Virus record (IMG/VR): IMGVR_UViG_3300033146_003848
Location: 32,001-96,000 of that record
Direction: 5' to 3' (one strand)
Origin: a virus
DNA: 64,000 bases
The stretch's first letter is position 1. Every line of letters starts with the position of its first letter. Below, piece by piece: positions 1 through 64,000 of this stretch. The notes beneath the pieces are model-generated. The model had not been told where the DNA came from. It was given only the letters and a program-made list of their open reading frames with translations, and ran no database searches. Made by a program: the position numbers and the translations under genes.

Positions 1-1
1 A

Positions 2-1444
2 GGAGAAGAACATCGAACTGTATTGACAAATTTTTTGAAACATAAAAAATCATTTGACCAATTAACATCTGCAACGGCTAAAAGTCAATATGTTTGGCTC
101 AACTCTGTTGCTATTGGTGTAGCATCTAGAATACGTTCTTCTGTAATAGGATCTCTTCTAGTTGATTTGTCTCAAGGTAAATCATTAGATGATGCTATAA
201 AATCATTTGAATCTAAAGTGGCTCCAAGTAACTATAAACGTCCAAAACCAATAGTTACTCAAAAACAAAAGGATAATGCTCAAAAGCGAATTGTCGAGTT
301 AGGAATTCAAGATTCTCTCAGTCGTCGATTTGCGAAAGTTGATGATGTAACTATTAACAATGTTATTTTCGTCGATAGAACTGTTCAAAAAGAAATGGGT
401 GTATTAGATTCTGCATTGAATGATATTCCAGTAAAAACTAAAAAGTTAGATAAAGTTGAAGAAGTGTCAATTAAAAACTTCATAGAGAATATTGTACCGA
501 AAGCATCAAACATTGAACTGAGATTTGAGAGTAGACATTCTAGTAATTTAATGAGTCTAATTGCTCCAACTATTCCGACATCCAAAAATATTCTTAAATG
601 GAACAATAATTTTTCATGGGCATATAAGGGAGATATCACCGATTCAATGAAGCAACGTGTGAAATCTGCTGGAGGAAATGTTGATGGAGTTCTTCGATTT
701 TCGATTCAATGGAACGATGGAGACAACAATCAGAATGATTTTGATGCTCATTGTATTGAGCCAAGTGGAAATAAAATATATTATTCAAATGTGGGAATAA
801 CTCATCCATCATCAGGGATACTCGATGTTGATATTCAAAATCCAGGAGATAAAGTTGCAGTTGAAAATATCGCTTGGTCGAATAAAAGTAAAATGGAAGA
901 GGGAAAATATGAATTTATAGTTCACAACTTTGCTCATAATGGCGGTACTACAGGATTTACTGCTGAAATTGAATATGATGGAGAAATATATTCATATTCA
1001 TATGATCGTGAATTACGAAATGATGAGAAGGTTCATGTTGCTACTTTATATTTTAGTAGAAAAAATGGTATAAAATTCATCAAAGAATTAGATAGTTCAC
1101 AAACATCTAAAAAAGTATGGAATTTAAATACCAATCAATTCCAAAATGTATCAATGATTATGAATTCTCCAAATCATTGGGATGGAAATAAAACTGGGAA
1201 TAAGCATTATTTCTTCATAATGAAAGATTGTCAGAATGAAAGTGTTCCTAGAGGATTCTTTAATGAATTTTTAACTGAAGAGTTACGCAATGACAGAAAA
1301 GTGTTTGAGATTTTAGGATCTAAAATGCGAGTAGAGCCGAGTGAACAGCAATTGAGTGGATTAGGATTTTCAACAACTCAACGCAATAGTATTTTATGTA
1401 AAGTAAGTGGTAATTTTACCAGAACAATAAGAATAATTTTTTAG
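2..1444 (+). CDS. Conserved large-phage protein with C-terminal YfaP/DUF2135-like domain (5'-partial)
   Basis: Frame is open from position 2 (GEEHRTVLT...), so it starts upstream of the window; motifs DFDAHCIEPSG, LDVDI, AVENI are typical of YfaP-like domains. Confidence 0.6.
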   Translation, partial: GEEHRTVLTNFLKHKKSFDQLTSATAKSQYVWLNSVAIGVASRIRSSVIGSLLVDLSQGKSLDDAIKSFESKVAPSNYKRPKPIVTQKQKDNAQKRIVELGIQDSLSRRFAKVDDVTINNVIFVDRTVQKEMGVLDSALNDIPVKTKKLDKVEEVSIKNFIENIVPKASNIELRFESRHSSNLMSLIAPTIPTSKNILKWNNNFSWAYKGDITDSMKQRVKSAGGNVDGVLRFSIQWNDGDNNQNDFDAHCIEPSGNKIYYSNVGITHPSSGILDVDIQNPGDKVAVENIAWSNKSKMEEGKYEFIVHNFAHNGGTTGFTAEIEYDGEIYSYSYDRELRNDEKVHVATLYFSRKNGIKFIKELDSSQTSKKVWNLNTNQFQNVSMIMNSPNHWDGNKTGNKHYFFIMKDCQNESVPRGFFNEFLTEELRNDRKVFEILGSKMRVEPSEQQLSGLGFSTTQRNSILCKVSGNFTRTIRIIF

Positions 1445-1458
1445 AAAAGGAGATCATT

Positions 1459-1839
1459 ATGTTTGAGAAAGCCAGTAGATTGAAATTAAGATTTGAAAGT
1501 GGAAAAGGACTCATTACAATTGAGGATTTATGGGATTTACCATTAACAACTCCAGTGAGAGGATCGTCGTTAGATACCATTGCTAAATCCATTAGCAAAC
1601 AAGTTAAAGATAGTGCCGAAGAAAGTTTTGTTACAAAAACGTCATCTAAAAATCAAGAATTAGAGTTGAAATTTGAGATAGTTAAACATATCATCAAAGT
1701 TCGATTAAATGAACAGGAACAAAAAGAAAATGCTTTAATTCTGAAGACGAAAAAGGAAAAGATCGCTTCTTTGATTGCAAAAAAAGAAGATGCTGAACTT
1801 GAAAATTTAAGTATTGATGAACTGAAAAAGTTAATATAA
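1459..1839 (+). CDS. Conserved phage hypothetical coiled-coil protein
   Basis: AGGAG RBS; MFEKASRLKLRF...EDLWDLPL N-terminus, coiled-coil C-terminus. Confidence 0.7.
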   Translation: MFEKASRLKLRFESGKGLITIEDLWDLPLTTPVRGSSLDTIAKSISKQVKDSAEESFVTKTSSKNQELELKFEIVKHIIKVRLNEQEQKENALILKTKKEKIASLIAKKEDAELENLSIDELKKLI

Positions 1840-1841
1840 TC

Positions 1842-2018
1842 ATGAGTGAGATTAACGTTAAAGGGACTCCATTGGAGTCCCTTATGGAAGAACTTTACGA
1901 TCTTCGTAAATTGAGATATGCAAACTATTTGGATCCAGCATTTAAGCGATGTCCAAAATGCGGAGCATATAATAAAATTGCATATACTTGTGAAACTTGC
2001 TCATATAGTGATGATTAA
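1842..2018 (+). CDS. Small zinc-ribbon protein (58 aa, absent from ORF track)
   Basis: Manual translation MSEINVKGTPLESLMEELYDLRKLRYANYLDPAFKRCPKCGAYNKIAYTCETCSYSDD*; CPKC...CETC. Confidence 0.6.
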   Translation: MSEINVKGTPLESLMEELYDLRKLRYANYLDPAFKRCPKCGAYNKIAYTCETCSYSDD

Positions 2019-2020
2019 AT

Positions 2021-2049
2021 TTGACTTGGTTGAATGAATATGATATACT
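2021..2049 (+). promoter_or_regulatory. sigma70-type promoter
   Basis: TTGACT-N17-TATACT with extended -10 TG. Confidence 0.7.
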
Positions 2050-2104
2050 ATATTTAGAAACTATGTTGAATTAGTTATTATAAATTATTAAAAAGGAGAT
2101 TATT

Positions 2105-2362
2105 ATGAAATGTACATTTAATTACAAGACAAGAGATAGCAAACACAGAGCAATTTCATTAGATGAAGCAAGAAGCACTTGTTTAACTGAACTCGCTAAA
2201 ATTAATAATGTCACGAATCTTAATGGAGATCCTGAAAGTATCTCCGAACAACATTCTGATCCAGATCGATATTGTTTTGAAATTGATATTGAGAATATTA
2301 TTCCAATGATTGATATAATAGAATTACAATTAACTTTCGCAACTTTTTATATAAATCCTTAA
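2105..2362 (+). CDS. Hypothetical protein
   Basis: AAGGAG RBS, 85 aa ORF downstream of a promoter. Confidence 0.7.
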   Translation: MKCTFNYKTRDSKHRAISLDEARSTCLTELAKINNVTNLNGDPESISEQHSDPDRYCFEIDIENIIPMIDIIELQLTFATFYINP

Positions 2363-2382
2363 AATAATAATCCCATCAAAAC

Positions 2383-2390
2383 TATAAATA
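2383..2390 (+). promoter_or_regulatory. Possible T4-type late promoter TATAAATA
   Basis: Exact TATAAATA about 40 bp upstream of the ATG at 2429; chance occurrence is possible in AT-rich DNA. Confidence 0.35.
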
Positions 2391-2428
2391 ATAATGAAAT
2401 TTATTAATTATAGTCTTTGAGGTTATCT

Positions 2429-3352
2429 ATGGAATCGTTTAAAAAATACATGTTAGAGATGCAAGGTCAGCGAAATTTAATGGGCGATAAGCCTAAATAC
2501 ATTTTTGATCCCCCTGGAGATAAAGCGTATTCAATTTATGTTCTAAAACGCATCGTAAACAATCAAGGAATATTAGAACAGAAGATGATAGATAAAATTA
2601 TGCCTAAGTTTGGATTTCAAATAACAGATGAATCTACTAATTCTAAACCGTATTATAATTTAAATTTATATCCAAATAAAAAACTTCAATATAGATATGA
2701 ACCTATGAGTTTAAGTTTATTGAATCGGAATCATGGAATAAAAATGAGCCCTCATGCTGATCCAGTTAATTGTGCTATGATGTTCCAATTAGCCGAATAT
2801 AATGAGGATTATAAAAAATATCTTTGGGAAAGATTTATAATTCAAATTAATGATACTGAAGTGAAAAATCTTTGGATAATTGATTCGGACAAAAGCAATG
2901 CATCTCCAACTATTCAAGCAACTCATATTTGGGGGGAAAATGCTCCAGTTCATCGAGATAAAAATGGAGATGTTAATATTCCAAAGTTAAAGGATATAAT
3001 TACTATTTATGAAACTGGAAATGATCCGTCATGGACACCCAAAAAGGATCCTAATTATATGCCAAAGGATAGTTCAAAGTGGACAAAAAAAGAATTATTA
3101 GATTTGGCTAGAGATAATAATAGTGCATTTGGGCGGGTATTAAATCGAACATCAAACTGGGATACCTTTCTAAATTACGATGGTCCCAAAAAAGACCTTG
3201 AGCCTAAGGATAGCGAAGAATTAAAAGCATATCAAGAGAGAATGGCAAAAATACAAAAAAGGTCTGATTATCATTATAATAAACCTCACATGAAAGATAT
3301 AGCGAAAAAATTTGATGCCGCAGTTAAAGATAAATTTAATAAGAAATCATGA
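2429..3352 (+). CDS. Hypothetical protein, possible internal head protein
   Basis: GAGG RBS then ATG at 2429; N-terminus MESFKKYMLE resembles T4 capsid-targeting sequences; Lys-rich. Confidence 0.55.
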   Translation: MESFKKYMLEMQGQRNLMGDKPKYIFDPPGDKAYSIYVLKRIVNNQGILEQKMIDKIMPKFGFQITDESTNSKPYYNLNLYPNKKLQYRYEPMSLSLLNRNHGIKMSPHADPVNCAMMFQLAEYNEDYKKYLWERFIIQINDTEVKNLWIIDSDKSNASPTIQATHIWGENAPVHRDKNGDVNIPKLKDIITIYETGNDPSWTPKKDPNYMPKDSSKWTKKELLDLARDNNSAFGRVLNRTSNWDTFLNYDGPKKDLEPKDSEELKAYQERMAKIQKRSDYHYNKPHMKDIAKKFDAAVKDKFNKKS

Positions 3353-3699
3353 AGTATTTAATAATATTTTTCATTGGAACTTTGATGTTTAATGAATTAT
3401 ACTCTAATGCAGATGTCATTTGTTATAAGATAAATAAAATAATTAATTTAGTTGAATATAGAATGATATGTCGAGATAATAACATTAAAGTTCAATTAAA
3501 TAATTTAAAATTAGTTGCTCCTATAAAATATAATATTCTTCAATCAATACGAAAGAAATTTAAATCTGAACAGATAATTCAATTACAAAATTGTCAATAC
3601 AATAATAATATTCTTTTATGTGATGACTTTTTATTTGATGGAGGAACATCATTTAAAGAATTGCTGATTAAAAAAAATATATTGAGATTGATAGAATGA
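3349..3699 (+). CDS. Secreted protein, possibly degenerate thermonuclease (SNase-like) fold
   Basis: N-terminal signal peptide; spacing KINKII...KVQL...ILLCD.LFDGGTSFKELLIKKN resembles SNase but catalytic residues are absent. Confidence 0.35.
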   Translation: MKYLIIFFIGTLMFNELYSNADVICYKINKIINLVEYRMICRDNNIKVQLNNLKLVAPIKYNILQSIRKKFKSEQIIQLQNCQYNNNILLCDDFLFDGGTSFKELLIKKNILRLIE

Positions 3700-3983
3700 A
3701 AACATTCATTGTTTTTATTTTTATTTGCAATATTTTATTAGCAGATTTTTCAATATATAAGCCAAAATTCATTACAAATGATTTGAATAAATACCTACCA
3801 ATCATTAGTTATGATGAAATAGATACCTCTCATTTAAATATAGAGATTATCTCAGATGATTCCGAGATAATTTTCAAATATTGTTCTTTTATAAGTAGAT
3901 ATATCTTAATTTGTCAAGAATTGTTTATTGAAGAATATCAAATGAAAGATGAGATATTCATAACATTAAAATTTATTTTTTAA
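3696..3983 (+). CDS. Secreted hypothetical protein, possible paralog of 3349-3699
   Basis: Signal peptide; C-terminal FKYC...ILICQELF resembles LQNC...ILLCDDFL. Confidence 0.45.
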   Translation: MKTFIVFIFICNILLADFSIYKPKFITNDLNKYLPIISYDEIDTSHLNIEIISDDSEIIFKYCSFISRYILICQELFIEEYQMKDEIFITLKFIF

Positions 3984-4305
3984 ATCCTTTAACTTCCAAC
4001 TCATCAATTGCAAATATTTCAAATTGACTTTGAATATGATGCCATCCAGAATAAAGTCTATCAGCAATAATTCTTAAATTCACATCAGTGAATGATTTAC
4101 CGATCATCTCATTCTTTATTTGATTATGGAATAAAGAAGTCAATGCTTGCTGTAGCATTCGAAGTTTTCTTTCATCGAACATGGAACTTGGATTTGACTC
4201 TAACGCATCAGTTAAGTTCCAAACTTTCACTGAATCAGAATCATCTATGATAATATCAATATTCATAGATGGAAGATGTTTTATAAAATCAATTATAATT
4301 TTCAT
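3973..4305 (-). CDS. Hypothetical protein
   Basis: Overlap-coupled ORF at the end of the minus-strand block. Confidence 0.65.
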   Translation of the reverse strand: MKIIIDFIKHLPSMNIDIIIDDSDSVKVWNLTDALESNPSSMFDERKLRMLQQALTSLFHNQIKNEMIGKSFTDVNLRIIADRLYSGWHHIQSQFEIFAIDELEVKGFKK

Positions 4306-4745
4306 TTATTAAACCAGTATGATAAATTTGGACGAGCAGAAATATCATTTCTATCGATTTTATTTTCAGATATAAGTCTATATATAATGGCTTTAGGATG
4401 ACGTTTAAATATTGAACCTAATTCCTCTAAATTTATCGTTCCTAAAACGAAAATTGCTCGCAATAAGTCTTTTGTTTCATCTTCAGACCAATGCTCATAT
4501 GATCTAGAATATCCCATAGATCTTTCAAATCTACATCTTTCGGGATCAAACGAATCCTTAATTTGAGTAAAATTAAATGCAGAATTATACTTCAGTTTAA
4601 GATTGAAAATCTCAGACTCATCGTGAGAGATCTCTTCAGATTTAAACTCTTCCAATTGCAGTTGAAGAAGTTTAATTTCTGCATCTTTTTCTTTTAAATC
4701 ATTTCTCATTTTATATACATAAAATGATAATAAATCATTCATCAT
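4302..4745 (-). CDS. Coiled-coil plus Myb/SANT-like HTH protein
   Basis: WSEDETKDLL...LEELGSIFKRHPKAIIYRL matches the Myb-like HTH pattern. Confidence 0.5.
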   Translation of the reverse strand: MMNDLLSFYVYKMRNDLKEKDAEIKLLQLQLEEFKSEEISHDESEIFNLKLKYNSAFNFTQIKDSFDPERCRFERSMGYSRSYEHWSEDETKDLLRAIFVLGTINLEELGSIFKRHPKAIIYRLISENKIDRNDISARPNLSYWFNK

Positions 4746-5086
4746 TTTCTCCCTTTTGTTTTACGTTTAATGTTTTGATATTGTTTCATGTCATCTTTTA
4801 ATATATCTTCTTTATCGTAAGCATATTCGCCATCTCCAAATGTACATATGCATTCTGGATAATCATTGAATTTAATTACTAATTCAAAATAATCATCCAA
4901 AGATATCCCCTTCGCAGGTCGAATATCAATGTATGTCCAATTTACATCATCACAAATATCAAATGTGCATTTTCCAATTTTCTCAAACTCATGTTGAATA
5001 TCCTTCATATGTTGCTTTTTTTTATCATCATCGTTACCAATATATGACCATTCGATGCAAGTAATTCTATTTCGTAGTGATCTCAT
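4742..5086 (-). CDS. Hypothetical protein
   Basis: Overlap-coupled ORF. Confidence 0.65.
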   Translation of the reverse strand: MRSLRNRITCIEWSYIGNDDDKKKQHMKDIQHEFEKIGKCTFDICDDVNWTYIDIRPAKGISLDDYFELVIKFNDYPECICTFGDGEYAYDKEDILKDDMKQYQNIKRKTKGRK

Positions 5087-5616
5087 ATGTTCTCGTTTAA
5101 CCAGTCGATATGATTTTCTAAGAATGTTATATATGTCGTCAATATATCAATCGATACTCTACATTTTCTGTTATAATCTCTAATTCCAAATTTTCGTTCA
5201 AACCAGGTTCTAGTTGTTTCTTCAGTTAAACTAAATTCTGGATCAATAATGAATCCAAATTTTATTTTACCCGCATTATTATTTATTTTAAGGAAAATGT
5301 CATTATCTTGAAGTGCGGATCCTTGATTTAATAATTGGTTATAAATTATCCCTCCCAATTGCTCATATTCCTCCATCAATTCTCGATTCATCGCTAAAAA
5401 ATGTAAAAAATCACGAAATCCACATAGAAGATTTATCATTTCGATAACTCGGTCTTCATTAAATCCGACATTAGATATGAATCCACCATCTATTGTTATT
5501 GATGATGGAGGATCAAATATTCCTTTATTATTCATAGATTTAATATATTGATACTCAATCTTAGATGAGATATCCTTTAAGCGTATTTTCCTCAACATTA
5601 TCTTCTCACTTTGCAA
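5083..5616 (-). CDS. Hypothetical protein
   Basis: Overlap-coupled ORF. Confidence 0.65.
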   Translation of the reverse strand: MQSEKIMLRKIRLKDISSKIEYQYIKSMNNKGIFDPPSSITIDGGFISNVGFNEDRVIEMINLLCGFRDFLHFLAMNRELMEEYEQLGGIIYNQLLNQGSALQDNDIFLKINNNAGKIKFGFIIDPEFSLTEETTRTWFERKFGIRDYNRKCRVSIDILTTYITFLENHIDWLNENI

Positions 5617-6644
5617 TAAAATATTCGTTCAATATTTCCGTTAGAACTACTCTTTCCTGTTGAAAACGCCTTATATTCTCTTTCAAAAATTTCAATTTCT
5701 CCTTTATTTTTCAATATTCGAATTATTTCAGCATCTTCTATTTTAGCATTAGATCTTCCATTTTTAGAATTTGCAGTATTATTGTATGATAATAGTATAT
5801 GTTTACAGTCAGCATTTATAATTAAATCTTCAAATACTTGAGTTGCATTTTTTAAACAATAATCACTTTTTATATGAGAACGATCCATTTTCTTAGTGAT
5901 TCCTTTCACATTAGGCTTTTTCCATTCAGATAAATTTTCTAATAAGTGATAATAATCCGAATATTGTCTGGAATTATATGGAGGATCAAGATATAATACA
6001 TCACAAGAGATCTTTCGAATTAAATCATTTGCATCCTCTCTATAAATTACATTCTGAGAATTTTTGAACTCTTGAATGTCAGGAATTAACAGTTTTAATG
6101 TTTTCACATTGTCTAATTTTTTTATAAAGGCATCATAATGTCCCACAGTATTTGCAACTTTATCTACCGCATAAAGTAATGAGCATAATAAAATATCTCT
6201 GTCATTTTCATTTGTTGAAATGACCTCTAATTCTTCTCTAATTGCATCAATTTTTCTTGCATTATTTTGAGAAAAAAATGTTCCACCAAAATTAGCAGAA
6301 AAATATCCATTATCTACTCCTTCTAAATCATTTAAATGATTTATTTTTTCAATGAGTGCATCATCAACCTTATTGTTTGGAGATAAAAATGTTTTTATCC
6401 CTATATAATTTGAATATAGTATATCATTCGCTATAATTTTTATATGATTATCATTAAAATTATTCCCAACAACTCCTGTTCCCGAAAACATATCACAAAA
6501 GGAGTTAAAGTGTCCACATTTTGTAGAAACTATATCTTTAATGAACTCAATTAATTTATATTTATTACCTAAATATCTACGATTTTGTGATTGAAAAAAA
6601 TCACTATCAACCAGATCAAGATTTATTTTGGATCGATTAGACAT
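5598..6644 (-). CDS. DNA adenine methyltransferase (D12/Dam-like class, M.FokI/NlaIII-like)
   Basis: RYLGNKYKL, motif I DMFSGTGVVG, motif IV YLDPPYNSRQY; start moved to 6644 after a TAGGAG RBS. Confidence 0.9.
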   Translation of the reverse strand: MSNRSKINLDLVDSDFFQSQNRRYLGNKYKLIEFIKDIVSTKCGHFNSFCDMFSGTGVVGNNFNDNHIKIIANDILYSNYIGIKTFLSPNNKVDDALIEKINHLNDLEGVDNGYFSANFGGTFFSQNNARKIDAIREELEVISTNENDRDILLCSLLYAVDKVANTVGHYDAFIKKLDNVKTLKLLIPDIQEFKNSQNVIYREDANDLIRKISCDVLYLDPPYNSRQYSDYYHLLENLSEWKKPNVKGITKKMDRSHIKSDYCLKNATQVFEDLIINADCKHILLSYNNTANSKNGRSNAKIEDAEIIRILKNKGEIEIFEREYKAFSTGKSSSNGNIERIFYCKVRR

Positions 6645-6695
6645 ATATCTACTCCTATTTATATTTAACATTATTTTAATTTAAAATTCTAATTA

Positions 6696-7724
6696 TCAAC
6701 TCGGTTTTATTCCTATTTGAGATTCGATAATCCATTTATGCATTTGTCTCACAATAAAGTCATTGACAAGATCTCGATTCATTTTCTTAGGTAATGTTGT
6801 GGTTTTTTTCAATTCCATCATCTTTGATTCTAAGTCATCTGAATATTGAATGATATTAGTTAAGTGCCATTTACCTAATTTTATGTCTAAAATTTCAGAA
6901 GCATTAGTTAGTGGAAATGTAATTTGTTGATTTTCTAATAATTCGATTCCCTCATGAAGAAGTCTAATTAGATGTGATGCGAATTTTGTATCATATCCAT
7001 AATTTAAAATTAGGTCTTGTCTATTGGTTCCATTATCAACTCGTTCTTTCAATTTAACAATCGCAGATTTAATCATATCGTTCCATGGGAGATTAATATC
7101 TCCAATTGTTAAAAATTGATCATGAAATCTAAATGAATGTCCTTTGGAGTTATCATTATCTTTAGCCCATGAGTTAAGAATGGCAAGAAACTCTTTGTTT
7201 TCTCTTAAATGATCAATCGTTCTTTTGGGATCTAAACTCAAAAAGAAATCTAAAATGATATTCATTTCTTTGAATTTATCTTTTTTGATTATCATTTTAT
7301 GCTTTTGGCTCTTAGCATATCCTAAGAATCGTCCAACTAATCCTCGATGTAAAAATATATCTCTATTAGCAATTAAGTCTTTACCATAATCATTGATAAA
7401 TATTATACTGTCTTTCGATGGATACAGTAATTCTAATATATTAGGATTATTTTGCATCGCTAACATACAAAATTTTTGATATGCGTAAAATTTACGATCG
7501 ATGGACTCTTTTGTGTTTTTACCAAAAGCATCTTTAAATTGAATTGAAAAATCAACTTCTTCTACTTTATCTATTCCCAATATATATCTAATGGATGGTA
7601 AAAATATCCCTAATTTATCTTCATCTGAATTGGGAGTAGCAGTTCCATACAATCTGCTTCCCGAAATTACTTCTAATATTTTACCATTTTCAGCAACAGT
7701 TTCAACATCATTTAATGTTCGCAT
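6696..7724 (-). CDS. Pol-beta-superfamily nucleotidyltransferase (T4 NrdC.11/RlaP-like)
   Basis: GSRLYGTATPNSDEDKLGIF, NNPNILELL, GYDTKFASHLIRLL. Confidence 0.85.
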   Translation of the reverse strand: MRTLNDVETVAENGKILEVISGSRLYGTATPNSDEDKLGIFLPSIRYILGIDKVEEVDFSIQFKDAFGKNTKESIDRKFYAYQKFCMLAMQNNPNILELLYPSKDSIIFINDYGKDLIANRDIFLHRGLVGRFLGYAKSQKHKMIIKKDKFKEMNIILDFFLSLDPKRTIDHLRENKEFLAILNSWAKDNDNSKGHSFRFHDQFLTIGDINLPWNDMIKSAIVKLKERVDNGTNRQDLILNYGYDTKFASHLIRLLHEGIELLENQQITFPLTNASEILDIKLGKWHLTNIIQYSDDLESKMMELKKTTTLPKKMNRDLVNDFIVRQMHKWIIESQIGIKPS

Positions 7725-7757
7725 AACAATCTCACAACTATAATTAATAACACAATT

Positions 7758-7786
7758 AGAATATCATGTTTCAAAACAAAAGTCAA
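7758..7786 (-). promoter_or_regulatory. sigma70-type promoter
   Basis: TTGACT-N17-TATTCT with TG extension on the minus strand. Confidence 0.6.
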
Positions 7787-7894
7787 AAATAATGAAGATA
7801 TTAATGCCCATTTTCGTGAAGATGTGAGTTCTCAATATCATCTGCAAATATAGAATCAGCATCTATTGCATGTAATTTTCAGAAATCATATCAT

Positions 7895-8434
7895 TCATTT
7901 CGAAACCTTTACTTCATTTCCCCAAACGTCCCAACCATAACTGTCCATTCTAGCAAACATTTCTAATTTTTGAAATCCTTCTCTATCGGACACCTTCTCT
8001 ATTAAATCTCGCATACGCTCGGGCTTTTGACTATGTTTCATTCGTTTAGCATGGAATGATGTAGTTCCTTGTTGTCGTTTGCCATTAACAACTTTATATG
8101 GAATCATCCCTTTGACTCCAAATAAGCAATGCTCACTTTGTCCTCGAAAATATTGTCCTAATCCAATTCGGTCTTTCGTCCAAGTAATCATCGTTTTATA
8201 TTTAAATCCCCATGCTTCCATCACTTTAAGTCCATCTATCATGAAATTATTAGTTACCCATAAGTATAAGTGAGCATTATCATTTGTTGGTGGAACTAAT
8301 TTCATAATATCTTTAGTTTTCATCAACGGATAATGAGCATCTGCTCCTCGCTTAATCTTCCCTCCACCAGACTCTTTCCAGGGAGGGTCAGCATAAATAA
8401 TATCATATTTCTTATTTGGAAATGGTATTGACAT
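7895..8434 (-). CDS. MT-A70 family N6-adenine methyltransferase
   Basis: IIYADPPW, HLYLWVTN, WGFKYKT.ITWTK, GLGQYFRGQSEHCL, HSQKP, LEMFAR, GWDVWGNE. Confidence 0.92.
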   Translation of the reverse strand: MSIPFPNKKYDIIYADPPWKESGGGKIKRGADAHYPLMKTKDIMKLVPPTNDNAHLYLWVTNNFMIDGLKVMEAWGFKYKTMITWTKDRIGLGQYFRGQSEHCLFGVKGMIPYKVVNGKRQQGTTSFHAKRMKHSQKPERMRDLIEKVSDREGFQKLEMFARMDSYGWDVWGNEVKVSK

Positions 8435-8436
8435 TA

Positions 8437-9414
8437 TTATTTACCATTGATTTTAAAATGAATTACTGAAAAATCATTATCATTAGATGATTCCAGTTTT
8501 GGAGCATTCGCATAATATATCGTCTCATTAACCGAAGATGAAGTGGTAAAAGCCAATAAATCTCGTCGCTCATCTATAAATTGTTGACAATCTTTCTCAG
8601 TAACATAAAAATCATCCGCTTGAAGTGAACGTTTTAATGTACTCGTCGATACGCATCCATATGTAGTAAGTAATAACTGAATAGTCTCATCAACATCTTC
8701 AGATGAAGGCTTTTCAAATCGTATTGTATATTTAAAGTAATAGTTTTTATTAGAATGTTTAATTATTTCCCAATCCCACTGTTCATTTTGGGCTAAATCT
8801 GCTAGAAGTTTAACTGCATACGATTGAGTCGCGTAATATCCAGATTCTCTCAAGAAAATTTTCAGATCCTTAGCCGTAATATATCCTAATGTTGACATAA
8901 TAATATTGACGGCTTCTTCGATTCTATCGGAACTAGCATACTCATAATTCGCATACTCATAATTCGCATCTTCATCGTTCAACACAATCTCATCTGAATA
9001 TTTATCAACGATGTCTGTCCAAATATTATATATATCATTGGACATTCCCGAAATCATCGTATCGAAGTCGTTAACAAGTAGATCATATTCATACTTAATA
9101 TTAGTTCGACTTAATTTATTAACTAACTTTAATATCTTAGAAATATATTTAGCATCATTCGTTGATATTGAGTACTCTTCAATTAAAGTTTTTACTATTT
9201 CCATTTCATTAATTCGATTTCCAAAAAAGATCTCTTTAATCGAACTAGTTCTAGATTTGGCACGATCTGAATTTCTAGATTCAGATTCCTCATTCTTTGA
9301 TGACGTAATGTCACTTGAAACTTGAGAATATACAAATTCCTCAAATATGGTTTGAAATAATTCATCAGAAGTATGTTTTTGAACAATACTCAAAAGAGTG
9401 TCTAATACTTGCAT
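8437..9414 (-). CDS. Acidic hypothetical protein with two tandem winged-helix-like repeats
   Basis: Repeats IEEAVNIIMSTLGYITAKDLKIFLRESGYYAT and VDETIQLLLTTYGCVSTSTLKRSLQADDFYVT; start likely MQVLDT at 9414. Confidence 0.55.
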   Translation of the reverse strand: MQVLDTLLSIVQKHTSDELFQTIFEEFVYSQVSSDITSSKNEESESRNSDRAKSRTSSIKEIFFGNRINEMEIVKTLIEEYSISTNDAKYISKILKLVNKLSRTNIKYEYDLLVNDFDTMISGMSNDIYNIWTDIVDKYSDEIVLNDEDANYEYANYEYASSDRIEEAVNIIMSTLGYITAKDLKIFLRESGYYATQSYAVKLLADLAQNEQWDWEIIKHSNKNYYFKYTIRFEKPSSEDVDETIQLLLTTYGCVSTSTLKRSLQADDFYVTEKDCQQFIDERRDLLAFTTSSSVNETIYYANAPKLESSNDNDFSVIHFKINGK

Positions 9415-9486
9415 AGTCGTCTCACTTAAATAATTAATAACAATATAATATATCATTATATATAATTTATGTGAGAAAAAAATGTC

Positions 9487-10017
9487 CTATTCGTCAAACC
9501 AAATTATATTATTAGATTCTTTAGCGAGTGATAATACCTTGAGATTAAACGTTTCATCATATAACTCTTCAAATAGTCCCATCATTTCAAAAATAACATG
9601 TTGATACCAATATATAAATGAATCGTTCTCATCTGTACGATTAACTGGATCAGAAGAGCATATGGCAATGATTTCTCTTCTAATGTTAGTAATACCTCGC
9701 TCCAATTCATCTATATCATCATCAATTGAATTCTTAGAAACTCTCTTGCGATAAAATTCAACTTCATTTAAATCTCCATCATTTTCAATCTCATAAGAAA
9801 CTATTTTTAATAATTGTAATTGAATATTACATTCAATAAGTTCATCGAGAGTATCACTTATGGTTTTTGCACATGATGCAATCGACTCTTTCATTGTTGA
9901 TGCCCCATAAGATATTATTAGTAATTCTCGAGTTTCAAGATCTATTTTAAAATTAGATATATCTTGTAAAACTCGATCTATATTTGTTGAATAATCAACC
10001 GTAAATTCAAATGCCAT
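9487..10017 (-). CDS. Hypothetical helical protein
   Basis: GAGG RBS, 176 aa. Confidence 0.7.
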   Translation of the reverse strand: MAFEFTVDYSTNIDRVLQDISNFKIDLETRELLIISYGASTMKESIASCAKTISDTLDELIECNIQLQLLKIVSYEIENDGDLNEVEFYRKRVSKNSIDDDIDELERGITNIRREIIAICSSDPVNRTDENDSFIYWYQHVIFEMMGLFEELYDETFNLKVLSLAKESNNIIWFDE

Positions 10018-10045
10018 TTTGGAATACCTCTTTTGTTACAATTCA

Positions 10046-10168
10046 CTATTCAGGGTTAAAATCGCCAGACTTTTCAACAGCATATGTTTTAAATTTAACA
10101 TTGCATTTTGAAATAGAATCAATAACAATATTGATATCAACGAACCCATTCACATTAAGTATTTCCAT
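10046..10168 (-). CDS. Small protein (40 aa, absent from ORF track)
   Basis: AAGGAGG RBS; MEILNVNGFVDINIVIDSISKCNVKFKTYAVEKSGDFNPE*. Confidence 0.55.
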   Translation of the reverse strand: MEILNVNGFVDINIVIDSISKCNVKFKTYAVEKSGDFNPE

Positions 10169-10203
10169 AAGAACCTCCTTTATATTATTATTTAACAAGC
10201 AAT

Positions 10204-10491
10204 CTACTTGTTGTTTTTCATATTATTCATCATCATCATCATCATCATAGGATCAATATTTGATTCTCCAGACTTAGAATTCATCATCATCATCATCATC
10301 ATAGGATCAATATTTGATTCTCCAGACTTAGAATTCATCATCATCATCATCATCATAGGATTATTCATCATATTAGCACTCCTTGATTTTTTACCTAGCA
10401 TTGAATTAGCCACACCATTGACTAATTTATTCTCTACATTTCGTTGAACTTTTTCATTAAAACTTTTCGCTTTCATATTAATTTTCTCCAT
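10204..10491 (-). CDS. Poly-methionine repeat protein
   Basis: Three M7 tracts in an MMMMMMMNSKSGESNIDP repeat. Confidence 0.7.
   Translation of the reverse strand: MEKINMKAKSFNEKVQRNVENKLVNGVANSMLGKKSRSANMMNNPMMMMMMMNSKSGESNIDPMMMMMMMNSKSGESNIDPMMMMMMMNNMKNNK
10225..10361. repeat. 54-bp tandem repeat (about 2.5 copies) containing (CAT/ATG)7
   Basis: Units start at 10228, 10282 and 10336; the copies appear identical. Confidence 0.95.
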
Positions 10492-10867
10492 TCATACTGT
10501 TTGCGAGTAACCACATTTTTAAAAACGAATTCGACTTAGATCTTGATGAATCCATCATCGCACACTCTTTATCTTTTTCCATTGGAGCATATCGTTTTAA
10601 TAAATCGCTCATCATTCTAGATTTTAAAATTTCAATCGAATTATCATCATGTAGTTTCATAACCATATCGCTTCCATACAAAACTCGTCTAGGAATCGTC
10701 GATATTGAATTTGAATTTGGATCACAAATGACTAATAATTGAGTTTTTATACCTAATTCATTTAACTTCGATATTTCTCGATGAATATTATCCATTGAGA
10801 CTTGAATATCTTCTGCCTTCAAAAGATGATTCAGACTAGTTGCATCATTTATCTTTATTGACATCAT
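10478..10867 (-). CDS. Hypothetical protein in Met-rich cluster
   Basis: Overlap-coupled; moderately Met-rich C-terminus. Confidence 0.65.
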   Translation of the reverse strand: MMSIKINDATSLNHLLKAEDIQVSMDNIHREISKLNELGIKTQLLVICDPNSNSISTIPRRVLYGSDMVMKLHDDNSIEILKSRMMSDLLKRYAPMEKDKECAMMDSSRSKSNSFLKMWLLANSMNGEN

Positions 10868-11057
10868 TACTTCTCCTCATATTTTGCATCATTTGCATCA
10901 TCATCATCATTTTGAACATCTTTCGATTCGAACTCTTAGATGAAGAATTCGAACTAGCAAATGAACTCATGACACTATCAATTGTACTTCTTGGACTCGA
11001 AGAGTTAATATCATCAAACTTAGTAATTGCATCAATCAAATTAAAATCTATTATCAT
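10845..11057 (-). CDS. Small Ser/Met-rich protein
   Basis: GGAGG RBS; MFKMMMMMQMMQNM tract. Confidence 0.65.
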   Translation of the reverse strand: MIIDFNLIDAITKFDDINSSSPRSTIDSVMSSFASSNSSSKSSNRKMFKMMMMMQMMQNMRRSNDVNKDK

Positions 11058-11074
11058 AAGTTCCTCCTTAAATA

Positions 11075-11096
11075 AGAGGGAGAATGAACTCCCTCT
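11075..11096 (-). terminator. Stem-loop, possible intrinsic terminator
   Basis: AGAGGGAG/CTCCCTCT 8-bp stem with 6-nt loop, followed by TATTT on the minus strand, just after the stop at 11112. Confidence 0.55.
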
Positions 11097-11111
11097 AGTA
11101 ATTACAAAAAA

Positions 11112-11921
11112 CTATTCAGCAGAGTTTTCAGTGTCGACTTTAGTTGCTGTCTTTTTGGCAGTTCTTTTAGTGGATTTTTTAGCAGGTTTAGCAGGTTTTG
11201 CTGTTGATGCTTCAGGAAACATTGCAACAAAAGGATTTGCATTATTGTTTCCATTTCCTCCCATCATGTTCATCATCATCATCATCTCAAATGGATCCAT
11301 GCTAGAATCACCACTCATCATCAAGAAAGGCAACATTTTGTTAATATCTGTTCCATCATTATTCCCATTGAAGATTCCACTCATCATGTTCATCATCATT
11401 ATGTCGCCCATTTGGCCTCCCATAATATCATCTCCACTATCTCCCATCATCAACATCATCATCATTGGATTACTCATAATATTAGACATATCCATATTCT
11501 CAGGATTTCCATCTTGAATTCCCATTAGAGAAAAAAGTGAGATGACTTTAGTGAAGAAAAGCATATTTCCCATTATAGATTTAATAGGATGAACAACAAT
11601 AGTTTCATTTGCACCAAAATCATACGCTTCAATTCTTCCATCAGGTCTAATTTCACTTGCAAAAAGAACTTTCTCTTTATGAAGAATGATATCTCCAACA
11701 TTAACTTGATTCACTGGCATTTTGAAGAATGAATCTCCTCCTGATTTAAATACCATATCTGCAACATTTGTTACAGAACAAGTCTTTGGTTCAAAAGTGA
11801 TCCAACTACCTTCTGAATCTCTTACTGCAATTCCTTTTGGACTCATAGCAAATCTACCATCAGATAGTTTACCGAATTCCATGTTGCCAAACATTTTACT
11901 CAAATTCATTTTTCCAAACAT
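11112..11921 (-). CDS. Methionine-rich protein: beta-rich N-domain, Met/Gly/Asn low-complexity region, basic tail
   Basis: AAGGAG RBS; PMMMMLMMG, MMMNMMSG, EMMMMMNMMGG; AKPAKPAKKSTKRTAKK tail. Confidence 0.8.
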   Translation of the reverse strand: MFGKMNLSKMFGNMEFGKLSDGRFAMSPKGIAVRDSEGSWITFEPKTCSVTNVADMVFKSGGDSFFKMPVNQVNVGDIILHKEKVLFASEIRPDGRIEAYDFGANETIVVHPIKSIMGNMLFFTKVISLFSLMGIQDGNPENMDMSNIMSNPMMMMLMMGDSGDDIMGGQMGDIMMMNMMSGIFNGNNDGTDINKMLPFLMMSGDSSMDPFEMMMMMNMMGGNGNNNANPFVAMFPEASTAKPAKPAKKSTKRTAKKTATKVDTENSAE

Positions 11922-11990
11922 ACTTTTCTCCTTTAAAAATAAAAAACAACCATAACTCTCAAAACGACTGTATCATTCAATCACATATAC

Positions 11991-12019
11991 AATATAACAT
12001 AACTAAGTCTCGAAGTCAA
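11991..12019 (-). promoter_or_regulatory. sigma70-type promoter P1 of Met-rich cluster
   Basis: TTGACT-N17-TATATT with TG. Confidence 0.7.
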
Positions 12020-12081
12020 TTATTATCAAAAATAAAAAGACCAAACAAATGACACATTAGTTATGAGTACTAAGTCAGTAT

Positions 12082-12110
12082 AATATATCACAATTAATTA
12101 AAAAACGCAA
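12082..12110 (-). promoter_or_regulatory. sigma70-type promoter P2 of Met-rich cluster
   Basis: TTGCGT-N17-TATATT with TG. Confidence 0.5.
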
Positions 12111-12215
12111 ATATAATAATCCTAATTGTCAAAATTAATTTTTGGATATCTCATTTTAATTAACTCACTAAATCGAATCGAAATAATCATGCGACTTTCG
12201 AAATTCATAACAGTA

Positions 12216-12794
12216 TCAACTATCATAACGATAATCTAATGGTTCATCCATAGATTCCTCATTCTCATATGTTTCATAATCAGCATATTCTTTCTCTGAA
12301 ACGTTTTTTATATGAATGCTTAATCCTAATAGAGATTCTATAGTATCTTCACCAATATATTCCATTCCCCATTCCGATCCCAATTCAGCATAATGAGTCA
12401 ATCTCATTTCGGATAATTCATCATCAGTAATTCCATCTATATCATCGAACATCGTTACCAATGCATCTCCATATTTATGATCACTATACTCGTCCCATAG
12501 ATTAAATTCACGATCACCCATTCGCTCTTGAATTTCAGCAACTAATGCCAAAAAGGCATCAATATCTGTACCAATTTTTGCTTTTAATTTAGTATTGCTA
12601 TATAATGCTCCATGTTCAGAAACATATGTATCATAGTATGCATATTTCACAAATACAGCAAAAAATGTTCCTTTTTCCATCACTTTACCATACTCATTCA
12701 CAAAATATCCAGCCTTAGAAACTTCTTCCCACAATTCATCTCGCTCGATGTTGTTTTTATCTACGGCATCTTGAAAATATTCTTTATTCTTCAT
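12216..12794 (-). CDS. Acidic hypothetical protein
   Basis: GAGGAG RBS, D/E-rich, 192 aa. Confidence 0.7.
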   Translation of the reverse strand: MKNKEYFQDAVDKNNIERDELWEEVSKAGYFVNEYGKVMEKGTFFAVFVKYAYYDTYVSEHGALYSNTKLKAKIGTDIDAFLALVAEIQERMGDREFNLWDEYSDHKYGDALVTMFDDIDGITDDELSEMRLTHYAELGSEWGMEYIGEDTIESLLGLSIHIKNVSEKEYADYETYENEESMDEPLDYRYDS

Positions 12795-13563
12795 TATTCT
12801 CCTCTTTTAATTTATTCAATAACTTGCTAATTCCACTTTCTAATCTGAGATGTGGATCTAGATGAGTCCCTATGTTATTATCATCAACACGTCCCACACT
12901 GTTCTCTTCTTCTAGTTGTGAATCGTTATCATAATACTGCATAATATCATTTGATACGGAATCTTTCGAAAATCTAGAAAGAGACTCGTTTAATTCATTT
13001 TGATATTGTCGTTCAGTCGAAAGTGTATTTGAACGAACTCTTAATACTTTAGATAATTCCTGCTCAGTTAATATATAAATCTTCTCATCAACCTTGATAG
13101 AAGAAGAACTCCATAGAAAATTCATCTTATCTTGAATAAATATACCTAGTTCTTTTATGATATTGGCTCTAAAAATCATTCGAGATACTCCATCAGGAGC
13201 AATCGTTAGTTCTCCACTAGAATTCTCAAACTTCAACTTATCGGATGATGATGCAGAAATAGGACAAGTAAATTTTTCAAAATCTTTAAGGGTTAGAGAA
13301 TCTCGTCGTTCATCGTAAGCATCCATATATTTTTTTGTAATTAGTTCTTCATTGGAGTTTTCACTTTTTAATCTAGCAAATTCTTTCAATAAGTTATCAA
13401 CTTTATGTGTGATGTCTTTCCATTCACCAGACATCGTTTTAGCCATCAGTTTGAGATCATTAAACTCAAACTCTACATATGCCTCTCCGGACGATTCTCT
13501 TCGTTCTTTAATAAATTTCAACGCTAATAGTTGAAAAAAGTCTAGGTTCATTTTATCCTCCAA
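12784..13563 (-). CDS. Hypothetical protein
   Basis: Coupled ORF, 259 aa. Confidence 0.7.
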   Translation of the reverse strand: MEDKMNLDFFQLLALKFIKERRESSGEAYVEFEFNDLKLMAKTMSGEWKDITHKVDNLLKEFARLKSENSNEELITKKYMDAYDERRDSLTLKDFEKFTCPISASSSDKLKFENSSGELTIAPDGVSRMIFRANIIKELGIFIQDKMNFLWSSSSIKVDEKIYILTEQELSKVLRVRSNTLSTERQYQNELNESLSRFSKDSVSNDIMQYYDNDSQLEEENSVGRVDDNNIGTHLDPHLRLESGISKLLNKLKEENNEE

Positions 13564-13954
13564 TTGTTAAATATAAACCAGGGTCATGTATTATTTTTTG
13601 CATTGTTGAATATGAATCGGGATCGACAATCAACTCGCAATTTATTTTGAATGGAGATATAGTGCCAGGCAATCGCATTGAATATCTGTCATGTGAAAAC
13701 GATATTTCATCCATTACTAACTCATCTATTGAATAATTCACTATTTGAATTGGAACTTTGATATTCATAGCATTACTAAGTCTAGAGCATTCCATTGCTT
13801 GATGTTGAGATAAATTTAACAATTCTGCATTTTTTCGTTCTAAATCCGCAATTACAGTCTGCATTTTGACAGTTTCACTTGTTAATTTATCATTTAATCG
13901 TTTGAGTTTCATTAAAAGTAATTTGATCATATAAAAATCTCCCAAAAGTTTCAT
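13553..13954 (-). CDS. Hypothetical coiled-coil protein
   Basis: Coupled ORF. Confidence 0.65.
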   Translation of the reverse strand: MKLLGDFYMIKLLLMKLKRLNDKLTSETVKMQTVIADLERKNAELLNLSQHQAMECSRLSNAMNIKVPIQIVNYSIDELVMDEISFSHDRYSMRLPGTISPFKINCELIVDPDSYSTMQKIIHDPGLYLTIGG

Positions 13955-14000
13955 TAATATAATATATCAAATAATGCGAAATTTGTACGAAGATTTTAAC

Positions 14001-14480
14001 CTAATTTAATCGTTGAAGATCAGGAGCAATTCTGAATTCGATATCAGGCTCTCCTTGAGAAAATGTATGAAGAGTATCTTGAATTTCCATAATATCATCG
14101 TTGGTATAGGCGATATCATAGGTAATGATAATTTTTTTCTTATCATATTTAATGTCACGAAAGAAACGCATAAAAACCTTTTCGTTCTTAATCAAGGAGA
14201 TGAATTCATCATCTTGAAGCACTTTCATATCTCCCTTACTATTATCGATCAATTTTATTATAAATTCTTTAACTATATCTCGAACTTTTTCAGCAGGAGT
14301 CAATTCAACGTTAGACGAGAAACTACCTTCAACTTCAGTTCCAAATGGCTTATTGTGAGTGTTTGATGGTTGTATGTATTTATTTTGAGGTAATCCTCTA
14401 TCTGGCATAGTAGGTTGTTCTCCTACGGGCATGTCGTATCCAGCATATTCAGTTAAAAAATTAGCGTTTAGTTTTACCAC
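14001..14480 (-). CDS. Hypothetical protein (possible virion/late protein)
   Basis: AAGGAG RBS with GTG start; N-terminus MVKLNANFLTE. Confidence 0.65.
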   Translation of the reverse strand: MVKLNANFLTEYAGYDMPVGEQPTMPDRGLPQNKYIQPSNTHNKPFGTEVEGSFSSNVELTPAEKVRDIVKEFIIKLIDNSKGDMKVLQDDEFISLIKNEKVFMRFFRDIKYDKKKIIITYDIAYTNDDIMEIQDTLHTFSQGEPDIEFRIAPDLQRLN

Positions 14481-14536
14481 AATAATCTCCTTAAATAATT
14501 TATAGTATTATTTATTATTTGATATATTCAATGAAA

Positions 14537-14758
14537 TTAATCTTCTCCTAGCATCAAAAACACCTTCCCATTCTCATTCGTCCATAAAAAGAATGATAGT
14601 TTCAATAATTTCTTTAAATCATTAACATCTAAATCTAAATAGTCCACATCAACTACTTGAAGATATCCTGCTCCAAAAAAATCAGACGTAAATGTTATTT
14701 TACCAGAATATTTATCAATGATATCACAGGCTATCTTTAAATTATATGGATCAATCAA
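14537..14758 (-). CDS. Hypothetical protein
   Basis: Coupled to the upstream adenylyltransferase gene. Confidence 0.55.
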   Translation of the reverse strand: MIDPYNLKIACDIIDKYSGKITFTSDFFGAGYLQVVDVDYLDLDVNDLKKLLKLSFFLWTNENGKVFLMLGED

Positions 14759-15555
14759 CTGTTTCTCCTCTCAGTTATTTCTTCTCGAATTCTAGTAATT
14801 TCCTCATGAAATCCTTGAACATCTTTAATATTTGTTGCACGAGTCATTTTTGCAAATATTTGAGTAATATCATCTTCCAGTTGATCGATAGCACTTTCAC
14901 ACCAATATGGAGTAATATTATCAGTTAACTCAACGAAATGCGGCTCATCGTTATTAGGATGATAACATCTTGTAACTAAACTCCCTGACGTTTTCATAAA
15001 CTTACATTGCTTACATAGATTCATTTCATAATCATCTCGCTTCGCTTTTTCCCAATATTTCATGATTAATTCGAATGACTTTGCTCCAACTAAATGACTA
15101 ATTTTCTCATTTCGATGAAGTCTATCACGAATATCAGTGGCTGAAATTCCCAACTCATTTCGATCCACAATATCATATTGGAATTTATAAGATGTATACA
15201 TCAGCAGATCAGTCATTTCTCCTCCGTAGAATGTTACATCTATTGGAGTTGCATTTTTTTTCCAAAGAGTAATTTGATCCCACAAGGAAGTTATCCAAAT
15301 ATCTAAATCATTCATGTCAGCCAACGGAGCAACTCTTAATTTTGGGAACTCTCGTTGGATAATCTTACGTCTCTCTTGATATTTAAACCAAAACATACTC
15401 TCATCAAAAATATGAGAATTCGCACTCCCTATTAATAATAAACAATTATTAATACCATATTTTTCAATCATTATATTAATAGTATTAATGTGTCCTCTAT
15501 GAAGGGGATTAAATTTACCTACAATTGCCGCAAGGTCTTTCACTATTTTCTCCAT
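14755..15555 (-). CDS. nadM: NadM-type nicotinamide/nicotinate mononucleotide adenylyltransferase with C-terminal Cys4 extension
   Basis: GKFNPLHRGH (HxGH), LIGSAN, YQERR, PLADMND...W, GISATDIRDRL; extra CKQC...C...C domain. Confidence 0.82.
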   Translation of the reverse strand: MEKIVKDLAAIVGKFNPLHRGHINTINIMIEKYGINNCLLLIGSANSHIFDESMFWFKYQERRKIIQREFPKLRVAPLADMNDLDIWITSLWDQITLWKKNATPIDVTFYGGEMTDLLMYTSYKFQYDIVDRNELGISATDIRDRLHRNEKISHLVGAKSFELIMKYWEKAKRDDYEMNLCKQCKFMKTSGSLVTRCYHPNNDEPHFVELTDNITPYWCESAIDQLEDDITQIFAKMTRATNIKDVQGFHEEITRIREEITERRNS

Positions 15556-15983
15556 TCGTTAGGTGATTCATTTATCAGCAGTGTTATTGTTACATTCACA
15601 TTATTATGATGTGCTCCTGTTCTCAAATCGAAAAGTTCAGATTGTAAATTTTCATTTTTAGATAGTAATAAATTGAAATTATCAATATATATATCTGTAT
15701 AATCTCCACTCTCAATGAAATTAACTATCTTATCTAAACTTTCAGAATCTTCTACCCAACACTCACAAACAGTTCCACAACTAGGTTTACCATACAAGTC
15801 ACATAATCTTTCTATAGACTCTTCAGTGGTTACAAATAAACTTCTCTTTTCATTTTGGGCTAAGAATGATGAATACAACTCTTTAGTTTTACCACTATGA
15901 GCAGTATTACTTATTTGAATGAATGTTGGTACATTTGTTTTTTTAAAATTCATAATCATTTCCTCATTTAAATTAATAATCAA
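15543..15983 (-). CDS. Small RecA/KaiC-like P-loop domain protein
   Basis: Walker A-like AHSGKT, LFVTTEES, Walker B IYIDNF; real start probably 15953 or 15959. Confidence 0.55.
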   Translation of the reverse strand: MIINLNEEMIMNFKKTNVPTFIQISNTAHSGKTKELYSSFLAQNEKRSLFVTTEESIERLCDLYGKPSCGTVCECWVEDSESLDKIVNFIESGDYTDIYIDNFNLLLSKNENLQSELFDLRTGAHHNNVNVTITLLINESPNEWRK

Positions 15984-16040
15984 CTAGAACTATTATATCA
16001 CATGTAGTTAACAATGTCAATAATAATAGTTCTAGTTGAT
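15979..16040. repeat. Perfect 18-bp inverted repeat with 26-bp spacer
   Basis: ATCAACTAGAACTATTAT (15979-15996) / ATAATAGTTCTAGTTGAT (16023-16040). Confidence 0.95.
15992..16020 (-). promoter_or_regulatory. Consensus sigma70 promoter inside the inverted repeat
   Basis: TTGACA-N17-TATAAT with TG extension. Confidence 0.8.
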
Positions 16041-16050
16041 CCACATGAAT

Positions 16051-16917
16051 TTAGTGATAGTATGGAATTTGTTGTTTAAACATACTCTTATTTACTTGAT
16101 TACATATCTTAACTATAGTTTCAACTGAAACTCCACTTTCATTAGATATTCTTTCTTGATATTCAGCATCATCCGCTAATTTTAGCCATATTTCACTGTT
16201 TGGTAGAAGAGAATCCTCGATTGTTACCATCACTCTATCGAGATCCCAGTAAGAGAATCCTAATTCTTTTTCATCAGTTTGATTTCCCCAAAGTTCAGCA
16301 GAAGGAGTTTTATTAACTATGGTCGATGGAACATCTAATGCTCTAGCCATCTCAAACACTTCAGTTTTCGAATGTCTTAATATTGGAGCATATGATCCAA
16401 TATTATCTCCACCAACAGTATAATATCCTAACCAATATTCACTCAGATTACTATTCTCACTTACAAGTCCATTGACAACTTTTGACCAATCCATGAGAGC
16501 AATCATTCTAGATCTAGCACATACATTTCCCTTTCTCACATATATATCATCTCTATTATCGTGAACTCTCAAATAAGTATTAAAATATCCATCTACCATC
16601 CCATTAATGCTTTGAGTGAACATTTTCACTCCAAAGTGACTACATAGATTCTGAGCATCACTTTTCGAAGCATTAGTTGAAATACTTTCATATGGCAAAC
16701 TCAATGCTATAACATTTTCACGTCCCAAGGCTCTCACAGTTAACGCAAGAACCGTCGCAGAATCAATGCCACCAGAAACACCAATCACCGCCTTTGTGAA
16801 TCCTAAATCATCAAACACTTCTTTAATAAATTGAACGCTATTTTCTATAGCATCATCCACTTCAAATTCTCGCTTCAAAAAATACTCTTCTCTATTCATT
16901 AGACTCTCCATTTGCAT
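16051..16917 (-). CDS. nadE: NH3-dependent NAD+ synthetase
   Basis: GVSGGIDSA P-loop, GNVCARSRM, SEYWLGYYTVGGD, KTEVFEMA, KTPSAELW..QTDEKELG. Confidence 0.95.
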   Translation of the reverse strand: MQMESLMNREEYFLKREFEVDDAIENSVQFIKEVFDDLGFTKAVIGVSGGIDSATVLALTVRALGRENVIALSLPYESISTNASKSDAQNLCSHFGVKMFTQSINGMVDGYFNTYLRVHDNRDDIYVRKGNVCARSRMIALMDWSKVVNGLVSENSNLSEYWLGYYTVGGDNIGSYAPILRHSKTEVFEMARALDVPSTIVNKTPSAELWGNQTDEKELGFSYWDLDRVMVTIEDSLLPNSEIWLKLADDAEYQERISNESGVSVETIVKICNQVNKSMFKQQIPYYH

Positions 16918-17317
16918 TATTTTCCATAAGCATTTTTTGCCAACTTATATTTAATCCGGGAATCAAAGATATTATTTGAGTTTTAGTGAACGCATTGAGT
17001 TCAGCAGTAACATTAACAACTCGTTCGATGAGTGAGTGTCCAATATTTGGATCTTCATTCAATATCATTTCCAATTCCACATCACTAAAGGGTTTACCAT
17101 AAATATCAACAGCGGAATTCATAAACTTATCAATTAATAGTTGAGGTAAAACAGTACCTAGTATGCGATTTTTGTTTGCAGTAGAAAATTCAATATTATT
17201 AGTAGACAATGAAGTTTCTAAAACATTCTTAAACGTTTTCTTTATAGATTTTATATAATTCGCTTTATCTAGAATTTTCATTAATAATTCATTTCTATTC
17301 ATTGGAATCTCCTTCAT
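16892..17317 (-). CDS. DUF2059-like helical protein (paralog 2)
   Basis: DIYGKPFSDVELEMIL; aligns with the upstream neighbour. Confidence 0.5.
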   Translation of the reverse strand: MKEIPMNRNELLMKILDKANYIKSIKKTFKNVLETSLSTNNIEFSTANKNRILGTVLPQLLIDKFMNSAVDIYGKPFSDVELEMILNEDPNIGHSLIERVVNVTAELNAFTKTQIISLIPGLNISWQKMLMENNANGESNE

Positions 17318-17696
17318 CTAAAATATTTTGAATTTCTTCTAAAATAGTTGGCATTGCAGGACTCATACGGTCATGAGTCAATTTATCAACGAGTGCAGTT
17401 ATCCGAGGAGTTTTCTCAATGATCGATTTTCCTAAAGGACTATCATTGAATTCAACTATAGATTGCAACTCATCATCATCAAACGAATCACTATATATTT
17501 TAGTAACATCTTCAATAAATTCAGGAGTCAATGTTCTTGAAACAATATGATTCAATATCTTTATTCGTTTTTCGGGAGATATTGTGATTTCAGATGCATT
17601 TATCATCTGAGACAGAATGCCTTCAAATGATGTTCTAAGTTTGGTTTCATATTCTAATTGAGTCAATATGGTTCGCACTAAATCTATCTTACTCAT
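17295..17696 (-). CDS. DUF2059-domain protein (paralog 1)
   Basis: IYSDSFDDDELQSIVEFNDSPLGKSIIEK signature. Confidence 0.7.
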   Translation of the reverse strand: MSKIDLVRTILTQLEYETKLRTSFEGILSQMINASEITISPEKRIKILNHIVSRTLTPEFIEDVTKIYSDSFDDDELQSIVEFNDSPLGKSIIEKTPRITALVDKLTHDRMSPAMPTILEEIQNILDEGDSNE

Positions 17697-17854
17697 TATC
17701 TATCTCCTAATAATTTATATCTATTAAATAGATGTTTATAATGTTGAGAATTCACTTGATATCCTCCATCACTCTTTTCATTCTCCATCTTTCTCATACG
17801 TTCTTTAATTGCCTTTAAAGTCATTCTATTGACTTTCACTTTTTTTTCTACCAT
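17696..17854 (-). CDS. Small basic protein (52 aa, absent from ORF track)
   Basis: AAAGGAGG RBS; MVEKKVKVNRMTLKAIKERMRKME...; TAATG coupling to the next gene. Confidence 0.6.
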   Translation of the reverse strand: MVEKKVKVNRMTLKAIKERMRKMENEKSDGGYQVNSQHYKHLFNRYKLLGDR

Positions 17855-17887
17855 GCTAATACCTCCTTTGGTTTTTGCATTAAATTA

Positions 17888-18139
17888 TTATTCCCATGGG
17901 ATTTCGGAATTAATCACATCAACGATATCATCTTTCCATGAATACGGAACTCCTTTTGGCCAGAACCGTATGTCCCATGGTCCCAACACTCGTTGGTTAC
18001 ACATTGGTTCATTATATCCAGTTGAATGAATAGTTACTAACCAAGGCTTTTCATTTAATAATAAAATCACTTCATGTTCATCCACATGATTAATTTCAAT
18101 CGTTGTTAACTTCATAATCTCTCCGACATTTAATATCAA
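17888..18139 (-). CDS. Hypothetical protein
   Basis: ORF in operon orientation. Confidence 0.6.
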   Translation of the reverse strand: MILNVGEIMKLTTIEINHVDEHEVILLLNEKPWLVTIHSTGYNEPMCNQRVLGPWDIRFWPKGVPYSWKDDIVDVINSEIPWE

Positions 18140-18184
18140 CTTAATAATTAATATATCAAACTATCAAGAATTTCTCATTTAAAA

Positions 18185-19378
18185 TTAACCACAATTGAAA
18201 TATCTCTGTATAAATTGCAAGAAGTTTTTATCAATACACATGGACTTGATAGGTTCATCGCTATTTTTCGCTACTGGAAATCCATTAATGCGTTGTAATT
18301 TGATAACTATACTTGTCGGAGTCACTGAATCAAAATCATGACTCAAATGCGTTCCAATTCCATAAGATGTTTTTATTTTCCCATAAAAATGTTTAAATAA
18401 TTCAATAGATCGTTTCATTGTTAAGGCATCACTGAATACAATTGTTTTATTCAGTGTATCTAGATTTAATGATTTATAATGTCTCAAAGTTTTTTCTCCA
18501 AACTCAATTGGACATCCACTATCATGTCGAACTCCATCGTATAATTTAGATAATTTTAATCCAAAGTCCTTATAAAATTGATCTGTGGATATTGTATCAG
18601 TTAACGCTATTCCTAAATTCCCATCATAAAATTCAGCCCACACATTCAACATATCTCTCTGAAAGGTTGCTATAGGATGCAATGCTTGTCCAGCCATAAT
18701 ATATTCATGAGCAAACGTTCCTATAATGGGAATATTATTTGTGAGTCCAATATAAACGTTAGATGTTCCGTTGAAGTTTTTATTATTTCCTATAATATTC
18801 AATCTCTTATTAAATTCTGTTACCATTTCATTTTGCCATTTGAAATTAATTCGTCGTCTTGTCCCAAAATCTGCAAATTTAAAATCAGGATCATTCAAAT
18901 CATGAATCATTTGAATTTTTGCATCTAATTTTTTGATGCCCTCATTATATAAAATATCCCAATTATATAAAGACTGATGCTTAGTTACAATTTCCGAAAC
19001 TATCGCTAAGATCATTGTTTCATAAAGAATAGTTCTTGACCATAATCCTTTAATTTGAATTTTCAATTGTCCATCTCTATCCACACTAACTTCAACTTCA
19101 TCTTCAGGATGAAATTTAAAATCAAGTAGGAAATTAACATACTCTTTTTTTAATAGAGGCAACTTTTCCAATAATAAAGAATATTCCTCAGTTGTAAGTC
19201 TTAAATTGCCCAATTTATTTATCTCTTCTCTAATCGGAGATAAATATTTTGCTAAATTAACATCAACATCTCTACACTTAAAGTGATATTCAGCAACTTC
19301 CTTTGGATACTTAAAGAACACTAATTGTCCCATTGTTAATTTATAGTAATCTAAATCTAATAATGATTTTATTATCAT
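18185..19378 (-). CDS. pncB: Nicotinate phosphoribosyltransferase
   Basis: SLLDLDYYKLTM, DFGTRRR, GTFAHE (phospho-His), LTDT, GVRHDSG, IVFSD, GIGT, PVAKNSD. Confidence 0.95.
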   Translation of the reverse strand: MIIKSLLDLDYYKLTMGQLVFFKYPKEVAEYHFKCRDVDVNLAKYLSPIREEINKLGNLRLTTEEYSLLLEKLPLLKKEYVNFLLDFKFHPEDEVEVSVDRDGQLKIQIKGLWSRTILYETMILAIVSEIVTKHQSLYNWDILYNEGIKKLDAKIQMIHDLNDPDFKFADFGTRRRINFKWQNEMVTEFNKRLNIIGNNKNFNGTSNVYIGLTNNIPIIGTFAHEYIMAGQALHPIATFQRDMLNVWAEFYDGNLGIALTDTISTDQFYKDFGLKLSKLYDGVRHDSGCPIEFGEKTLRHYKSLNLDTLNKTIVFSDALTMKRSIELFKHFYGKIKTSYGIGTHLSHDFDSVTPTSIVIKLQRINGFPVAKNSDEPIKSMCIDKNFLQFIQRYFNCG

Positions 19379-19387
19379 AATAATCTC

Positions 19388-19888
19388 CTAATGATTCATT
19401 GTTTCTAATATTTTTGTGATAATATGATGACACTCATTCATAGTGGGCATTTTATATATATCAACATTATTGTTTTTATTATTCGATATATACCAAATCT
19501 CTAACGAAACAGTCTCATCAACATCCAATAAATCATTATTGGATTCAATCTTACACCATGCCCATTGAATTTGATTGAGATTGATGATAGCATTGTTAAT
19601 TAGCATAGGATTCAAATCAGAACTCTTAGTAGTAAGCATTACGACCTTTTCAATATCAATCGGAGTTGTTACTATATTCGACGTAGTCTCTAAATGTTTT
19701 TGAACCACATCTTTAAATTCAGATGATAATTTACCTGATGATATCGTTTTATCGATATACGAACTAACCTCATCGTTTGCCATCTCAACCACATACTCTC
19801 GACTCAATAATGCCCATATAGTAACGATAAACATTATCACATTGATAATTGCTAATCCACGAATTACAGACATTGAGATGTTCATCAT
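19388..19888 (-). CDS. Membrane-anchored hypothetical protein
   Basis: N-terminal TM helix; lies between pncA and pncB. Confidence 0.65.
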   Translation of the reverse strand: MMNISMSVIRGLAIINVIMFIVTIWALLSREYVVEMANDEVSSYIDKTISSGKLSSEFKDVVQKHLETTSNIVTTPIDIEKVVMLTTKSSDLNPMLINNAIINLNQIQWAWCKIESNNDLLDVDETVSLEIWYISNNKNNNVDIYKMPTMNECHHIITKILETMNH

Positions 19889-20514
19889 TTGACTCCTAAA
19901 CCAGCAGTTTTGATTAGTTTAACTCCATGAGACACCCACTTATCTATCGCAGAAATGCTCTTTACTTCTTTTATCGCATCGGTAATTACTATCACATCTA
20001 CATCTCGAAGTTTCGTGAATTCCATAACAATTTCATCCACACAATAATCAGTAGCAACACCGTAAACATAAATTCTTTCAGGATGAATTGCCGAAACTAT
20101 TCTGCTAGTATTGATGTTACCTTTGAATGCATTACGATGATCCTTTCTTATGACTATATTCCGACTCAATAGTATATTTAAAATCTCTCGATTAGAATAT
20201 TCTTTTTCCCATTCGCAAATCGAAAGACTAGCATTTAAATATGTTGCAACTTCTGGGATAAATTCCGCTAATTCTGTATTTTGCATCCCATGCTTTGGGA
20301 AAGTATTTACAAAATCAGGAGTATTAGATATCTCCTCAGTATCCTCATTATGCCAATCTTGAGTATTAATGACTTGAATTCCTCTTCGATTAAAGTATTT
20401 AGTTAATCGATTCAAATTAGGAATAATGTCTTCGGCTTTTGGAACATATAGTCCACCATTCGTATACATAAAGTCTCCTGTGGTATCCACATTCCACGCA
20501 ATTGTCTTTTTCAT
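19885..20514 (-). CDS. pncA: Nicotinamidase (isochorismatase family)
   Basis: VDTTGDF (catalytic Asp), QDWH and FPKH (metal ligands), IRKD (Lys), GVATDYCV (catalytic Cys). Confidence 0.9.
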   Translation of the reverse strand: MKKTIAWNVDTTGDFMYTNGGLYVPKAEDIIPNLNRLTKYFNRRGIQVINTQDWHNEDTEEISNTPDFVNTFPKHGMQNTELAEFIPEVATYLNASLSICEWEKEYSNREILNILLSRNIVIRKDHRNAFKGNINTSRIVSAIHPERIYVYGVATDYCVDEIVMEFTKLRDVDVIVITDAIKEVKSISAIDKWVSHGVKLIKTAGLGVK

Positions 20515-20529
20515 CTTAAATCTCCTTTA

Positions 20530-20718
20530 TCACTTAACTCTATTACAACATTTCTCATACAACTCGCACGGTTGACATGCTAAGATTTGAACTGGAGCAT
20601 TTGGACAGTTATTAAATCCACAATAACAAACTATTGGCTCCTCTCTCACACCATCATGTATTCCTATTTCAACTTTAGAATTACATTTCGGACAACGAAC
20701 TTCCTTGTAAACAATCAT
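20530..20718 (-). CDS. Small Cys-rich zinc-binding protein
   Basis: CPKC...CYC...C...CQPC...CC. Confidence 0.6.
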   Translation of the reverse strand: MIVYKEVRCPKCNSKVEIGIHDGVREEPIVCYCGFNNCPNAPVQILACQPCELYEKCCNRVK

Positions 20719-20984
20719 TAATTCACCTCAACTAATCGATTAACCTCATTATAATTACTCCAAAACGATTTATCAAACTCAACTTCAATTTGCGAATCTT
20801 TAGGTTGACCTTCACTGTAGAATCGAAATCGAAAATCCTCTTCACTCATACAAACCAAATTATTAAACCCATCATCATCCTTTTTCCTATATATCAAAAT
20901 TAGATGATGACTATCAGTTACTAAATTAATTCCTGTGAAAAGAACTTGAACAACTTCATCAGTTTCTCTATTTACAAAATACAT
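20718..20984 (-). CDS. Hypothetical protein (DUF1653-like SH3 pattern)
   Basis: GAGGA RBS; VQVLFTG...ILIYR...CMSEEDF. Confidence 0.55.
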   Translation of the reverse strand: MYFVNRETDEVVQVLFTGINLVTDSHHLILIYRKKDDDGFNNLVCMSEEDFRFRFYSEGQPKDSQIEVEFDKSFWSNYNEVNRLVEVN

Positions 20985-21016
20985 ATCAATTCCTCTAAAT
21001 CATTATCACTACAAAT

Positions 21017-21045
21017 AATATATCACATTGCTGATATAATGTCAA
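21017..21045 (-). promoter_or_regulatory. sigma70-type promoter heading the pncA-pncB-nadE operon
   Basis: TTGACA-N17-TATATT with TG. Confidence 0.75.
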
Positions 21046-21116
21046 ATAATAAATAGAGGAATTAATCCAGAAGAAGTTTTAATATTTTAAATATAAAATG
21101 AATCTTTTTTTGATAT

Positions 21117-21761
21117 TCACATTTCCAAATGAGACATCCACTCATCCATCATCGGCAATTCATTACGTAATGTTTCACAAAAAAATACCCATTCTTCCAT
21201 TTTATGATTCTTTCTATTTGCATACATGGTGAAAAACACTTCATAATTTAAAGTAGTCGTTCTGATGTATCTAAATGACGATGGGATATTATCAATCATT
21301 GTTCTCCAAAGATGCTTCAAGTTCTCCGTCGACATCTTATTTTCCTTTGCATCAATGTAAAATCCAATATGCATATTTAATCTATCTAATATTTGCAAGT
21401 CTATATTATCATTAAAATCACTCGGAGTCAGAAGTCTTTTCCCTAAAGTGTGCATTTGAGAAGTTGAATTCTTCACAGTATGCAAATATGTATCAAATTC
21501 ATCAAAAAATTTCAGTCCAGCATTAATATCGACTCCAATGTGAATGTGTCTTAAAAACTTGCGATGTGATGGTCCTGCCTTAATTAATCGCTTTGCTGTC
21601 ACATTATCGTTTAATCCAAGATTATAAAGAATTAATCCATACATATCTTTAAATGATGAATCATTCTTTTCCCAACTTTGAAGAGGATTTCTCATTCCTC
21701 TCAACGCATCTTCCCAACCATAAGCCTTTAGATGAGTTAATTCTATATAATTATTTTTCAT
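21117..21761 (-). CDS. Conserved phage protein, distant ThyX-like
   Basis: GWEDALRGMRNPLQSW, HRKFLRHI, EFDTY, NSTSQMH, RKNHKMEEW..FC; canonical RHR motif absent. Confidence 0.5.
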   Translation of the reverse strand: MKNNYIELTHLKAYGWEDALRGMRNPLQSWEKNDSSFKDMYGLILYNLGLNDNVTAKRLIKAGPSHRKFLRHIHIGVDINAGLKFFDEFDTYLHTVKNSTSQMHTLGKRLLTPSDFNDNIDLQILDRLNMHIGFYIDAKENKMSTENLKHLWRTMIDNIPSSFRYIRTTTLNYEVFFTMYANRKNHKMEEWVFFCETLRNELPMMDEWMSHLEM

Positions 21762-21833
21762 AACCTGCCCTATTAAATTATTCTCATACTATATTATATC
21801 ATAATATGAGATTATTGAGTTAATTAAATGACC

Positions 21834-22502
21834 TTATATTTTAACAGTGACCACTAGAAGTCCTTGCTGAAAATGATTGAATATTTGATTTGATCTTAAA
21901 CTTTTAGGTAACTGAATGAGAGTTTCATAATCTCTATCAGAAATGAGTTGAAACCCTTCCATCTTCATAGAAGCAGATATACTTAATACTCCACTGATAT
22001 TATCATAACTCATTTTCACATCTTCTCTTGTAGAGCCCGGTAACGAAATAGTAATAATTTCACTATCATCTTTGGAAAAATGAGAGACATCAGTATTTGA
22101 ACTAATTGTTGCCCAAACTGGAACCTTGGATGACTCAACATGAACATCATTATTCTGACTATGAGAAGTATCACAATCACTACAGTTACAGTTACAGTTA
22201 CAGTTACATCTAGCATCAACGTTCCCATTGATATTATTTATGAATTTTTCAATGTTCCATTTCTCTTTGATTTTACTTAGAGATCCTCCTGCTGACAAAA
22301 TCTCATCAAATGCTTTAATTTTTTCTGAAATCGATAGATTTTCTAGTACTGAGCCTATTTTTGTTTTATCTAATTCAGACATCTTCTCTTTGATTTCCTC
22401 ATGTAGTTCAGCGATTTGAGTTTTAAATGTTTTCGATAGTTCTTCACCACCAGACATTTTAACTATCGATTCTAAACTTTCAAATAAATTCTGTAATGAC
22501 AT
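21834..22502 (-). CDS. Hsp20/alpha-crystallin domain protein with (CN)n linker
   Basis: C-terminal ISLPGSTREDVKMSYD...LSISA...IQLP...FQQGLLVVTV. Confidence 0.7.
   Translation of the reverse strand: MSLQNLFESLESIVKMSGGEELSKTFKTQIAELHEEIKEKMSELDKTKIGSVLENLSISEKIKAFDEILSAGGSLSKIKEKWNIEKFINNINGNVDARCNCNCNCNCSDCDTSHSQNNDVHVESSKVPVWATISSNTDVSHFSKDDSEIITISLPGSTREDVKMSYDNISGVLSISASMKMEGFQLISDRDYETLIQLPKSLRSNQIFNHFQQGLLVVTVKI
22181..22208. repeat. Hexanucleotide tandem repeat (TACAGT)x4.7 encoding CNCNCNCNC
   Basis: Direct reading of the sequence. Confidence 0.9.
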
Positions 22503-22585
22503 AATACGATCCTCTTATATAAAATAATAAAAATACTCTAAAGTATATCATAAAACAATCATTTTAGCAAATTTAATTTTTGAAA

Positions 22586-23128
22586 TTAATCGAGGTCTAA
22601 TTTGTCCTCAGATGAATTGTCGTTTGATTTAATTTCAGTGTCGGATTCATCAGTTTGACTATCGGTAGTATCATTAGTCTCTGATTCGTCCGATTCGTCG
22701 GATTCAGTATCAGGTTGATTAATTCGATTAACTACGTCTCGCATCATCTCCGTCATATCTGAAATGAATGATTTTTTGGAAATAACTAAATCGAGCAACT
22801 TGAATAGTTTTGAATCATTGTCGTCACCAATAATGAAGAAATTTTCTTTAGTGTTAATTCTAGGAGATATTTTAAATGCACTATCGAAGATTAAATTAAC
22901 ATATTTTTCATTAGTAACATATAAATTAATAATATATGTTGATATATCATCTTTATGATTCCATTTAACAGATGTTTGAAGCAATTCTATATCATGCTCC
23001 TTAACGAACTCAACGATCGCTTTTCCTAACTCAGTTTCCACTTTAGTAGTTTTATTTTCATATTCTACAAAATACGATTGAGTTGCCGCAACAACTATTT
23101 CTTTAATTTCACTAAGTTTTAAATCCAT
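22586..23128 (-). CDS. Hypothetical protein with acidic tail
   Basis: DTESDESDESETNDTTDSQTDESD tail. Confidence 0.7.
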   Translation of the reverse strand: MDLKLSEIKEIVVAATQSYFVEYENKTTKVETELGKAIVEFVKEHDIELLQTSVKWNHKDDISTYIINLYVTNEKYVNLIFDSAFKISPRINTKENFFIIGDDNDSKLFKLLDLVISKKSFISDMTEMMRDVVNRINQPDTESDESDESETNDTTDSQTDESDTEIKSNDNSSEDKLDLD

Positions 23129-23580
23129 TATAATGCCTTTTTAATAGTTTCCATTCTCTGTTTAAACAATTGAGCATCGTAATCCTCAGACTCATCTTCC
23201 CCAGGGTTCACAATAACTTCATCTTTATGTCCATCATTAGGTGGAATATTTATAACTTTAGTATCAACGGGCTCAGATTTAAAAGATATATCTTTAGCAT
23301 CAACTTCTTTAGGTTTAACTCTCATAGGACATTCAGATGGCATATCATACTTTTTGATTGCTCTTCTAGGAATTTCCACTTTATTTCCCATCATTCCAAT
23401 TTCTTTACTAGAAGATATATTATGTCCTTTTAATGTGGGATCAATTGCGATTACTTCCATTTCATCAGATAAACTTTCATACATTGAAAATAACGCTTTC
23501 AAATCTCGTTTACATTCATTATTGATTTTAGTGGTATCAATTATAATATGTTCACCAGACTGTATTTTTATAAGTTTCAT
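23128..23580 (-). CDS. Hypothetical protein
   Basis: GGAG RBS, 150 aa. Confidence 0.65.
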   Translation of the reverse strand: MKLIKIQSGEHIIIDTTKINNECKRDLKALFSMYESLSDEMEVIAIDPTLKGHNISSSKEIGMMGNKVEIPRRAIKKYDMPSECPMRVKPKEVDAKDISFKSEPVDTKVINIPPNDGHKDEVIVNPGEDESEDYDAQLFKQRMETIKKAL

Positions 23581-23721
23581 TTATAACTCCATTAAATAAT
23601 AAATATTCATGTTTTATTTATGATTTCGGAGGATTTCTCAATGTTTATGTGGTTATTTGGGATAATGACAGGGTTAGTATTTATTTTAGTATATATTACC
23701 TTTCCACCAAGTGTGAATTAT

Positions 23722-24756
23722 TTACGACGAAAAAAATAATTTTTTGTTAGTAGATACATATTTAAATTCACGAACTCGCATTCCACCAGCACCTCGATGT
23801 CCACCACCATTATAATAATTAAAAATTGGAGTCAAATCAACATCTTCCTTTTCAGAATAAAGACTTACCGACCATAAATTCTTTTTGCCTGAATACACAA
23901 AACATCCAACATAATCATGTTTATCCCAATCAACAGAATCTTCAAAAATCAAACTTCCACCAATTCCTTGATTTAAAAATAACCCTAATCCAATATGTTC
24001 AAATCCTGAAATTTGCCCTTCGAATCCATATGCATTCACTAATTGACGATTTCTCTCCTTGTGACTAGCATATATTAGTGCTCCATCATAATCAAAATCC
24101 TCAATCATTTCCGTGATTTTATCGGAAGAATCACATGCTTCATCGATCAAATTCCAGAACTTTAATCCTGCTTCAGTTGATGGATCAGTATTTAATGCAG
24201 AAAACGCAAAATTCATATTCAAAGCCTCTGTCCATAATATAGAATCACTTTTATCGAATCTATCGTATATATCAATACAATCAACAAATCGTTGTAAATT
24301 ATCCCAATATGTTTCACCTAACTTTTTTCCCAATTCAGTACGATTTCTTTTAATCCAATTGAAAGTATGACGACATCCTGCAAATTCTTCTCCTCTATCT
24401 CCAGGAACATCGAATCCTTCCATTTCATCTAACACAGTAATATGATGATCCATCCACAGCATCTTACCTTTAACTTTATTTTTAACATATTCCATATCTT
24501 CCTTTGGGAAAGAGCAATCTACTAAAATAACCATATCTTGAGGTTCAATTTGATTCTCATTAATATAAAATCCATAATTATATCTATGCATCATAACTCT
24601 AAAATCTTTAAATGGATTCTTCACAAAGGCATTTTCAAATGCCCACTTAATTAACCATCCTGATGTAAATCCATCCATATCGCTTTGATGAAAGTAACAA
24701 TGAATCACATTCTGTCTCGCTTTTCTCATTTTATTCTCCTTTGTTCTCAGTTTCAT
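23722..24756 (-). CDS. DHH/DHHA1 phosphoesterase (phage type)
   Basis: HQSDMDG, VDCS, WMDHH, GGGHRGAGG. Confidence 0.9.
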   Translation of the reverse strand: MKLRTKENKMRKARQNVIHCYFHQSDMDGFTSGWLIKWAFENAFVKNPFKDFRVMMHRYNYGFYINENQIEPQDMVILVDCSFPKEDMEYVKNKVKGKMLWMDHHITVLDEMEGFDVPGDRGEEFAGCRHTFNWIKRNRTELGKKLGETYWDNLQRFVDCIDIYDRFDKSDSILWTEALNMNFAFSALNTDPSTEAGLKFWNLIDEACDSSDKITEMIEDFDYDGALIYASHKERNRQLVNAYGFEGQISGFEHIGLGLFLNQGIGGSLIFEDSVDWDKHDYVGCFVYSGKKNLWSVSLYSEKEDVDLTPIFNYYNGGGHRGAGGMRVREFKYVSTNKKLFFSS

Positions 24757-25765
24757 AATCCTCTTTCAGAATTAATCTAAATAATTGCTCACAAGTGATT
24801 TCCCAAAATTTATTCTTGAGTGAATCGGTAACCATATTACTCCAAACATTCAATGGAACCTTTGCTCCACCCTTTTCTATTTTACCCCCTCCAAAATCAC
24901 CAAATATATTTTGCATTAAATCTTTAACATCAACTGTAGTATTAATGGTTCGAATTGAAACTTCTAATGTATCATTATCAGTTATACAAAATATAACTGT
25001 TGTAGAAACGGTCTCCATTCTCAAATAATCCTCGGCTAAAATAGCAATAACATCTCTTTGTGATCTTGGAATATATCCTACTCCTCCTACAAAAATCCCA
25101 TTTTTCTCCATGAAATTATTCTTATCTTTTAGTAGATTTCGTTTCTCAAACACATATCTCGGAACTGGATAATTCATAATTCGTTGAACTTTTTCTTTAT
25201 TCATATGATGAATTAAACTTTCATATGCTTTAAAATCTTCTGCTATCATTGATTCGGATAATAAATCTTTAGTGTCAGTTCTTATCCCTAAGAGTAATGC
25301 TGTAGCAATATCTTCATGTAAATCCCATTCAATACCTAGAGAATTAAGAATTTCCCACATGATAGTTGAACATGCTCCATATTTAGGTTCATTTATTACA
25401 TATTCACAATTTTTAACTGAATTACTATGATGATCGATAATCATAAAAGCAGTATCTATACCTGAATTCTTAGGAGTACAATCAACACAAATATTTTTCC
25501 CTTGTAAACTAGAATCTCCAATCTTAGTTAAAGATAGTGCTAATGATATTTGCATAGTTTTATTTTGAGGATGACTAATTTCTCCAGTATAAAACATTTC
25601 ATTATCAATTTGACAACTTTTTAAATACTCTTGTAATGCAAATGCAGTTGCCATACTGTCTGGATCAGGCATATAATGTAATATAATATTTACATTATCT
25701 CCATCATCCTTGATCTTTTGAATTGCAAGATTAAAAGTTTCAATATTTGTCATATTAATCTCCAA
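24731..25765 (-). CDS. DHH/DHHA1 phosphoesterase (NrnA/pAp/c-di-NMP phosphodiesterase-like)
   Basis: HYMPDPDSMA, VDC, IDHH, GIRTDT, VSIRT, GGGKIEKGGA. Confidence 0.88.
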   Translation of the reverse strand: MEINMTNIETFNLAIQKIKDDGDNVNIILHYMPDPDSMATAFALQEYLKSCQIDNEMFYTGEISHPQNKTMQISLALSLTKIGDSSLQGKNICVDCTPKNSGIDTAFMIIDHHSNSVKNCEYVINEPKYGACSTIMWEILNSLGIEWDLHEDIATALLLGIRTDTKDLLSESMIAEDFKAYESLIHHMNKEKVQRIMNYPVPRYVFEKRNLLKDKNNFMEKNGIFVGGVGYIPRSQRDVIAILAEDYLRMETVSTTVIFCITDNDTLEVSIRTINTTVDVKDLMQNIFGDFGGGKIEKGGAKVPLNVWSNMVTDSLKNKFWEITCEQLFRLILKEDYETENKGE

Positions 25766-26075
25766 GTATTATTTTTCCATTGCTCAGTGTAAATTTAGAA
25801 AGTTGAGTTTTTATTAGTTCTCTATTGGACTCCAACGATTGATTTATTTGAGTTAGATTCCCTTTTAAGTCTCGGATATCATTCTCATAACAAAAGGAAA
25901 CTAATTGATGTAAATTCCCAAAATAACTTATTTCTTTCCATTTCTCCTCACAAAGATCTCCTTTATACTTTCCTTTTTTAATGATATGTTCAGGGACTTT
26001 TTCTTCTAAAATAAAATTATATTTATCCGATGTAAATCTAAAATGGTCATTGATGTTGATGTATTCTCTACTCAT
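25755..26075 (-). CDS. Hypothetical protein (DUF5405-like)
   Basis: FRFTSDKYNFILEEK...WKEISYFGNLHQL. Confidence 0.55.
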   Translation of the reverse strand: MSREYININDHFRFTSDKYNFILEEKVPEHIIKKGKYKGDLCEEKWKEISYFGNLHQLVSFCYENDIRDLKGNLTQINQSLESNRELIKTQLSKFTLSNGKIILGD

Positions 26076-26157
26076 TTTCTTCTCCGTATTAAAAATAACA
26101 AATATACTTAATAATATATCATAAATGAGTATTTTTTAATAATAAAAGAAACCTTTA

Positions 26158-26454
26158 TTATTTTAATCCAGTTATAATATGAGAAATTTCTTTAACTGAA
26201 TAATTTCGTTTTAATAGGATTTTATATGCATTAATATAAAATTTTGTTCGTTTTTTTAAAAAAGGTGATGCTTCAGATGTTATAGTTAATATTCCTATTA
26301 TTAAATTCTCATTTACCTCTGAGTAATCTAAACTTAATAAATTATCTATTTCAGAATATTTATGTTCAATGGATAATTCATTCAATGTATTAAAAATATA
26401 ATCCATGGAATCATCTAAATTATTCATTTCATTTATTTTTTCTATAAAATTCAT
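26158..26454 (-). CDS. Hypothetical protein
   Basis: First gene of the minus block at the divergent junction. Confidence 0.6.
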   Translation of the reverse strand: MNFIEKINEMNNLDDSMDYIFNTLNELSIEHKYSEIDNLLSLDYSEVNENLIIGILTITSEASPFLKKRTKFYINAYKILLKRNYSVKEISHIITGLK

Positions 26455-26618
26455 TTTCTTCTCTTTCTTATTGGTTATTAATATAATATATCACATTTAT
26501 TTATTATTATTAAAAAATATTTTCATATTTCAGAAGGACTAATTATTTTAATTAAATTTGTGAATAATTAATTTATATGATATATTATATTAACTATTAT
26601 TTATTTTAGGAGAATAAA

Positions 26619-26831
26619 ATGGAAGTATTTTTAATTATTACTTATTTATCCATTAGTCTTTTTGTAGCATTTATTCAAGCAACTTTAATTAAAAAAGGAA
26701 AAATATCTACTTCTTTCGAATTAAATAAAGAAGATTTAGCCATAACAATAATTATAACAAGTATATTGTGGATAGTATATATTCCATTTAAAATATTAGT
26801 AGTTTTAATTAAAAATATATTAATTGGATAA
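26619..26831 (+). CDS. Small two-TM membrane protein
   Basis: AGGAG RBS, two hydrophobic helices. Confidence 0.65.
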   Translation: MEVFLIITYLSISLFVAFIQATLIKKGKISTSFELNKEDLAITIIITSILWIVYIPFKILVVLIKNILIG

Positions 26832-26921
26832 AAATAATATGAATTCGTGTAGATATTGTATTCATTTATCAATTGAGAAGGAACCATTTGATGACATTAA
26901 CACTTTAGAAATTAATACTAA

Positions 26922-27500
26922 ATGCTCAAAGTTCATATTAAAAGAGAAACAATGAAATTATTATTTTTAGATATAGATGGAGTATTAAATTCACATTACT
27001 CCTTAGATGAACTAATTAAGATTGATGCTCCAGAGATATTATATAATGCTCCATTTCAAGAGCATGTTAAATGGTTAAATTTTATAATTGAACAAACGAA
27101 TGCTCAAGTGGTCATATCATCAACATGGAGACAAAATAATAATTTCTATCTTCATATGATTTTAGCGTTAGCGGGATATAAATATGATATTTTTGGACAT
27201 ACACCTAGAATGAGAGGAGTTGAGCGAGGAGATGAAATTAAAATGTTCATAGAGTGGATATCAGAAGATGGAATTTCTCAATATAAAGAGACTTATATTG
27301 AATATTTTAATTTCAATCGAGACAATAAAGATATAAATTTCAATGTAGATTCATTTGTAGTTTTAGATGATGATACTGATATGAGTGCAGTGAGAGATAA
27401 TTTTGTACTAGTGAATAATTATTTAGGATTAAATGAAGAAAATGCAAAGTTAGCAATATCAATTTTAAACAAAGAGGGAAGTCATGAAGAAAGATGTTAG
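26922..27500 (+). CDS. HAD-domain protein (Swiss-Army-knife RNA-repair-like HAD)
   Basis: LFLDIDGVLN, VVISSTWR, RGDEI, FVVLDDD. Confidence 0.85.
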   Translation: MLKVHIKRETMKLLFLDIDGVLNSHYSLDELIKIDAPEILYNAPFQEHVKWLNFIIEQTNAQVVISSTWRQNNNFYLHMILALAGYKYDIFGHTPRMRGVERGDEIKMFIEWISEDGISQYKETYIEYFNFNRDNKDINFNVDSFVVLDDDTDMSAVRDNFVLVNNYLGLNEENAKLAISILNKEGSHEERC

Positions 27501-28137
27501 TATTAATGATGAATTAAAGGACATTCAAGAGTTTATAAATCGAGGTGGTCTATCGGGAGAATTGACACAAGATATTGTGAATCTGAGATTTATAAATATC
27601 GAAGTTCAACAAAAATGGGATAAAGCGATGAGAAAATTACAAGATATGAATAATGAGATCTTAACTGAGAAGTTAAAGTTGGAATATCCTAATCCATATA
27701 ATGAAGATATGGATTCTGAATGTATAGATCTTTGTAATGCCATGAATGCGTTACCTAATATTTCCACTATGGAAAGTTGTTGTGGCCACAATGAGAGTGA
27801 ATTTAAGATATTTTTTAAATGTGATAATATGGATCAAAAGGGATTATATTTTCTAAGTCGCTCAATCGATTCTCGTTATTTTAGTTATGGTAATGATTGT
27901 GTGATAGAAACTTCAATCACCGATATGAATAGAAGTGTAGTTTTTATTTTAAGAATAAAATCGACAAACTTGAGTCGAAATCTGATGATATCTGATGCGA
28001 TCATTAAAAGTTTGAATGAGCATTTGAATCATAGAAGATTTATGGAATCATTTGAATATAATATTAATGCATTTTCAACTAATCGTAACGTTAAACTAAT
28101 GGGAGAATTAGAAGAATTATTCAGTTTAATCAATTAG
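27484..28137 (+). CDS. Hypothetical protein with TYW3-like D..C..LC..MN...T.ESCCGH motif
   Basis: MDSECIDLCNAMNALPNISTMESCCGH. Confidence 0.45.
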   Translation: MKKDVSINDELKDIQEFINRGGLSGELTQDIVNLRFINIEVQQKWDKAMRKLQDMNNEILTEKLKLEYPNPYNEDMDSECIDLCNAMNALPNISTMESCCGHNESEFKIFFKCDNMDQKGLYFLSRSIDSRYFSYGNDCVIETSITDMNRSVVFILRIKSTNLSRNLMISDAIIKSLNEHLNHRRFMESFEYNINAFSTNRNVKLMGELEELFSLIN

Positions 28138-28198
28138 GTCTAAAACAATCATCAAAAAATAATATTTCCGATAAATTATAAAGTTAAGTTATTAATTT

Positions 28199-28573
28199 AT
28201 GTTGGAGATTAGAATGGAAAAAGGTAGTTTGATTTATGAGACATTGTCAGGAGCCATTAATGTTAGTGATATACAATATATTACTAGTCCTAAGAATAGT
28301 CAAGGGCAATATGGATATTCAATAAAACTCAGTAATGAGTTTTATTTTGTAACGGTTTCTATTGATAGCGAACTCACGACTGAGGGTCTTGAATTGAAAA
28401 AAGAGCATTTGAATGATGATTATAAGAATTTAGTCGCTAAGTGGAGAGAATTTATTGATAGTGAATCTGTTCAAGATAATTTAAATCACAATAATCACAA
28501 TAATCACAATAATTGTTCAGGTTGCTCAAACACTAAGTCAGTTTTGCTTACGGAGAAATTAGATGAGTTTTAA
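28199..28573 (+). CDS. Hypothetical protein
   Basis: Contains (NHN)3 from a 9-bp repeat followed by CSGC. Confidence 0.65.
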   Translation: MLEIRMEKGSLIYETLSGAINVSDIQYITSPKNSQGQYGYSIKLSNEFYFVTVSIDSELTTEGLELKKEHLNDDYKNLVAKWREFIDSESVQDNLNHNNHNNHNNCSGCSNTKSVLLTEKLDEF

Positions 28574-28830
28574 TGATGAAGAAAATAATTCAATTAATTG
28601 ATAAGATAGATGTTCTGTCTTACTTTAAAGAATTTTCAGATCGAAGTCTTTGGGATATAGCGATGATTATTGAATCTGATCATCCATATATTTCTGAGCA
28701 TGCTGATGGATTGTTTGATTTTATGAATGAGGAAGATTTAGTGAACTATCTTCAAAATAGATATGATGAAAATGAACTTCATATTCGAGAGCATGTAGTT
28801 ATTGAGTATGAGTTTAAAGTTAATTGTTAG
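28573..28830 (+). CDS. Hypothetical protein
   Basis: Coupled ORF. Confidence 0.6.
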   Translation: MMKKIIQLIDKIDVLSYFKEFSDRSLWDIAMIIESDHPYISEHADGLFDFMNEEDLVNYLQNRYDENELHIREHVVIEYEFKVNC

Positions 28831-28907
28831 GTTTATTATTTTATTGAATATGTCATATTATTGATATATTAAAGTGACGATATTAATTTTTATATGAGGA
28901 GAAAACG

Positions 28908-29177
28908 ATGAACAGAAAATCTAGTAGATTATTGAGAACATTTGTTAAAATTTGTGGAATTGAAGATCAAAGAGTGATACATTCTTTAAGCAATCAAAGT
29001 CCATTTACTGTAGTGAAGAAGAATCCTTACAAATTTATGAAGCAAGTGTATAAAACATTAAGTTCTCAAGAGAGAGTTGTATTTAAAAGTGAATTAATTT
29101 CAAGAATTAATGATTCCATTACTAAAAAATTAAACAAAAAACTTGATGAAATAGTGACTCCTTCGTTGGAGAGTTAA
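28908..29177 (+). CDS. Basic hypothetical protein
   Basis: GAGGAG RBS. Confidence 0.65.
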   Translation: MNRKSSRLLRTFVKICGIEDQRVIHSLSNQSPFTVVKKNPYKFMKQVYKTLSSQERVVFKSELISRINDSITKKLNKKLDEIVTPSLES

Positions 29178-29178
29178 T

Positions 29179-29430
29179 GTGGAAAATCGAGGAGTGAAAT
29201 TTGTGGGTACTGTTTTAGGAGTCATTATTGGATTAATAATCGGAATTATGACTATAGTCATTGAAAAAGCAATAATTGCAGGGATAATTTACGGACTATA
29301 TTATTTGATTGATATTCCATCAGTTGGAGGACCTCAATTTACTTTTTGGCAATTTTTTGGTTTAACTTTTTTGTTAGGTATTATTGGACGATTGATGTTT
29401 AAGTCTAAGATGAGAGATGATAATGAATAA
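29179..29430 (+). CDS. Membrane protein
   Basis: Multiple hydrophobic segments. Confidence 0.65.
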   Translation: MENRGVKFVGTVLGVIIGLIIGIMTIVIEKAIIAGIIYGLYYLIDIPSVGGPQFTFWQFFGLTFLLGIIGRLMFKSKMRDDNE

Positions 29431-29656
29431 TAATTTTATATTAAGATGTCTATTGTTTCTTGAGATGGGTGTTCTCGTTTTAATAATGTCAGGGATAATT
29501 GCATTAGCAATTTCAGCATTTATTTTTGTTTTTTATTATATAGTCGGAGTATTTTTATTTGGAGTAGTAATGATTCCAATGTTTAAGATATTCATCGTAC
29601 TATTTGTGATCATATTTGTAATAAATATATTCAAAGAAGGTAAAGGAGTCAAATGA
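29417..29656 (+). CDS. Membrane protein
   Basis: Highly hydrophobic, coupled. Confidence 0.6.
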   Translation: MIMNNNFILRCLLFLEMGVLVLIMSGIIALAISAFIFVFYYIVGVFLFGVVMIPMFKIFIVLFVIIFVINIFKEGKGVK

Positions 29657-30147
29657 TGGAAGTGATTTTTGCTCAAGAATTTTTTACTATATCTAATAAT
29701 CAAATTGCGATTTTTTTAATGGGACCTACTCCAAGAAATAATGAAGATGTTTCTTGGAGAGATAATGTTGTTAAGAAATTTAGAGAAATGAATATTGATA
29801 ATTTAGTATTATTTGTTCCTGAAAAGCGAGATGGTAATTATGCAAATAGTTATATCGATCAAGTTGAGTGGGAAAGAACATATTTAGATATGAGCGATGC
29901 TATTTTTTGCTGGGTACCAAGAGATGTCTCAACTTCAATGAAAGGACTCACAACAAACGTGGAGTTTGGACAATATGTATCATCGCAGAAGTTATTTTAT
30001 GGGCGTCCAGATGATGCTGATAATATTAGATATTTAGATTGGCTTTATGTGAAAGAAGTTGGTAGGAAGCCTCAAAATAACGTTAATTCGTTGTTACATG
30101 AGTGTTTAGAAGTTACATTAAAAATTAAGAGAAGTGTTGGAGAATAA
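29653..30147 (+). CDS. Nucleoside 2-deoxyribosyltransferase-like protein
   Basis: IFLMGPTPR, SWR, QVEWE, AIFCWVPR, TTNVEFG. Confidence 0.8.
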   Translation: MMEVIFAQEFFTISNNQIAIFLMGPTPRNNEDVSWRDNVVKKFREMNIDNLVLFVPEKRDGNYANSYIDQVEWERTYLDMSDAIFCWVPRDVSTSMKGLTTNVEFGQYVSSQKLFYGRPDDADNIRYLDWLYVKEVGRKPQNNVNSLLHECLEVTLKIKRSVGE

Positions 30148-30149
30148 TT

Positions 30150-30665
30150 ATGAATTGGAATTGTGTTTTATCACATGGTGGCGAATTGCCAAAACGAAAT
30201 CATGCAACAGATGCAGGATTAGATATTAAAGCGAAAGGATATCAAAGGATTATTAATAATAAATTGGACGATCGTCCATATTGGTTCGATGAGCAACCTA
30301 TTGGAGATATTAGGTTGGATCCGGGAGATAGGATATTAATTAAAACTGGAATTCAACTTCAAATACCATCGATGGAAAAAGATATGGTAGGATATGAAGT
30401 TCAGGTTAGACCTAGGTCTGGACTTGCATTGAAACATGGTATTTCAATGGTAAATGCCCCAGGTACGATTGATGAGGAATATCGAGGAGACATAGGAGTC
30501 ATTATCATAAATCATGGAACTGAGTCATTTGTTATTACAGATGGCATGAGAATTGCTCAATTAGTTATTAATGAAGTGTCGATGTTTAATTTCCAAGAGA
30601 TTGAATATTTCGATAGTACGACAAAAAGAGGAGATAAAGGATATGGGTCGTCAGGAACTGACTAA
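30150..30665 (+). CDS. dut: Trimeric dUTPase
   Basis: DAGLDI, RPRSGLA, NAPGTIDEEYRG, RIAQL, RGDKGYGSSG. Confidence 0.96.
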   Translation: MNWNCVLSHGGELPKRNHATDAGLDIKAKGYQRIINNKLDDRPYWFDEQPIGDIRLDPGDRILIKTGIQLQIPSMEKDMVGYEVQVRPRSGLALKHGISMVNAPGTIDEEYRGDIGVIIINHGTESFVITDGMRIAQLVINEVSMFNFQEIEYFDSTTKRGDKGYGSSGTD

Positions 30666-30957
30666 TAATGAAATAATAGTTCGAGATGTTCTCCGTCAGA
30701 TTGATTTTAATAAAATCAATCGAACTATGGAATGTTTAGTGTGGACTTGGGCATCGTCGAATACTGAGAGTGGAGTACCATCTGTTGTCGAATTGGTATT
30801 ATTTGCTCAGGATTTGTTATTTGAGATATTACATTCTGATTTATCGCAACTTTCTTCGGGCGGATTCACTGCTCGAAGAGATGATGATGGAGTGAGTTTG
30901 ATTTTCTCAATAGAGAATGGTAATTACACGTTTACTGATGGAGATAGCAATGAATAA
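30571..30957 (+). CDS. Hypothetical protein (real start probably about 30643)
   Basis: IDFNKINRTMECLVWTW...SSGGFTA. Confidence 0.6.
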   Translation: MKCRCLISKRLNISIVRQKEEIKDMGRQELTNNEIIVRDVLRQIDFNKINRTMECLVWTWASSNTESGVPSVVELVLFAQDLLFEILHSDLSQLSSGGFTARRDDDGVSLIFSIENGNYTFTDGDSNE

Positions 30958-31306
30958 TAGTTCAATAAACTCATTTGAGTATGACCGATTTTGTCCAATT
31001 TGTGGAGAGAATTTAGTCATGACATCTGAGGATGTAGATGATGATTTATTTAGAATCGAGTGTTCTAATATAAATTGTTCGTTCCATACCGAATGGATGA
31101 GATATAAAGAGAATGTCATCGAGAATTTAGATGAAGAGTTGAAATTTTTATATGACAATCGAGATCGATTGATGTGTATATTTCCGAATTTGAATTCATC
31201 TATACGAAGTCTTATTTTATCTGGAGTTGAAAAAATAATCGATCGAGGTAATTTAGATGTAATGTTGAATTTAGTACTGAATAGTGGAAAACATCATGAG
31301 CACTGA
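30917..31306 (+). CDS. Zinc-finger hypothetical protein
   Basis: CPICG...CSNINC. Confidence 0.6.
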   Translation: MVITRLLMEIAMNNSSINSFEYDRFCPICGENLVMTSEDVDDDLFRIECSNINCSFHTEWMRYKENVIENLDEELKFLYDNRDRLMCIFPNLNSSIRSLILSGVEKIIDRGNLDVMLNLVLNSGKHHEH

Positions 31307-31517
31307 AATAGTATCATTAGATTCTAAATCAATCAGGGCGTTTATAGGATTACATGGAATCGATGCTACTCAACTTCTATTGGAAGAAGTGATGTTGATG
31401 ATTGCTGAATATATTCATCCTGAAATTTTAAGAATAGCGACAACACAAAATAATGATGAAAAATTTTCAGTTCATCTAATATCGCAGAAATCCAAGAAAA
31501 AAGAAGTTATTCACTAA
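31284..31517 (+). CDS. Hypothetical protein
   Basis: Coupled ORF. Confidence 0.5.
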   Translation: MENIMSTEIVSLDSKSIRAFIGLHGIDATQLLLEEVMLMIAEYIHPEILRIATTQNNDEKFSVHLISQKSKKKEVIH

Positions 31518-31553
31518 ATAATAATGTATTATTAATTTTTAAGGTAAAATGCA

Positions 31554-32876
31554 ATGAATAAAATTTATGTTTTAGATACGAATGTGATCCTTACGGATCC
31601 AAAATCAATATTTTCATTTGAAGATAATGAAGTGATTATTCCATTGGTGGTAATTGAAGAGATAGATCATTTTAAAAAGAAAATGGATCCCACAGGCTTT
31701 GCCGCAAGAAAGTTTTCTCGAATAATTGATGATTTAAGGAGTCGAGGAGATCTAATTACTGGAGTTGAAACTAGAGAAGGTGGAACTATTAGAATTGTAT
31801 CTCCAAAAAAAGATGATAGCGTTGAATTAGATCTTACAATCAACGATAATATTATAATTTTCACAGCATTATCCGTGAGAAATGCAGATAAGAAAGTTAT
31901 TCTTGTAAGTAGAGACATTAATGTTAGAATAAAGGCGGATTTCTTGAAACTGCAAGCCGAAACTTATACTACCGATTCAGTCAACCTAACTTCTTTACCT
32001 AAAGGATATGAAGAGGTTTCTGTTGCAGGTAGTTTAATTGATGATTTATTCATAAATAAATCATTACCTAAAGATGCATTATTGAACGTTGAAATATTCC
32101 CAAATGCATATTATCATTTAAAAAATGAAGATGGTGGAAATCAACAAGCGATTGTTAGATATGATCCGTTTCTTGAAAAGTTTACTCCATTGAAGACGAA
32201 TAAAAATATTTCTAGTATAAGTCCTAGGAATGCGGCTCAAAAGATTGCATTGGAGTTAATATTAGATGATAGAGTTAAGTTGGTGAGTTTACTAGGAAAG
32301 GCAGGAACGGGAAAGACTCTATTAGCCATTGCCGCAGGACTTCAGATGGTCGCAGAAGATGGTAAATATTCTAAAATGTCTGTTTCTAAACCCGTTATTC
32401 CTATGGGAAAAGATATTGGATATCTTCCCGGTAGTATGGAAGAGAAAATGCGACCTTGGATACAACCTATTATGGATAATTTAGAGGTAGTTCTATATGG
32501 TCATGGATTCAATTATACTCATTCTAAACTGGGAAAAATGAATAGTGTGGAAGATTTCGTTGAAAGTGGTCTTATAGAAGTTGAAGCCTTAACTTATATT
32601 AGAGGTAGAAGTATTCCTAATCAATTTATTATAGTCGATGAAGTTCAAAATCTTAGTTCTGCTGAAATTAAAACTATTCTAACTAGAGTTGGAGAGGGAA
32701 CAAAGATTATTCTAACTGGAGATCCATATCAAGTAGATAATGTTTATCTCGATGAGAATTCAAATGCTCTAGTATATATCATGGAAAAATTTAAAGATCA
32801 GCCAATAGCCGGACATATCATTCTCGAGAAAGGTGAGAGAAGTGAACTCGCCGAAATAGCCTCTAATATCCTATAA
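31554..32876 (+). CDS. phoH: PIN-PhoH protein (PhoH2/YlaK-like)
   Basis: N-terminal PIN YVLDTNV...EEID...ND...SRD; GKAGTGKT, IGYLPG, YIRGRS, DEVQN, GDPYQVD, RSELA. Confidence 0.93.
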   Translation: MNKIYVLDTNVILTDPKSIFSFEDNEVIIPLVVIEEIDHFKKKMDPTGFAARKFSRIIDDLRSRGDLITGVETREGGTIRIVSPKKDDSVELDLTINDNIIIFTALSVRNADKKVILVSRDINVRIKADFLKLQAETYTTDSVNLTSLPKGYEEVSVAGSLIDDLFINKSLPKDALLNVEIFPNAYYHLKNEDGGNQQAIVRYDPFLEKFTPLKTNKNISSISPRNAAQKIALELILDDRVKLVSLLGKAGTGKTLLAIAAGLQMVAEDGKYSKMSVSKPVIPMGKDIGYLPGSMEEKMRPWIQPIMDNLEVVLYGHGFNYTHSKLGKMNSVEDFVESGLIEVEALTYIRGRSIPNQFIIVDEVQNLSSAEIKTILTRVGEGTKIILTGDPYQVDNVYLDENSNALVYIMEKFKDQPIAGHIILEKGERSELAEIASNIL

Positions 32877-32894
32877 TTCCACAATAAATTATAT

Positions 32895-32923
32895 TTGACA
32901 TTTTTCTTTTTTTATGATATATT
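32895..32923 (+). promoter_or_regulatory. sigma70-type promoter
   Basis: TTGACA-N17-TATATT with TG. Confidence 0.75.
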
Positions 32924-32958
32924 AATATGTACTTGATGAACTTTATGTTGAGGGAATT

Positions 32959-33330
32959 ATGATTATTCTTGGGATTATTTTTTTAGTAGTATCATTCTTA
33001 ATATTGTTTATTGCGATAGCCACTGATGATATTGATGAGTTATGGAAAATGATTTTACTTTTTTTCATACTTGGAGTTTTAATAACAACTTATGATTTAT
33101 CAAGTTCGACTACTGCTGAATCCAATTTAACATATGAATTAAATCTAACCGATGATATGAATTCGTCATGTGGACTTTGGATCGTCAATCGAATCGAATT
33201 TTCACCTACATTTTTGGGCACATTGAGTCAATATTCAACTAAAATTGAAAAGATTCGTCGAGTTATGACTTGTTCGGAGTTACAGAATAATATTATGAGT
33301 GTGAGTATGAAAAATGGAGATAAAAAATGA
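32959..33330 (+). CDS. Two-TM membrane protein, paralog A
   Basis: 2 TM, YDLSS, CGLW, TFLG, VMTCSEL. Confidence 0.7.
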   Translation: MIILGIIFLVVSFLILFIAIATDDIDELWKMILLFFILGVLITTYDLSSSTTAESNLTYELNLTDDMNSSCGLWIVNRIEFSPTFLGTLSQYSTKIEKIRRVMTCSELQNNIMSVSMKNGDKK

Positions 33331-33692
33331 TCATGTTGGGATTTTGTATTATATTTTCTATGATCTCGTTATTATTCCAACAATTCCTAGAGCAAGAGTT
33401 ATTTACTAAAGCATCTAGTATTTTTACTTTAATTTTATTATTAGGAGTATCATGTATCATGTATGACCTGATGAGTCCTGTTACCACAACATCATCAGGT
33501 ACTCCTATATTTACTATTGATGCTGATGCTGATGAGTGTGTTGTTTGGGTTACACGATCCACTATTACTGAATCTACATGGATAGGAGCCATATCTGGCG
33601 ATGAGATCTTGGAAACAAACGTGAAATTACATAGAAGTTGTTCGGAGTTACAGCGATTTTTAAATAAAAAGAATGTGGAGAATATTAAATGA
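33327..33692 (+). CDS. Two-TM membrane protein, paralog B
   Basis: 2 TM, YDLMSP, CVVW, TWIGAI, RSCSEL. Confidence 0.7.
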   Translation: MIMLGFCIIFSMISLLFQQFLEQELFTKASSIFTLILLLGVSCIMYDLMSPVTTTSSGTPIFTIDADADECVVWVTRSTITESTWIGAISGDEILETNVKLHRSCSELQRFLNKKNVENIK

Positions 33693-34063
33693 TAGTTGTA
33701 GGGGTGTTGATTTTTGTAATTACGTTAATTATAGCGATGGAGAGAATGAGATTCGGGATCACACTCATAGTCTCTCTTCTGTTGAGTATTTTGATTGGAG
33801 CATATGATATTTTTAGTCCTACTATAGAGAAGATTTCATATTCAATTCGCGTTATTGATAGTGAAGTTGAAGGTGTTGATGACTATGATTGTGGTATTTG
33901 GAAATATAAGATTTATAATTATCCTCCGATTTTCCCAGGAGCAGTTATAAGTTCTCCAACAAAGGTAGTGAAAATAAAGAAACTTATGAGTTGTGTTGAT
34001 TTAAAACTTGAGTTGAATCCAATTCAAGTATCAGATGAAAATGAGGATATTCATATGAAATAA
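33689..34063 (+). CDS. Two-TM membrane protein, paralog C
   Basis: 2 TM, YDIFSP, CGIW, IFPGAV, LMSCVDL. Confidence 0.7.
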   Translation: MIVVGVLIFVITLIIAMERMRFGITLIVSLLLSILIGAYDIFSPTIEKISYSIRVIDSEVEGVDDYDCGIWKYKIYNYPPIFPGAVISSPTKVVKIKKLMSCVDLKLELNPIQVSDENEDIHMK

Positions 34064-34066
34064 TAA

Positions 34067-34095
34067 TTGACAATGTATCAATTATATGTTATATT
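34067..34095 (+). promoter_or_regulatory. sigma70-type promoter
   Basis: TTGACA-N17-TATATT with TG. Confidence 0.75.
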
Positions 34096-34137
34096 ATATA
34101 TGTAATTTGATGACTGAAGTTTAGTGAGGAAAATAAA

Positions 34138-35241
34138 ATGGCAGAAATTGTAGTAGAAAAAGATTTAGATACTAATCGGAAAATTGATGATATGATTCAA
34201 TCGTTAGTCACTCAAAAGAAGTATGGAGATGCTTTTACTAAACTTGAGGAATTGGGACGAGAAGAATTGAAAGATAATCAACGTAAGATTGAGTTGTTGG
34301 GAGTAAGAGTTTCCAATGTTATGAATAGGTATAAGTCAAAAGGAGTTCAGAATCAAACTGATGCTTTAGTGGAACTAAAGAATGTTATGGAATCGGTTAA
34401 TCCTCATTCGATAGAACAGGGAGGATTTTTAGCGAAACTTCCAATTTTAGGACCCATATTTAAGCCAGCATTGAAGAAAGTTATAAGTACTATCTCTGAA
34501 AATTATGGGACAGTTCAAGATCAAATATCAGACATTCGAAATAGTATTCAAATAACTATGGATGAAATATTGAAAGATTCAAATGAATTGAAGCAGTTCC
34601 ATGCTCAAATTGAAGAAAGTGTTGATAATTTAGAAGAGGTTCAAAACTTTGCTACAATGTTGATTGATAAATTGGAAGTTTTAAAAGATGAAAAGATCGC
34701 TGAAAATGCTCCTCAGAATGAGATTGATCATATCGATAGTGCTATCATGCAAGCAAGTAGGAAAGCCAGAACAGTTGCTGAAAAATTAGTTGTTAATTCA
34801 CAATCACTATTGACTATAGATACTATCATTAAAGATAATGTATTAGTTCATGCTGAAATGGAAAGTACTTCGGATATCACCCAAACAGTTATGATGGTAG
34901 GAATTACTCAATCTATGGCATTAGAGAGACAAAGTAATAATATCAATGGTATCAAAAAGATGCGAGATTTTAACAATATTACGCTAAAACAAAACGCAGA
35001 AAACTTAGCCACTAATACTGAAAATATAGTGAGACTTTATAATAGTTCAGTTATAGATTTACCTGAATTTAAGAATAACTATGATAAGATTATGAAATCG
35101 ATATCAAAAATTAAAAATGTTCAATCCGAAGGTTATGAGCAAATGAAAAATGATATTAATCAAATGAAATTTATGAATGAACAGATGAAACGTGAAACAG
35201 CATTATTAGACTCCAACTCAACGATACAAATTGAGAGATAA
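34138..35241 (+). CDS. TelA/KlaA toxic-anion resistance family protein
   Basis: LVELKNVMESVNP..GGFLAKLP, Y.TVQDQI..I, long coiled coil, NN.TLKQNAENL. Confidence 0.75.
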   Translation: MAEIVVEKDLDTNRKIDDMIQSLVTQKKYGDAFTKLEELGREELKDNQRKIELLGVRVSNVMNRYKSKGVQNQTDALVELKNVMESVNPHSIEQGGFLAKLPILGPIFKPALKKVISTISENYGTVQDQISDIRNSIQITMDEILKDSNELKQFHAQIEESVDNLEEVQNFATMLIDKLEVLKDEKIAENAPQNEIDHIDSAIMQASRKARTVAEKLVVNSQSLLTIDTIIKDNVLVHAEMESTSDITQTVMMVGITQSMALERQSNNINGIKKMRDFNNITLKQNAENLATNTENIVRLYNSSVIDLPEFKNNYDKIMKSISKIKNVQSEGYEQMKNDINQMKFMNEQMKRETALLDSNSTIQIER

Positions 35242-35243
35242 CT

Positions 35244-35684
35244 ATGATAATTTCAAGTTTTGATAAAATAGTATTTAATGACGTGAGTGAACGCGATGTT
35301 GAAGATATTCAACTTTTCTTGGAGCATAAGAGACAGGAAAGTTCTTCTGAATTATTTGAGTCGGTTGAGTTCAGTCTGGAATCTCAGTTTGATTGGTTAA
35401 ATAGTAAGCAACAATTAACTGTAAAGTTTAGTTCTTCGCTCCCTGTGAAGTTTTATCGAGAGTTGATTAATAGAGGACACAATAAGTTTTGGGAATTATC
35501 ATATGAATCAAAATCGTGGATGCAGTTGTATGAAAATGATATTGCTGAATTATTCCATAGAATAGTTCATGTTGACGAAATGGATGGAAATTTAGTTTTC
35601 ATTGTCAATAATGATACTGATATAAATTTTAAAAAGGTCATTTATGATATTAAAAATAATTATTTTAAAGAGAGTAGCAAATGA
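35244..35684 (+). CDS. Hypothetical protein
   Basis: Coupled to telA. Confidence 0.65.
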   Translation: MIISSFDKIVFNDVSERDVEDIQLFLEHKRQESSSELFESVEFSLESQFDWLNSKQQLTVKFSSSLPVKFYRELINRGHNKFWELSYESKSWMQLYENDIAELFHRIVHVDEMDGNLVFIVNNDTDINFKKVIYDIKNNYFKESSK

Positions 35685-36835
35685 TACCTAGTAGCAATCA
35701 ACATATTATAACATCCTTGCGTGATAGACTATTGCAGAAACAGAGAGAAGATTTAACATCCAACTCTCAAATGGAACCAATTAGTCAAACTATTTATAAT
35801 TCAGTGGGTTTCCAAAATGTTATTGAATCTGATGATTTTAGAGATGATATACGTAGAGTTCAAGATATTATGAAAACGTTTAATACAGATAAAGGACGAA
35901 AAGGATTTGAGTTAGGAGATAAAGTGATAATTAATCCTGAAACTTATCTTGCAACAATATCTTCAGTTATTTCAGAATCAAGTGGTCAAAAGTATGGTTT
36001 AACTTTGGCTGATGGGTCAAAACTCAAGTGTCTTTATCCTGAAAATGAATTGATTGCTCGAAGATATGATGAAAGTCGAGTTGATGAAATAATTAAAGTG
36101 TTGGTTGAGGTTCAAGAATTGAATTTGAAATTGGCATCTAGACATGCTTCAGATCAAAAGAATATTGAAGATCTCGTTAGTGTTTATGATGTTTTAGAGA
36201 TCTCTAGGGATAAATTGAAAGAATCTCTCCAAAAGATAGAACTTGAATTCAAAGAATTTCAAGATAATCAAGACGAGAAACTGGAAGATTTATCGTTAAG
36301 GCTAACTAAACAACTGTATGATGAAAAAAAAGAAGAAATTCGTCAATTGAATGCTAAGGTTAAATATGCTGAAAAGACTGTTCGAGAATATAAGAAAAAT
36401 GATAGTGAAAATACTAAAAGTCGTTCAGTTTTAAATGATAGAGTTAGTATTTTGGAGCGACAATTGTCAAGCCAACTTGAACGTGAACGAGTAGCAATTG
36501 CAGAAAAGCATACTATTTTGGAAGATGTTGAGCGACGAGAAAAGTCTAGTATTGCAGAGAGAATGGAATTATTAGATTTTTTTAATGAGCAGTTATCTTT
36601 TATTCAAAATGCTGAGTCTGAGAATGAGTTTTCTATAGATCAATTATTTACTAGATTGATTAAAATGATGAGACGAACTAAATGGTCAGATAATTCTCAT
36701 GAAATTATTTGGAGAATACCAAAGTATCAGAATCTGTTACGATATCTTTGTGAATCTTGTGATAGAACCTCACATAATACGATATTAATGCTTCATGATG
36801 GCGGTAAGATTGATTTGATTGATTTTTTAAATTAG
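35681..36835 (+). CDS. SH3-like domain plus long coiled-coil protein
   Basis: GFELGDKVII...ATISSV...YGLTL...YPENEL; heptad-rich middle. Confidence 0.65.
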   Translation: MIPSSNQHIITSLRDRLLQKQREDLTSNSQMEPISQTIYNSVGFQNVIESDDFRDDIRRVQDIMKTFNTDKGRKGFELGDKVIINPETYLATISSVISESSGQKYGLTLADGSKLKCLYPENELIARRYDESRVDEIIKVLVEVQELNLKLASRHASDQKNIEDLVSVYDVLEISRDKLKESLQKIELEFKEFQDNQDEKLEDLSLRLTKQLYDEKKEEIRQLNAKVKYAEKTVREYKKNDSENTKSRSVLNDRVSILERQLSSQLERERVAIAEKHTILEDVERREKSSIAERMELLDFFNEQLSFIQNAESENEFSIDQLFTRLIKMMRRTKWSDNSHEIIWRIPKYQNLLRYLCESCDRTSHNTILMLHDGGKIDLIDFLN

Positions 36836-37048
36836 GAGATATAATGCAAAGTTATTTAGAAATGGTTACTGAATCATTATTGGAGAATAAATCCAACTAT
36901 TGTACTCGTGAAGTTCATGGAACTTGTTGTAATGTTGAAGTGGATGTGGAATTTTAATCCTCATTCTTTAGAGAGTTTTTGAGTGATTGATGCTAGGAAT
37001 AAATGAATTATCAACCAAAATAATAATTGAGTCAAGGGAGAATTTTCA

Positions 37049-37408
37049 ATGAAAGAAACAAAAACTAGACGATGGTTAGTCCGAGGGATATTTGTAACAT
37101 TTGTCGTTGGTATCTCTTCGTTTATTGTTCATGAAAAAAGAGAAAGTGTATCTATCACTACTAATATTGGCAAACATATATTGGAGAATAAGCCATTGAA
37201 TGGGTTTAAACTCTCATCGTTGCGACCTGGTGAATGTTATCCTCAGACTGACATTAAAAAATCTTTTGATGATGGCTATTATATGATATTGAAAGATGGA
37301 ATATGTAGAGATTTGAATAATGATATATATCATATTAGGTTGAGCGGATGTAATAGAGAGATATGTTTAATTAATGCTAAATTAGATGCGGGAGTACATA
37401 TACGATGA
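37049..37408 (+). CDS. Membrane-anchored hypothetical protein
   Basis: N-terminal TM, 4 Cys. Confidence 0.6.
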   Translation: MKETKTRRWLVRGIFVTFVVGISSFIVHEKRESVSITTNIGKHILENKPLNGFKLSSLRPGECYPQTDIKKSFDDGYYMILKDGICRDLNNDIYHIRLSGCNREICLINAKLDAGVHIR

Positions 37409-37608
37409 CATCTACAACAAGACATTGTGTGATTATAGGAAAAAACAGCACGAGTGAACATTCATTCACTATAGTATTAGGAGACAACTTAATCACAACA
37501 GATCAATTTCAATTAGTATTTGGTACCGCTGAGTCTCCAAAATATATTAAATTAAATGCTAATGACTATTTTAATATGAGAGATATTTTAGTGAGGTATG
37601 ATGACTAA
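37405..37608 (+). CDS. Hypothetical protein
   Basis: Coupled ORF. Confidence 0.55.
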   Translation: MTSTTRHCVIIGKNSTSEHSFTIVLGDNLITTDQFQLVFGTAESPKYIKLNANDYFNMRDILVRYDD

Positions 37609-38167
37609 ATTGAATTTTAATTATGATGAAGCATTGCGATATAGTAAATATTTTGCAAAGAAGTTTTTTCATAATACAATATATTATGATGATGCTGTAT
37701 CTCATGGACTTTTGGAAACTGCTAGAGCGTGGGAAAAATTTGATCCATCTCGAGATATTAAATTTAAAACGTTTTTGGGTAAGCATTTAACTCTTTCTAT
37801 GCAGAATTATTGGAGATCAATGAATCGGAATCTAGAACGGAATATTGGAGTAACTTCAATTGATGATGTTATTGAATCTCATTTGCCTAGTGAAAATGAT
37901 CAAATAAATTTAGATCTTCAACGTTGTTCGCGACTAGTTAATCAGGCTCTTATTGAATTTAAAATGGGGGAAAACCATAAAATGCGACTTGATATAATTA
38001 AGGTGTTATATGAAAAGTTTTATTTAGAGCGAGAGCAAACTGAAACAGCAAAGGATATGAATCTTAGTCGTCAGAGAATTAAACAACTGGAACTACAGGG
38101 ACTAACATACATTAAGAATCATTTAAATAGAGTTCTAGGAAAACGTCATGCTAATCCATTTAAATAG
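37598..38167 (+). CDS. sigma70-family RNA polymerase sigma factor (regions 2 and 4)
   Basis: DDAVSHGLLETARAWEKFDPSRDIKFKTF; HTH QTETAKDMNLSRQRIKQLE. Confidence 0.85.
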   Translation: MMTKLNFNYDEALRYSKYFAKKFFHNTIYYDDAVSHGLLETARAWEKFDPSRDIKFKTFLGKHLTLSMQNYWRSMNRNLERNIGVTSIDDVIESHLPSENDQINLDLQRCSRLVNQALIEFKMGENHKMRLDIIKVLYEKFYLEREQTETAKDMNLSRQRIKQLELQGLTYIKNHLNRVLGKRHANPFK

Positions 38168-38204
38168 CAGGATTACATAGATACAATTTTAAGTTATATA
38201 AAAA

Positions 38205-38233
38205 TTGACTTTTTCAAATAAAAACGCTATACT
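38205..38233 (+). promoter_or_regulatory. sigma70-type promoter
   Basis: TTGACT-N17-TATACT. Confidence 0.65.
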
Positions 38234-38266
38234 AAATATAGAAAATTGAGAATAAAGAGGAAAATA

Positions 38267-39919
38267 ATGCTACAGTATCGAGAATTAATTCAAAAGTATT
38301 TTATGAAATCGAAATTTAAACCTCGTAAAGGTCAAATTGAAATCATTAATGATATTCTAACTAAGTATGTTGATGAGCAAAAACGATATGTGATTTTAGC
38401 CGGAAGTACAGGTATAGGAAAGTCGTTGATTGCGTTGATAGTTTCTGAATGTTTAAATGAATTGAAAGGACATAAAGATGTAAATCAATCATATATCGTG
38501 GCTCATACTAATGCATTATTGAAACAATATTATGATTCATATGAGGATGGATTTGATATTCTCAAGGTAATGGGTCGAAGTAATTATAAATGTTCGGTTA
38601 TGATGGGAACAGCAGAGCATTGCATTCGCTCACCTAAAAATTCTAGTGGAATTGATAATTGGTGTCGCACTTGTGAATATTTGAGAATTAAGCGAGAAGT
38701 GCATAAAGTGGATCATTTTTGCACAAATTACTCATATCTATTTACTGCTATGGGTTCTATGAAAAAGAGGATGATTACTATATTTGATGAGACACATTTG
38801 TTGAATGAGCAATATGTTAATCATGCTAAGATTGAATTGACTCCAATCATTTTGACAAAAATGATTGGAGATATGAAGAAACTTGGATATACTCAACAAG
38901 AAGATGTATTGAAGCAAACTCAAAGATTCTTAACTGCAAATAAGGTTCATGATAATAATTATATTGCATTTTTAGAAAAAATGCGAGATGTGTTTGAAAA
39001 GGTAGTGAGTCTAATTTCCGTTGAAATGGTGTCAGCATTGACTAATGATAATAAGAAAGAGTATGTGATGTTAAATAGCATAAATGCGAAATATGATATT
39101 ATGCTCGATAGAATTAATAAATTTTTAGATGAAAACTATGAGCATGTTGTTGATATTAAAGAAGGGTCATTCATTCTCTCTGCTATATTTATGAGAGATA
39201 TGTTCCAAACTATTGATACATCTAAGTATTATTTATTCATGAGTGCTACTATAGATAAGGAATATTTAATAACAACTCTATCGTTAGATTCGGATGATGT
39301 TGCATTTGTACAACCAGAACCAGTATTTAATCCTGAACACAAGAATGTTATTCTTTGTGATTTTGCATCTTTAAATTATAGGAACATGAGTGATGATAAA
39401 TTTATGACCTCATTATCTGATCAGATCCATACTATAATAAAAAATCATCCAGATGAAAAGGGAGTTATTCAAGTCACAAGTTTCAAAACAGGAAACTTTA
39501 TAGCCAAACGATTAAAAAATTATATTTTTGATAATCGATTGAATTTGAAAGTAGTACTACAATCATCTAAGAAGCCTTTGAAAGTGTTATTGGAAGAACA
39601 TAAAGATAGTGAGAAGCCAACTATATTAATAAGTCCTAGTTTATTTGAAGGAATTGATTTGCCAGATGACGATTGTAGATTTCAAATCTTAGTTAAGGCT
39701 CCGTATTACTCTTTAGGAGATAAACGAATAAAATATATACTAGATCGATTCCCAAAGATTTATACTAAGTTAGCGACGTTTAGAATGGTTCAAGCGATAG
39801 GTAGAGGAGTTCGTTCGGAAGAGGACTTTTGTGATAATTATTTTATAGATTCTAATTTGAATAGGTTATTCTTTAGTGAACATAATCTATGGCAAAATGA
39901 ATGTACAATCATTAAGTAG
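38267..39919 (+). CDS. DinG/Rad3-like SF2 helicase with Fe-S cysteines
   Basis: PRKGQ, GSTGIGKS, GRSNYKC...C...CRTC, DETH, MSAT, EGIDLP, QAIGRGVRSEED; start moved to ATG 38267. Confidence 0.9.
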   Translation: MLQYRELIQKYFMKSKFKPRKGQIEIINDILTKYVDEQKRYVILAGSTGIGKSLIALIVSECLNELKGHKDVNQSYIVAHTNALLKQYYDSYEDGFDILKVMGRSNYKCSVMMGTAEHCIRSPKNSSGIDNWCRTCEYLRIKREVHKVDHFCTNYSYLFTAMGSMKKRMITIFDETHLLNEQYVNHAKIELTPIILTKMIGDMKKLGYTQQEDVLKQTQRFLTANKVHDNNYIAFLEKMRDVFEKVVSLISVEMVSALTNDNKKEYVMLNSINAKYDIMLDRINKFLDENYEHVVDIKEGSFILSAIFMRDMFQTIDTSKYYLFMSATIDKEYLITTLSLDSDDVAFVQPEPVFNPEHKNVILCDFASLNYRNMSDDKFMTSLSDQIHTIIKNHPDEKGVIQVTSFKTGNFIAKRLKNYIFDNRLNLKVVLQSSKKPLKVLLEEHKDSEKPTILISPSLFEGIDLPDDDCRFQILVKAPYYSLGDKRIKYILDRFPKIYTKLATFRMVQAIGRGVRSEEDFCDNYFIDSNLNRLFFSEHNLWQNECTIIK

Positions 39920-40112
39920 TGAAGAAAAGAATAATGATTTAACTCTCAATGCACTTATCGATATGTATCAGCGAGAAATTAACGAATCTCATGCTGTCAA
40001 TGATCATATATTTTGAATAGAGTTATTTTAGATTTAGAAATTGATTTAGGACATTAAATGTGTCGATTTTAATTGAATATTGATATATTATACTAATTAA
40101 TATGAGGAAATA

Positions 40113-41138
40113 ATGAAGTTAGAAAGAATAAAAATAGTTGAAACTGAATATGGAAAGACCGGTAGATCTAAGAATTATAATTTCAACTTTAATAAAATCG
40201 ATGGATCATTTATGCGTTGGGGTCAAACTAAAGATGATGATCCTGAGTTTGGATATCCTGAGATTTTAGATTTAGAAATATCTGAGATTTGTAATATGGG
40301 ATGTAAGTTTTGCTACAAATCAAATGTTGAATATTCTGGTAGGAATATGACTTTGGACACATTTAAAATCATTGTTTCTAAGATGCCCAAGACAATTACT
40401 CAAATTGCATTCGGAATTGGAGATATAGATACAAATCCAGATTTAGCAGACATCATTAGATATAGTAGAAATCACGGTATAATTCCAAATTTAACGATTA
40501 ATGGAAGTGGATTGACTGATTGGTGGGCAGACTTTTTCTCAGAATGGTTAGGAGCAATAGCCGTTAGTATTTACGATAAGAATTTATCATTTAATGCTAT
40601 TGAAAAATTAACGTCTAGAGGGATGAAGCAGGTAAATGTTCATTTTATGATATCAAAAGAAACAAAGAGTCAAGCGATTGCAATGATTGATCATATTAAA
40701 AGTGATCCTCGTTTGAAGAAAATGAATGCTTTAGTGTTTTTATCATTAAAGCCTAAAGGTAGAGGAGAAACGTTCCATGCTCTTTCTCAAGATGAATTTA
40801 ATGAAATAGTAAACTATGCTATTCGTCAGGAAATATCAATGGGATTTGATTCATGTAGTGCTCCGAAATATTTAGAATGTATTAAGAATGATTTGGATTT
40901 TAAAGAAAAGGAACAATTAGTGGAGCCTTGTGAGAGTGGACTATTCTCTTCATATATCAATGTTGCTGGGGAATTTTTCCCTTGTAGTTTCGCAGAGAAT
41001 CATTCGTCATGGACTACAGGAATTGATGTGATTCATTGTGATACTTTTTTGCAAGATGTTTGGTCGCATCCTAGAGTTATAGAATGGAAAAAGAATTTAC
41101 TTAAAAACTGTAGAAATTGTCCGATTTATAATGTTTGA
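40113..41138 (+). CDS. Radical SAM enzyme with C-terminal SPASM/twitch domain
   Basis: CNMGCKFC (CxxxCxxC); FDSCSA, PCESGLFSSYINVAGEFFPCSF...CRNCP. Confidence 0.9.
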   Translation: MKLERIKIVETEYGKTGRSKNYNFNFNKIDGSFMRWGQTKDDDPEFGYPEILDLEISEICNMGCKFCYKSNVEYSGRNMTLDTFKIIVSKMPKTITQIAFGIGDIDTNPDLADIIRYSRNHGIIPNLTINGSGLTDWWADFFSEWLGAIAVSIYDKNLSFNAIEKLTSRGMKQVNVHFMISKETKSQAIAMIDHIKSDPRLKKMNALVFLSLKPKGRGETFHALSQDEFNEIVNYAIRQEISMGFDSCSAPKYLECIKNDLDFKEKEQLVEPCESGLFSSYINVAGEFFPCSFAENHSSWTTGIDVIHCDTFLQDVWSHPRVIEWKKNLLKNCRNCPIYNV

Positions 41139-41146
41139 GGTATATA

Positions 41147-41821
41147 ATGAAAATTAGACATGGATTCGTAAGTAATAGTAGCAGTTCAAGTTTTATTGTT
41201 GCTATGAACGCTGATATTAATGATGATGTTGACCGTATGATGAGTCAATTAGGGGATGTTAGTGGTAAATATTCAAGTGCGTATTTTGATAATGAACAGA
41301 TAGCATCTCGAATTTGTTTAGATAAAGGTCAAATAGTTAGTCGAAAAATGTTTGTTCAATTATTGAAGAATAGTTATTATAATTTAATTGATGAATTCGA
41401 ATTAGAACGCACATTATCTGATGTATTTTTGGAGTATTTTCTTTATGATGATGAGGAGGAGGATGAAATTATTATTGAAGATTTGAGCGATAGAGAAGTT
41501 GCGTATTATTGGAGTCGAATATTACATAAGTATGATTTATATGTAGAGTGGGTTGAGGAGATGCGAGTGAATCGTAGACCTGATTTTTCAGAAATCAAAA
41601 AACAAATGAGCCCAAAGGCTACACTTGAAGAACTATCTCAAGAGTATGATTATCAAACTGAAGCGTGGGCAAATCGAGAATATGATTTATTATTATCAAA
41701 AATGAAGAATTATCAGCGATTGTATTTATTTGAATATGATGATTATTCTGAGTTTGAGGAGTATTTACAATATGGTAATATTTTTAGGAATTTACCGCAT
41801 ATAGTGTTGGGGAATCATTAA
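41147..41821 (+). CDS. Acidic protein with N-terminal MKIRHGFVSNSSSSSFI motif
   Basis: GAGG RBS then ATG 41147, directly after the radical SAM gene. Confidence 0.8.
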   Translation: MKIRHGFVSNSSSSSFIVAMNADINDDVDRMMSQLGDVSGKYSSAYFDNEQIASRICLDKGQIVSRKMFVQLLKNSYYNLIDEFELERTLSDVFLEYFLYDDEEEDEIIIEDLSDREVAYYWSRILHKYDLYVEWVEEMRVNRRPDFSEIKKQMSPKATLEELSQEYDYQTEAWANREYDLLLSKMKNYQRLYLFEYDDYSEFEEYLQYGNIFRNLPHIVLGNH

Positions 41822-42144
41822 TGAGTTTACGAAAGATTTTGAGTAGATGGTTTAAAAAAGACTTCATTAGTCTAAAATGGGCATTTATTGACTTTAGATT
41901 GTGGGTTTTTGAATTGGAAGATAACAGTTCTGATCCTATTTGGATCGAAGAGTGCGATGTGGATATTAGATTTAAAAGTCATTATAAGGCTGTACCTTGG
42001 TATAAATGTATGTTTACATTTCGAATTCCATCACGAATTAGAAGTTATATATCTCATATAATATCGATTTTAGTGGGATTAATAGTGGGAATTGTTATAT
42101 CTGAAAATTATGAATTTTTAATGGAGGTATTTAATGTTAGTTGA
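41821..42144 (+). CDS. Hypothetical protein with C-terminal TM
   Basis: Coupled ORF. Confidence 0.55.
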   Translation: MSLRKILSRWFKKDFISLKWAFIDFRLWVFELEDNSSDPIWIEECDVDIRFKSHYKAVPWYKCMFTFRIPSRIRSYISHIISILVGLIVGIVISENYEFLMEVFNVS

Positions 42145-42778
42145 TACTATTTTGAATCGTGTTAGTGTAGTTGAGGTGTTGGATTTAATTGGAGAGTATT
42201 ATTATGATGGTGACTATGAGTACTCGAATCGACAAGGATTCTTGAAAACAATTCAAGAATTATGTCAAACAACATATTTGAAATCGAACGATGGGTTGAT
42301 ATTAACTATCAATCATTATGTGGATGAATATGATGGTGATGAATTCGAACAAGTGTCAGCAATAAAGAAAGATGAATCATTCTCATGGTCATTATCTTTA
42401 ACACCGTGGGCAGAATGGTTGGGATTAGAAGTGTCTAAGGAGACATTGAATAAATACACTGAAGGTGAAATTATGGCTCACATTCTTTGGGAAATGACAT
42501 TTTATGGATTTGATAGTAAGTCCGTTGAATCTCAAAGAGCAGAAATTTTTCAATTAAGTGAGGATGCGAAGAATGATCCGTCTAGTTACGTTTCAATGGA
42601 TGAATTATTTGCTGATTATGATATTGATTCGAATTTAACTTTGTCTGAATCGTTCGCAAAAGAGAGTGCTGACATCCTCGATGATAAAGATCGAACTATT
42701 GCTTTTTTCCAAAAAGCGGGGACACATAACAATGATGGAACATTAACTGAAAGAAATTCGTCAGGAGAAACCGAATGA
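42134..42778 (+). CDS. DUF6557-like acidic protein
   Basis: SLTPWAEWLGLEV...EIMAHILWEMTFYGF. Confidence 0.55.
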   Translation: MLVDTILNRVSVVEVLDLIGEYYYDGDYEYSNRQGFLKTIQELCQTTYLKSNDGLILTINHYVDEYDGDEFEQVSAIKKDESFSWSLSLTPWAEWLGLEVSKETLNKYTEGEIMAHILWEMTFYGFDSKSVESQRAEIFQLSEDAKNDPSSYVSMDELFADYDIDSNLTLSESFAKESADILDDKDRTIAFFQKAGTHNNDGTLTERNSSGETE

Positions 42779-42984
42779 ATTGGAAGTATAGTCATATAAC
42801 TCCATCTGGAGGGCATTTATATGAGCATATTAAAGAAGATCGAATAGTTGTGATTTATTCAAATCATTGTATATTTTATATGAATAGACATTTGAATATT
42901 CCATCAGCAACTGAGTTGTATTCTAGAATGCTACCGTTTATGTATAGTAAAAGTATTCGACGAAATGTCACGTTACGGAGATAA
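42775..42984 (+). CDS. Hypothetical protein
   Basis: AGGAG RBS, coupled. Confidence 0.55.
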   Translation: MNWKYSHITPSGGHLYEHIKEDRIVVIYSNHCIFYMNRHLNIPSATELYSRMLPFMYSKSIRRNVTLRR

Positions 42985-42985
42985 T

Positions 42986-43405
42986 ATGAAGTTTAGATGT
43001 GGATTTGTAAGTAATAGTAGTAGTTCAAGTTTCATTGCGGTTTACGCCAAAGTGGAATTCAAGAAAGCAGAAGATGTTTTGAAAAAATTAAATCTAGAAT
43101 CGATGACGAAAGATGAATTCATTGCTAAGTGGAAATATGAATTTGATGATGGGTTTGAAAATGATTGGGCAGGAGTTCAGTTAGATGTCCCATCAATTGA
43201 TGAATTGAATGATAAATCTAGATATGTGTATTTTGAATCATGCGACGAACACAATGACTCTGATTTTTGGGATGGAGGTGAGTATGATTATGACATTGGA
43301 CTGGACGATTTCAGCAGTCGAACTAAACAAATATTCAAACAGGTTAGCAACGAAAATGGGTTTACTGATATTAGTAAGGGCTTTGGAGCAGGACGAAATG
43401 GATAA
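42986..43405 (+). CDS. Second acidic protein with N-terminal MKFRCGFVSNSSSSSFI motif
   Basis: GGAG RBS then ATG 42986. Confidence 0.8.
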   Translation: MKFRCGFVSNSSSSSFIAVYAKVEFKKAEDVLKKLNLESMTKDEFIAKWKYEFDDGFENDWAGVQLDVPSIDELNDKSRYVYFESCDEHNDSDFWDGGEYDYDIGLDDFSSRTKQIFKQVSNENGFTDISKGFGAGRNG

Positions 43406-43436
43406 TTTTATTTGGAGTTAACTCGTTTCATTATTT

Positions 43437-43465
43437 TTGACTTAATTGTTATTATATGTTATATT
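43437..43465 (+). promoter_or_regulatory. sigma70-type promoter
   Basis: TTGACT-N17-TATATT with TG. Confidence 0.7.
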
Positions 43466-43479
43466 ATATATGTGAGTAG

Positions 43480-43950
43480 ATGATAATAATTTCGGAGAAG
43501 ATTATGTTAAGTGTGTATGATTGGGCATTAATGATAAATCAAAATTGTCAAACTCGTCAAGGTAAGATAGTGAAATTGATAGGAATTAAGATTGAAGGAG
43601 TAAATTTATCATTGTTCACAAGTAATGGGACATATAAATCATTGGAATTGACTCCTATTCTGAAATCATTCGATCAAATGAGCGAAGACGTTCGAAATGA
43701 ATTTGAGACCTTCATGATTGAAAGTAATATTGACTTTGGCTTTGAAAATCCTGAGTCATTTGATTATGATGAGTTTGGAATATCTTTTCATGAGGTATGT
43801 GAGAGCATTTGCTCTGAGAATCCTTGTTATAATTGTTATCAGCAATTACAGTTAGACTCAATGTTATCTGACTGGCTAACAAGACGAGGAGTCGATTGTA
43901 GAGAGTGGATTCCACAGAAATTAGCAATTAAATATTCAAAGGAGACATGA
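43480..43950 (+). CDS. Hypothetical phage protein
   Basis: LTPILKSFDQMS...WLTRRGVDCREWIPQKLAI. Confidence 0.65.
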   Translation: MIIISEKIMLSVYDWALMINQNCQTRQGKIVKLIGIKIEGVNLSLFTSNGTYKSLELTPILKSFDQMSEDVRNEFETFMIESNIDFGFENPESFDYDEFGISFHEVCESICSENPCYNCYQQLQLDSMLSDWLTRRGVDCREWIPQKLAIKYSKET

Positions 43951-43951
43951 A

Positions 43952-45379
43952 ATGATTCAAGTGAAAGGTAAACATACGAACGCTACAATATTCACTGATG
44001 ATGTGGAGAAAAGTTGTTTGTTGCAAATCCAAACATTCTGTAATCATCCAGTGTTTGATAAATTAAACATAGCAATGATGCCCGATACTCATGCAGGAAA
44101 AGGAGTTCCAATTGGAACTGTGGTAGCATTATCAGATAAGATAATTCCATCAGTAATTGGAGTTGATATTGCATGTGGAATGTTGAGTTTTTGTTTGGAA
44201 GTTGGAGATGAAAAATTTAAAGACTTTGATTGGATTAAATTTGATAAATTACTGAGAAGAAAATTGCCAACAGGAATGCATATTCATTCTCAAGGTATCA
44301 ATTTCAAACAGGAATTCCCGTGGTATGAAGCACAAAAACAATTTGATGCATTTAGAGATGAGTATATAAAACGATATGATAAAGAAATGCCGTATGTGGA
44401 ATATAATTACGAATGGTTCTTGAATCTTTGCACTAAAATTGGAAGTAATTCTCAAAATGTTACTCGTTCAATTGGAACTTTAGGTGGAGGAAATCACTTC
44501 TTAGAGATAGGAAGAAGTAAGGAAACTGGGAAATATTGGCTTACAATTCATTCGGGAAGTAGGAACTTTGGATTGAAAGTTGCAACATATCATCAAAAAA
44601 AGGCAGAAGATGTCTTGAAAGAAAAGAGAGTTCAATTGGAGAAAAATATTAAAGAAACAATATTGAATGACTCCACGAATTTACATAAGCGAAAAGAGTT
44701 ATTGCATGATGTAAAAGTGAATGCTAATTTAGATTTTGACTTAAATATTAAAGGACTTGAATGGCTTGAAGATGAAGATGCTGTTGAATATATGACAGAT
44801 ATGATTTTCACTCAAATGTATGCGGGATTCAATAGACAAACTATAGAGTATATTGCATTAGATTGTCTTCAAGAAAGTTTAGACATTCAATTTATTTATA
44901 ATGAGAGTATTGAGTGTATTCATAACTATATTGATCCTCATGATTGGTTCATTAGAAAAGGAGCCATACGAGCATATCAAGGAGAGAAAAGTGTTATTCC
45001 GTTTAATATGAGAGATGGACTTTTAATCTGCACTGGTAAAAACAATAGTGATTGGAACTATTCTGCTCCGCATGGTGCAGGACGAGTGTTGAGTCGTAGT
45101 GTGGCAAAACAAACAATTAAATTGGAAGATTTTCAAGAGACAATGGAAGGCATTCATACTACATCCGTCACAGCATCAACATTAGATGAAAGTCCATTTG
45201 TATATAAAGATTCGGAATTGATTGAAATATTAATTGAAGATACGTGTAATGTTTTAGAGCATGTTATACCAATATATAATATGAAAAATGCTTCTGAAAT
45301 ATATATGAAACAAAAAAAAGAGCGAGATGATGAGGAGAAGAAGAATTATTCTAATACAATGGGCTGGGAAATTAAATGA
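43952..45379 (+). CDS. rtcB: RtcB family RNA 3'-phosphate/5'-OH ligase
   Basis: MPDTHAGKG, GVDIACGM, GTLGGGNHFLE, IHSGSR, CIHNY, RKGAI, SAPHGAGR, DESPFVYK. Confidence 0.95.
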   Translation: MIQVKGKHTNATIFTDDVEKSCLLQIQTFCNHPVFDKLNIAMMPDTHAGKGVPIGTVVALSDKIIPSVIGVDIACGMLSFCLEVGDEKFKDFDWIKFDKLLRRKLPTGMHIHSQGINFKQEFPWYEAQKQFDAFRDEYIKRYDKEMPYVEYNYEWFLNLCTKIGSNSQNVTRSIGTLGGGNHFLEIGRSKETGKYWLTIHSGSRNFGLKVATYHQKKAEDVLKEKRVQLEKNIKETILNDSTNLHKRKELLHDVKVNANLDFDLNIKGLEWLEDEDAVEYMTDMIFTQMYAGFNRQTIEYIALDCLQESLDIQFIYNESIECIHNYIDPHDWFIRKGAIRAYQGEKSVIPFNMRDGLLICTGKNNSDWNYSAPHGAGRVLSRSVAKQTIKLEDFQETMEGIHTTSVTASTLDESPFVYKDSELIEILIEDTCNVLEHVIPIYNMKNASEIYMKQKKERDDEEKKNYSNTMGWEIK

Positions 45380-45474
45380 AAATGATTCGTTAGGTGTTCG
45401 AGAGATATATGCTGAAACGTTTGGAGAAGGGATTCGTTGGAAGAAAGATGAGCGAGAATCAATTATGAAATATA

Positions 45475-45855
45475 TTGGAGAAAAGTATGAAATATCTTGA
45501 TCATATAATTTCACATAGAAAGTGTATTATTGCATTAGAGAAGCATTTGACAGGGAAAAATACTTGGGCAATTAAGTTGCATGATTTAGATAAAGTGATA
45601 TTAACTAGATTGGGAGTTTCAAAGAATCGAACTCATAAAATTCATAGATTTTTCTCTAGGCATCATGCGGAATCATTTTGGATTAAAAAGAATGTGTTTG
45701 AGATGTTTTTGGATTGGGAGTGTGCTAGATATACTAAACCGGATAAACCATTAACTGCGATTGAAACTGCTCAGAAATATTATCCACAACATCTATCTCA
45801 GATATTAGATTTTCAAGATAAGTATGCTGTGAAATTAGTTGATTTTAAATTTTAA
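45475..45855 (+). CDS. Small HD-like domain protein
   Basis: H...H...LHDLDK, RHH, DWECARYTKPDKP. Confidence 0.55.
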   Translation: MEKSMKYLDHIISHRKCIIALEKHLTGKNTWAIKLHDLDKVILTRLGVSKNRTHKIHRFFSRHHAESFWIKKNVFEMFLDWECARYTKPDKPLTAIETAQKYYPQHLSQILDFQDKYAVKLVDFKF

Positions 45856-46154
45856 TGATGATATGAATAGAATGAAGAATAAAATGACATTTATTAAACG
45901 AATGATATATCAAGAGAAAGATGATATATTAAAAGTCATCGATGGTCAGTAATAGAGAAATTGAAGTTCTATTTTGGAGACAAAATCGAAGTGTGACTCA
46001 CTTATTCAAAACAGGATATAAATTTTACTTTACTGGACGAGATGAAGATAGAGAATATATGGAAACGATTCTTATTGCCTATATCAAAATTTAAAGCAAT
46101 GCTTTCAACTAAGTAGTCCACAAAACATTCGAATATCATCATCTTGAATATTAA

Positions 46155-46183
46155 TTGACAAAAACAAAAAAATATGATATATT
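46155..46183 (+). promoter_or_regulatory. sigma70-type promoter
   Basis: TTGACA-N17-TATATT with TG. Confidence 0.75.
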
Positions 46184-46220
46184 ATATTTGTAGTTTAATA
46201 ATAATCAATGTGAGAAAATT

Positions 46221-47276
46221 ATGATACCAAGTGAAATTTACAACAAATTAAATGAACATGTTATTGGTCAAGAACATGCTAAGAAAGTTTTATCGGTAGC
46301 AGTATATAATCACTATAAGAGAATTGACACAGAAGGACTCCAAGTTGATATTCAAAAGAGTAATGTGATGTTATTGGGTCCTACAGGAAGTGGGAAGACA
46401 TATTTGATTCAGACTCTTGCTAAAATGTTGGATGTACCATTAGCAATAGCCGATGCATCTTCATTAACACAAGCAGGATATGTTGGAGCAGATACTGAAA
46501 CTATTCTTAGAACGTTGGTAATCAATGCTGATGGAGATATAGTGAAAGCCCAACGAGGAATTATTTATATTGATGAGATTGATAAATTAGCCAAACGAGA
46601 TTTAGGGACCAGTTTGACTGCAAATCCATCATCAGAAGGAGTTCAACAAGCACTGTTGAAAATAGTTGAGGGAACCATTTGTGAAGTCCCAACTACAGGA
46701 CAACGGAAGAATCCTCACGGACAAACATTCCCAATTGACACAACTAATATTCTATTCATTGTTGGTGGAGCATTCATTGGAATGGAAGAGATGATTTCTG
46801 AAAATGGAAGTACATCTACAGTAGGATTCGGAGAGAATGTTGTGAAGATGAAAAGTGAAGATGTGAAAATATCAAAAACGTTAACTAGTCAAGATATCAT
46901 TCATTATGGTATGATACCTGAATTCGTTGGACGATTCCCAATTCACGCTGTTTTAAATGAATTGAGTGATGATGACATGAGAAGAATATTAGTTGAACCT
47001 AAGAATTCCATCATCAAACAATATCAAGAATTATTTAGAATTGATGGTGTCACTTTAACCTTCGATGATGAAAGTTTAGATAGTATAATTCAAAAAACAA
47101 AAGATGAAAAATTAGGAGCAAGAGGTCTTCGACGAACATTGGAGAGTGTAATGTTAGATATAATGTTTAATGCTCCGACTATGGAAAATTTAGATGGAAT
47201 TATTATTAATAAGAATGTTATCGAAAACGTAGAAGATCCTATTTATAAGTTTGTTGATGTTCAATGTGCATCTTAA
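46221..47276 (+). CDS. clpX: ClpX ATPase lacking the N-terminal zinc-binding domain
   Basis: VIGQEHAKK, GPTGSGKT, AGYVG, IDEIDK, GVQQALLK, VGF loop, PEFVGR, GARGLR. Confidence 0.93.
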   Translation: MIPSEIYNKLNEHVIGQEHAKKVLSVAVYNHYKRIDTEGLQVDIQKSNVMLLGPTGSGKTYLIQTLAKMLDVPLAIADASSLTQAGYVGADTETILRTLVINADGDIVKAQRGIIYIDEIDKLAKRDLGTSLTANPSSEGVQQALLKIVEGTICEVPTTGQRKNPHGQTFPIDTTNILFIVGGAFIGMEEMISENGSTSTVGFGENVVKMKSEDVKISKTLTSQDIIHYGMIPEFVGRFPIHAVLNELSDDDMRRILVEPKNSIIKQYQELFRIDGVTLTFDDESLDSIIQKTKDEKLGARGLRRTLESVMLDIMFNAPTMENLDGIIINKNVIENVEDPIYKFVDVQCAS

Positions 47277-47353
47277 TGAGTTGTATTTTAATCGGATGTA
47301 ATGATATAGTGATTTTTAGTGAGAATTGATAGTGTCACATAGGAGAAACAAAA

Positions 47354-48169
47354 ATGGAAGTTATAAATGTAAGTTTACGAATGAGTAATGATACGCAGTT
47401 GGTTAAAATATATGAATGTGATCGACACCGAAATTGTTCATATTTTAAGAATGATACCTGTTGCAATATGAATCAAATGTCAAAATGTGAGTTTGGACAA
47501 GCAACTGTTGAATGGGGATTTAAAGAAGGGACTCCTGAATTTGAAGAATTTCGAGAAAAGTGGGAATATCATGCTGAATTTAATAAGTTAAATCCTGCTA
47601 ATGCTGTATTAGGATTAATAAATGATGATGTAATATTCCCATATCCATATGTAGTAATAAAAGACGATTATTCTATTGCGGGACCATCATTAGCATCTGA
47701 CTTAGTAGGAGTTATTCCGAAAAAAGTGTTTACTGTGGAGTATATTCGCACTCTTTGTGAATTTGTTCCTGAAAGCATATTAGGAGGAGCAATTATTAAA
47801 TATCAAAAAGACATTGTTCCACTTTTCCTTTTGAACTTGAGAACGTTGTTCCCAGACTTGTATGCACAATTTATCGATAAATATCCAACATATGCGATTC
47901 CAAATCAATTAATCGGGAGATTTGTATTGTTACACACATTATCTCCGTCAATTCTCGAATATCATTCTCCACAATTCCCATCATTAGATTCTTCATGGTA
48001 TTGGGACGGAACATGTTTGAAATATATGAGTGGTCATTTTGATAATCCTCTGATTGCAAAATCGAAAACTATTTTGGAGTTTAAATATATTCCATTTAAA
48101 TACGCAACAGTAGAAATTACAAATTTAAATGTGAATCAAATAGTTGAAACCACAGAGTTTGTGAAGTAA
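47354..48169 (+). CDS. Conserved phage hypothetical protein with N-terminal Cys cluster
   Basis: C...CSY...CC...CEFG; LGGAIIKYQKDIVPLFL. Confidence 0.7.
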   Translation: MEVINVSLRMSNDTQLVKIYECDRHRNCSYFKNDTCCNMNQMSKCEFGQATVEWGFKEGTPEFEEFREKWEYHAEFNKLNPANAVLGLINDDVIFPYPYVVIKDDYSIAGPSLASDLVGVIPKKVFTVEYIRTLCEFVPESILGGAIIKYQKDIVPLFLLNLRTLFPDLYAQFIDKYPTYAIPNQLIGRFVLLHTLSPSILEYHSPQFPSLDSSWYWDGTCLKYMSGHFDNPLIAKSKTILEFKYIPFKYATVEITNLNVNQIVETTEFVK

Positions 48170-48265
48170 ATTATATGTATATTGAAGAGTCAATTAATAC
48201 GAGATGTTAACTTTATATAACACTAAACTAGAATATGAAATGATACAATTGGAGGAGAATAAGAA

Positions 48266-48919
48266 ATGAGATATTTATTGGACGATGATGATTTTGATAT
48301 CAATACTTGGTTACAACAAGTTGTAGTGAGAGATTTTGGAATTTTTGCGGGAACTAGAGAATTATATGAGATGACTCATGATGAGTTACTATCGTATCTT
48401 CAAGGGGAGAGGACAAAAGATATTGAACGTAGACAAACTAAATTGAAACTGGTTAAAGATGAAGTTGATCGAATCAATATCAAGTCTAATGAGGATTGGG
48501 AAAAAGAATACAATGAAGAATTGACTGAGGATGAAACTCGTCGAGACGATCAAGTGAAGCGAAATACCATGTTAAAGGAAAGATATCATGAGAATATTCA
48601 AAAAATCACGACTGCAATTGAAACCGCTACTGATGATATGTCTTTAAAGATGCTATCGTCAGCAAAAGAACAACTTGAGGATGATGTATTGGCGATAAAG
48701 AGAGGTGAAGAGGGTCTTGAAGCACATAGGTTTAAAAATGTATTCCCTAATTGGGAGTATTACAAACAAAGTAATATTGATATTGCTAAGAATAACTTAG
48801 TGCGAGAAATTACCGAATCAACAAAACGATCTAATCAAAACGAATTAGATCAACATATCGAGTGGTATAAAAGATTCGTGAGGGATATGAATTCAACATT
48901 TGGTCAAAAAAATGATTGA
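48266..48919 (+). CDS. Coiled-coil hypothetical protein
   Basis: GGAGGAG RBS. Confidence 0.7.
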   Translation: MRYLLDDDDFDINTWLQQVVVRDFGIFAGTRELYEMTHDELLSYLQGERTKDIERRQTKLKLVKDEVDRINIKSNEDWEKEYNEELTEDETRRDDQVKRNTMLKERYHENIQKITTAIETATDDMSLKMLSSAKEQLEDDVLAIKRGEEGLEAHRFKNVFPNWEYYKQSNIDIAKNNLVREITESTKRSNQNELDQHIEWYKRFVRDMNSTFGQKND

Positions 48920-48961
48920 GGTTCTAAATTATCTGATATATTATATTGTTATTAATTAATA

Positions 48962-49480
48962 TTGGAGAGAGTTGTGGCTTTAAAAGTTATTGAGTGGTGT
49001 TATTCTACATTAAAGCGAAATTGGTTTATCGAAAAGTATTTGTTGAAAACTGAGTTTTCAAAGGCAATTACCATGAGTAAATATATTGAACAGATCGTTA
49101 TTCCTCGTATATTGACGGATTTTAAATTTAATGAACGACAATATGTTCGCAAAATGGATTTATTATTTCTTTCATTAAAACAATCGGCATTGAGAAGAGA
49201 AATTGAGAGTTCACTTCAGACCAATACAGATGTTATTTGTACAATTCAAGGGACTTGGATGAATCATTTTACTGAGAGGACCGATTGGAATTTAATCCCA
49301 ATGTTAGAGAAACTTTCAACGGCAATTCAAACATATGCACAAAACCTCACTCAGAATAATCTTATTGAGATTCAAGTGCTATGGTGGCTTACTCGAAGTC
49401 AATTGTTATATTCTAAAGAAGATATGGGTTGGATAGAGAATGTGATAATTCCATACTCAGCAAAATGGAGAAGTAAATGA
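48962..49480 (+). CDS. Hypothetical protein
   Basis: ORF in operon. Confidence 0.65.
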   Translation: MERVVALKVIEWCYSTLKRNWFIEKYLLKTEFSKAITMSKYIEQIVIPRILTDFKFNERQYVRKMDLLFLSLKQSALRREIESSLQTNTDVICTIQGTWMNHFTERTDWNLIPMLEKLSTAIQTYAQNLTQNNLIEIQVLWWLTRSQLLYSKEDMGWIENVIIPYSAKWRSK

Positions 49481-49734
49481 AACAGAATGATGTGTTGTTT
49501 TCCAAGCGATTTAAAGGTGAAACTGAAATTATAGCATATTATCTAGTGGAAAATGTTATTGATGATTTTCGAGTAGAATGCTTTAGAATTAACTATGATA
49601 ATGGTGAATATGAAGTGAATCCTATTTTGTTTGAAAAACAAACTAAAAAGGTATTAATTTTAAATGAAGATATCATTGATAATTTACCGAAATTAAAAAA
49701 GGCGATTGATATATTTAACCGGAGAAGAAAATGA
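49477..49734 (+). CDS. Hypothetical protein
   Basis: Coupled ORF. Confidence 0.6.
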   Translation: MKQNDVLFSKRFKGETEIIAYYLVENVIDDFRVECFRINYDNGEYEVNPILFEKQTKKVLILNEDIIDNLPKLKKAIDIFNRRRK

Positions 49735-50831
49735 AAAGGTTTATTAGGTTTGGAAAAATAGGACAATTAAGAGATGTTATTAGAAATTTTTCTAGTCACG
49801 TTCAGTATGTCGGAATAGAAAACGGTGAAGCGAAATATGATTCATCAATTAAATTGCCGACAGTGAAAATTATAGCATCTGAGAAGATTCATGGAACCAA
49901 TGCGGGAGTTTGCTTTAGTGCTCCGGATGGGTTTTGGATACAAAGTAGGAGGAATATTATAACTCCAGAGAAAGATAATCATTCTTGTGCATTGAATGCT
50001 ACACATAATCAAGAGACTTGGATGAATATCATTCAACATCAAGCCAAAGTGTATGATATTGATTTGAATGAGAATATCATATCTATATTTTTTGAGTGGT
50101 CAGGACAAGGAATACAAAAGAATTCAGCGTTAACTGGATTATCGAAACGCTCTATGATATTCCAACATTTCAAGGTCAGTCCTATTTTGGAGCAATCAAC
50201 TGAGGATGGAAATGATGAGAATTCAAGTTCATCATATTGGCTAGAAATAAAAGATTTCGATTCTAGTGCGAATGAAGTTGGTATTTATTCTATCATGGAT
50301 TTCCCAACATATTCTTTTGATATTGATTTTAGTAATCCAAAACTTAGTGTGAATTCAATGATTCAATTAGTTGAAGAAATTATTGAGCCTAATTCACCAG
50401 TCGGGAAACAATTTGATATTGAGAATAATGTAGGTGAAGGGATTGTTTGCACTTTTATGTGGGAAAACATTCTATATCGATTTAAAGTGAAAGGTGAAAA
50501 GCATTCTGCAACAAAAGTGAAGACTCTGACTCCTGTTGATGAAGAAAAGGAGCGAGTTAAAATCGAGTTTGCAAATCTAGTATGTAGTGCTTCACGATTA
50601 GAACAAGCCTGGGACGAATGTTTTCATGTGGGCCAAAGTGAAGAAATAGAGAATAAGAATAGAAAACATACTGGTTCATTTATTCGTCTAGTTATGAATG
50701 ATATTCTTGCTGAAGAAGTTGATATAATGATGGAGCGAAAACTTGAAGTGTCAGATATTAAAGAAAGTGTTGGAAACATTTCAAGGAAATGGTTTTTTGA
50801 ACAAATCGATGCTAATGTTGGACTAATATAA
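49731..50831 (+). CDS. ATP-dependent RNA ligase, Rnl2-like
   Basis: Motif I EKIHGTNAG, QSRRNII, FEWSGQGIQK, GEGIV, FKVKGEKHS. Confidence 0.85.
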   Translation: MKRFIRFGKIGQLRDVIRNFSSHVQYVGIENGEAKYDSSIKLPTVKIIASEKIHGTNAGVCFSAPDGFWIQSRRNIITPEKDNHSCALNATHNQETWMNIIQHQAKVYDIDLNENIISIFFEWSGQGIQKNSALTGLSKRSMIFQHFKVSPILEQSTEDGNDENSSSSYWLEIKDFDSSANEVGIYSIMDFPTYSFDIDFSNPKLSVNSMIQLVEEIIEPNSPVGKQFDIENNVGEGIVCTFMWENILYRFKVKGEKHSATKVKTLTPVDEEKERVKIEFANLVCSASRLEQAWDECFHVGQSEEIENKNRKHTGSFIRLVMNDILAEEVDIMMERKLEVSDIKESVGNISRKWFFEQIDANVGLI

Positions 50832-50832
50832 T

Positions 50833-50861
50833 TTGACTTAGAGTGATATTTATGTTATATT
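50833..50861 (+). promoter_or_regulatory. sigma70-type promoter
   Basis: TTGACT-N17-TATATT with TG. Confidence 0.7.
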
Positions 50862-50900
50862 ATTATTGTGAAAACAATAACTTTTATAGAGGAAATCAAA

Positions 50901-52049
50901 ATGGCAAGAATTGAATTAACATTGTCCCCAGATTACGTTAGTACGTGGGGAATTTCGGAAGCGTTGAGAGAATTGGAACAGAACATTATCGATAGAGCAA
51001 ATGAGGATTATTACGCCAAAAAGATACATATATTTGAGCCTGAAAATGAGAGACTGATTGTTGGTAATCAAAACACAACGATTCCAAAAAAGACATTGCT
51101 ACTGGGACAAACAACAAAACGAAATGATAGCAATAGTATTGGTACTTTCGGTGAAGGATATAAATTAGCGTTGTTGATTTTAAATAGATTGGGATTAAAA
51201 ACTAAGATATATAATGGTTCTGAATTGTGGGAGCCAAAAATTATCGAATCGAGGAAATTTGGTGGTAAATTATTAGTGATCGACACTTCTTTGCCAAATT
51301 ATGTGGATACTCCAAAAGACCTAATTTTTTACATTGAAGGTGTTACCAAAGAAATGTACGCGGACTTTAAAAATAAATGTCTATTTCATCAAGAGGTTGG
51401 ATCAGTTATTGATGTTGCAGGAACAGGACAAATACTTCTAAATCCTAAATTTGGTGGTAAATTGTTCGTTGAAGGCTTATTCATTTGTGATTCTAAAACA
51501 AAGTATGGATATAATTTCAAGTCTCATAAAATTCAATTGAATAGAGATAGAAGTCAAGTGGGAGATTTTGATCTTTCATATGAATCCTCTAGATTGTGGA
51601 TGCATCATAACGTAACTGCTGAAGATGAACTTAATAAAATTGATACTTTAGTTGTAGATATGATGAAGAGTGATAGTTTAGACATTCGATTTATTTCTTC
51701 ATTTGGAGGTTCTAATTTTAGACGAGTCTGTGAGTTAAAAATGAAAAAATTCAATGCCGATTTTAATCCAAATAGTGTTCCTGTGAAGACATCAGAAGAG
51801 GCCAAACATTTAAGAGAAATTTATGATAATGTTGATCCAATAATCGTTACTAGTAGCGATTATGAATACTATTCTTGTACTCCAACATATAAAGAGAGAT
51901 TGAAATCTTTGGGAGCCGATAATATGAAATTGGATAGTCCTCAATCGATATTAAAGACATTTAAATATAAATATCAAAATAATTTAGGATATAATGAACT
52001 TCAAGCATTAGATGAAATTATTGGTCAAGCATATTATTGGTCAAATTAA
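50901..52049 (+). CDS. GHKL (Hsp90/MutL/MORC-like) ATPase
   Basis: ALRELEQNIID, LLLGQTTK, IGTFGEGYKLA, LNRDR; start moved to ATG 50901. Confidence 0.8.
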   Translation: MARIELTLSPDYVSTWGISEALRELEQNIIDRANEDYYAKKIHIFEPENERLIVGNQNTTIPKKTLLLGQTTKRNDSNSIGTFGEGYKLALLILNRLGLKTKIYNGSELWEPKIIESRKFGGKLLVIDTSLPNYVDTPKDLIFYIEGVTKEMYADFKNKCLFHQEVGSVIDVAGTGQILLNPKFGGKLFVEGLFICDSKTKYGYNFKSHKIQLNRDRSQVGDFDLSYESSRLWMHHNVTAEDELNKIDTLVVDMMKSDSLDIRFISSFGGSNFRRVCELKMKKFNADFNPNSVPVKTSEEAKHLREIYDNVDPIIVTSSDYEYYSCTPTYKERLKSLGADNMKLDSPQSILKTFKYKYQNNLGYNELQALDEIIGQAYYWSN

Positions 52050-52207
52050 ATATTTTAAAATGTCGATTGCATGCTCAAGTGAGCCTAGATTATCTCGAAC
52101 GTTTGATGTGAGATTGAAAGAAAATTCGATTCCCGTCAAAACAATGAAGCAAATAAACGAGTTCTGTCCGTTTTTAGGACAGAACGCAAACAAATAGAGG
52201 AGACAAA

Positions 52208-52681
52208 ATGGAGATAAAAGTTTTAAGAGTCAATGATAATAGTGACTCAACTATCGGTCTATTTTATATAGATGATGTATTTCAATGTTTTACTATTGAA
52301 GATGAGGGTAGAACTGAGAAAGTGAGCGGTCAGACTAGAATCTGGTCAGGTACATATGAAATAGGACTTCGAAGAGTTGGTGGGTTTCATGAGCGATACT
52401 TGAAAAAATTCCCTGATATGCACGAGGGAATGTTGGAAGTTTTAGATGTTGAGGGCTTTGAATATATTTTGATACATATAGGCAACGAAGAAGATGATAC
52501 AGATGGTTGTTTATTAGTAGGAACAAGTTGCACGTCTAATTTAGATAATAGAGGATTTATAGGTCATTCAACTAATGCATATAAACAGATTTATCCTCAA
52601 ATACTTCAAGCATTAAAGAATGATGAAGAGGTAACAATCACATATATTAATCCCAATTTCATAGAGAATATCAATGAGTGA
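52208..52681 (+). CDS. DUF5675 family protein (L,D-transpeptidase-like, putative peptidoglycan enzyme)
   Basis: STIGLF, CFTIED, TRIWSGTY, ILIHIGN...DTDGCLLVG. Confidence 0.8.
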   Translation: MEIKVLRVNDNSDSTIGLFYIDDVFQCFTIEDEGRTEKVSGQTRIWSGTYEIGLRRVGGFHERYLKKFPDMHEGMLEVLDVEGFEYILIHIGNEEDDTDGCLLVGTSCTSNLDNRGFIGHSTNAYKQIYPQILQALKNDEEVTITYINPNFIENINE

Positions 52682-53231
52682 TATATCAAAAGACATATCA
52701 TTTCAAGGGAGATTCACTTTTGAATATGGTCTTATAGAAGTTAAAGATAATCGAACGTTATTACTGGTGTCTAATAATATTGAACCCTTCAAATATTTAT
52801 TTTCGAGAAAGGAGTTGGCAGGTAAATTATATCAAAATGTTGGATTTATTCCAGGATCAACATTACATTTTGATGCAGATAAAATCATTTGGATGTTGTT
52901 ATCGAAAGACGATAATATTGAGTTCAATATTAACGATAAAGATACCTTTAATTCGTTACATGCAATAGAGAAGCAATTGATACAATCAGGAGACACTGAT
53001 GAGTTTCAACTGCGAACGTTTGTTCCACAAGTCAAGGGAATATTTTCATCTAAAGACAAGAATGAGCCTGAGAAGAGTTTATTGGAACCTACTAAAAAGG
53101 AAGTGTTTCTGATGAGTAGTTTGTCCGTAAGAAGTGAAAAGTATATTACTGGTTCACATATGATAGAAATATTGGATGATGAATTTATGACAACATATTC
53201 ATCATTTCCAAAGGAAATGATTTTAATTTAA
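52674..53231 (+). CDS. Hypothetical protein
   Basis: Coupled ORF. Confidence 0.65.
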   Translation: MSDISKDISFQGRFTFEYGLIEVKDNRTLLLVSNNIEPFKYLFSRKELAGKLYQNVGFIPGSTLHFDADKIIWMLLSKDDNIEFNINDKDTFNSLHAIEKQLIQSGDTDEFQLRTFVPQVKGIFSSKDKNEPEKSLLEPTKKEVFLMSSLSVRSEKYITGSHMIEILDDEFMTTYSSFPKEMILI

Positions 53232-53241
53232 GGAGGAAGAT

Positions 53242-53661
53242 ATGAAATGTAAAGTTTGCGGTATTGAAAATGGAACTAGAAGTGTTTGTGAGAGTTGTGG
53301 AGCCAAATTGGAAGAGTTTGTGCTTGAGGATGGAATTCGAAAGAATCATCTTCGTAAATTGGTTAGAGATAAGATGCCATTGGTATATAAACATCAGTTG
53401 AAGAAGTTTGATGGACATAAAGTTGAAGATCCTAAACAATTGCGAATGTTAATAATGGAGAACATTCAAGAAGAGATAGATAAACTCAAAAAGGGAGAAT
53501 CTGAAGTATTTGCTATGGTAGAGATTATTGACTTAGTGTTAGCGTTAGGAGGAACTTCTAAGTTAGCCTTTGAGGATATTTTCCAAAAGAGGAAGGAGAC
53601 AATCGACAAGTATGGTTCGTTTGCTAATTCTTGTTATATTAAGTGGGTAGAAGAAAAGTAA
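53242..53661 (+). CDS. Zinc ribbon fused to degenerate MazG/PRA-PH-like NTP pyrophosphohydrolase
   Basis: CKVC...CESC; KLVRDKMP...IQEE...KR...YGSF. Confidence 0.65.
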   Translation: MKCKVCGIENGTRSVCESCGAKLEEFVLEDGIRKNHLRKLVRDKMPLVYKHQLKKFDGHKVEDPKQLRMLIMENIQEEIDKLKKGESEVFAMVEIIDLVLALGGTSKLAFEDIFQKRKETIDKYGSFANSCYIKWVEEK

Positions 53662-53667
53662 TTTAAG

Positions 53668-53696
53668 TTGACTTGGTTGATAAATTATGATATAGT
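53668..53696 (+). promoter_or_regulatory. sigma70-type promoter
   Basis: TTGACT-N17-TATAGT with TG; shares TTGACTTGGTTGA with the promoter at 2021. Confidence 0.7.
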
Positions 53697-53729
53697 GTAT
53701 TGAAAGTTATTAATTATTTGAGAGATATT

Positions 53730-54260
53730 ATGAATATTCAAGTTTGGTCGAGAGCAAAAATGAATTTCTTGATTGATAGGAAAATTGCATTGCCATTTCA
53801 TAAGAATGAACCATATGTGATTGTTTCAATATGTGGAGTTTATGATGCAGTATATGGATTAGATTCGTTGTCTGCAACAGGGATTCTAGAATTAAAATTT
53901 GCCGATATGACTCGTGAGTATTGGGAAAAACATCAATCAACATTACATCCAGATAGCATGTTTAATGAAACTCATGCTATTAAATTGTTAGACTTTATTT
54001 ATAAAAATAAAGATGTGGAAAATTGGATAATACATTGTGATGCTGGACTTAGTCGTTCGGGAGCAGTTGCTAGTTGGATAGCCAATCATTTTGGAATATC
54101 ATTCCAAGAGTTGCAAGATCAACAGGATCATAAAATTTATCCGAATTCGATCGTCTTAGATGTTATGAATGAAGTTTCAGGTAAAACTAAAGATGCTCAA
54201 AAATTATATGATGATTTATTTAATAATTCCCAGAGCAGAAGAGGTATAAAATATGACTAA
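53730..54260 (+). CDS. Protein tyrosine/dual-specificity phosphatase-like protein
   Basis: LKFAD, HCDAGLSRS (CX5R), YPN; start moved to ATG 53730. Confidence 0.85.
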   Translation: MNIQVWSRAKMNFLIDRKIALPFHKNEPYVIVSICGVYDAVYGLDSLSATGILELKFADMTREYWEKHQSTLHPDSMFNETHAIKLLDFIYKNKDVENWIIHCDAGLSRSGAVASWIANHFGISFQELQDQQDHKIYPNSIVLDVMNEVSGKTKDAQKLYDDLFNNSQSRRGIKYD

Positions 54261-54837
54261 TATTAATAATTTAATTGAACAACAACGACACCAAGAATTA
54301 GAAAAATTTGAGGAAGAATATGTGTGGTTAAAGGAGGAATATAGTAGAGTTAGGGCTACTATGAATAATATGATAACTATTTCGATGAACAATTTAATTA
54401 ATTCTACTATCCCATTTATTTTAGTGGGAGTATTATTAATTGTTGCCATTTTTGCGATAGATTTTTCAAGCATAGTGTCTCATTCAAATCAAATCATTAA
54501 ATGGAGTATGATTGGGGGATTAGGAGCCTTCATTATAGTATTCTTAACTTCGGCTCACATTATTTATTTGAAATGGTCACTTATAGAAAAGACACTTGAG
54601 AGTATGTATTTATTAGATAATATATCTCTTCAAGAGGTTATAGATAAAACTGAATTGTCAATTATAGAATCCCGAGGAGTTCTGTTAGAAACTTACAGGA
54701 ATTGGCTTCAACATTGGGAACAAATTGGGAAGATTATCATTATGACTCCAGTTTCAGATTCAGTTTTTGAACTTACATTTAAATTTGGATGGGTTAAAAT
54801 ATTATTATTAATGATTCAGCGAGAAAAAGTCAAATGA
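54253..54837 (+). CDS. Two-TM membrane protein
   Basis: Two hydrophobic helices. Confidence 0.65.
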   Translation: MTNINNLIEQQRHQELEKFEEEYVWLKEEYSRVRATMNNMITISMNNLINSTIPFILVGVLLIVAIFAIDFSSIVSHSNQIIKWSMIGGLGAFIIVFLTSAHIIYLKWSLIEKTLESMYLLDNISLQEVIDKTELSIIESRGVLLETYRNWLQHWEQIGKIIIMTPVSDSVFELTFKFGWVKILLLMIQREKVK

Positions 54838-55352
54838 AAGTAATTAGTCAAGAAACTTCATATGTGTGTCCGGTATTTTTGGTAGAACAACTCAAATATG
54901 ATACTGGGCAAACAATGATGGTTCAAAAATGTCCATCTGTTGTACATATTGCTCCATATATTAAAGATAGTGACCGATATATATTAATCGAGGAATTTCG
55001 AGCAGGAGCAGAAGAGGTGTTATTAACATTTCCTGCCGGAAAAATAGATGCTGGAGAATCATCTTTAATTGCCGCATATCGAGAATGCATTGAGGAAACA
55101 GGATATGTCCCACTTGCATTAGAGTTAATACATGAGGGATATACTAATCCTGGAATTAGTGATGAGTACGCATTTTTCTATAAAGCCTCAGTTCGACCTG
55201 CTACAAACGCTGAGATGGAAACTCATTCGGCAGATGAGCATGAGAATATTCAAATTCGCACCATGACAACAGTTGAATTGAGGAAAAAATTAGGAGATAT
55301 CAAATCAATAAAAAGTTTCTTGCTTGCGAATTTGGTTTTGCAAAATAATTAA
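54834..55352 (+). CDS. Nudix hydrolase, ADP-ribose pyrophosphatase-like
   Basis: EEFRAG, FPAGKIDAGESSLIAAYRECIEETGY (Nudix box), TNPGISDE, DEHENI. Confidence 0.88.
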   Translation: MKVISQETSYVCPVFLVEQLKYDTGQTMMVQKCPSVVHIAPYIKDSDRYILIEEFRAGAEEVLLTFPAGKIDAGESSLIAAYRECIEETGYVPLALELIHEGYTNPGISDEYAFFYKASVRPATNAEMETHSADEHENIQIRTMTTVELRKKLGDIKSIKSFLLANLVLQNN

Positions 55353-55419
55353 TTATATGCTATACTATTAATAGAGAGTGTGAGAAAACAATTTATTAAT
55401 TTTTTTAGGGAGACTAAAT

Positions 55420-55698
55420 ATGAGTGATTTTTTATTATCATTTTGGTCAGAAAAAGACTACACATTAGAGCAGGAGTTAAGAATTTTACAGAAAGTGATT
55501 GAATTTTATTTAGGTCAATTGCCAAACATGACAATTGAATTTTTGAAAAAAAGAAGAACTAGAGAAGTGATAAAAGTTTTTCAAGTGAGATATAATCATT
55601 TGGGATTAGGAGCAGAGAATTTTGCTATATTGCAGGATATATATAAACTGGAGAAATTAAGAACGAGGTCGTTTAATATTAATTTATTTGTTGAATAG
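55420..55698 (+). CDS. Hypothetical protein
   Basis: GGGAG RBS. Confidence 0.6.
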   Translation: MSDFLLSFWSEKDYTLEQELRILQKVIEFYLGQLPNMTIEFLKKRRTREVIKVFQVRYNHLGLGAENFAILQDIYKLEKLRTRSFNINLFVE

Positions 55699-55707
55699 GA
55701 GAAAGTT

Positions 55708-55860
55708 ATGCCAATGTATGATTATGTTTGTAAGAATTGTAAAGAGAAGTTTTCAAAGAATGTGCCAATGAAAGATTATAAAAAGCCACAGAAGTGTCCG
55801 AGTTGTAAATCGTTATGCGAAAAAAAGGTTTCCTGTGCGGCATTAAAGGATGTGCATTAG
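55708..55860 (+). CDS. FmdB-family zinc-ribbon protein (50 aa, absent from ORF track)
   Basis: AGGAG RBS; MPMYDYVCKNCKEKF...KCPSCKS..EKKVS. Confidence 0.8.
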   Translation: MPMYDYVCKNCKEKFSKNVPMKDYKKPQKCPSCKSLCEKKVSCAALKDVH

Positions 55861-55869
55861 GAGTGAAAC

Positions 55870-56619
55870 ATGAAATATGAAGTTTTAATAAGTAAGCCTA
55901 AAGATTTAATAACCACTGGACTTCTATTAGATTTAGACAAATCTTTGGTTTTAGTTTTGAATGATAACAATGTGACAATACTCCATTCAGACATAAGTCA
56001 TAAAGAGTCAATGATAGTATGGAATTTCACACCTGAAGTCAATGATATAGATGATAAAAAAATCACGAATGCGATTAAAGAGTATATGGATTCTGTATAT
56101 CATTGTTCATTTGATGTGAAATTGTTTGAAATAATAAAGCCGACATTTATTTCAATATCTCAATCGTCATTTGAGCAAGAATGTAAAGCCGAGGCTCAAC
56201 GATTTTTTAAAAGTCTTAGAGAGAATACCTCTAAAGAGAGTATAAAAAGTTTTTGTAGAAAGGCTAAGTTTATTGATTCTATTCAAGAACAAATGGATCC
56301 CAAACAAAAGATTATCTTAGAGATAGTGGATGGAGAAATCATTTGGAATTTTAGAGATTTTACCAAGAATTTCATGAATAGAGTGTATATTATTGTGAAA
56401 AATATTGCCACAGAAACTTTCATTTCTGTACCACAATATGCAAAATTTTTAGATGCTCTGTATTTCTTAAAATCATCTGAAGAACATTATGACCTTGCCA
56501 TGTTAGATAAATACTCTCAGAATTCAGAAGGGGAGCGAGATTCCATTAAGTCAGGTGATATATGTTTCGCTGAAGGATGGAATCTGTTGAGAGAGTCTGA
56601 TGATATATCCATCACATGA
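55870..56619 (+). CDS. Hypothetical protein
   Basis: AGGAG RBS, 249 aa. Confidence 0.7.
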   Translation: MKYEVLISKPKDLITTGLLLDLDKSLVLVLNDNNVTILHSDISHKESMIVWNFTPEVNDIDDKKITNAIKEYMDSVYHCSFDVKLFEIIKPTFISISQSSFEQECKAEAQRFFKSLRENTSKESIKSFCRKAKFIDSIQEQMDPKQKIILEIVDGEIIWNFRDFTKNFMNRVYIIVKNIATETFISVPQYAKFLDALYFLKSSEEHYDLAMLDKYSQNSEGERDSIKSGDICFAEGWNLLRESDDISIT

Positions 56620-56632
56620 CTAGGAGAATTAA

Positions 56633-57250
56633 ATGTCAACTGTAATAGAACTAGAGCGAAAATATCTTATGAGTGAAATTCCTATGGGAATAGTGAATTT
56701 TGGAATTCAACCTCCAAAAATCATTGAACAATTTTATGTGAAAAATGAGCAAGAAAGGTATAGACATGTTGAGTTTCAAGGGGAACATACTTTTTTTAAG
56801 CAATCAAAACGTTCATTGCCGATTGGATGTATTGAGAACTCCAATGTAATCAGCAAAGTTCGATATTGGTACAATAGAGTTTTTCACAAACAAGGGAATT
56901 TAATCCGAAAAGTTCGATATGAATTGCCAAGTGATATGTATGATGAGATAATAATTGATTCCCAGTTTGTGAATAATATCATTATAGATAAATTTAAATT
57001 GACTGAAAATCGAAAGTTTTTTGTTATGGAAATAGAATTTGCTAATACTGAGGGATATCTAAATGGACAACATTTAACCGCAGAATTTGATGATTTAATG
57101 ATTGATGTTACTGGCGATACACGGTTTTATAATCGAAGTATATCTAAACCGAATAGTTTTATTGAATTATATCCTCTTCTAGATTCTCTTTATCGAAAAA
57201 TTGACGTTAAAAGGATAACTCATATGAAGGAGAAAAAACGTGAAAAATAA
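56633..57250 (+). CDS. CYTH-domain (triphosphate tunnel metalloenzyme) protein
   Basis: ELERKYL, IEQFY, RYR, KVRY, MEIEF, DVTGDTRFYN. Confidence 0.8.
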   Translation: MSTVIELERKYLMSEIPMGIVNFGIQPPKIIEQFYVKNEQERYRHVEFQGEHTFFKQSKRSLPIGCIENSNVISKVRYWYNRVFHKQGNLIRKVRYELPSDMYDEIIIDSQFVNNIIIDKFKLTENRKFFVMEIEFANTEGYLNGQHLTAEFDDLMIDVTGDTRFYNRSISKPNSFIELYPLLDSLYRKIDVKRITHMKEKKREK

Positions 57251-57569
57251 AATATTATTATTATTCATAGGTCTGTTGTTCATATCATGTGCTCATGTTC
57301 CGATAGAGATTAATATCCCTGACTGTTCCCGAATCATAAAATTTCAACGGAATATTCAAGAACGAGATATTTTAATAATCATGAATATACATAAGGAAAT
57401 CATAGACTTACAATTAAATATTTTCGATAATGACATTTTGGTGTGTAATGAATTTAAATTAGAAGTGTCAAAGATAAAAGAATATTTACCATCATCAGAG
57501 AGTATTGTTAAGTTGGGTGTTGAGAATTGTAATCGGATAAACTTGGATTCAAAAGAACCTTCAAAATGA
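57240..57569 (+). CDS. Lipoprotein
   Basis: Signal peptide II with lipobox FISC. Confidence 0.6.
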   Translation: MKNKILLLFIGLLFISCAHVPIEINIPDCSRIIKFQRNIQERDILIIMNIHKEIIDLQLNIFDNDILVCNEFKLEVSKIKEYLPSSESIVKLGVENCNRINLDSKEPSK

Positions 57570-57587
57570 TAAGAGTAATATAATCAA

Positions 57588-58337
57588 ATGAATTTTTTAA
57601 ATGAAACACGACGGTATTTAATATATGCGTTTATGGATCCCAAAGATCGTCCATATTACATTTACTATAGTGACTTGTCTTATGGTGAGATATGTCGAAA
57701 AGAAGGGCATAAATTGACTGTTACTGGATATTTTGATCCTGAATATATCAAGGCTAAGGAATTTCAAAATCAAGGGTTTCCATTCGTGATTAGTGTCCTT
57801 GAGGATGGAATAGTTGAAGAAAATGATGCTATCAAAAAAGTATTTTCTTGGATAAAACATTATCAGCGAAAGAATTTAATGTTAATGAATCGGTTTTATG
57901 ATGCAGAAGGCAATGAAAGAGATGATTCTCCACATAAAATATATTTAGCATACGAAAAACATAAGAAGAAACTAAAAGATGATGCATTTAGTTGGCAACA
58001 ATATTATGAAGATATCGAGAGATATTATTCACCTAAAGATAAAAGTAAATTTAAAGGAGCAAAGAGTTATAGAGCAAAGATTTGGACATTTATAAGTCCA
58101 AGCGGAAAAAAATATGAGATATTTGGAGAGTTAAAGGAGTTTTGTAAGAAGCGAGGATTAAGATATAATTCAGTAAAGAATTATGTTCAAGGTAAATGGA
58201 AACATCCCACATATAAAGGATGGATCATTACTAAAAGAGATCCTACAGATGAAGAAAGAAAAAAGTTGAAAATCATTGACACGGCTGATGTAATAGAGTA
58301 TACTATAAGAGTAAAGACTTTAAATAATGAAGATTAA
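57588..58337 (+). CDS. Degenerate GIY-YIG (LEM-3-like) homing-endonuclease-like protein with NUMOD-type C-terminus
   Basis: YLIYAFMDP...PYYIY, WIKHY...LMN; WTFISPSGK..I..LKEFCKKRGL...YKGW. Confidence 0.55.
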   Translation: MNFLNETRRYLIYAFMDPKDRPYYIYYSDLSYGEICRKEGHKLTVTGYFDPEYIKAKEFQNQGFPFVISVLEDGIVEENDAIKKVFSWIKHYQRKNLMLMNRFYDAEGNERDDSPHKIYLAYEKHKKKLKDDAFSWQQYYEDIERYYSPKDKSKFKGAKSYRAKIWTFISPSGKKYEIFGELKEFCKKRGLRYNSVKNYVQGKWKHPTYKGWIITKRDPTDEERKKLKIIDTADVIEYTIRVKTLNNED

Positions 58338-58812
58338 TAATTTTAGGAGATTTAGTATGAGTAAATCAAAACAAAAAACATTAATGAAGTTAGAACAAAA
58401 ATATTCTAATCTCAAGCACCAACGAGAAAAGGTTATTATGAAACTACAAAGCATTAATGAGCAGTTAAAAAAAAGTCGCGGTGAAGTAAGAGCATTTAAA
58501 GCAAAATGGTACAAAAGTAATGAGAGGAGTAATATTAATATTACTGTTCATGCGGTGTTAAGATATGTGGAGAGAGTGTTGAATATTAATGTTGACCAAT
58601 ATCGCAATCAAGAGCCAAATGATAATAAATTGTTGCCATTATTACTGCAACAAGAGAGTTTGGTTTTAACTGAATTATATGATGAGATGCTTCCCGAAGC
58701 ATTAGCAAAAGCAATTCCACTTTGTGGAGATAATAGATACAAAGTGAAGACTGAACGAGGAGAATTTGATTTAAAAGTAGCCAACGATACAATAATAACA
58801 GTACTAACGTAA
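58327..58812 (+). CDS. Coiled-coil plus HAxxRxxER domain protein
   Basis: ITVHAVLRYVERVL...IITV. Confidence 0.55.
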   Translation: MKINNFRRFSMSKSKQKTLMKLEQKYSNLKHQREKVIMKLQSINEQLKKSRGEVRAFKAKWYKSNERSNINITVHAVLRYVERVLNINVDQYRNQEPNDNKLLPLLLQQESLVLTELYDEMLPEALAKAIPLCGDNRYKVKTERGEFDLKVANDTIITVLT

Positions 58813-58822
58813 GGAGTAAAAA

Positions 58823-59038
58823 ATGAAAAATTTCATAAAATTAAAAACTATTCGAGAGGATATGAATAAAAAATATTCATCTCAATCAGCATGGTTAGAT
58901 GCTGATGTTTTAGATTTAGGGCGAATGATACGAGGAGTGTCCAAAGAAGATGATGATATTATCGTTGCAAATGTGATTCGTTGGGTTTATAAATGGGAAA
59001 TAATATCTAAACGATATTTAGATTTAAGAAGAGGTTAA
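58823..59038 (+). CDS. Hypothetical protein
   Basis: AAGGAG RBS. Confidence 0.6.
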   Translation: MKNFIKLKTIREDMNKKYSSQSAWLDADVLDLGRMIRGVSKEDDDIIVANVIRWVYKWEIISKRYLDLRRG

Positions 59039-59041
59039 AAT

Positions 59042-59470
59042 ATGGAAATTGTTAAATATGAGAAATTAATAGATGTATTAATGGTTAATGAAGCATTGGT
59101 TTTTTTAAATGTGGATGAACCAGCAGAATGGGAAACAGCGATAGTAAGTCACATGATAGAATATGATATTGTGCCGGTAGATTTTCAATTTCAAAATGCG
59201 TTTATTACAAAGAGAGATGCTGATCATTGGGATTTAGTCTTCATGTTGCCTGAAAATAAGGATAATTTAGATTTATTGAAACTCAAGAAGTGGAAAGATT
59301 TAGTTAGTCCCGAAAATGAATTATCCGATGAGTATGTTGATGCTATAATGTCAGGTGATGATGATTATCATGTGGAGAGTAATGATTTAAATCGTATCGA
59401 ATGGCTTTCAGATTACGTTGAAAAATATGCTCAGGATCATAATCAATTAATAATGTCTAGTGAGGCATAA
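59042..59470 (+). CDS. Acidic hypothetical protein
   Basis: GAGG RBS. Confidence 0.65.
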   Translation: MEIVKYEKLIDVLMVNEALVFLNVDEPAEWETAIVSHMIEYDIVPVDFQFQNAFITKRDADHWDLVFMLPENKDNLDLLKLKKWKDLVSPENELSDEYVDAIMSGDDDYHVESNDLNRIEWLSDYVEKYAQDHNQLIMSSEA

Positions 59471-59539
59471 ATTAATTTAAAGTTTTTGTTTCTTTTGATA
59501 TATTATATTGTATTTATAACCAATATTAGGAGAAATTAA

Positions 59540-59734
59540 ATGAACGCTTTTGATGTATTAGATGGTAAAGAAGAATTTATCATGATTGATGAGAAAGCCT
59601 TGACGAAAACGAAATGTGTTTTCATAGAATGGTCACATAATAATAAACGAGCAATTGTGAAAAACTTGGACTTAAATAAAAATATGTCCATTGATGGTGA
59701 AGAATTTTTAGAGTTTATTGGTTGGCAGCAATAA
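59540..59734 (+). CDS. Hypothetical protein
   Basis: AGGAG RBS. Confidence 0.6.
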   Translation: MNAFDVLDGKEEFIMIDEKALTKTKCVFIEWSHNNKRAIVKNLDLNKNMSIDGEEFLEFIGWQQ

Positions 59735-59748
59735 ATTTTAGATTATTA

Positions 59749-59777
59749 TTGACAGGGCTCAAAATTAATGATATAAT
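59749..59777 (+). promoter_or_regulatory. Consensus sigma70 promoter
   Basis: TTGACA-N17-TATAAT with TG. Confidence 0.8.
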
Positions 59778-59823
59778 ATGATTATAAACAATTGAAAATG
59801 TCAATTGTAGTTTTTATTATTCA

Positions 59824-60345
59824 TTGATGGAGAGACTTATGAAATTTGTACTAATTCAAAACACAAACAACGAATTGTATTGCATCGAATCGGACAAACT
59901 CAATGACGTTGAATATCCATTCAACGTCATTGTTCCTGAGTTTGAGGGCGAACTCAGTACTAGAACCACATCACATGCGGCAGAAGACTTCAGTGTAAAT
60001 GTAAATGATACTATTTATTGCGATTCATTAGGTAAACACATTCAAGTTACCAAAATAGATTCCACCAAAGTAAATTTTGATAATATGTATCAAAATTATT
60101 TTTTAATTGAAGAAAATGAAAAAATTGATGAGGATGAAAAATCAGAAGCGGATCAAATGATAGTTCCTAGTTCATATATGATAGCGACATATCAGACAGT
60201 TAAGGATGTGTTCGTGGGAGTTCGTATTCCAACCTCAGAATATAAATGCATTAAAGAAACTAGGGTTTCGGTGAACGATATTGTTTATTGTGGAGCCAAT
60301 AGAAGTTGGATCAAAGTAATAGCAGTGTATTCTATAGGAGAGTAA
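59824..60345 (+). CDS. Hypothetical protein with duplicated SH3-like module
   Basis: VNVNDTIYCDSLGKHIQVTKI and VSVNDIVYCGANRSWIKVIAV. Confidence 0.65.
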   Translation: MMERLMKFVLIQNTNNELYCIESDKLNDVEYPFNVIVPEFEGELSTRTTSHAAEDFSVNVNDTIYCDSLGKHIQVTKIDSTKVNFDNMYQNYFLIEENEKIDEDEKSEADQMIVPSSYMIATYQTVKDVFVGVRIPTSEYKCIKETRVSVNDIVYCGANRSWIKVIAVYSIGE

Positions 60346-60346
60346 T

Positions 60347-60781
60347 GTGAAATATACAGACGAACAAATAATTTTATTGGCGATTTCTCAAAAGAAATAT
60401 CCTGAAATTTCAAGTTCCAATGCCATTCAATCTACTATATCAGGGCTTTCTCGAATATATATTTACCAAGATGACATTCAAATGCTTACTTTGGCTTGCG
60501 ATATAGGTATAGAAATTATAATTCGAGAATACTCTAATCGTCCTGATATATTAGTTAGTAAAATGAAGGATATCATGAGACAAAAGTTATCGTTAATGCC
60601 CGATGCTCATAGTTTTATATCGAAGAAGTTTAAAAGGACGCATCATGTGAAGATATTGGATGTTATATATAAACATTTATCCGATATTCCGTTTTCTGTT
60701 GGAGAAAGTAATATTTTATCGATCATTAAACAAGAGGCTGATGATACTTTAAAAAATCAGATAATTAATGTTTTTAATTGA
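60347..60781 (+). CDS. Hypothetical protein
   Basis: AGGAG RBS with GTG start. Confidence 0.6.
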   Translation: MKYTDEQIILLAISQKKYPEISSSNAIQSTISGLSRIYIYQDDIQMLTLACDIGIEIIIREYSNRPDILVSKMKDIMRQKLSLMPDAHSFISKKFKRTHHVKILDVIYKHLSDIPFSVGESNILSIIKQEADDTLKNQIINVFN

Positions 60782-60872
60782 CACGGATAAAAAATAATGC
60801 TATAATATTTATATGAAACAATCGTTTTTGTTTCATGAGTTTTAAAAATTTAAATGATGGAGATTCATTATG
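60774..60872 (+). promoter_or_regulatory. 99-bp promoter/stem-loop/RBS cassette, copy 1 (PeSL-like)
   Basis: TTGACA(60778)-N17-TATAAT(60801), hairpin ATGAAACAA/TTGTTTCAT, GGAG, ATG; 97/99 identical to copy 2. Confidence 0.9.
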
Positions 60873-61706
60873 ACATTTGGTAATGCAGAACTTAAAGACA
60901 TTTTATTTGATGTGAAAGAGATGCCAGTACTTTATCCAAACCCTGAAGAGTATGATAGTGCAAGTGGAGAATTCGAAAGTATTTCTCAATTTTCTCATAG
61001 GAAAGTCCTTTTGAGAGCCGACAATAATCGAGAATTAGGTATTGTTGGGAGTGACTGGCAACCCATTCTCAATCAAACTGCTTTGGACAGATTTGATGAA
61101 ATTTGTAAAGAAAGTAAAATCAAGTATGAACTCGGAGAAGTTCTTATGAAAGATGGAGGAGCAAAAACTTCTGTGGAAATTAAATTCCCAGAGAAAACTA
61201 TTCAAACTGGAAAAGGTGATGTCATAGAACTAAGAGGATATCTTCATAATGGATTTAATGGAAGTACATCAGTAGGCTTAGAATTAGGGTTCTTCAGATA
61301 CTGGTGTTCCAATGGAGCAATAATTGGAAGCAAAGAGCACCAATTAAAATTTAAACATACATTAAGTGCTGAAGATAAAATGGCGAATGCATTTAAAATG
61401 TATATCGAAACACGATTTAATGAGACGGAGCAATTTATTCAGAAATTGACAGCCACAAATATAACTGATGCACAAATCAAAACCGAATTCGAGGAGCAAG
61501 AAATTATTGCTAAAAAATACGAAAGTAATTATTTTGAATCATTGAATAAAGAGAGTGCTGATATGAACGGAGCACAAACACTTTGGTTAATGTATAATAT
61601 TTATACTAGAGTGATAACTCATGGACTTGAAGTGAATAACTATCGAAAACTTCAATTGTTGGCTCAAGTATCGAATAGAGCAAAGAATGTGTGGTTAGCA
61701 AAGTAA
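60870..61706 (+). CDS. DUF932 domain protein
   Basis: LGIVGSDWQPILNQ, GGAKT, NGFNGSTS, FRYWCSNG, FKHT, TLWLMYN.YT. Confidence 0.85.
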   Translation: MTFGNAELKDILFDVKEMPVLYPNPEEYDSASGEFESISQFSHRKVLLRADNNRELGIVGSDWQPILNQTALDRFDEICKESKIKYELGEVLMKDGGAKTSVEIKFPEKTIQTGKGDVIELRGYLHNGFNGSTSVGLELGFFRYWCSNGAIIGSKEHQLKFKHTLSAEDKMANAFKMYIETRFNETEQFIQKLTATNITDAQIKTEFEEQEIIAKKYESNYFESLNKESADMNGAQTLWLMYNIYTRVITHGLEVNNYRKLQLLAQVSNRAKNVWLAK

Positions 61707-61718
61707 ATATTATATCAA

Positions 61719-61743
61719 GAGGAGATAGTCGAACTATCTCCTC
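61719..61743 (+). terminator. 11-bp stem-loop after DUF932
   Basis: GAGGAGATAGT-CGA-ACTATCTCCTC; weak U-tract. Confidence 0.55.
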
Positions 61744-61762
61744 ATTATTATAGGAGAATAAA

Positions 61763-62116
61763 ATGAAAATTGATTTTAATTTTGAACGAGTTGATATATA
61801 TAAGACGGCAGAAATTGATATGCGACCAATATATTCGATGAGAGTTGGAGATTATATGTTCATCCTCGTTAATAAATATTACTATTGGAAAAAGGTCGAG
61901 AAACGAGTTTCTCATGAAAGATCCGCAACAATTTATGTTATAGATAATAATAATCGAGGACTTTATGTGACTGGAACTCATGATTCGGGGATGAATGCAT
62001 TCATTGATTTGATTGAACGTTATCCTAAAAAACATTTCCCAAAGAAGTTCGATGAAGCATTTAATGAGGAGGCACAACTCTCTAAAATTAAGGCGAGAGA
62101 TAATGAAATAAAATGA
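61763..62116 (+). CDS. Hypothetical protein
   Basis: AGGAG RBS. Confidence 0.65.
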   Translation: MKIDFNFERVDIYKTAEIDMRPIYSMRVGDYMFILVNKYYYWKKVEKRVSHERSATIYVIDNNNRGLYVTGTHDSGMNAFIDLIERYPKKHFPKKFDEAFNEEAQLSKIKARDNEIK

Positions 62117-62412
62117 GTATTCTAGGTAGATTAGTGAGACGAGCCATTTATGATGAGTTAGATAATAACCAGATTCGGAATTATAAAATAACCTCTCAAC
62201 ATGGAAAAAGTTTTGTTTATCATATTTATAATGTCCACGATCACGATAGTCATATATGTACCATTACAATTAATGACTCATTAGATGTTATAGTCAAGGA
62301 TACTATTAGTTGTAAAGATATTGAAAGACTACAGATTTTTAACACGTTGGATAAGATGTATGATAATACCATATACAAAGTTAAATATCATCCTCGAAAT
62401 TTTTGGAGATAG
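62113..62412 (+). CDS. Hypothetical protein
   Basis: Coupled ORF. Confidence 0.6.
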   Translation: MSILGRLVRRAIYDELDNNQIRNYKITSQHGKSFVYHIYNVHDHDSHICTITINDSLDVIVKDTISCKDIERLQIFNTLDKMYDNTIYKVKYHPRNFWR

Positions 62413-62421
62413 GAGAAAAAA

Positions 62422-62649
62422 ATGAAAAAAATAAAGATTTATGATGTAGAATATTGGGAAGATGATAATTATAATAGATGGTCTAATTGCACTAAACAAC
62501 AGGCTCAAGATATGTCCGACTCTTTATTGAATTGTTATAATTGCGAAAATTGTCAAATATGTACCAATTGTTCTTCTTGTGTATTTTGTTATAATTGTTT
62601 AAACTGCAATAACGCAATAAATGAAGTGAATGGCAGAGATATTGGATAA
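62422..62649 (+). CDS. Cys-rich (CxxCxxC) repeat protein
   Basis: NCYNCENCQICTNCSSCVFCYNCLNC. Confidence 0.7.
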   Translation: MKKIKIYDVEYWEDDNYNRWSNCTKQQAQDMSDSLLNCYNCENCQICTNCSSCVFCYNCLNCNNAINEVNGRDIG

Positions 62650-62791
62650 CACACTAAATAAAATAAAAAAACTTGCAGATTTAATATCCAAGAATAAGTT
62701 TCAATCATTCAAATCATATAGGTTGCCATTTATCAAAACACCTAATAGTTCATGTGTGATTTATAACATGAAAGAATATAAACAATTGATA

Positions 62792-62890
62792 TTAATTGAC
62801 ACGGATAAAAAATAATGCTATAATACTTATATGAAACAATCGTTTTTGTTTCATGAGTTTTAAAAATTTAAATGATGGAGATTTATTATG
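62792..62890 (+). promoter_or_regulatory. 99-bp promoter/stem-loop/RBS cassette, copy 2 (PeSL-like)
   Basis: Direct repeat of 60774-60872 at an offset of 2018 bp with 2 mismatches. Confidence 0.9.
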
Positions 62891-63511
62891 AAGAAATTCA
62901 CACAAAAATTACTAGATAATTTTGATAGTTCAAAGGAGAACTATCACCAACAAATTTTAGATGTTGCATATGATGCTTGGACAACAGATATGGAGTGGAC
63001 ATATGCCGACATGATAGATAATACTATTGAGCAATTTGGTCAACTTACTGCTCTATTAGTGTTAGTTGGCAAATTTAATCAACAAGTTACAAATGGGGGT
63101 CATATTCAATATATAATGAATGATTTTGCATCAAGAGGATCTAAGTATGATTTAGATATTCATAATAAAATGATATCATTGATGAGTAGCACTTATTTGA
63201 AGCCTTGTGACAACTATGATATGATATTAAAAATTATGCGGTCATTAGATGTGGTTTATTATCCATCTGAGTATGAAACTGAAACTTGTTCTTCGTGTGG
63301 TGGAAGTGGAATGAGTGATTATGGAGAAGAGGATGAGGAGTGCGATGATTGTTGTGGGACAGGAGAAATAGAATTTCTTAATGATGAGGAGTTCGTACAT
63401 AACGGAGAACATTTAGATGAACAATATTATGAGGTGTATGAAGATTGGCTTCAATCAATCGAAAAGTTATTGCATCATATGCCTGAATTAAATGGAGAGA
63501 ATCATGAGTGA
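62888..63511 (+). CDS. DMP19/DUF4375-like acidic protein with inserted DnaJ-type zinc finger
   Basis: FNQQVTNGGHIQY, LDEQYY; CSSCGGSG...CDDCCGTG. Confidence 0.6.
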   Translation: MKKFTQKLLDNFDSSKENYHQQILDVAYDAWTTDMEWTYADMIDNTIEQFGQLTALLVLVGKFNQQVTNGGHIQYIMNDFASRGSKYDLDIHNKMISLMSSTYLKPCDNYDMILKIMRSLDVVYYPSEYETETCSSCGGSGMSDYGEEDEECDDCCGTGEIEFLNDEEFVHNGEHLDEQYYEVYEDWLQSIEKLLHHMPELNGENHE

Positions 63512-63941
63512 TATATCCGTGTATCAAATGGCAATTAATAATGCCTCAAATTATATCGTAGCCTTAAATAACCGAATGAGTGCTGATGATCCAAGACGAG
63601 ATGCTGAAATTGGAATTTTTGATATTACATCGGTTTTAGAAATCATCTTTTGTAAGGCAAAAGAAGAGATTGCATCCGATATTATTAAAACTGTGAATGA
63701 TATTAGTCCTCAATCGACAATAGAAACTAGAAGTCCTAAGCAAGAGGTACGAATATTATTCCATAACATTGAGATTGATTGGGAAAAAGGGAATTATGAG
63801 GTGTATGATATTGGAGAAGATGATAAAAAACAAATAATAGATAAAATGATTGATGGTGAGTGTGCGGGAATCATACGAATTGCCGAAAATGATTCCAGTG
63901 AAGTTTTAATTGGACATTGGACTATTAAAGGAGATAAATGA
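63492..63941 (+). CDS. Hypothetical protein
   Basis: Coupled ORF. Confidence 0.6.
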   Translation: MERIMSDISVYQMAINNASNYIVALNNRMSADDPRRDAEIGIFDITSVLEIIFCKAKEEIASDIIKTVNDISPQSTIETRSPKQEVRILFHNIEIDWEKGNYEVYDIGEDDKKQIIDKMIDGECAGIIRIAENDSSEVLIGHWTIKGDK

Positions 63942-64000
63942 TGAATCAAATTGATAGAGACCTTCATATGAAAGTATACCGTTTAATTGAGAAAAATTAT

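Follow-up and report, generated by a model that had tools for sequence, protein, structure and literature searches.

A radical SAM enzyme and N-terminally tagged proteins as a candidate protein-modification module of phages and Avs2-type bacterial operons

Gene content of the locus

The window, a stretch of 64,000 nucleotides from a 146-kb virus record, carries on its + strand a radical SAM enzyme gene (40113..41138, 341 aa), followed directly by the gene of a first tagged protein, called client A here (41147..41821, +, 224 aa). The gene of a second one, client B (42986..43405, +, 139 aa), lies further downstream. The initial annotation had placed both tagged genes exactly and had rightly called their products acidic: each has a pI of 4.5. 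The N-terminal tags, MKIRHGFVSNSSSSSFIV in A and MKFRCGFVSNSSSSSFIA in B, are encoded at 41147..41200 and 42986..43039 (both +). A Shine-Dalgarno-like GAGG or GGAG is found 6-8 nt 5' of the ATG of each tagged gene.

Between the two tagged genes, the + strand encodes a 107-aa ORF with a hydrophobic stretch at its C-terminus (41821..42144), an acidic DUF6557 protein of 214 aa (42134..42778; Pfam PF20194, E=2e-28) and a basic ORF of 69 aa with no role assigned (42775..42984). Neighbourhood clustering recovers neither the 107-aa ORF nor the DUF6557 protein as a conserved partner elsewhere, and the former matches no Pfam or PHROG family. The block had been described as ending at a promoter at 43437; positions 43437-43465 do match a sigma-70-like pattern, though the number of such matches here, 24, is no higher than the 24.8 expected in shuffled sequence. 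Other neighbours of the phage locus in the window are a sigma factor, a helicase, RtcB and a ClpX-like ATPase.

The N-terminal tag

Both A and B begin with M-K-x-R-x-GFVSNSSSSSF. The degenerate back-translation of GFVSNSSSSSF matches the window exactly twice, with 0 matches expected (100 shuffles), and these remain the only two matches in the entire virus record. As noted at the outset, synonymous differences separate the two DNA copies (TTC/TTT, AGC/AGT, TTT/TTC). The selection on the peptide proposed on that basis is borne out more broadly: all six serine codons are used at invariant tag positions, which indicates selection at the peptide level, and amino-acid identity reaches 84% against 48% at third codon positions. 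Both arginine codon boxes occur among the tags as well.

The tag consensus reads M-K-phi-[RK]-x-[G/D/R]-F-V-[S/T]-N-S-S-S-x-S-F-phi-phi, with FV[ST]NSSSxSF as its universal core. In public data, a profile built from the tag alone matches 25,652 protein clusters (E<=0.001), and the match begins at residue 1 in nearly every case. The apparent invariance of G6 and N10 is partly a matter of construction, since the regular expression used for the tag fixes both; position 6 is in fact D in intact proteobacterial cassettes (MKIKLDFVSNSSSTSF), and certain metagenomic and viral tags have D or R there.

Searches of Pfam, NCBIfam and PADLOC gave no match for the tagged proteins. A full-text literature search with the motif strings retrieved nothing relevant, and for RB43-type phages together with radical SAM enzymes it returned genome descriptions only. 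Cultured phages were also searched with the locus by megablast and with client B by tblastn, and neither gave a match, probably owing to low-complexity masking and divergence.

The radical SAM enzyme

The enzyme scores 39.2 bits against Pfam Radical_SAM PF04055 (E=1e-9, cut-off 29.5), which places it in the superfamily. Its cluster motif CxxxCxxC, formed by C60, C64 and C67, is kept in an alignment of 17 homologues, as is an N-terminal extension of about 50 aa. The C-terminal domain appears twitch-like, twitch domains being shortened SPASM-like domains that bind one auxiliary cluster. In the same alignment, its invariant cysteines are C248, C273, C291 and C336 only, and the protein of the window ends in ...CRNCPIYNV. 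The initial name of radical SAM/SPASM enzyme thus holds for its first half. A SPASM domain is defined by a seven-cysteine C-terminal motif that includes CxxCx5Cx3C, together with a Pfam SPASM score above the cut-off; the enzyme of the window reaches 18.2 bits against a cut-off of 21.5 and has no full cysteine set. The SPASM cysteine motif is absent from 119 of 144 enzyme homologues and present in the bacterial ones and a minority of those from phages.

Profile comparison gives a weak match between the enzyme, with its four conserved cysteines, and the twitch region of BtrN (E=4.6e-4). The nearest solved structures are SkfB and BtrN only (E=1e-4). In NCBIfam the enzyme matches HxsC4 weakly (E=9e-4), with no FxsB, XyeB or anSME model among the matches listed. 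Its match to phrog_7293 is strong (E=5.5e-92), a family annotated as of unknown function. Among cultured T4-like phages, 172 records have the gene; RB43, Miller and GAP161 are examples, as are many therapy candidates for Klebsiella and Enterobacter.

Linkage between enzyme and tag

A scan with the single enzyme sequence retrieved three distant loci only; the wider set of enzyme loci came from a scan with an 8-sequence alignment. Co-occurrence of motif and enzyme, proposed as a check by the initial annotation, was observed from both directions. Tagged ORFs, 1-10 in number, lie within 10 kb of the enzyme in 73 of 80 enzyme-found viral loci, where each of them shares the enzyme's strand and carries the tag at Met1; conversely, 18 of 23 tag-found loci have the enzyme within 6 kb, both counts including several near-identical contigs and so not being fully independent. 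When whole contigs were checked, the partner was found elsewhere on the contig for most of the apparent exceptions, and motif proteins were not common in genomes devoid of the enzyme among the contigs examined in this way. Against the pairing stand a 250-kb contig (88% complete) with the tag and no enzyme match, and a 205-kb contig (100% complete) with the enzyme and no tag of the exact pattern. The cultured Citrobacter phage Miller has the enzyme gene, CPTMiller_00165, and two tagged genes, CPTMiller_00117 and CPTMiller_00122, on one strand, about 20 kb apart. Neighbourhood clustering of phage loci found no third gene conserved with the pair.

In addition, the type of tag and the type of enzyme co-vary at position 9: beside twitch-type enzymes, 357 of 359 tags have S here; beside SPASM-type ones, 21 of 35 have T.

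Bodies of the tagged proteins

The tagged proteins are small, of about 90-270 aa, and acidic, and their bodies are highly diverse: once trimmed of the tag, 488 proteins fall into 134 BLAST clusters. The idea of a portable N-terminal tag on variable acidic bodies, advanced in the initial annotation, is supported, and the tag is tightly linked to one enzyme subfamily. Client A belongs to class A (44 homologues aligned), which ends in ..YSDxDG..EHGxIFxxLPHxxISxH; client B belongs to class B (18 homologues aligned), which ends in ..NDEGDxxF..DYDYD..FGAGRNG. The family phrog_7397, annotated as of unknown function, matches A at its N- and C-termini (E=3e-9) and B in the tag region only (E=0.003).

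Beyond the tag, A and B had been called unrelated. This stands at the level of sequence, as hhalign of the two family profiles minus their first 20 residues returned nothing (probability <1%); the AlphaFold2 models (pLDDT 70 for A and 80 for B) nevertheless have a core topology in common. In both, residues 13-20 are predicted to form the first strand of a small α/β core, preceded by an overhang of about 12 residues devoid of secondary structure. A tag that is solely a structural strand of one fold had been named as an argument against the proposal. The models divide it: its C-terminal third (S13-V18) is a core β-strand in both proteins, so conservation of the tag is partly structural, and its first part, of about 12 residues, has no structure assigned. 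Residues 1-9 have a pLDDT below 50 in both models although they are the most conserved part of the protein, a pattern typical of a segment that takes its shape from a partner.

Fold searches with model B gave generic ferredoxin/ACT-like matches (Z about 4), no Foldseek match in the PDB at E<=0.001 and nothing useful among the predicted viral structures of BFVD. The helical insert of model A has HAD-cap-like matches with Z of 5-6.4, inside the stated noise range of the tool.

Bacterial cassettes

Outside phages, homologues of the pair are found in a compact bacterial cassette of four genes, conserved across phyla, which encode in this order an Avs2-like STAND NTPase, a protein of about 125 aa, the tagged protein and a radical SAM enzyme with a full SPASM domain. 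The large gene matches PADLOC Avs2 models with E from 1e-14 to 5e-29; its products have 845-984 aa and carry trypsin-like or SMEK effectors. The tag pattern occurs once per cassette, solely on the N-terminus of the tagged protein. Megablast did not find the enterobacterial cassette in complete E. coli genomes.

A related gene context has been described in Klebsiella pneumoniae, whose Avs2 operon includes the accessories Avap1, a radical SAM protein, and Avap2 (Bechon et al. 2024, PMC11564622). Avap1 scores weakly against viperin models, is not a viperin and has no role assigned; Avap2 binds its Avs2 partner constitutively (PMC11564622). Both there and here, a radical SAM protein and a small accessory accompany an Avs2-type STAND NTPase, the likeness being one of gene context. 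The bacterial homologues adjoin such an NTPase, as the Avap pair does, whereas the phage locus of the window, where no STAND gene was found, does not. With its three genes and its long Mrr-type Avs2, the published operon differs from the cassettes described here, which have four genes and shorter STAND proteins. The published link of the small partner to DUF6375 (PF19902) is at the level of HHpred only (PMC11564622). With hmmscan, DUF6375 was found neither in the tagged proteins nor in the ~125-aa neighbour, which leaves neither of them supported as a DUF6375/Avap2 relative; nor was PF19902 found in the 300 Gammaproteobacteria and 400 Bacillota genomes sampled.

Discussion

The enzyme and its tagged clients are a real two-component module. 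It is largely undescribed, as first proposed, with the reservation that PHROGs 7293 and 7397 already exist, that bacterial homologues sit in Avs2-type operons and that Avap1 has been published (PMC11564622). The pair occurs in Avs2-like bacterial operons and, with diversified clients, in phages, from which we infer that it works in phage-host conflict. What we see looks like a candidate protein-modification module used on both sides of that conflict. With moderate confidence, we lean towards reading the locus as such a module, in which the enzyme modifies the N-terminal tag of the client proteins; that the tag is the substrate, as well as its chemistry, we infer from the data above, and an anti-defence role from genomic context alone.

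We propose that the flexible first ~12 residues dock into the enzyme, whose conserved N-terminal extension may be the surface that they contact. The enzyme would then abstract a hydrogen from a residue of the tag, most likely within S9-S12 or at F7/S9. Our leading guess at the product is a formylglycine-type aldehyde made from serine, by analogy with anSME and BtrN-type dehydrogenases; the second is an F-x-S cyclophane or ether cross-link. The binding target of each client would depend on its variable body. Phages carry multiplied and diversified clients, in arrays that are probably early-expressed effectors of counter-defence or host takeover.

Several known systems resemble parts of this scheme. 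In HXS defence, the radical SAM enzymes HxsB and HxsC mature the protein effector HxsA (PMC13128918). There too, a radical SAM enzyme involved in phage-host conflict acts on a protein instead of a short peptide, through a short serine-containing motif, maturation being only a candidate process in our case. The His-Xaa-Ser repeats of HxsA, however, are internal, and the protein has a signal peptide and acts in the periplasm; in the module, the tag is single and N-terminal, the acidic bodies are cytoplasmic and the enzyme is of another subfamily, as the weak HxsC4 match indicates. Triceptide enzymes of the FxsB, XyeB and HxsB type are SPASM enzymes that cross-link an aromatic-x-x motif into a three-residue cyclophane; F7-V8-S/T9 fits this pattern, and the enzyme gives the same weak HxsC4 match, with neither FxsB nor XyeB among the matches listed. 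SPASM/twitch enzymes such as anSME/AtsB and BtrN oxidise C-OH to a carbonyl, including on the serine side chain of a folded protein client; the C/S-x-P/A-x-R motif of sulfatases is absent from the tags, and Pfam finds no sulfatase domain in the clients.

In RiPP systems such as the prochlorosins, one maturase serves many precursors with a conserved leader. The module likewise has one enzyme and many co-encoded candidate substrates, each with a conserved N-terminal sequence and a hypervariable remainder. Its clients, in contrast, are folded and have their serine-rich candidate reaction site inside the conserved part, and neighbourhood clustering finds no protease, exporter or PqqD-like RRE gene conserved alongside; the short precursor with RRE and protease or exporter that marks a RiPP maturase-precursor pair is not seen. 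The N-terminal capsid-targeting sequence of the phage T4 internal proteins is likewise short and conserved, and the proteins that bear it are hypervariable and serve in conflict with the host. It directs their packaging, however, is cleaved off by the prohead protease, is not partnered by a radical SAM enzyme and does not resemble the tag of the module in sequence.

The linkage of enzyme and tag would fit a docking peptide just as well: the tag, chemically unchanged, would only tether the client, while the body recruits the target to be modified, which could be a protein of the host or the phage, a nucleic acid or a small molecule, depending on the body. A single enzyme serving many diversified bodies would suit such an adaptor, and the constitutive binding of Avap2 to Avs2 demonstrates that small accessories in these operons can be binders (PMC11564622). 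We nonetheless think it unlikely, for the invariant, hydroxyl-rich SNSSS and the co-variation at position 9 look more like a reaction site than a handle, and known SPASM/twitch enzymes act on the peptide that they bind. Less probable still is that the tagged proteins all share one fold, that of a very divergent small enzyme or ligand binder, with a Ser/Asn-rich N-terminal loop and a first strand that make up the active or binding site for a small molecule produced by the radical SAM enzyme. The predicted cores of A and B do run alike, from an N-terminal strand through a variable helical insert to a penultimate strand with an acidic D-x-D/E-G loop and a C-terminal strand; the last residue is conserved per class (H, G or W), and the Atlas neighbours of A are other viral hypothetical proteins (TM 0.69-0.72). 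Yet the residues that all classes have in common are confined to the tag, the profiles do not align, the models leave residues 1-9 unstructured, structural matches are generic (ferredoxin-like or HAD-cap-like, Z 4-6), and up to 10 divergent paralogues per phage would be unusual for a single enzyme activity.

The STAND NTPases next to the bacterial versions bring to mind a templating role, in which the N/S-rich, hydrophobically flanked tag, amyloid-prone in composition to our eye, would act by β-strand addition or as an amyloid-like signal that couples NLR/STAND proteins to effectors, with the enzyme only in a regulatory part. We give this very little weight: known NLR amyloid motifs come as matched pairs on sensor and effector, but here the STAND protein carries none, phage loci have no STAND partner, and a dedicated radical SAM enzyme is left unexplained. 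The R-x-G-F of the tag also superficially resembles the glycyl radical motif R-V-x-G-[FWY], with the enzyme as an activase that would place the radical on G6. The chance of this is close to nil: the enzyme is of the SPASM/twitch type and not of the PflA/NrdG type, and the natural G6D and G6R variants, found in intact systems, in effect rule the idea out.

Modification of the tag by the enzyme remains our preferred reading. Its most far-reaching form is a very widespread phage system that would install a reactive or cross-linked group on the FV[ST]NSSSxSF of thousands of effectors, deployed against an Avs2-type STAND immunity that itself uses the same pair; this we regard as possible but doubtful.

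If the enzyme does modify the tag, it would represent a new post-translational modification across a family of >25,000 sequence clusters in phage and bacterial dark matter, and would give a role to a radical SAM gene of the 172 cultured T4-like phage records. It also provides a concrete hypothesis for the radical SAM accessory of Avs2 operons and, if true, would explain Avap1. Finally, a module common to defence operons and phage client arrays suggests mimicry or counter-defence, a question within reach of ordinary phage-host experiments; the module can be tested in cultured RB43-like phages.

Radical SAM gene and its two tagged neighbours

The radical SAM gene (40113-41138, plus strand) is followed on the same strand by the genes of protein A (224 aa; 41147-41821) and protein B (139 aa; 42986-43405), whose N-termini read MKIRHGFVSNSSSSSFIV and MKFRCGFVSNSSSSSFIA, respectively. 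The two tagged proteins that the initial annotation had placed downstream of the enzyme are confirmed. A GAGG or GGAG ribosome-binding site precedes both starts, and both proteins have a pI of 4.5. Back-translated degenerately, the motif has two matches in the window, against a chance expectation of none, and the complete sequence of the virus record also has two; the two DNA copies differ at synonymous sites. The window covers bases 32001-96000 of this IMG/VR record (146 kb, about 30% G+C, estimated completeness 65%).

The remaining ORFs of the block are also on the plus strand: a 107-aa ORF, hydrophobic towards its C-terminus, after A, an acidic DUF6557 protein (42134-42778; E=2e-28) and a 69-aa ORF before B. 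The DUF6557 gene, placed between the tagged genes, is not kept with the module in other loci. The flanking genes encode a sigma-70-like factor, a DEAD/Rad3-type helicase, RtcB and a ClpX-like ATPase. The RtcB RNA ligase (E=2e-60) and the ClpX-like AAA+ ATPase lie just downstream, at 43952-47276; a phage RtcB hints that tRNA cut by the host is repaired, which would add a further conflict function to this region.

The enzyme carries a canonical CxxxCxxC motif, preceded by about 50 residues conserved in an alignment with 17 homologues; its C-terminal domain has only four invariant cysteines. Since its Pfam SPASM score falls below the cut-off and the CxxCx5Cx3C block is absent, we call it twitch-like rather than SPASM: the radical SAM half of the proposed assignment holds, and the SPASM half does not. 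It matches phrog_7293 (E=5e-92), annotated as unknown function, and many SPASM maturases of NCBIfam, all sub-threshold. Among solved structures it has just two relatives, SkfB and BtrN (E about 1e-4).

The genes of two homologues appear interrupted. The one at L016:2641-3690 (contig of L059; IMGVR_UViG_3300033145_003233, 547,943 bp) has a single in-frame TAG at the nearly invariant Trp of the family's F-x-R-W-G-K, which could reflect stop-codon recoding or a sequencing error. At G310:C1:10021-12078 (contig of L024) the gene lies in two matching pieces about 860 bp apart, the first containing TGA and TAA, which points to an intron, to the insertion of a homing endonuclease or to a gene that is broken.

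Conservation of the tag

The viral loci and the window together supply 318 different tagged proteins with a length of 70 aa or more. Of these, 90% are acidic, and conservation lies at 95-100% for each of M1, K2, R4, F7, V8, S9, S11, S12, S15 and F16; G6 and N10 were fixed by the regular expression used and are therefore conserved by construction. Natural variants occur (R4 to K; G6 to D or R), and the universal core is FV[ST]NSSSxSF. Position 9 co-varies with enzyme type.

The suggestion that selection acts on the peptide is borne out when the tag DNAs of all loci are compared (504 different sequences): their invariant positions draw on each of the six Ser codons and on both Arg codon boxes, and pairwise identity drops from 84% for amino acids to 48% at third codon positions. 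The DNA itself is therefore not what is selected.

A profile of the first 40 residues only, built from 100 diverse members, was run against 1.84 billion cluster representatives. It retrieved 25,652 of them at E<=0.001, and among the matches listed almost every one aligns from residue 1. The top-scoring ones, P0243-P0251 of the representative library, have two tags per polypeptide, the second opening with its own Met-Lys. Such proteins, few among those listed, seem to be neighbouring tagged genes joined through gene calling or stop-codon read-through.

Client bodies and predicted fold

BLAST clustering of 488 tagged proteins without their first 20 residues gave 134 clusters, of which 100 hold a single protein. 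A and B represent two separate classes, each with its own conserved C-terminus, and the bacterial clients form a third, with a conserved Trp at the end. Pairwise hhalign of the trimmed class alignments gave no significant match, in line with the earlier description of A and B as unrelated; however, their AlphaFold2 models (pLDDT 70 and 80, respectively) share a minimal plan. In both, pLDDT stays below 50 over residues 1-9, and secondary structure is absent from roughly the first 12; a strand starts at about S13, followed by a variable helical insert, an acidic loop at the end of the penultimate strand and a C-terminal strand closing the core. The last third of the tag is thus structural, but its first 12 residues, the most conserved, are a free overhang in the models, so that the motif is only in part a structural strand. 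Fold searches with the client models gave generic matches only, and the ESM Atlas returned only viral hypothetical clusters.

Linkage of tag and enzyme

Scanning IMG/VR for the tag alone gave 23 confirmed loci, 18 of which have an enzyme homologue within 6 kb. Conversely, the enzyme alignment alone found 156 relatives; in 73 of the best 80 loci, a count that includes several near-duplicate contigs and is not fully independent, 1-10 tagged ORFs lie within 10 kb, often in tandem arrays, all on the enzyme's strand and with the tag always directly after Met1. Co-occurrence, proposed as a check, is thus found from either side.

Exceptions in either direction are mostly accounted for once whole contigs are considered: the enzyme lies elsewhere in 2 of 3 large tag-only contigs, and 2-6 tags lie elsewhere in 3 of 5 enzyme-only contigs. 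A 250-kb contig (88% complete) nevertheless stays tag-only over its whole length, and a 205-kb contig (100% complete) has the enzyme and no exact-pattern tag. When all same-strand ORFs of 81 loci were clustered, only the enzyme and tagged proteins recurred, hence no third conserved component. We regard the genomic pairing of enzyme and tagged clients as established with high confidence.

Among cultured phages, the enzyme shares 41-44% identity with proteins of 172 records, including Pseudotevenvirus RB43, Citrobacter phage Miller, Cronobacter phage GAP161 and many Klebsiella and Enterobacter myophages. Miller encodes the enzyme (CPTMiller_00165) and, on the strand of the enzyme gene at a distance of about 20 kb, two tagged proteins, CPTMiller_00117 (class B-like) and CPTMiller_00122 (class A), all annotated only as radical SAM or hypothetical protein. 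Between its tagged genes lies CPTMiller_00120 (L213:2902-5121; 739 aa), with a von Willebrand factor A domain. Two tagged proteins, by eye closely like the Miller pair, and the enzyme also occur on NZ_JBHSCL010000010.1 (L121, L208; 178,077 bp), a contig assigned to Flagellimonas marina CGMCC 1.15774. This contig is as long as an RB43-like genome and probably represents a T4-like phage of enterobacteria within the assembly of a marine flavobacterium.

Bacterial Avs2-type cassettes

An exact-pattern scan of one genome per species gave 93 stretches, many of which probably lie on phage contigs that binning has placed in metagenome-assembled genomes. However, bacteria of several phyla carry, on chromosomes and plasmids, a compact cassette pairing a tagged protein of 131-138 aa with a full-SPASM enzyme homologue (Lachnospiraceae, Veillonella, Verrucomicrobiota, Sulfuricurvum, Terriglobales, Agrobacterium pAt, Proteus mirabilis and an Enterobacteriaceae strain, among others). 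Its order is a large protein, a protein of about 125-140 aa, the tagged protein and the radical SAM enzyme. PADLOC Avs2 models match the large protein over its NTPase region (E 1e-14 to 5e-29), its N-terminus is a trypsin-like or SMEK/REase-like effector, and in some loci an Avs1a-type MBL gene adjoins it. In Proteus and the Enterobacteriaceae strain the four-gene cassette is inserted between housekeeping genes. Firmicutes cassettes have, after the radical SAM gene, a protein of about 300-330 aa with a C-terminal PF21648 integron-cassette-protein-like domain (L112:1064-2059, L175:2476-3384 and 5 further bacterial loci); the four-gene cassette of proteobacteria lacks this protein.

An Avs2 operon of Klebsiella, reported by Bechon et al. 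2024 (PMC11564622), follows the same logic and includes two accessory genes. There, Avap1 is a radical SAM protein, viperin-like by profile and without the NTP pocket, required against some phages; Avap2 is a small Avs2-binding protein with an HHpred link to DUF6375, whose deletion was not achievable. The paper gives both roles as unknown. Going by the published description of the Avap proteins, the cassettes may be equivalent to this operon; DUF6375 was looked for on the cassette side and not detected. The HXS system (PMC13128918) offers a precedent for a defence effector protein matured by a radical SAM enzyme.

Possible function of the module

The most economical reading, towards which we lean slightly, is that the tag is the enzyme's substrate. 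It draws on three observations: the core is conserved and rich in hydroxyl groups, the overhang is free in the models, and the tag co-varies with enzyme type. Moreover, to our knowledge, the peptide bound by a known SPASM/twitch enzyme is also the one on which it acts. A serious rival is that the tag only docks the enzyme. Were the tag modified, two leading guesses at the chemistry would be that a Ser is oxidised to an aldehyde, on the pattern of anSME and BtrN, or that an F-x-S cross-link forms. A glycyl radical on the tag is excluded by the natural D and R variants of G6.

The Avs2 context in bacteria, the small acidic clients multiplied and diversified in phages, and their position among early-type genes together point to a biological role: the module likely has a conflict function, and a counter-defence role of the phage client arrays is plausible.
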